A DNA stretch of 62,882 nt, filler included, from Octopus bimaculoides (lineage: Eukaryota): the NCBI RefSeq assembly GCF_001194135.2. It is 6 parts of 5 records of this genome, joined end to end, with 100 filler letters (N's around TTAATTAATTAA, not from the genome) between each part and the next. Parts side by side here need not be neighbours in the genome. Positions count along the whole stretch, not along the records: positions 33,230 to 50,573 come from NC_068995.1; 5 more parts are not named here. The stretch is one strand, 5' to 3'. Numbering within the stretch: position 1 is the stretch's first letter; every line of letters begins with the position of its first letter. The position numbers and the translations under genes are program-made. Under the pieces are notes generated by a model. That model saw only the letters and a list, made by a program, of their open reading frames with translations. It was not told where the DNA came from and made no database searches. Shown piece by piece: positions 1 to 62,882 of this stretch.

Positions 1-13936: not shown

Positions 13937-14918
13937 TACACACACCCCATATACATATACATGCATACACACACATACACATACACAGACTTGCATACAC
14001 AGACGCAACCCACAAACACACACACACACAAACATACATATATTCGCTCTGTAATCATGAAGTCTCAGGTGCCCGGAAACTACATGGAAGCCTATTATAT
14101 AAACTGTACTTGTAAATAACATGGTATACTCAGCCATTAATTCAAAGAAATGGCTGTTCAGTTAATCGATCAACTGGAAAAGTCATCTTCGAAACCGACG
14201 GAAGAGCGACACACACTCACACACACACACACACAAACTCGCATGTACACACACACACACACGCACGTAAATATGAACATATGTATGTGCGTGTGCGTGA
14301 GAGCGTGTGTAGATACGAGTTCTTTTGTTCTCCAGTTGCCATCATGCGTCTCATCTTTCTCCGCCGACATCTTTCATCTTCTGCATTTTGCCTTTGGTGA
14401 TGAAATAGTGACACCTAGCGGCCAGGCAGAATAACCTCAGTGACAGGGTGAGACAACTGAAGTGAATTCCCTGCGGTATTGGTTGAGCTAAATTGACTGT
14501 TTGGTTTCAGCCTAAGCTCTAGGGACCAGCAGAGGTGACCAAACTGGTTTCGTTTATGAGACTGAATGTGTGTGTGCGCGTGTATGTGTCTGTGTGTTTG
14601 TGTTTGTGCTTCTATGTGTCTGTGTATGTGAGCGTAGATGTGTATATGTGTGTCGGTTTTGCGTATGCACGAGATTGAACATCTCGTTGTCTATGCGTGT
14701 ATGCCTGTATGTTAATGTGTGTGCGGTGAAAATGTGTCTGCGTGTATGGTGTGAATGTGTTTGTATATGGGTATATACGGGTATATATGTATGTATTTTT
14801 GTATTTGTACCTCGGTGTGTACACGTGTATGTGTGTGAGAGCGTGTAAATATGTGTATAGGCGGGAGACTGAGCAAAAATTCAAGTTGGAATGTGTTGTA
14901 TTTGTGTATGTGTATGCA

Positions 14919-14954
<36 letters not shown>

Positions 14955-15091
14955 TATGCATGTGCTTCTATACATGTGTGCATGTGTGTGTGTGTGAATG
15001 TGGTAGTCTGGCGTCTGTGAAACAGTGTGTGCGCATTCTTGAATTCACCAGCATATGTGTTTAGGCGCCGCTTTCTCCGTGTCTGTGTTTG

Positions 15092-15139
<48 letters not shown>

Positions 15140-15399
15140 GGGAAGAAAAGGGAGAAAAAGAGCGAGTGAAAGAGAAAAAGACAGAGAGATTGTGTGCAAT
15201 GTTGTTCACTTGTATATGCAAAGGTATATGGCACAATATTTTGATTGTAAATATTAGTGCACGTGTTTATTTTCCTATTTCAGTGCAGGAGGAGGAAGGA
15301 AGGCCCCCCCCCCACCGCACTGTGGCAGAAGAGAACGAGTGGCAGGGTTCATCACCTATGGCAGTCTCCACTAGACGTAATGCGGCTTACGTTCAGTTT

Positions 15400-17130
<1,731 letters not shown>

Positions 17131-17454
17131 TCAAAGTTTGTTATTAATTTCATAAATTGATTTCTTCGGGCTGGAAGTGTGTGTGTATTTGGTGAGGAAG
17201 GAAGGAGTACAGCGGTGTGTGTGTGTGAGGGTGAGGAAGGAAGGAGTACAGCGGTGTGTGTGTGTGAGGGTGGTGGTGCGATATTGCAGCCTTGGTTTCA
17301 AGTAAGATAAAGACAATTACAACAACAAACAAAACTGGCAACTACAACGACTTCTGAGAAATAATAGTCAAATCTCCCTCAAATCGTATTCTGTCTTAAA
17401 AATGAACGCATTGGAGAATTGGAGGATAATGTTTTAAATACACTATTCTTTTAT

Positions 17455-17660
17455 TCTTTTATTCTTTTACTTGTTTCAGTCATTTAACTGCGGCCATGCT
17501 GGAGCACTGCCTTTAGTCGAACAAATCCATCCCAGGACTTATTCTTTGTAAGCCTAGTGCTTATTCTATCGGTCGCTTTTTCCGAACCGCTAAGTTACAG
17601 GGACATAAACACACCAACATCGGATGTCAAGCAATGGTGGGGGATAAACACAGACACACT
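17455..17660 (-). mobile_element. SINE family A 3' half
   Basis: ttttacttgtttcagtcatttaactgcggccatgctggagcac (reverse complement of the tail). Confidence 0.8.
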
Positions 17661-18447
17661 CACCATGATAGATCGCTGACCACTACATTTATATTTTTTT
17701 CTCCTTGTTTCTCTCCTTATTTCTTTCTGTGTTCCTTTCAGTTGAAGAGCATAGGCTCGAAACATTAAAGGCTTTCTCTATTCCCGAGCATTAAACTAAT
17801 ACATCGATTTGTTGTTTACACCACCTGTCTTCGTCTGTTGTTTTTTTCGTAAATTCTCCCATATATATATATATATATATANNNNNNNNNNNNNNNNNNN
17901 NNNNNNNNNNNNNNNNNNNNNNNNNNNNNNNNNNNNNNNNNNNNNNNNNNNNNNNNNNNNNNNNNNNNNNNNNNNNNNNNNNNNNNNNNNNNNNNNNNNN
18001 NNNNNNNNNNNNNNNNNNNNNNNNNNNNNNNNNNNNNNNNNNNNNNNNNNNNNNNNNNNNNNNNNNNNNNNNNNNNNNNNNNNNNNNNNNNNNNNNNNNN
18101 NNNNNNNNNNNNNNNNNNNNNNNNNNNNNNNNNNNNNNNNNNNNNNNNNNNNNNNNNNNNNNNNNNNNNNNNNNNNNNNNNNNNNNNNNNNNNNNNNNNN
18201 NNNNNNNNNNNNNNNNNNNNNNNNNNNNNNNNNNNNNNNNNNNNNNNNNNNNNNNNNNNNNNNNNNNNNNNNNNNNNNNNNNNNNNNNNNNNNNNNNNNN
18301 NNNNNNNNNNNNNNNNNNNNNNNNNNNNNNNNNNNNNNNNNNNNNNNNNNNNNNNNNNNNNNNNNNNNNNNNNNNNNNNNNNNNNNNNNNNNNNNNNNNN
18401 NNNNNNNNNNNNNNNNNNNNNNNNNNNNNNNNNNNNNNNNNNNNNNN

Positions 18448-18502
<55 letters not shown>

Positions 18503-19764
18503 TGTACACACAGGCACGTACACACAGGCACGTACACACATACGGGTGTGTAGTTTGTCGCCATTTTAAGTCTGTTCTTGATATAATTCACAGTTAATAA
18601 GAGAAAACAAACTAAAAGCAAATAATTGATATATCTGTTTCTAGCGTTCTGGCAGAGAAAGATATCAATAATTTGGTTTCAGAATTGACAGCAGACTGTT
18701 GATATCAATTAAATTTTCTCGTCTTTGTTAGAAATAGTTTTGTACAGGTCTTAATCGAAGGCAATTCTCGTAAAAACTATATAAATAATGAAATCACGTT
18801 TTCTTGCAAAGCTCCTTGCTACTATCTCAGTTAAGCATACCTAAACTACAATATTTTATTATGGTAGCTTAAAAGATTATTAACTGCAATGAAGCTCACT
18901 TTTGTAAAAAAACATCACATACCTTTTCTCATTTGATTTTTCATTTTCATTTTTGTAGTTGAAAGATTTACCTGGATTATATAATCGCAGAAAGGTAAAG
19001 CAGCATATGAACGTTACCTGCCATAATTTACTCATGGTTATTTTAGACCAGGTATGAGTAAACCTATTCGTGAAATAGGCCACATGAGATATGGTTCATC
19101 ATCAGTCGGGCCGCGCTTCTAGATAACTCAATGTATTTTTCCGTTAAGCATGCCATTCAGAATCTCACGGGTTGCGGTTTGCTCACGACTGCCTTAAACG
19201 TTATGTATATTACTTAGAAAGTAAACCGACACAACGAAAATAACTACCAGTTTGTACTGGTCTTGATCTAATCGATTACAGTCATCTCTCAAATGTGTTT
19301 CCATTTGCTTACTTAGAGGAATCTCAGTGTTATCATTGTGAGGATGATTGTTACATGTCATATGATGGCTGGTCTTGGGAATATTCTCATGTCACTGTTG
19401 ATAATATCAAATAATATTAGATAGGTAAAACAATTAGAATTTAACTCTGTCGAATTTTGAATTTTGCGGTGTTTATGGAAAACAATAAAATGAATTCTAA
19501 ATTCCAAAATATAACAAATATACAATTATTACATTCAAATAAACACATTTATTCATTTGCATATTTACAAAAAATTTATATTATCAACAACAATATTACC
19601 GTTTAGCTATCAATAAATTACTGTTGTGATATAATGATTCATTCCATACAAGCGTGACATTTTAGCATCGTCCACCAACCAATAATGAGTGTTATTAGTT
19701 TTGATTGTTGAATGTACCAGTTATTAAAATTAGATTCAATTAAATAAAACAAGCATCTCATTTA

Positions 19765-19960
19765 CCTTTCTCTTGTTTCAGTCATTTGACTGCGGCCATG
19801 CTGGAGCACCACCTTGAAGAGTTTTAGTTGAACAAGTCGAAGCCAGTACTTATTTCTTTTAAAGCTTAGCATTTATTCGATCGGTCTCCTGCAAGGTCAC
19901 GGGGATGTAAACAAAGCAACATCGGTTGTCAAGAGGTGGAGAAAAATATAAACACACACA
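19765..19960 (-). mobile_element. SINE family A 3' half
   Basis: cttgtttcagtcatttgactgcggccatgctggagcacc. Confidence 0.75.
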
Positions 19961-20244
19961 CATTTGTTTGTATGTATATTTATTTCTCTCCCACTTTGCT
20001 ATTCTTTATCTCCCCGCCCCTTTTTTAAAAAAAACAAAACAATATTCTCCTCTTCTAAAGAAAACAACAAAACATCTGATTCATATAAATGAACAAAGAA
20101 ACGTTCTGTTTTTACCATTCTGATTTTGATTTTGTCATGACGAATCCGAAAACGAACGAAAACGCTAATAATGGATTATCCAAATTTTAAACTGCCTCCT
20201 TTTTCTCAATATACAGTATCTGTACACCACTTCAAACACACACG

Positions 20245-20304
<60 letters not shown>

Positions 20305-21466
20305 NNNNNNNNNNNNNNNNNNNNNNNNNNNNNNNNNNNNNNNNNNNNNNNNNNNNNNNNNNNNNNNNNNNNNNNNNNNNNNNNNNNNNNNNNNNNNNNN
20401 NNNNNNNNNNNNNNNNNNNNNNNNNNNNNNNNNNNNNNNNNNNNNNNNNNNNNNNNNNNNNNNNNNNNNNNNNNNNNNNNNNNNNNNNNNNNNNNNNNNN
20501 NNNNNNNNNNNNNNNNNNNNNNNNNNNNNNNNNNNNNNNNNNNNNNNNNNNNNNNNNNNNNNNNNNNNNNNNNNNNNNNNNNNNNNNNNNNNNNNNNNNN
20601 NNNNNNNNNNNNNNNNNNNNNNNNNNNNNNNNNNNNNNNNNNNNNNNNNNNNNNNNNNNNNNNNNNNNNNNNNNNNNNNNNNNNNNNNNNNNNNNNNNNN
20701 NNNNNNNNNNNNNNNNNNNNNNNNNNNNNNNTATATAAATGTATATATATATATATATATATACATGTATATATATGCATAGATATGCGTATACAAATAT
20801 ATCATATATTTATGTATATATAACGTAAACACACAAATGTATATGATATATATGAATGCATATATGCATACATGTATGCATTATGTACACACACACACAC
20901 ACACACGAAAACATATTCATAAATTATACACGCGCATGCATACCTATACATCAGGCTGTATGTAACAACAAAGAAAAATATCGTATTAAAAAATTTAAAA
21001 AAGCAGAAAGGGAAAAAAAAAACCAAGTCAAAGTAATACGCAGAGAAGAAATCACGACCCTCCCCATTTAAAAAAAAAAAAAGAAAAAAAAAGGAACAAA
21101 CAACCCCAACTTAAAAAAAAAAAGTTAAAAACTTCCCGCTTAATAAACAAAGTAGGGTGAGTGTAGATGATGAAGCCAGGTGTTAAGCAAATAGCTGAGA
21201 TACGGAAGTGATTTTTCAGTGTTTTCCGCCTGGCTTTGCTGATTAACTTACATGTTAGTCTCTGATGTTTATCAAGCAATTACCAAGGTGTATTGTCCCG
21301 AGGAATCGGAACATTTATTTGCAATCCATCAATTGCTTTCGGCCAAAAAGTCTTTTCCTAATTTATTTATTTATTCATTTATTTATTCCGCTTTACATTA
21401 TTTTGCTATATATACATATTAATATTTTTTTAAACAATTTTTCAAGGTGAGGAGAATTTCTTTGAA

Positions 21467-21535
<69 letters not shown>

Positions 21536-22634
21536 GTTATTATGTATTTTATATTTTGTTGTGTATTCTGCTTCTTACCCAAAATCAGAACAAACAACAC
21601 AGACAAAATACGTTCAACCTACATAAAAGCAATATACACGCGCACACACACATACACATATATATTTGTGTATTTATATGTACATATATATNNNNNNNNN
21701 NNNNNNNNNNNNNNNNNNNNNNNNNNNNNNNNNNNNNNNNNNNNNNNNNNNNNNNNNNNNNNNNNNNNNNNNNNNNNNNNNNNNNNNNNNNNNNNNNNNN
21801 NNNNNNNNNNNNNNNNNNNNNNNNNNNNNNNNNNNNNNNNNNNNNNNNNNNNNNNNNNNNNNNNNNNNNNNNNNNNNNNNNNNNNNNNNNTATGAGGTAG
21901 AAACTCCCTGTTATTTTGGGTATTTGAGTGAATATAAAATTTAATAAATGGAGTAATACGCATATATTAAATGAGTTCTTTTATTTCTGACATATGTTTC
22001 GAAGATTACAAATGGTTCCTTCCAAAGGAATGGGTGATGTTGATAAAGATGTAATCTTCTCTTCAGGGAAATACATAAGAGCCAACTTAACCGTAAGACA
22101 TTTTAACCGAATGTGATAACTGTGGGTAGAGAAGATTGCTACCTATCTTATTTGAAAAAAACCGTTGGAAGTTGCAACGCTACGGGGCAGTACGTTGGAC
22201 AAGGAGGGAAGAAAAGAAGGAAAAGAAGAAATTTAGAATTTAGAATGGGAAGTCAATAAAATGATTTAAAACTCGATTAAAAATGAGAGAAGAGTTTTTT
22301 TTATGTATAATAGGACCGCAAAGGGGGATTGATCTTGTATTCGAAATCCTTTGAAGCCCTCGTTGGCCTCTACTGGGACAAATTTTCGTCTTCCTCTGAT
22401 ATTTAATGTGTTTTAACGTAGCAAGATCATTAGAAATGTTATCAAAGGACAAATACCGCAGTAACTGACCAATGAACTATATATGTACATTAAGTATGAT
22501 ACATAAATGTCTGTTTTAATCTAATATTGCTGAAATTGTATGAGTATAATTGACAACATGATTTTTTAAAATTACACAACATACATGTATAGGTTCACAA
22601 ACACAGACATCACTCACACTCAAACACAAGCACG

Positions 22635-22687
<53 letters not shown>

Positions 22688-22959
22688 GTCTGTCTGTCTG
22701 TCTGTCTGCCTGTCTGTCTGTCTGTCTGTCTGTCTGTCTTTCTCTCTCTCTACACACACACGCATATTTTGTCATCTATCCATAGTAATCATTGTTCTTC
22801 GAAGTTTACATACATTTGTAAATATATGTGCTTGTTTGAACGCGGCCATCCTATTTCTGTACACGCACACACACATACACTCACATATTAATTTCATATT
22901 CGAATGCAAATAATTGTTTATTACTGTATTTCAGTTGTGTGCATATTCGCATTCAAACA

Positions 22960-22998
<39 letters not shown>

Positions 22999-23131
22999 TT
23001 TACACACACACCTATGTATGTATATATACACATACATGCATTCACTGATATATATGTGTCGGTGTATGTGTACATAGACACGCGCACACGCATATGCCTA
23101 TGCCTATGTATGTATATATACATAAATACAT

Positions 23132-23193
<62 letters not shown>

Positions 23194-23335
23194 NNNNNNN
23201 NNNNNNNNNNNNNNNNNNNNNNNNNNNNNNNNNNNNNTTAATTAATTAANNNNNNNNNNNNNNNNNNNNNNNNNNNNNNNNNNNNNNNNNNNNGTATATA
23301 TATATATATGGATAGATAGATAGATAGATAGATAG

Positions 23336-23380
<45 letters not shown>

Positions 23381-24221
23381 ATACATAATATATAAATATA
23401 TGCATATACCCATACATATATGCATATGCCTACATCTATATGTATACATGCATGCATATATGGGTACAGGACATCAAATCAAAGAAATAAACGTTAAAAC
23501 ACAATGAGAAACGAAAACATAAAAACGAAAACAGAAAACGAACTTTTTTTGAATAACAAAAAAAAACAGAGAAACGAGGCAGGCAACATAAAGAGTATAC
23601 TCCTTCGTCAGTTGTCCCTGTTTCATCTACTCCGCGTTTCGAAGGCAAAGATAATACGGGACTTCGTTGGAATAGTCCTTACTGAAAAGCAAATTAAATA
23701 ACATTTGTGATATTTTGCGCAGGGTGAAATTGTTAACAAGAACAGGACAGTGAGAACAAGACAGTAAAAACAAACTGTGAGACGATAGAAAAATTATTAC
23801 GAACGCTAGATAGACGCGCCATGAGAGACGAAACAGAAAAAAACACATATTTTCTTTAGGAAGGCAGTGGATAGAAAGAGAGATTCCCTTTCGTCACGTG
23901 TCAGCGACGAGCGAGTCAAGGAGGGAGAGTGAGAGAGAGAGAGAGTGAGAGGGAACGGTGAAAGAGAGAGAAGAATAGGGAAAAGGTGGGAGAGAAAAGC
24001 AGAAAGGATGAAGAACATGCGAGGGAGATATATATATAGAGAAGAGATAGTAAACGAATGCGCATTGTAATTATTAAGATGAAACTTACATGGAAAAGGT
24101 TGCGTGGCGTCCGATCATATAATGATATGAATAATATATAAATATATGCATATATCCATACATATATGTACATACCTACATCAATATGTATCTATACACG
24201 CATATATGGGTGCAGGATATG

Positions 24222-24258
<37 letters not shown>

Positions 24259-24821
24259 NNNNNNNNNNNNNNNNNNNNNNNNNNNNNNNNNNNNNNNNNN
24301 NNNNNNNNNNNGAAAATCAATAAAAATTTTCACTTCCAGTGGACTAGCGAATAAAAATTTAGCCCAAAGTCTATGAATAACTCATCCACTCATGGGATTC
24401 CTTACGCTAGAAAGAACAGCAAGGTTCTAGAACCACAAAATTAGGGATAAAATCCCGAAAGGAGCTAAATGAAAAACTAAAAACTTTTACTATGTAGATT
24501 CCTGGACCAATTGGTTTCTGACTTTAGTTTAGCAAATAAGATAATTTCTTAGGTGAAGTCGTTTTCAACAGGTATAGCTAAGATTAAAATATATAAGCAC
24601 GAGGCAATCAATTATATGCCTCCCGTTTATACATTCTAACTTTTCAAGTCTTCTGCGCAGGCGCAGCTCCTCGCCGGCAATAAAAAAAATGCTAATTTAT
24701 AAAATTCGAAAATTTTCCAAAAACTTACAATACTTAATCATATCGAAGGGAAATGGAAGTTAGTAAAAATGTTCACTTCCAGTGGCCTAGCGTATAAAAA
24801 TTTAGTCCAAAGACTATGAAT

Positions 24822-25287
24822 TTAAATATTCATGGATAACCTTAAACTTTATGGTAAAGATGAAGCTCAAGTCAGTTCCCTCGTTGATATGGTGCATTCC
24901 TTCAGTAATATCGGAATGGAGTTCGGACTGGGTGTGTTAGTCTTGAAGAGAGGAAAAATCAAACGTATGGACGGGCTAACGATACTGTTGGAAGAGGCTG
25001 TGAAGCAGATAGAAGATTCGGACTATATGTATTGGGGAATTTCGGAAAGGATAAATTGATGGAGAAAGAAATTACAGAAAAATTTCAGGCGGAAAACAGA
25101 CTGAGACTGATACTAAAGTCGACATTAAACGGACGGAATAATATCGAAGCTATCAACGCCTGGGCGGTTTCACTCCTTAGGTATAGAGCAGGGGTACACG
25201 CATGGGCTGTAGACGAACTAAACAGCTTTGACAGAAAGACAAGGAAGTTGCTAACTACATATGGGTCACTCCACACCAAAAGTGACG
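24822..25287 (+). mobile_element. R4/Dong-clade non-LTR retrotransposon fragment (RT C-terminal part)
   Basis: MDNLKLYGKDE..IGMEFGL..VLKRGK..Y.YWGI..RLILKSTLNGRNNIEAINAWAVSLLRY..DELNSFDRKTRKLLT.YGSLH.KSD, typical of RLE-type R4-clade RT. Confidence 0.8.
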
Positions 25288-27530
25288 CAAACAGACAGAC
25301 TGTACGTACTAACATAGTAGCATTACTGGGTTAGTACAATGGTCCAATAATATAGAAGTCGTCGACTGGTTTAAAGCTGTTAAGAATAAGAATAAAGCGA
25401 AATTCACGAAGTTCGATATTGTCGATTTCTATTCCTCTATCTCTAAAGAACTGCTAGATAAAGCTCTTCCCTTCGCAAGCGGATTCATAAAAATCAGCAC
25501 ACAGGATAAGGACATAATCTTCCATGCTAGAAACACTTTATTCTTCAGCGAAAACGCAGAATGGGTCAAGACTACCAGTACAGAGGACGCTTTCGATGTG
25601 AGCATGGGGTCATATGATGGAGCAGACATATGCGATCTTATTGGACTGTTCCTAATCGATACGTTGGGCAAGACTTTTCCTGACGTACACTTCGAAATTT
25701 ACAAAGATGATGCCCTGGCTTTAACCGCTAATACCAATGGACCAGCACAGGGTCGGTTTAGGAAGGATATTATCCATTTGATGAAAACGTTCAGTCTTAG
25801 CATAACTACAGATACCAACCTGACGGTTGTCAATTGCCTAGATGTATCCCTAGATCTAAATAAGAATATTTATGAACCTTATAAGAAGCCCAACCATAGA
25901 CTTAATTATATCAATGTGGCTCCCTGCCATCCCCCCATGGTGTTTAAAAATTTAGTTAAAAACATTAGTAAAAAAAAAATTCTAGCCTCTCCTCTGATAG
26001 GGACATTTTTAATAGCGTTGCCCCAGATAATAATACAGCTCCAAAAGACAGTGGTTTTAATGAGGAAATAACGTATACCCCTGCCACCAGTCCAATAATA
26101 AAGAAAAGAAGACATAGAAATAGGAAAACTATCTGGTTCACACACCCCTACTCACCCGAAGTGACCTTTAATATAGGCAAGTACTTCTTGGCACTGATAG
26201 ATAGACACTTTGCAGTCAACCATAGTTATAGAAAGATCTTCAGCAGACAACTTAAAAATCAGTTTCAGCTCAACTGCTAATTTAAAAAATATAATGTGCC
26301 CGCTAAATGGAGGTTGCATGTTCGAAACCATCATTTATGAGGCCACCGTGGACTCTATATCAACTAAGGACACAGTTTCGACGAAGAAATACGTGGGCTT
26401 GCGGAGGGTAATTTCAAGACCAGATTCAATAATCACACTTTGAGCTTCAGGCACTGGGATAAAAAGAAAACGACCATATTATGCAGTCATATATGGTCCT
26501 TAAAATATAAAGGTGTCAGTTACAACATCCATTGGAAGATCTTAGCCAAGTGTAAACCTTACACCAGCAGCAGCGGAAGGTGCGGTCTATGTGATATGGA
26601 AAGATAGCTCATCTGGAAAGGCAGCTTAGACTCCACCACATGTCTAAATTCAAGAACTGAACTTTTCGGATCATGTCCACATGTGGCTAAATATTTGCTA
26701 TGTTATTGGTTCCCCTGAGTTTACTGAGAGGACTTGCTTTCTATATTGTCTACGTTTAAGCTTTTTATCTCTATACTTTTTACTTAGATTTCTTATATGT
26801 ATTTTTATATTTTTTTACATATTTATAGAGATAATATTTTGTCTGTATTCTCCCCTCCACCCTGTTTTTTTTCTTGTGCGTCCATAGACGCGTACATGGA
26901 ACCTTACGTGCGCGCTTGTGGATGTGTGCGTGTGTGCGAGTACGTGCCTATATAGATGTATGTCCGTGCATGCGAAGATATGCGCATATAGACGCGCTTT
27001 AACCTTATAGCTTTTTCACGCTTTCTTCTGTATTTTGCTTTCAGCCCTGTGTTTTTTTACGTGCGTGTGTATGGGTGTGAGGATGTTGAGCGCGTGTGCG
27101 CGTGGGTGTGTATGCGGGTATATATATGTACATGCATATACATACATAGTTTTTGGCTAGTATGTGGGTGAGCATGTGTATGTTTCAAGCGAGGGGGAGT
27201 TGAGTATATACATATAGGCGAATGTAGGGATTGGTGCCTTTAAGCGAACACTATAGACTTTCTACTCCCTTCCTTCTACTCCCTTCCCTTACTTAGCGGT
27301 CTATAGCTTTTCTGCCTTAATAACGGTCAGCCACACAGTAATTTCCGATTGTTTAACGGTCATTTTTCACAGGAATTTTCAATGGCCAGATAACTGAAGA
27401 GATGGAAGCGTGGATTCCCACTCCGGCATCCGAAACTCGTAGTTTTAGTATGGCTACCGAATAAGCGTCACATATTTTTACAGATAAATTCATCTATTTA
27501 CCGAGGACTCGTTCTTTCTTTTGTTGTCCT
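25288..27530 (+). mobile_element. Penelope-like retroelement, 5'-truncated and degenerate: RT + Cys-linker + C-terminal GIY-YIG endonuclease + 3' region
   Basis: Frameshifted translation gives QWSNNIEVVDWFK..KFDIVDFYSSIS..FDVSMGSYDGADICDLIG..YKDDAL..VNCLDVSLDL..YINVAPCHPP (PLE RT), then CPLNGGC..IIYEATV..KKYVGL..EGNFKTRFNNHTLSF..HIWSLK..WKIL..CGLCDME..LNSRTELFGSCPH (GIY-YIG). The ORF ends near 26718; the 3' boundary is approximate. Confidence 0.9.
27384..27454 (+). ncRNA. Putative type I hammerhead ribozyme in the 3' region of the Penelope-like element
   Basis: CTGAAGA (27394-27400); stem II GATG...CATC; GAAAC-tcgta-GTT (stem III and GUU site at 27442-27444); stem I gccagataa pairs with ttagtatggc. 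An extra C before GAAA makes the core imperfect. Confidence 0.55.
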
Positions 27531-28648
27531 TTGTATCAATATATATACATATATATATATACCGGAATAAGCACATGAAATGTGCAACAAGGTGGAAAAA
27601 AGAGTACTCAAATACCAGAGGTAGAGTAATATGCTTTCTTTAAAACTGTCCGATGGACGGGAACGTAAAACTCAGAGTAACAGTCTTTTNNNNNNNNNNN
27701 NNNNNNNNNNNNNNNNNNNNNNNNNNNNNNNNNNNNNNNNNNNNNNNNNNNNNNNNNNNNNNNNNNNNNNNNNNNNNNNNNNNNNNNNNNNNNNNNNNNN
27801 NNNNNNNNNNNNNNNNNNNNNNNNNNNNNNNNNNNNNNNNNNNNNNNNNNNNNNNNNNNNNNNNNNNNNNNNNNNNNNNNNNNNNNNNNNNNNNNNNNNN
27901 NNNNNNNNNNNNNNNNNNNNNNNNNNNNNNNNNNNNNNNNNNNNNNNNNNNNNNNNNNNNNNNNNNNNNNNNNNNNNNNNNNNNNNNNNNNNNNNNNNNN
28001 NNNNNNNNNNNNNNNNNNNNNNNNNNNNNNNNNNNNNNNNNNNNNNNNNNNNNNNNNNNNNNNNNNNNNNNNNNNNNNNNNNNNNNNNNNNNNNNNNNNN
28101 NNNNNNNNNNNNNNNNNNNNNNNNNNNNNNNNNNNNNNNNNNNNNNNNNNNNNNNNNNNNNNNNNNNNNNNNNNNNNNNNNNNNNNNNNNNNNNNNNNNN
28201 NNNNNNNNNNNNNNNNNNNNNNNNNNNNNNNNNNNNNNNNNNNNNNNNNNNNNNNNNNNNNNNNNNNNNNNNNNNNNNNNNNNNNNNNNNNNNNNNNNNN
28301 NNNNNNNNNNNNNNNNNNNNNNNNNNNNNNNNNNNNNNNNNNNNNNNNNNNNNNNNNNNNNNNNNNNNNNNNNNNNNNNNNNNNNNNNNNNNNNNNNNNN
28401 NNNNNNNNNNNNNNNNNNNNNNNNNNNNNNNNNNNNNNNNNNNNNNNNNNNNNNNNNNNNNNNNNNNNNNNNNNNNNNNNNNNNNNNNNNNNNNNNNNNN
28501 NNNNNNNNNNNNNNNNNNNNNNNNNNNNNNNNNNNNNNNNNNNNNNNNNNNNNNNNNNNNNNNNNNNNNNNNNNNNNNNNNNNNNNNNNNNNNNNNNNNN
28601 NNNNNNNNNNNNNNNNNNNNNNNNNNNNNNNNNNNNNNNNNNNNNNNN

Positions 28649-28707
<59 letters not shown>

Positions 28708-43549: not shown

Positions 43550-43680
43550 TGAATGTTCTTTACGTGGCCAGTATGTTGTCTGGACGAGGTTTTGGCAGTA
43601 CCATCGGCTTACTGAATGGTGAAGTTATTGCTACCTGGCACACCGGAAGAAACCAGATGAATTTAATGACGAGAAACCAG
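43550..43680 (+). CDS. PAL: PAL exon 8: (M)NVLYVASMLSGRGFGSTIGLLNGEVIATWHTGRNQMNLMTRNQ
   Basis: Acceptor ctcttttattccacag|TG; donor CAG|gtgagt; phases fit both neighbours. Confidence 0.85.
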
Positions 43681-43844
43681 GTGAGTTTAATCACATACAT
43701 ATACACGAACTCGTACAATCTTGCTCCCCTCCACCAACAATTTCTCAGAATACTTGTCTATCCCATACACCCGCATTATCCCAAAACGAAAAACAAAACC
43801 AGGATGTTCTTTAATTTTTGTCTCCTGCCATTCTTCTTTTCCAG

Positions 43845-43952
43845 AACAACAAAGCTATGCCCCACGACATTGCTGTTGCACCGAACGGACGTGCGGTCTA
43901 CGTCACGGACATACTCAACGAAGACAACCCACTATTCAAACTCCAGTATTAA
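43845..43952 (+). CDS. PAL: PAL terminal exon: NNKAMPHDIAVAPNGRAVYVTDILNEDNPLFKLQY*
   Basis: Acceptor ttcttcttttccag|AAC; MPHD motif (third Zn His and Ca-binding Asp); TAA at 43950-43952. Confidence 0.92.
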   Translation, partial: NNKAMPHDIAVAPNGRAVYVTDILNEDNPLFKLQY

Positions 43953-44116
43953 TGAATGACGCCATTTTAATTTTGGGGTTAATTCATCATTGGTTGGATT
44001 TAGTTACTAATTAGATTACTATTAATTTAGAAGTTAATTATAGTTCTGATCTCTACCTGTACCTTATCGGGTGAGAGAAAGAGAAGTAATAATGGCAGTG
44101 ATGGGGAAACAATATA

Positions 44117-44130
44117 AATAAAGAAATAAA
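44117..44130 (+). promoter_or_regulatory. Candidate polyadenylation signals for PAL
   Basis: Two AATAAA hexamers (44117-44122, 44125-44130) about 165 nt after the stop; the background is AT-rich, so the evidence is weak. Confidence 0.3.
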
Positions 44131-44156
44131 AATGTCTATCTTTTGCAATGCATAGG

Positions 44157-44209
<53 letters not shown>

Positions 44210-45313
44210 NNNNNNNNNNNNNNNNNNNNNNNNNNNNNNNNNNNNNNNNNNNNNNNNNNNNNNNNNNNNNNNNNNNNNNNNNNNNNNNNNNNNNNNNNNN
44301 NNNNNNNNNNNNNNNNNNNNNNNNNNNNNNNNNNNNNNNNNNNNNNNNNNNNNNNNNNNNNNNNNNNNNNNNNNNNNNNNNNNNNNNNNNNNNNNNNNNN
44401 NNNNNNNNNNNNNNNNNNNNNNNNNNNNNNNNNNNNNNNNNNNNNNNNNNNNNNNNNNNNNNNNNNNNNNNNNNNNNNNNNNNNNNNNNNNNNNNNNNNN
44501 NNNNNNNNNNNNNNNNNNNNNNNNNNNNNNNNNNNNNNNNNNNNNNNNNNNNNNNNNNNNNNNNNNNNNNNNNNNNNNNNNNNNNNNNNNNNNNNNNNNN
44601 NNNNNNNNNNNNNNNNNNNNNNNNNNNNNNNNNNNNNNNNNNNNNNNNNNNNNNNNNNNNNNNNNNNNNNNNNNNNNNNNNNNNNNNNNNNNNNNNNNNN
44701 NNNNNNNNNNNNNNNNNNNNNNNNNNNNNNNNNNNNNNNNNNNNNNNNNNNNNNNNNNNNNNNNNNNNNNNNNNNNNNNNNNNNNNNNNNNNNNNNNNNN
44801 NNNNNNNNNNNNNNNNNNNNNNNNNNNNNNNNNNNNNNNNNNNNNNNNNNNNNNNNNNNNNNNNNNNNNNNNNNNNNNNNNNNNNNNNNATATATATATA
44901 TATATATATACAATATGCATATGTATGATCTGTATCCGATATTCCACCGATATAATTATTGATAAAATTATATTTATTTTTATAAATCATATTTTTAATT
45001 TGCATAGGTCCCCCTCTTCTTTTCTCCTTCTCCTTCGACAGTATTTGTTTTTATGTATGTGTATTTTGAATTAAATATATACACATATTCTATAAATATT
45101 CCCGTATACGCATTCATATATGTGTGGTTCAATGGTTGTAACAACATCATTAGCACTTTCAACTATATTGGTGTTAAATTTAACTAATAATCCACTCCAT
45201 GTGATCACTGTATATATATCTATGATAATATTAAAGAGAATATTATATGTTTTATATAGCATATATATCATATATATTATATACATGTCTTATACAATAT
45301 TATGTTATATACA

Positions 45314-46172
45314 CAGGGTGGGTGAAAAGTAAGTAGGCATTAAAAATTGTTAATAAAATCCATATTCCTTTTAAAAATTTATTGAAACAAATGATACATG
45401 TTCTTTATTACATCTGAAAATAAAAGTAAATCTTCGTATTTCAACGTAAGCAACGGTGGCATCAACCAGTTTCCCCAAACGGCCAGGGATGGAATGAACA
45501 ACCTTCTGAAGGGCGTCGTCTGGGATATCATTGAGGACCTCCGGAATCCGAGTTTCCAAGTCCTCCAGTGTGCGAGGTTTTGTCTTGTACACCTCATCTT
45601 TTGTGTAACCCCTCAGGTAAAAACCACATGGAGTGAGATCTGGCCTTCTTGAAGTTCTGGACTTCTGCGGTGACAGTCTTCAGGTTTTAGCTCCGACATG
45701 TAATGGGTTTTCCACGGACGAAGATTCAATTCTTTATGAAACACCGTACGTATTGTGTGTCTTGTTAATCCACTTTCACGAGCTGCCGAACGTGTTGATT
45801 TTTGCGGGCTACGATTAAACCTTTCCTGTACTGTTGCCACGTTCTTCACTGACCACTTCTTCTTGCATCGTTCATAGAGCCCGTGGTCATCAGCTTTGCA
45901 TGACAACTTCTCATTGTCTCCGGACATAGTGTTGCATGCTTACATTTCCATGCACGCCACCATCTCTGAACCAAAACAATAGAATTCCATACTTCATAGC
46001 CCACTCCTGAACAGTCAAGCGACCGACCATCTGGAAACTAAGAAAAAAGACAATAAGAAAATAAGAAATTCCATTAGTGTTGTCTGTTTAAAGAATGTTT
46101 TCGTTATGACTTCAGATGTACTAAAAGTTCTATAAGCAATTTCTAAGGCCTAGTTACTTTCCACTCACCCTG
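45314..46172 (-). mobile_element. Tc1/mariner DNA transposon, internally deleted
   Basis: TIRs cagggtgggtgaaaagtaagtaggc / gcctagttactttccactcaccctg followed by TA. Minus strand encodes an HTH part (RFNRSPQKSTRSAARESGLTRHTIRTVFHKELNLRPWK) fused to PDLTPCGFYLRGYTKDEVYKTKPRTLEDLETRI; the catalytic centre is deleted. Confidence 0.9.
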
Positions 46173-47072
46173 TATATTACGTATTACACTTTGTTACATA
46201 TATACCATTATGTATTACAGTTACACGATGAATATATACATATAATGTTATATATAATGCACACACTCACATACATACGTACATACATACATACATACAT
46301 GCATACATATATGTATCATAAACTTATGCGTATATATATTCCATATATATATCAATTTATATATTATATTGTATAAAAATGATATACATATCTATAGTAT
46401 ATATATATTTATATTTATAGATATACATACATGCATGCATACATACATACATATCTACATATATATATATATATATACCTTATATTTTGCATATAATATA
46501 CTGAATTTTACTAATTAAGTATACAGAACAAGAACTGTTTCATTAACTAAGGCACTGTTTTCAAATATGATAATCCACTAACACCAATAGGCACCTAATC
46601 TTCCACATCCTCTCTGTACACCAAATCTCACATTTATATATATATATATATATATATNNNNNNNNNNNNNNNNNNNNNNNNNNNNNNNNNNNNNNNNNNN
46701 NNNNNNNNNNNNNNNNNNNNNNNNNNNNNNNNNNNNNNNNNNNNNNNNNNNNNNNNNNNNNNNNNNNNNNNNNNNNNNNNNNNNNNNNNNNNNNNNNNNN
46801 NNNNNNNNNNNNNNNNNNNNNNNNNNNNNNNNNNNNNNNNNNNNNNNNNNNNNNNNNNNNNNNNNNNNNNNNNNNNNNNNNNNNNNNNNNNNNNNNNNNN
46901 NNNNNNNNNNNNNNNNNNNNNNNNNNNNNNNNNNNNNNNNNNNNNNNNNNNNNNNNNNNNNNNNNNNNNNNNNNNNNNNNNNNNNNNNNNNNNNNNNNNN
47001 NNNNNGCGTTTATTTGCAACTTTCATCTACCTGTCTCATTAAAAGATGTTTTTCAGCACATATAAACTTCGG

Positions 47073-47120
<48 letters not shown>

Positions 47121-47125
47121 TACTA

Positions 47126-47335
47126 TAAAGGTGGCGAGCTGGCATAATCGTTAACACGCTGGAGGAAATGCTTAGCGGCATTTTGCCTGTCGCTACGTTC
47201 TGAGTTCAAATTCCGCCGAGGTCGACTTTGCCTTTCATCCTTTCGGGGTCGATGAATTAAGTACCAGTTACGCAGTTGATATAATCGACTACCCCTTTCC
47301 CTAAAAATTTTCAAGGCCTTGTACCTCGACTAGAA
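47126..47335 (+). mobile_element. SINE family B copy
   Basis: aaggtggcgagctggcataatcgttaacacg..; follows (ATT)n. Another partial copy lies at 47704-47811. Confidence 0.8.
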
Positions 47336-47854
47336 ATAATAATAATAATAATAATAATTATTATTATTATTCTGTATTCACACCAAGTTCATATCTGCCT
47401 TTTTCTCCTTCTGATGTTGAAAAATATAAGTAAATACCCGTGATGAACTGGGATCATTTTCATTGAATGATCCCTGCCCCTGCCAGATTTTAGGCTTTGC
47501 GCATGCCCATGTATGATATTATTATCATTATTATGAACACAATGGGTTGGCAGAGTCAGTAAAATTTTGGACAACTACCTTGTGGTAATTGCTCCAGTGT
47601 TTGGCATTTTGAGCTGAAATCCCACCACGTCATTTGAATTTCTGACTTTTAGGGAATTGGATAACTAAAATTTGTAAAGGACCCTGCAAGATGTCTTCTG
47701 ACTAAGACGGCGAGCTGGCAGAATCGTTAGCACGCCGGACAAAATGCTTAGCGGCATTTCGTCCGTTTTTACATTCCTTGTTCAAATTCTGCCGAGGTCG
47801 ACTTTGCCTTTNNNNNNNNNNGCGGCCATGCTGATGCACCGTCAATATTTTTTT

Positions 47855-48575
47855 CATTATTTACATTTGACGGACATTTGTCCTCATCTTGTTTGTTGTT
47901 GACACAACGTTTCGGCTGATACACCCTCCAGTCTTCATCAGGTATCTTGGGGAAATTTCGAACCTGGGGTCTCATTCCTAAGGTATTTTTCGATGTATTA
48001 GTATTATTATTATTCAGATCACTACCTGGAATCGAACTCGGAATTTTGGGATTAGTAGCCCGTGCTCTTAACCACTACGCCATATGACCGCGGGTAATTA
48101 TGTAGTGAATTTTTAGAGCTTATAAATCTAATATTTTCTTATCCTTCCTTAATACCGGTTCCCATATGCTACTCATATCTGCACTCGGTCTGCTTAGGAG
48201 ATTGTTGTGAAGCAGCACATATGCAACCTCCTAAGCATACCGAGTGCAGATATGAATAGCATGTGGGAACCGGTATTAAGGAAGGATACGAAAATATTAG
48301 ATTTATAAACCCTAAAAATTCACTGCATAATTTCCCACTGGCATATGGCGTAGTGGTTAAGAGCACGGGCTATTAACTCCAAGATTCCGAGTTCGAGTCC
48401 AGGTAGTGACCTGAATAATAATAATAATAATAATAACATCGAAAAATACCTTAGAAATGAGAACCCAAGTTCGAAATTTTCCCCAAGACATCTAATGAAA
48501 GCGGGAGGGTATATCAACCAAAACGTGTTAACAGCAAACAAGATGAGGACAAATATCCGTCAAATGTAAATAATG
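47855..48575. repeat. ~720-bp imperfect palindrome made of two divergent tRNA-headed SINE-like units (family E)
   Basis: 47855-48204 is the reverse complement of 48224-48575, with a ~19-nt loop. Each arm has tggcgtagtggttaagagc (A box), gagttcga.tcc (B box), (AAT)n and a CTGATGA..GAAACGTT tail. A partial copy lies at about 34345-34420. Confidence 0.9.
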
Positions 48576-49069
48576 TAAATAATTCCTAATCTCTTAAATA
48601 TAGAACTGTAACAAAGACTATCACAAAGAAACGCCACTATCCTAAGTTGCCGCGCAGTGGGACCGAACCCGATACCATGTAATTGCGAAGCGAAATTCTC
48701 AACAACATCGCAATGCCTGNNNNNNNNNNNNNNNNNNNNNNNNNNNNNNNNNNNNNNNNNNNNNNNNNNNNNNNNNNNNNNNNNNNNNNNNNNNNNNNNN
48801 NNNNNNNNNNNNNNNNNNNNNNNNNNNNNNNNNNNNNNNNGAGAAAAAGAAAAAAAAAAAAGATGTCTAATATTGGACAGTTTCATTGGGTGATCTTTTA
48901 TTTTAGGTACATATATCAACTGGATTGATAAAAAATGCCTCAAAAACAGTTAGGGAAATTACTAAAAAGAAACATGGGTATCCCGAGTAAACGAAACGAA
49001 TAAGCAAACGTATTAAACATCATTAATTCGTCGTGGGAACAGCATATTTCGTTTTGCAACCATAATAAA

Positions 49070-49463
49070 CAGGGTGGGCGAACAGTAAGTAGGCATTAAA
49101 CATTGGTAATAAAATCTATATTACTTTTACAAATTTATTGAAAGAAATGATACATGTTCTTTATTACATGGGAAAATGAAAGTAAATCTTCATATTTTAC
49201 CGTAAGCAACGGTGGCATCAACTAGTTTCCTCAAACGGCCAGGGATGGAATGGACAACCTTCTGAAGGACGTTGACTGGGATATCATTGAGTACCTCCTG
49301 AATCCGCGTCTCCAAGTCCTCCAATGTGCGTGGTTTTGTCTTGTACACCTCATCTTTTGTGTAACTCTTTAGGTGAAAATCACATGGAGTCAGATCTGAA
49401 TTGCAGTGATACTAAAAATTCTATAAGCAATTTCTAATGCCTAGTTACTTTTCATCCACCCTG
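49070..49463 (-). mobile_element. Shorter MITE-like derivative of the same Tc1/mariner family
   Basis: Same TIRs (cagggtgggcgaacagtaagtaggc / gcctagttacttttcatccaccctg, then TA); 49070-49404 aligns with 45314-45642. Confidence 0.9.
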
Positions 49464-50540
49464 TACTGTCAAGTATATTAAAAGTTTGTTTACAAGTCAA
49501 CATTGCGTCTTACTTTTGGGTTAGCTATGCGATGTTATGATTTTGAAATTTATTTCTACAGATGTTCTAAAGAGTTCAGGGCCAGCACTGAAATCTATAA
49601 AAAATCTGTAGAGATAAACTTAGAAATAAATGTCATTAATAAAGAGTTCTCTTTTTAATAGTTGAGAATCTTGACTTTTGGAAGTTTTTATACTAGCCAC
49701 ATAAAAAAGAAAAAAATTCTTGTAGGAAAAATAATTTGAGTGTAAATACATATTGAAAACTGGTTTTCCACGAGAACGAGGAAAATATAAACGTTTCGGC
49801 TTGAGTACGTCATCAATATTGGAATGAGATAGATAGATATAGAAAGAAGGGGGGAAGGAGAGAGAAAGAATGGAGAAATAAGAGAGGGGAATCTACTGGG
49901 CGAAACGTGAGCTGGGCAGCAGTCAAGGAGGGGAGATGATCAACGAGAAACCTATACCATTTGAAAACTGGAAAAGTTATGAAAACGGGTAAGAGTCAGT
50001 AAAGGGAGATAAGCATTGAGAACACTGGTAAATTTGAAAATGACAGAAGGCAGCGTTGGATGATAACTTTGAGATGTGAGGGACGTGAGACAGAGTGATG
50101 CGCCAGATATGGCGTCGATGATTCAACGCTGACTTACTTGACATCAGATGTTTTCACGTTTCTCTCGTTCTTTCTCCATCTCCTTAGTCTCTCTTTCACT
50201 CTATGTTTATGTGGTTGAGCATGTTTCTTCATGAATATGGGGACAGAGGAGAAATGTTACTGTTAATCATGTTTAGTTACGAATATTGTAAGATTAGGAA
50301 AAGAGGGCGCACTTAATTGATCTGGAAGAAGGGAAAGCACAATAATGGACCAGTAGTATCGTGAGGGGCATTGAAGAGTTTTGAAAAGAGAAAGAATATA
50401 GAGAATATTATTCGGAGAAGAGGGCTCACATTGTCTTTGTGTTTGTTGCCCTCGCGGATGGACAACCTGTGTTAGTTTGTTTACGTCTTCGTAACTTAGC
50501 AGTCCAGCAAAGGAAACCGATAAAACAAGTACCAGATATT

Positions 50541-50573
<33 letters not shown>

Positions 50574-50930
50574 NNNNNNNNNNNNNNNNNNNNNNNNNNN
50601 NNNNNNNNNNNNNNNNNTTAATTAATTAANNNNNNNNNNNNNNNNNNNNNNNNNNNNNNNNNNNNNNNNNNNNATCATATATTCCAAAATATTATATCAT
50701 GTCCAAAATACATTATAGCTATCAAATTATTTTAAGATTACATATTTCAAAGTACATTTTTCATTGTACTTTCAAAATGCATTATTAAACACTGCAGAAC
50801 ATATAATTACAAAAATACATAATTAAATATTCTGAAATACATAATTACGAACCGGTTTCACTTTTTAATTGGAGTATTCATTGCAATGTGCATCTGTAAC
50901 TCTATACATTTCTGTGTATATATGTCTCTG

Positions 50931-50966
<36 letters not shown>

Positions 50967-51083
50967 TACACACACGCACACACACACATATATATGTATA
51001 TACATATACGAATATGTATATATGTATATATATGTATGAGTATATTATATCTATATCCACACACACATACTCACATACACACA

Positions 51084-51141
<58 letters not shown>

Positions 51142-51142
<1 letters not shown>

Positions 51143-51779
51143 TAGCAGGACCAGTCAAGTGGTCTTGGTAAAAGCAGTTGGTCACTAGGTGAAGAATGCA
51201 CCCCACAACATAGGTTAGTAGTTAGAAACTTCAGGATCAGGGCTAAATGGCTGCCCAGAAGATGACCAGCATGGAAAAGAAGGGTCTGGTAGCTTAAGGT
51301 TCCTCTGAATGGACAGAGATTAAGAGATGTATTACTTGAAGCTTTTGACAAAAAAGAGGAGGATATAACATCACATAATGTGGAGGATAACTGGAGGTTC
51401 CTACAGAACAACCTGTTGAGGGCTACTGACCAGATCTGTGGCTGGTGCAAAGTCCCCTCTTGACCTAAGGTAACATGGTGGTGGAACAATGTAGTTAATA
51501 GGGCCATTAGGGAAAAGAAACAGGCATGGAAGGACTGGAAGTGTGGTGGTAGCAGGGAACTGCATCAGATCACCAGAAGGGAAGCTAGGAGACAGGTTTA
51601 TTTAACCAGAGGGGAAGCAAATAAGAAAAAAATTTCCAATGTTCTACATCACAAGGAGCAGAGACTTGAAGTGTTTCATATTGCAAGACAGTGTGTGAGA
51701 GAGAATCGTGATGTCATTGGAGAGAAATGTGTCTGCATGGATGATGGCTCATTTGCATTTAATGATGCTGCAAAGAGAG
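51142..51779 (+). mobile_element. RTE-clade LINE fragment (end of APE domain + linker)
   Basis: EECTPQHRLVVRNFRI..WKRRVW.LK..VEDNWRFLQNNLLRATDQICGWCK..VTWWWNNVVNRAIREKKQAWKDWK..FHIARQCVRENRDVIGEKCV; contains stops. Confidence 0.8.
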
Positions 51780-52594
51780 TTACCTCTCTTAGGTACATTT
51801 CATTGACAAGAGTCAATAAACTTGAAACATTGATGTCTGAGATTCCCAAGAAATGGCAACACTGAATGAACTGGGTGTTTTCGCACCTTTTTATCATAAG
51901 AGAGATTTTTTCTCCATGGTGACTGCAGTGTATTTGCCTATAGCAGTTGAAATATGTGACAAACATATTTCATCTAACCTAAATATATATATACACATGC
52001 CCAAACATAAGAATATGCATATACATACTAGCTACTAACATATACTCACAAAAATATAGATACACATATGTAAACACAAAAAGCTGACATGAAAATCTAT
52101 ATGTAAAATACAAATGTATAAATATACACACACATAAAAAAAGAGGAAAAATGGAAAAGAATAAAAGAGAAACGAAAAAATATACATTCACACAAGTATG
52201 TATCTTTACAGGTCGTTGTATATATAGAAAAACAAAACTTGAAAATACGGGTAGTATGAGTTAAGACTTAATGTGAAACAATAATCTCATGTAACTGTGT
52301 ACCATGTGTGAAAAAAAAAAGAAAGTAGACTCTTATACATGAGTACAAAAAATGTGTGTGAATAAAGAAAATGTATAAATTAGCAAGATATAACATGGCA
52401 CTCAGGGTAATTACAAAGCAACTGATGTAAGAAGTGAACTGTTAAGAAAAAAACATATGGAAGGAATAATCTGCTTAGCCAGATCCCAACATCACTACAT
52501 AGTAGTAACATAAAGAAGTACTGTAGAATCCAATGTTTCATATACAAGGTAATAAAACTAAATGAGGTGTTTACCAGGCAATCATCATCATCGT

Positions 52595-52770
52595 CATCAG
52601 CATCGTTTAACGTCCGCTATCCATGCTAGCATGGGTTGGACGATTTGACAGCAATCTGGCAAGCCAGAAGGCTGCACCAGGCTCCAATCTGATCTGGCAG
52701 AGTTTCTACAGCTGGATGCCCTTCTTAATGCCAACCACTCCAAGAGTGTAGTGGGTGCTTTTACGTGCCT
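52595..52770 (-). mobile_element. Probable LINE/SINE 3'-terminal fragment (RTE-like tail ending in (GAT)n)
   Basis: Contains tggatgcccttc.taatgccaacc and abuts (CAT)n; family assigned from recognition of similar repeats, not from an alignment. Confidence 0.45.
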
Positions 52771-53021
52771 AAATAATGTTAAATAGATGGACCTAGAGAC
52801 AAAGGAAAGTGAGGTTCTCTAAGGAATAATCAGTTAAGCGGGAGTAACTAGTATTTTCTAATGGGAATAAGGGTTTGTATAAGAGGAAGGTATTGTGTAA
52901 TCTATGTTTACATCTAATAATTAGTTTATCAAAGCTATTAATAATGTTATTCTTACATGATTGTCATAATTTCTGCAAGACATACTGACACAAAAATATA
53001 TCTGTAGCACATGAAAATTGT

Positions 53022-53062
53022 CTAACCCTAACCCTAACCCTAACCCTAACCCTAACCCTAAC
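53022..53062. repeat. Interstitial telomeric-type repeat (CCCTAA)6
   Basis: Six perfect CCCTAA units (53026-53061) plus partial flanks. Confidence 0.9.
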
Positions 53063-53285
53063 AGCCACTGCTAAATATATATTTCTGGGTGTTGGGGCTT
53101 TGTCATTAGCAAATATACATTGGTAAAAGCATGCTAAAACAAAATCTGATATATAAAAATAGTGTTTGAAAAAAATCACTCTTGTCACAATAAAATTGTG
53201 GGCTGAATAAAATTCATTGTGCGCAATACGAACAGTATTAGTTTACGATAATAGTAATGACAGATTTTGTTTTAGCATGCGCGCA

Positions 53286-53338
<53 letters not shown>

Positions 53339-53385
53339 TAAAACAATGATGACAATGAGGATGAGGAGGGTAATGCTGATGATGC

Positions 53386-53418
<33 letters not shown>

Positions 53419-53422
53419 CGAC

Positions 53423-53454
<32 letters not shown>

Positions 53455-54201
53455 CGATGATGATGATGATGATGATGATGATTTACACTTAATCTGAATG
53501 TGAACCTTCTTTAATAACTATTTGAAATTTCATACATACACTATTTGGTTTCAAATTTCAGCACAATGCCAGCAATTTCTGGGGACGGTGTAAGTTGATT
53601 ACATTGACCCCAATGTCCAACTGGTACTTATTTTATTGACCCTTGAAAGGCTTGTCACCTTACACACATACACTATTTGATAACTAATTCATCAACTTTT
53701 ATACCAAATATTAAAATAATTTGTCTTTTTTTTTTTTTATCCTTCTGTTTCTTCTATTATTTCCTGTAAATATTTGTGTTATTAATATAGGAATTAAATA
53801 ATTCCTGTTTCAGAACTTGCCGAGGAATATATCATTTTGAAAAATACCATAAAATTCCTGCAGGAAAGAATCAAAGTTGAAATAGTTAACATCAACATGA
53901 TTATCATCATCAGTCTGAGTGCTCCCCACCCCCACCCCGTCATCATCTTCATGATCATCACCAGCAGCAGCAGTGGCAGTAGAAGCAGTATTGTCATCAT
54001 TGTTGTTGTCATTGTCATCATCATCATCATCATCGTTATAATCATCATCATCATCATCACCATCATTGTTGTTGTAATCATCCTTGTCATCATCATAATC
54101 ATCATCATCATCATCAGCAGCAGTGTCATCATTACTGTCATCAACATCATCATTATCAACACCAGCAGTAATGTATCATCATCTCCATCGTTGTCGTTGG
54201 T

Positions 54202-54237
<36 letters not shown>

Positions 54238-54964
54238 TTTGTCAACATCATAATTGACAGCCTTAATGTCAGTGTCATGACCTTTCTCATTAATATCATC
54301 CCTATGATGACGAGGATGATGATTTTAGTAGTGATGGTGGTGATGGTGATGATAATGTTTCATCATCATCATCATTATCATCATCGCCATCATCATTGTC
54401 GTCATCATAGTCATTAATGTCATCATCATCATCACCATCACCTTTACCACCAATATGATGGTGATGATGATGAAAGTGCTCTTGATGTTGGCGATGATGA
54501 TAATATTTTGTCATTGTCTTCCTCATGGAACATCATCACCACCATCTCCACCACCAAGTGGAAAGATTCAGAATTTCTAAGAATGTGTCCTGATGTTTAA
54601 GAATGATAAAGTTTCATATGGTAAATGGAAATTTTAAGATGATGGGATATTGCTTAAGTGAGATTTGGCTGTGGTTTTCAGCAAGCCAATTGATCACATA
54701 GATGTTCTTGAATTAATGTGGCTTAATTATAGAGTCTAGACTGAAAGTAAATCCATTTGATTGATTGACAAAGATTCAGTCACCAACAGGCTTCTTCAAC
54801 TGCAATCTCACAGACACACTGTTTTCATTCTCTTCTTCTATCACCATGACAACAGTTTCTGCTTCTCTATTCTAACTGCCTATGTACCCTCTCTCCCTTG
54901 GTCAGTTCATTTTTCATTCTCTTGTTCCCATTAATGTCTTGAAGCTTAGACATTTACTCTAAAC

Positions 54965-55678
54965 TATTGGTTCTTAACTGGGGTCAATATGACCCCTAGG
55001 AGTCCATATAAGATTTTGGGGTGCCCACAGAAGCAAAGTAGTACATTGGGGGTCCATAGTAGTATTTTCAAGGTCCATTTGAAAATCTTTCATAAGATTT
55101 ATTTATTGCAAGAAACAGCAAGGTTTCTTTCTCAAATGTTTTACAAAGCCTTGTGAGTGGATTTGGTAGACGGAAACTGAAAGAAGCCTGTTGTATATAT
55201 GTATACATATATGTGTGTGTGTGTGCGTGTGTGTGTGTGTGCGTGTGTGTGTGTGTTTGTGTGTCTGTGTTTGTCCCCCCACCATCGCTTGACAACCAAT
55301 GGTGGTATGTTTACGTCCCCATAACTTAGCGGTTCGGCAAAACAGACCGATAGAATAAGTACTAGGCTTACAAAGAATAAGTCCTGGGGTCGATTTGCTC
55401 GACTAAAGGCGGTGCTCCAGCATGGCCACAGTCAAATGACTGAAACAAGTAAAAGAGATAAAAGAGATAGTTTAACATATTTCCAGCCACTGAAACTTGT
55501 CCTGTCAGTGAGTGCTAGTGCAAACCTACAAGAGTGAATGTGTGAAAAACAAAACAGAGATTTTGAAAGAAGAATTTATAAAACTAGTTTTTAAACATCA
55601 AATTACTATGGGGTCCACCAGAATAAAATAGTAGTCAAAGGGGTTCATGCATAAAAAAAAAATTATTGAGAACCGTTG
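54965..55678. mobile_element. hAT MITE family A, copy 1 (carries a SINE)
   Basis: Ends tattggttcttaac / ttgagaaccgttg; flanks CTCTAAAC / CTCTAAGC; body homologous to 55872-56719. Confidence 0.75.
55127..55468 (+). mobile_element. 5'-truncated SINE family A inside a hAT MITE
   Basis: aaagccttgtgagtggatttggtagacgg...gtcaaatgactgaaacaagtaaaagag. Confidence 0.85.
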
Positions 55679-55686
55679 CTCTAAGC

Positions 55687-55863
55687 CAGTGGTCCATGTT
55701 GCAGCACACTGGTGTGCCATAAGAGGATGCTAGGTGTACTGCAGTGTAACCTGAATATTATTTTTTCCCTATACTTTTAGTCATAGTTTTAGTTCAGGTG
55801 TACTGCTGAATTTTGAAAAGAATATTAGTGTACTGCAAGTATAAAAAAGGTTGTGGAGCACTG
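55687..55863. mobile_element. Short hAT MITE family B
   Basis: Ends cagtggtcc / ggagcactg; flanks CTCTAAGC / CTCTAACC. Confidence 0.6.
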
Positions 55864-55871
55864 CTCTAACC

Positions 55872-56719
<848 letters not shown>

Positions 56720-57089
56720 CTCTCAACACTATACAGAGCTTCCCCCCCCCCCCCCCNNNNNNNNNNNNNNNNNNNNNNCGCCAGAACAATGGCTTCTGGA
56801 ATTCCTTTGCTACTCATTTCTTTTTGGAATTCTGAACTACAAGCATTCAATCAATCACATCAATCACATCAGTCTCTGGGAAAACCAGCAAAGGTTAGAG
56901 GCACTGTGTCCCCTCTCTTCTAAAACTGTTAAAAAAATTTGTATGTCAGTCTATTTATTAGATGGAGCAATTAACAAGCTAAAGTTATGAGGTAAACTGT
57001 CTAGGTGCAGAAAATAACATTTTGGGAAATACCATAAAATTCCTACAGGAAACAATCAAAGAATGTTCACATAGTTATATTTAATATAC

Positions 57090-57440
57090 TATTTTTACTA
57101 TTTTACTTGTTTCAGTCTTTTGACTGTGGCCATGCTGGAGCACCGCCTTTAGTCGAGCAAATCGACCCCAGGACTTATTCTTTGGAAGCCTAGTACTTAT
57201 TCTATTGGTCTCTTTTGCCGAACCGCAAAGTTACGGGGACATAAACACACCAGCGTCGGTTGTCAAGCGATGTTGGGGGGACAAACACAGACACGTACAT
57301 ATATATATACATATACATATATACGACGGGCTTCTTTCAGTTTCCATTTACCAAATCCACTCACAAGGCTTTGGTCGGCCCGAGGCTATAGTAGAAGACA
57401 CTTGCCCAAGATGCCACGCAGTGGGACTGAACCCGGTACC
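57090..57440 (-). mobile_element. SINE family A copy
   Basis: Reverse complement of the full body, running into a gap. Confidence 0.85.
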
Positions 57441-57540
57441 NNNNNNNNNNNNNNNNNNNNNNNNNNNNNNNNNNNNNNNNNNNNTTAATTAATTAANNNN
57501 NNNNNNNNNNNNNNNNNNNNNNNNNNNNNNNNNNNNNNNN

Positions 57541-58245
57541 TGGAGTGCCTTATGTATTTTATAATAATTAGTGCCACCTTGTTCATGGCTAGTGTTTCCA
57601 GAATCCACGTGTGGGGAACACTGTCGAAAGCCTTTTGGTAGTCCACTCAGGCCATACTGAGGCCTCTCTTCTTTCTGCGGCTGCCTTCAGTTATGGCTTT
57701 ATTGATCAATAATTGATCTTTACAGCCGTATGAGCCCTTGCAGCATCCCTTCTACTCTTCTGGAAACAGGTTGTTATTTTCCAGGTGCTTACTCAATCTC
57801 TGCGATATTATTGCAGTAAAGGCTTTGTAGATCGTAGGGAGACAGGTTATAGGTCTGTAGTTTTGCGGTTTCTCCGTTTCCGTGAATTTGGGAATTAAGA
57901 TGGTTTTCCTTTTGGTGAGCCATTCAGGCATTGTCTCTGGATCTGCTAGTATGTTGTTAAAGTTTTCTGCCTGCTTTTTGAGCATTCCTGTCAGGTGTTT
58001 TAACCAGAAGTTGGGGATCTTGTCGTGCCCAGGTGCCTTCCAGTTGCTTAGTCTTTGCAGTGTCTGGGTGACATCTTCAGTTGTTATAGGGGTCCAGAGT
58101 TGCTCAGGTGCTAAGTTCGTTGTTTTAATGGTCTTTTCTGGGGTTGTTGCTTCACCGACCATATTTGTTTCCAGAATTCTTCCAGTTCTTCTGCTGCTGG
58201 TGCTGCAGTAATGTCTATTTTATTTTTACCCAGTTCTTGGTAGAG

Positions 58246-58249
<4 letters not shown>
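57541..58249 (-). mobile_element. R4/Dong-clade fragment (RT N-terminal half)
   Basis: KLYQELGK..EEFWKQIW..NWKAPGHDKIPNFWLK..PEWLT..TILIPK..NYRPITCLPTIYK..E*KGC.KGSYGCKDQLLINK..DYQKAFDSVPHTWI; contains in-frame stops. Confidence 0.9.
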
Positions 58250-58309
<60 letters not shown>

Positions 58310-58310
<1 letters not shown>

Positions 58311-58749
58311 AGCATCATCATATATATCATCCATATTATCATTGATTAATTCATTGATTGATTCATTCATTGAGTTGCTGTTCCTTCCTCACAGAGTCGG
58401 GATGCAAACCATAGCCCCAGAGCGTCAAAGAATGTGCTTATGCTAATCTTCTGGAATTCCTGTTGAAGTTTTAGGTACATTGTAGATGCACTTGTTTAGT
58501 CTTTTTTTCGCAAGCCCCAAATTACTGATAACGATAGATTCAACGTTCACTGCCCACACCAGTTTTCTTTCTCTTATTAAATCTTTTTACTTTGATCATT
58601 TTTTTGGTGACATTTTGTGAATGCATTTCCTCCTTATGGTATTGCTAATGTCTATCATTAGATATTTCTTTTCCTTCATATCTTTCATAATGATGCTCGG
58701 ACGGTTCGCTGTTAATTTCCGTTCTGTACGAATAAGTATAGCCATAAGG
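58310..58749 (-). mobile_element. R4/Dong-clade 3' end (restriction-like endonuclease + 3' UTR)
   Basis: IRTERKLTANRPSIIMKDMKEKKYLMIDIS, a degenerate PD-(D/E)xK RLE; the 3' UTR runs into (AAT)n. Confidence 0.75.
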
Positions 58750-59854
58750 NNNNNNNNNNNNNNNNNNNNNNNNNNNNNNNNNNNNNNNNNNNNNNNNNNN
58801 NNNNNNNNNNNNNNNNNNNNNNNNNNNNNNNNNNNNNNNNNNNNNNNNNNNNNNNNNNNNNNNNNNNNNNNNNNNNNNNNNNNNNNNNNNNNNNNNNNNN
58901 NNNNNNNNNNNNNNNNNNNNNNNNNNNNNNNNNNNNNNNNNNNNNNNNNNNNNNNNNNNNNNNNNNNNNNNNNNNNNNNNNNNNNNNNNNNNNNNNNNNN
59001 NNNNNNNNNNNNNNNNNNNNNNNNNNNNNNNNNNNNNNNNNNNNNNNNNNNNNNNNNNNNNNNNNNNNNNNNNNNNNNNNNNNNNNNNNNNNNNNNNNNN
59101 NNNNNNNNNNNNNNNNNNNNNNNNNNNNNNNNNNNNNNNNNNNNNNNNNNNNNNNNNNNNNNNNNNNNNNNNNNNNNNNNNNNNNNNNNNNNNNNNNNNN
59201 NNNNNNNNNNNNNNNNNNNNNNNNNNNNNNNNNNNNNNNNNNNNNNNNNNNNNNNNNNNNNNNNNNNNNNNNNNNNNNNNNNNNNNNNNNNNNNCAGCAG
59301 TAGTAGTAGTAGTAGTAGTACCAGCATTTGTGATATTAGTAGCAGCAGCATCACCATTTTTCTCATCATCATCAATATCGTCATCATCTTTCATATAATT
59401 TTTTCGTAATTTCACGGAATTGATAATGTTATCTCCATTCGCAAATTGAATTTTGAAAAAGTAGCAACAGTTGATTAGAAATGCAGAACGGGAATCTAAT
59501 GACAACATAAACAAAATGTTGTATTCAAAAACAGAATAACGACAACATAATACAAAAATGTAAACAACAATCTCAGTAGATAATAATAATAATAATAATA
59601 ATAANNNNNNNNNNTAATAATAATAACAACAACAACAGCAACAACAACAACAACAACAATAATACGGTAACAAGTCAACACTACAAAGTTGACACAACGA
59701 AAGCAGTAAAATAATAGGTATAAACCTATAGCAATAAAATGAAGCTTGTATCCAGATCTCAAAGGAAATTTAATAACAAATTCTAATTAAATAGGAGGTA
59801 GAACTGGAGCAACAATAACCAGAGTGTGAACGCCCCTAACAATAATGATAATAA

Positions 59855-60062
59855 TCCTTTCTAATATAGGCACAAGGTCGGAAATCTGGGAGAGGGGAAT
59901 AGTCGATTAGCCCCAGTATTCAACTGTTACTTATTTTATCGACCCCGACAGGAAGAAAGGCACAGTGGACCTCGGCGGAATTTGAGCTCAGAACACGAAG
60001 ATGAACTAAATGCCGTGGAGCATTTTGTCCTGGGTGTAAACGGTTTCTACCAGATCGCTGTC
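59855..60062 (-). mobile_element. SINE family B copy
   Basis: ttatcgacccc..gacctcggcggaatttgagctcagaac. Confidence 0.75.
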
Positions 60063-60185
60063 TTAATGGTAATAACAGCAAGAAGAAGAAGAAGAAGAAG
60101 AAGAAGAAGAAGAAGAAGAAGAAGAAGAAGAAGAAGAAGAAGAAGAAGAAGAAGAAGAAGAAGAAGAAGAAGACGACGACGACGA

Positions 60186-60403
60186 CCTATAATAATTGGT
60201 GCGTTGGGAACAGTAAGCAATAATATAGACAAATGGCTGAAGCAGACTGGAATAGAATGCCCGGTAGAGCCCGTACAGAAAGTTTGTCTCTTAAACACAG
60301 CAAGAATTATCAGAAGGATTCTAAGCACTTGAAAGGCTGCTGAAAACTTTCTGATACCTAAGGTTACAAATAGTAACCCGTTACGCACATAAATCTTACC
60401 AAG
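60186..60403 (+). mobile_element. R4/Dong-clade short 3' end
   Basis: PIIIGALGTVSNNIDKWLKQTGIECPVEPVQKVCLLNTARIIRRILST*; (AAG)n upstream, (AAT)n downstream. Confidence 0.8.
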
Positions 60404-60409
60404 AATAAT

Positions 60410-60449
<40 letters not shown>

Positions 60450-60549
60450 NNNNNNNNNNNNNNNNNNNNNNNNNNNNNNNNNNNNNNNNNNNNNNNNNNN
60501 NNNNNNNNNNNNNNNNNNNNNNNNNNNNNNNNNNNNNNNNNNNNNNNNN

Positions 60550-61050
60550 CATACCGACAAAACTATAAAAGCTAATAAACCGGATATTATTATAAAAGAC
60601 CATACAAAGTTGTTGTTTATTAATTGACATGAGTATTCCTTGCGATCACAATATAGCGACGAAAGAATTTGACAAGATCAGTAAATATAAAGACTTGCTA
60701 ATAGAAATTGAAAAAATGTGGCATCTCAAGGCGACTACCGTACCAGTGATTGTAGGATCTCTAGGAATGATAAAAAAAAAAGGCACTAAAACTTGTTTGA
60801 AAATGATACCAGGCCTACCATCCCTACAGGAAGTGCAAAAATTCGTGTTAACTGGAACGACTCATGTACTGAGAAGAGCATTATCGCTGTGAAAACAACA
60901 GCCATTCATGAATTTATTTATTCATTTATTTTTTTAAATACATATTCTACCTGTGAATTTGCGTGTGTAAACTGGGAATGCATACAATGAGCTTCTCTGC
61001 CCTAGGTGTGCGGAAAATACTCGGCGAGAAATGGAAGAAAATGTGAAGAA
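60550..61050 (+). mobile_element. R4/Dong-clade 3' end (RLE domain + 3' UTR)
   Basis: TDKTIKANKPDIIIKD..IDMSIPCDHNIATKEFDKISKYKDLLIEIEKMWHLK..VPVIVGSLG..QEVQK.VL.GT.HVLRRALSL*, followed by (AAC)n(AAT)n. Confidence 0.88.
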
Positions 61051-61083
61051 AACAACAACAACAACAATAACAATAACAATAAC

Positions 61084-61137
<54 letters not shown>

Positions 61138-61138
<1 letters not shown>

Positions 61139-61210
61139 GCGAAACGGGCTGATTACTACCTAGCTCAGATACCAGGAAACCCCAAAATGGCTGAAGTTCA
61201 AAAGATAGTG
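61138..61210 (+). mobile_element. R4/Dong-clade C-terminal fragment
   Basis: AKRADYYLAQIPGNPKMAEVQKIV, homologous to the C-terminus of the 60550 copy; follows (AAT)n and runs into a gap. Confidence 0.65.
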
Positions 61211-61563
61211 NNNNNNNNNNNNNNNNNNNNNNNNNNNNNNNNNNNNNNNNNNNNNNNNNNNNNNNNNNNNNNNNNNNNNNNNNNNNNNNNNNNNNNNNNN
61301 NNNNNNNNNNNNNNNNNNNNNNNNNNNNNNNNNNNNNNNNNNNNNNNNNNNNNNNNNNNNNNNNNNNNNNNNNNNNNNNNNNNNNNNNNNNNNNNNNNNN
61401 NNNNNNNNNNNNNNNNNNNNNNNNNNNNNNNNNNNNNNNNNNNNNNNNNNNNNNNNNNNNNNNNNNNNNNNNNNNNNNNNNNNNNNNNNNNNNNNNNNNN
61501 NNNNNNNNNNNNNNNNNNNNNNNNNNNNNNNNNNNNNNNNNNNNNNNNNNNNNNNNNNNNNNN

Positions 61564-61679
61564 CAGGTGCAAGAGCGAAACAGACCGGACCTAGTGGTGG
61601 TGGACAATGTGCACTACATATGCTATATAGTTGACGTTGCATGCCTCTTTGACCCACGAATAATCAAGAAAGAAGGCGA

Positions 61680-61740
<61 letters not shown>

Positions 61741-61860
61741 ACCCTCTTAAGTACGAAATAGCCCGACTATGGAAAATGAAGACGATGAATTTAGTGCCAA
61801 ATATTATTGGGTCCTTGGGAAGAGTATCAGAAGGCATAAGACATAAGCAATTGAGGCTTA
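61564..61860 (+). mobile_element. R4/Dong-clade RLE fragment interrupted by (GATA)n
   Basis: ..VDVACLFDPRIIKKEGEKIDR-[GATA]n-PLKYEIARLWKMK..VP.IIGSLGRVS. Confidence 0.7.
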
Positions 61861-62262
61861 AGCAGTTGAGGATGTACCTTATTGGCTGACAATATGTGCA
61901 TCTCTGACCATGAGCAGAAGTAGTGGGGGGGGAGAATCATAGCCCTGTGTTGAGAGGAATTTTGGAGGTTTTGGATAGTTCCCCTCCAGAAACATGGGTG
62001 TTTCGTTCAACATCCTTAAACAACTCTTATTCAGAGAACTTTTGAGTAGGATGGGCCACTCAACCTGAAGAAAATTCTAACTGGGCCCCACCTGCGAGGT
62101 CATGCGCTGTTAATCTTGATATGAAAACACCATATCACACACATATGGTTGTGATGCATGTGCCTGGTGTACCCTTATCAGACGGGTAGTCATGATGGGT
62201 ATAATGGGCTTCGTATATTTTACCCCAGTGTCACGTTGATAGTATGCACTACTCTCTCACTC

Positions 62263-62314
<52 letters not shown>

Positions 62315-62336
62315 GATGATGATGATGATGATGATG

Positions 62337-62377
<41 letters not shown>

Positions 62378-62882
62378 TACCATCATAATAGGCTCCTAAA
62401 TAAATAGAGATGTGTGTGTCCGCAAGAATTATATTGCTGTTTCCGTTGTAAGACAGCAAACAATATAATCCTATTGTTCAAAGAACAAGTGTTTCTATTC
62501 AAAGTAAATGGTTTTCTGTCTTGGAGATCAAGTCACGAAACTCTCTGAATAAGAAATCACTGAAGCTGATTGGTCGTTATGCTGTCTGCGTTGTTGATTG
62601 GTTGAATGGACATGATTTTTTTTTTGTTCTTTTTACTCTTTGCTTTTATATAGTTTTTGTGTATTCTTTTGTGTTCCTGATGTTGGAAAAGCTAGTATCG
62701 CTGGTAGTTCTTTGACTTAGTAGAACTGGAAGAAATAGTCGGTGATCAGGGTGGCGATGGTAGCGGTAATGGTAGTGGTGGTGGTCATCGTCGTCGTGAT
62801 GGTGGTGGTGGTGGTGGTGGTGGTGGTGATTAGGGTGGTGATGGTTGTAGATGGAAATGAGACGAAATGTTTACAGGAGTAA

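What the first reader, a model, noticed from the sequence alone, without database searches (positions are those of the whole stretch)
43648..43691. Duplicated PAL exon/intron boundary: a silent donor only A-to-G away from the real one (candidate RNA-editing-gated splice switch)
Seen: a 20-nt unit is repeated at a 24-nt period across the end of exon 8. Copy 1 is AGAAACCAG|ATGAATTTAAT (43648-43667) and copy 2 is AGAAACCAG|GTGAGTTTAAT (43672-43691). The only two differences are A in copy 1 versus G in copy 2, at donor positions +1 (43657) and +5 (43661). Using copy 2 adds 8 in-frame residues (MNLMTRNQ) just before the Zn/Ca-binding MPHD motif; the shorter form is closer to the spacing I recall for vertebrate PAL. 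Established: inosine is read as G by the spliceosome, and coleoid cephalopods edit neural transcripts very heavily via ADAR. Inference: editing A43657 (and A43661) would turn AU into a GU donor and remove the insert without a frameshift, giving two PAL isoforms. At minimum, this is a clear case of exon extension by boundary duplication and donor decay.
Basis: partly seen in the sequence, partly recalled or inferred. Interest (0 to 1): 0.72.

Follow-up and report, generated by a model that had tools for sequence, protein, structure and literature searches.

The report
Duplicated splice donor lengthens octopus PAL exon
In the Octopus bimaculoides gene for the peptide-amidating lyase PAL, a 24-base duplication across an exon/intron boundary left a dead upstream splice donor and a live downstream one, so the enzyme carries 8 extra amino acids in a surface loop; it is a clean but ordinary case of exon extension, with no sign of the proposed RNA-editing switch.

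Summary
Window 43648-43667 and 43672-43691 are a 24-nt-period tandem repeat that differs only at 43657 and 43661 (A in copy 1, G in copy 2). No such repeat appeared in 100 shuffles.

The window is Octopus bimaculoides, in a PAL-only gene (XP_014778505.1).

- **Transcript evidence:** an independently assembled contig (Logan SRR32601320_18877) matches all nine window exons exactly. It joins 43680 to 43845 and has A at both positions, so the long form with MNLMTRNQ is expressed.
- **Relatives:** O. vulgaris has one copy of the boundary (…AACATG|GTGAGTTTAATCACGAGA…). Argonauta and a cuttlefish-group PAL also lack the insert. The duplication is therefore specific to the O. bimaculoides lineage, and both A's are derived G>A changes in the copy that became exon.
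- **Protein:** the insert falls in a low-confidence loop between two strands, just before the invariant His of MPHD. This loop varies in length across PALs.

The editing-gated switch has no support:

- A43657 follows a G.
- No unusual duplex was found.
- Neither the short isoform nor recoded forms are in the protein collection.

Low-level editing cannot be excluded without read-level RNA-seq.

One bonus: Argonauta carries an independent 63-nt x4 in-frame duplication of the same donor.

The parts
43550..43680 (+). Penultimate coding exon of the PAL gene (8th exon in the piece, 9th of 10 in the mRNA). It encodes (M)NVLYVASMLSGRGFGSTIGLLNGEVIATWHTGRNQMNLMTRNQ.
   Evidence: Acceptor ccacag|TG and donor CAG|gtgagt. 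It matches L003 995-1125 exactly.
43648..43671 (+). Copy 1 of the 24-nt unit (AGAAACCAG ATGAATTTAATGACG). Formerly exon end plus intron start, it is now wholly exonic. Bases 43657-43680 encode the 8-residue insert MNLMTRNQ.
   Evidence: It is present in the mRNA contig L003 and absent as a second copy in O. vulgaris L004.
43657..43661 (+). Dead donor. Position +1 (43657) and position +5 (43661) are A where copy 2, O. vulgaris and Argonauta have G.
   Evidence: U1 pairing is -1.7 kcal/mol against -12.2 for copy 2.
43672..43695 (+). Copy 2 of the unit (AGAAACCAG|GTGAGTTTAATCACA). It carries the donor actually used, at 43680|43681.
   Evidence: The junction 43680->43845 is in RNA contig L003 at 1125|1126 and in XP_014778505.1. 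It has the strongest U1 pairing in the gene.
43681..43844 (+). Last intron, 164 nt, GT...AG. Its first 14 nt and last ~150 nt are orthologous to the ~906-nt O. vulgaris intron.
43845..43952 (+). Last coding exon with its stop codon: NNKAMPHDIAVAPNGRAVYVTDILNEDNPLFKLQY*. The H of MPHD is invariant in 64 PALs. The 3' UTR continues to at least ~44200.
37930..43249 (+). Upstream PAL exons in the piece: 37930-38102, 38974-39034 (runs into N gap 39035-39767), 39922-39994, 40143-40282, 41308-41375, 42192-42270 and 43137-43249.
   Evidence: Splice sites and frames are. All match L003 exactly. The match to rat PAL 3fvz has E 1e-41.

Best explanation
The window is the 3' part of the Octopus bimaculoides gene for a soluble, monofunctional peptidyl-alpha-hydroxyglycine alpha-amidating lyase (PAL2-like).

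In the O. bimaculoides lineage, a 24-nt segment spanning the last 9 nt of the penultimate exon and the first 15 nt of the intron (AGAAACCAG|GTGAGTTTAATCACG) was tandemly duplicated. The likely mechanism is slippage between two AGA triplets 24 nt apart; this is inferred.

The duplication created two in-frame donors. The downstream copy kept the ancestral consensus and is the donor now used. The upstream copy, now inside the exon, acquired G>A at +1 and +5 and C>G at +12, and can no longer act as a donor.

The result is a fixed 24-nt exon extension: the exon/intron boundary has moved by one side. It adds MNLMTRNQ to a flexible, length-variable loop that leads into the strand carrying the invariant MPHD His.

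- **Shown:** the repeat, its absence in relatives, the direction of the changes, use of the downstream donor in RNA, and the loop location in a confident model.
- **Inferred:** the slippage mechanism, the order of events, and that the insert is tolerated or near-neutral.
For: **The repeat.** It is real and not due to chance.

**The gene.**
- The gene model has canonical sites and consistent phases.
- The window is identical to O. bimaculoides CM046615.1.
- XP_014778505.1 contains GRNQMNLMTRNQNNKAMPHD.

**The transcript.** Logan RNA contig SRR32601320_18877 is 100% identical to all nine exons. It has the junction 43680|43845 and A at 43657 and 43661.

**The relatives.**
- O. vulgaris genomic DNA has a single copy...GGAAGAAACATG|GTGAGTTTAATCACGAGATTAATT, and its protein reads GRNM|NNKAMPHD.
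- Argonauta reads GRNQ|NTRAIPHD, with AGAAACCAG|GTAAGT.
- The Sepia-group PAL has the same short length.
- All three copy-1 substitutions are measured against a sequence shared by copy 2 and O. vulgaris.

**The protein.**
- The AlphaFold model has pLDDT 87.3 and pTM 0.85. The insert (residues 325-332) lies between strands 314-319 and 338-343, where pLDDT drops to 57.
- The best PDB match is rat PAL 3fvz, with TM 0.82.
- The W-to-H loop is 7-20 residues long across 64 PALs, and this one is the longest.
Against: - RNA support is one assembled contig (a consensus) plus a predicted RefSeq model, so minor isoforms would not be seen.
- Copy 1 and copy 2 differ at 3-4 of 24 positions, while the O. 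bimaculoides / O. vulgaris intron divergence is only ~9% pairwise. Either the duplication is about as old as that split, with a possible secondary loss in O. vulgaris, or copy 1 evolved fast.
- Only two other octopod genomes were available.
- Nothing tests whether the insert affects enzyme activity.
Confidence: 0.88

Rival explanations
1. Editing-gated alternative 5' splice site. ADAR deaminates A43657, with or without A43661, in the pre-mRNA. AU then reads as a GU donor, and a short isoform without MNLMTRNQ is made in tissues with heavy editing.
For: - With I at +1, U1 pairing rises from -1.7 to -8.4 kcal/mol. With I at +1 and +5 it equals the used donor, at -12.2.
- The short form restores the ancestral loop length seen in O. 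vulgaris and Argonauta.
- Coleoids edit very heavily (PMC4384741).
- Editing can in principle create donor sites (PMC9105294).
- There is weak predicted pairing of 43655-43666 with 43811-43823, near the acceptor, with p about 0.2-0.26.
Against: - A43657 is preceded by G, the most disfavoured ADAR 5' neighbour (established knowledge).
- No editing-complementary duplex stands out. The best is -18.9 kcal/mol, and 63% of control windows do as well or better.
- The RNA contig has A at both sites and uses the downstream donor.
- The exact short isoform and the V/S recoded long forms are absent from the protein collection, while the long form is present.
- An upstream donor edited only at +1 would compete with a stronger consensus donor 24 nt downstream.
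- Two donor-killing changes look like silencing rather than conditional use.
Confidence: 0.04
2. Assembly artefact or rare allele. Under this view the second copy is a mis-join of overlapping contig ends or haplotypes in a gappy draft assembly.
For: The piece comes from a draft assembly with seven N runs beside microsatellites. The v2 chromosome sequence is identical here and derives from the same contigs.
Against: - An RNA contig from a separate sequencing run contains all of copy 1 plus the exonic 9 nt of copy 2, base for base.
- There is no gap next to the repeat.
- The copies differ at 3-4 of 24 positions, far above allelic divergence.
Confidence: 0.02
3. Adaptive loop extension. The duplication is the same event as in the best explanation, but the 8-residue insert was selected because it changes access to the PAL active site. 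The upstream donor was then silenced by selection to fix the long form.
For: - The insert ends 4 residues before Met-Pro-His-Asp, whose His is invariant.
- Two of the three substitutions in copy 1 hit the two key donor positions.
- Three changes fall in copy 1 against none in copy 2.
- Argonauta independently duplicated the same boundary.
Against: - The numbers are small. The expected number of neutral changes is about 1, so 3 gives P about 0.09 by my Poisson estimate.
- Copy 2 is constrained as a working donor, which alone explains the asymmetry.
- The loop is naturally variable in length and is modelled as disordered.
- About a fifth of the Argonauta locus is tandem repeat (my rough sum of the period >=10 arrays), so coincidence is plausible.
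Confidence: 0.12

Closest known systems
Intron boundary shift ('intron sliding') or novel intron positions caused by tandem duplication of a splice-site-bearing segment (Lehmann et al. 2010, PMC2891723; reviewed in PMC3488318)
   Same: A short regional tandem duplication containing a splice signal relocates an exon/intron boundary by less than 60 nt. The old position is abandoned in favour of the new one. It is detectable because close relatives keep the ancestral position.
   Different: Only the 5' boundary moves and the coding sequence grows by 8 codons, so this is exon extension rather than a frame-neutral slide of both ends. Both repeat copies are still recognisable, and the inactivating substitutions can be polarised with outgroups.
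Short-distance tandem alternative 5' splice sites, for example KIT GNNK+/- with donors 12 nt apart (PMC12818652)
   Same: Two in-frame donor positions lie a few codons apart at the end of one exon. Choosing between them adds or removes a short peptide in an extracellular or luminal loop.
   Different: In KIT both sites are GU and both isoforms are observed and regulated. Here the upstream site is AU in the genome, and only the downstream junction is seen.
Splice sites created by A-to-I editing: ADAR2 auto-editing, where AA becomes AI and acts as a 3' acceptor (reviewed in PMC9105294)
   Same: A single A-to-I change would convert a non-site into a consensus splice site, giving a possible post-transcriptional switch.
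   Different: The known cases have a defined dsRNA and a measured A>G signal. Here no structure, favourable context or edited read was found. It would also be a 5' donor (AU to IU), which has been proposed as a possibility rather than documented as a regulated case in the sources I read.
Rat PAL catalytic core (PDB 3FVZ/3FW0) and monofunctional invertebrate PALs (Drosophila PAL2, scorpion PALm; PMC6669573)
   Same: Six-bladed NHL beta-propeller with invariant His, Tyr and Arg positions. It is soluble with a signal peptide and has no PHM or transmembrane domain.
   Different: It has the longest W-to-His loop of the 64 PALs compared: 20 residues against a median of 10.

Membership tests
Peptidyl-alpha-hydroxyglycine alpha-amidating lyase (PAL, EC 4.3.2.5) | Sequence homology to the PAL catalytic core across the domain | tested here: met
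   The phmmer match to 3fvz has E 9.7e-42 over 223 residues. There are 1786 homologues, and the named ones among the 120 listed are almost all PAL/PAM.
Peptidyl-alpha-hydroxyglycine alpha-amidating lyase (PAL, EC 4.3.2.5) | Six-bladed NHL beta-propeller fold | tested here: met
   The AlphaFold model has pLDDT 87.3 and pTM 0.85. Foldseek's top hit is 3fvz, with E 5e-28, TM 0.82 and rmsd 2.3.
Peptidyl-alpha-hydroxyglycine alpha-amidating lyase (PAL, EC 4.3.2.5) | Conserved metal-ligand and catalytic residues: three His, Tyr and Arg (rat H585, H690, H786, Y654, R533, R706; numbering from memory of Chufan et al. 2009) | tested here: met
   H136, H231, H339, Y203, R86 and R247 of P0123 are invariant in 64 PALs. 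The mapping to rat numbers is by motif (YLPHG, VPHS, MPHD, GYCNSR, FHRG, ADRE) and rests partly on my recollection.
Peptidyl-alpha-hydroxyglycine alpha-amidating lyase (PAL, EC 4.3.2.5) | Lyase activity on peptidyl-alpha-hydroxyglycine | not testable with these tools
   This needs a recombinant enzyme assay.
Boundary shift / exon extension by tandem duplication of a splice site | Direct repeat spanning the exon/intron junction, with one copy now exonic | tested here: met
   Copy 1 is present in mature mRNA.
Boundary shift / exon extension by tandem duplication of a splice site | Orthologues retain the unduplicated boundary at the ancestral position | tested here: met
   O. vulgaris has a single copy. 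The Argonauta model and the Sepia-group protein have the short loop.
Boundary shift / exon extension by tandem duplication of a splice site | The old site is no longer a functional splice site | tested here: met
   There is AT instead of GT at 43657-43658 and A at +5. U1 pairing is -1.7 kcal/mol.
Tandem alternative 5' splice sites (KIT GNNK type) | Two canonical GU donors in frame | tested here: not met
   The upstream site is AU in the genome and in RNA.
Tandem alternative 5' splice sites (KIT GNNK type) | Both junctions observed in transcripts | tested here: inconclusive
   Only the long junction was found, in one contig plus the RefSeq model. The exact short protein is absent from the collection. 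No read-level data were available.
Editing-created splice site (ADAR-dependent) | The target A lies in a stable dsRNA with an editing-complementary sequence | tested here: not met
   No duplex stands out within 42837-44209. More distant partners beyond the N gaps could not be examined.
Editing-created splice site (ADAR-dependent) | Favourable nearest-neighbour context (5' U or A, not G) | tested here: not met
   43656 is G. The preference itself is established knowledge. PMC4384741 states only that squid editing sites show neighbour preferences, as in other organisms.
Editing-created splice site (ADAR-dependent) | A>G mismatches at the site in RNA, and junction reads from the created site | tested here: inconclusive
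   The consensus of one assembled contig shows A. Variant proteins are absent. Read-level counts are not possible with these tools.

The most novel reading that the evidence does not exclude
A43657, with or without A43661, might be edited at low or tissue-specific levels. Editing would re-create the ancestral donor and restore the ancestral-length PAL loop in a minor isoform. This would be 'restorative' editing acting on a splice site rather than a codon. A related reading is that this donor is a recurrent target of in-frame boundary duplication in octopods (24 nt x2 here, 63 nt x4 in Argonauta), which would give a natural series from multi-donor alternative splicing to fixed exon extension.
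Probability: 0.05. Interest if true: 0.7.

Novelty: new member of a known kind. Interest (0 to 1): 0.27.

Why it matters
This is a fully polarised, base-resolved example of how a coding exon grows. The steps are a microhomology-flanked tandem duplication of a donor, retention of the downstream copy, and decay of the upstream one, and the result is visible in mRNA.

Together with the independent 63-nt x4 array at the same donor in Argonauta, it shows an early stage and a late stage of the same process in one gene. That is useful as a teaching case and for annotation.

It also corrects the public O. bimaculoides protein model, which lacks 17 residues because of an assembly gap.

It does not open a new mechanism. 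The attractive editing-switch idea remains untested and, on sequence grounds, unlikely.

Tried and rejected
1. **Short-query homology searches.** The search for homologous proteins returned nothing for the 78-aa and 139-aa C-terminal queries, although close relatives exist, because the word prefilter fails on short queries. These two negatives are uninformative, and only the 334-aa query worked.
2. **TRF on the window.** It did not report the 24-nt x2 repeat because the score was too low. The repeat finder and my own scan did.
3. **Shared ancestry with the Argonauta array.** I asked whether the window repeat is a remnant of the Argonauta-type 63-nt duplication with an internal deletion. I rejected this: the 6 nt after TTTA in copy 1 (ATGACG) match the intron continuation ATCACA/ATCACG at 4-5 of 6 positions, but the predicted deletion junction ATCGGA at only 2 of 6 (by eye).
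4. **U12-type AT-AC or AT-AG splicing from 43656.** Rejected: ATGAAT is not the /ATATCC consensus, and the intron ends in AG.
5. **Search for an editing-complementary sequence** by partition-function folding of 42837-44209 and by RNAduplex against controls. Nothing stood out.
6. **Literature.** Liscovitch-Brauer 2017 (PMC5499236), which holds octopus editing-site tables, is not held. No paper links octopus PAL to editing.
7. **Rfam scan of the piece.** No matches.
8. **L004 in the Python sandbox.** The locus never appeared there, so the O. vulgaris comparisons were made with DNA alignment.

Full report
**1. The observation**

The sequence reads exactly as reported. Window 43648-43667 is AGAAACCAG|ATGAATTTAAT and 43672-43691 is AGAAACCAG|GTGAGTTTAAT. 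They differ only at 43657/43681 and 43661/43685, with A in copy 1 and G in copy 2.

- The repeat finder extends the pair to 23 nt at 87% identity with spacing 24.
- In the 14.6 kb of non-N sequence only three comparable near-tandem repeats exist.
- None arose in 100 dinucleotide-preserving shuffles.
- Both candidate donor positions are phase 0. The downstream one adds MNLMTRNQ.

**2. The gene and the organism**

Nine + strand exons with canonical AG/GT sites and consistent phases encode a PAL domain. One of them runs into the N gap at 39035-39767.

- The match to rat PAL 3fvz has E 1e-41.
- The coding sequence stops at 43950-43952, right after the propeller. This is therefore a monofunctional, soluble PAL.
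- The window is Octopus bimaculoides. The 44-nt repeat and its surroundings are identical in GCA_001194135.2 CM046615.1.
- XP_014778505.1 matches the window exons, including GRNQMNLMTRNQNNKAMPHD.

**3. Which donor is used**

The cluster of the best hit also holds a 367-aa protein from a Logan assembly of run SRR32601320.

- Its 1481-nt contig (L003) is 100% identical to all nine window exons.
- It joins 43680 directly to 43845 (L003 1125|1126).
- It reads ...CCAGATGAATTTAATGACGAGAAACCAG|AACAAC..., with A at both 43657 and 43661.

The long form is therefore expressed. The duplicated segment is also confirmed by sequence independent of the genome assembly.

An exact-sequence look-up found the long protein. 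It did not find the hypothetical short isoform or the M>V, N>S or double recoded forms. This negative is weak, because only one full-length contig exists.

**4. Comparative evidence**

- **O. vulgaris.** The protein (CAI9733777.1) reads HTGRNM|NNKAMPHD. Its genomic boundary is single-copy: GGAAGAAACATG|GTGAGTTTAATCACGAGATTAATT.
- **Argonauta hians.** It reads TTGRNQ|NTRAIPHD, with AGAAACCAG|GTAAGTCTT.
- **Acanthosepion/Sepia-group PAL.** It has the same short length.

The duplication is therefore specific to the O. bimaculoides lineage, and the ancestral intron began GTGAGTTTAATCACG followed by AGA. The duplicated unit starts with AGA, and the ancestral sequence just after it is also AGA. This is the signature of slippage at a 3-nt microhomology, which is an inference.

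Against the sequence shared by copy 2 and O. vulgaris, all three substitutions lie in copy 1: G>A at +1, G>A at +5 and C>G at +12.

Exon 8 differs at 2 of 104 nt between the two Octopus species. The alignable ~145 nt at the 3' end of the intron differ by about 9%. Three changes in 24 nt on one lineage is more than the roughly one expected. That hints at selection to silence the upstream donor, or at a duplication about as old as the species split. The numbers are too small to decide (my Poisson estimate gives P about 0.09).

**5. The protein consequence**

- A model of the 367-aa long form, built from a 64-sequence alignment, is confident: pLDDT 87.3 and pTM 0.85.
- Its best PDB match is rat PAL 3fvz, with TM 0.82.
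- The insert (M325-Q332) sits between strands 314-319 and 338-343. The 10-residue block 321-330 has mean pLDDT 57.
- It ends four residues before M337-P338-H339-D340, and H339 is invariant in all 64 PALs.
- From the structure paper of Chufan et al. 2009, as I remember it, this His is a Zn ligand and the Asp a Ca ligand.
- The loop from the conserved Trp to this His is 7-20 residues in the 64 sequences, with a median of 10. It is 15 in gastropods and 17-18 in scallops. O. bimaculoides is the longest at 20, while O. vulgaris and Argonauta have 12.

An 8-residue addition to a naturally variable, flexible loop is plausibly tolerated. Whether it alters access to the active site is unknown.

**6. 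The editing-switch hypothesis**

It is chemically possible. Approximating I as G, U1 pairing of copy 1 goes from -1.7 kcal/mol (genomic) to -8.4 (I at +1) to -12.2 (I at +1 and +5). The working donors of this gene span -5.4 to -12.2. Editing can in principle create donors (PMC9105294), and coleoids edit massively (PMC4384741).

Several points count against it:

- A43657 follows a G, the least favoured ADAR neighbour (established knowledge).
- Folding 42837-44209 gives at most a 0.26 pairing probability at 43657. The partner is a weak AU/GU helix at 43811-43823.
- The best duplex for 43640-43675 is -18.9 kcal/mol, which 63% of control windows equal or beat.
- The assembled mRNA shows A at both sites and the downstream junction.
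- A donor edited only at +1 would have to out-compete a perfect consensus donor 24 nt downstream.

I put the switch at about 4%. Only read-level RNA-seq can settle it.

**7. Comparison with known kinds**

- The closest category is a boundary shift or novel intron position arising from tandem duplication of a splice-site-bearing segment (PMC2891723; PMC3488318).
- It resembles tandem alternative 5' sites such as KIT GNNK+/- (PMC12818652) only in geometry, because one of its sites is dead.
- It is not a demonstrated member of the editing-created splice-site class.

My verdict is a new, unusually well-resolved member of a known kind, of modest interest.

**8. A bonus observation**

In Argonauta hians the orthologous donor sits in an independent tandem array at L001 24185-24439, with a 63-nt unit, 4.0 copies and 97% matches.

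- Each copy keeps CAG|GTAAGT.
- 63 nt is 21 codons, and the read-through frame is open across all four copies.
- The deposited model uses the first donor.

Two of three octopod genomes therefore carry independent in-frame duplications of the same donor, at different stages. By my rough sum of the period >=10 arrays, about a fifth of the Argonauta locus is tandem repeat. Coincidence is therefore plausible, but the pair is worth a look with RNA-seq.

Noticed in passing
L001 24185-24439 (Argonauta hians BAAFZT010000042.1), orthologous to window ~43603-43692: An independent tandem array lies on the same exon/intron boundary: a 63-nt unit in 4.0 copies with 97% matches. Each copy has an intact CAG|GTAAGT donor. 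The frame stays open through all four copies, so downstream donors would add 21, 42 or 63 residues (VSLIGLLNGEIIANWTTGRNQ repeats). The deposited model uses the first donor.
   Followed up: partly
window 39035-39767 (N gap); L003 472-521: The RefSeq protein XP_014778505.1 (350 aa) lacks 17 residues (VTLSNSTGTEVSSFGANL region) because part of an exon lies in this assembly gap. The RNA contig supplies the missing 50 nt and gives a 367-aa protein.
   Followed up: yes
L004 45875-45877 and 45878-46783 (O. vulgaris OX597828.1): In O. vulgaris the last codon of the exon is ATG (Met), where O. bimaculoides (both copies) and Argonauta have CAG (Gln). The intron is ~906 nt against 164 nt in the window. 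The extra ~750 nt include GC-rich repeat-like sequence absent from O. bimaculoides.
   Followed up: partly
window 37387-37607, 37673-37791, 47075-47295, 47696-47811; also 34351-34420 / 48357-48426 and 45309-45608 / 49065-49364: There are dispersed repeat families at 81-91% identity in introns and downstream of the gene. One has a tRNA-like head (GGGCTACTAACCCCAAGATTCCGAGTTCGATTCC), so they are probably SINE-type elements. Rfam found no match at gathering threshold.
   Followed up: partly
window 43655-43666 with 43811-43823: There is weak predicted pairing (p about 0.2-0.26) between the dead-donor segment and the U-rich tract just upstream of the acceptor. This is the only candidate structure touching A43657, and it is AU/GU-rich with an internal loop.
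   Followed up: partly
window 35870-36299, 39035-39767, 42468-42836, 44210-44889, 46658-47005, 47812-47821, 48720-48840: Seven N runs, mostly flanked by (TA)n, (CA)n or (ATAC)n microsatellites, make up 2691 of 17344 bases. They produce spurious 'repeats' in the repeat finder and limit any search for distant RNA partners.
   Followed up: no
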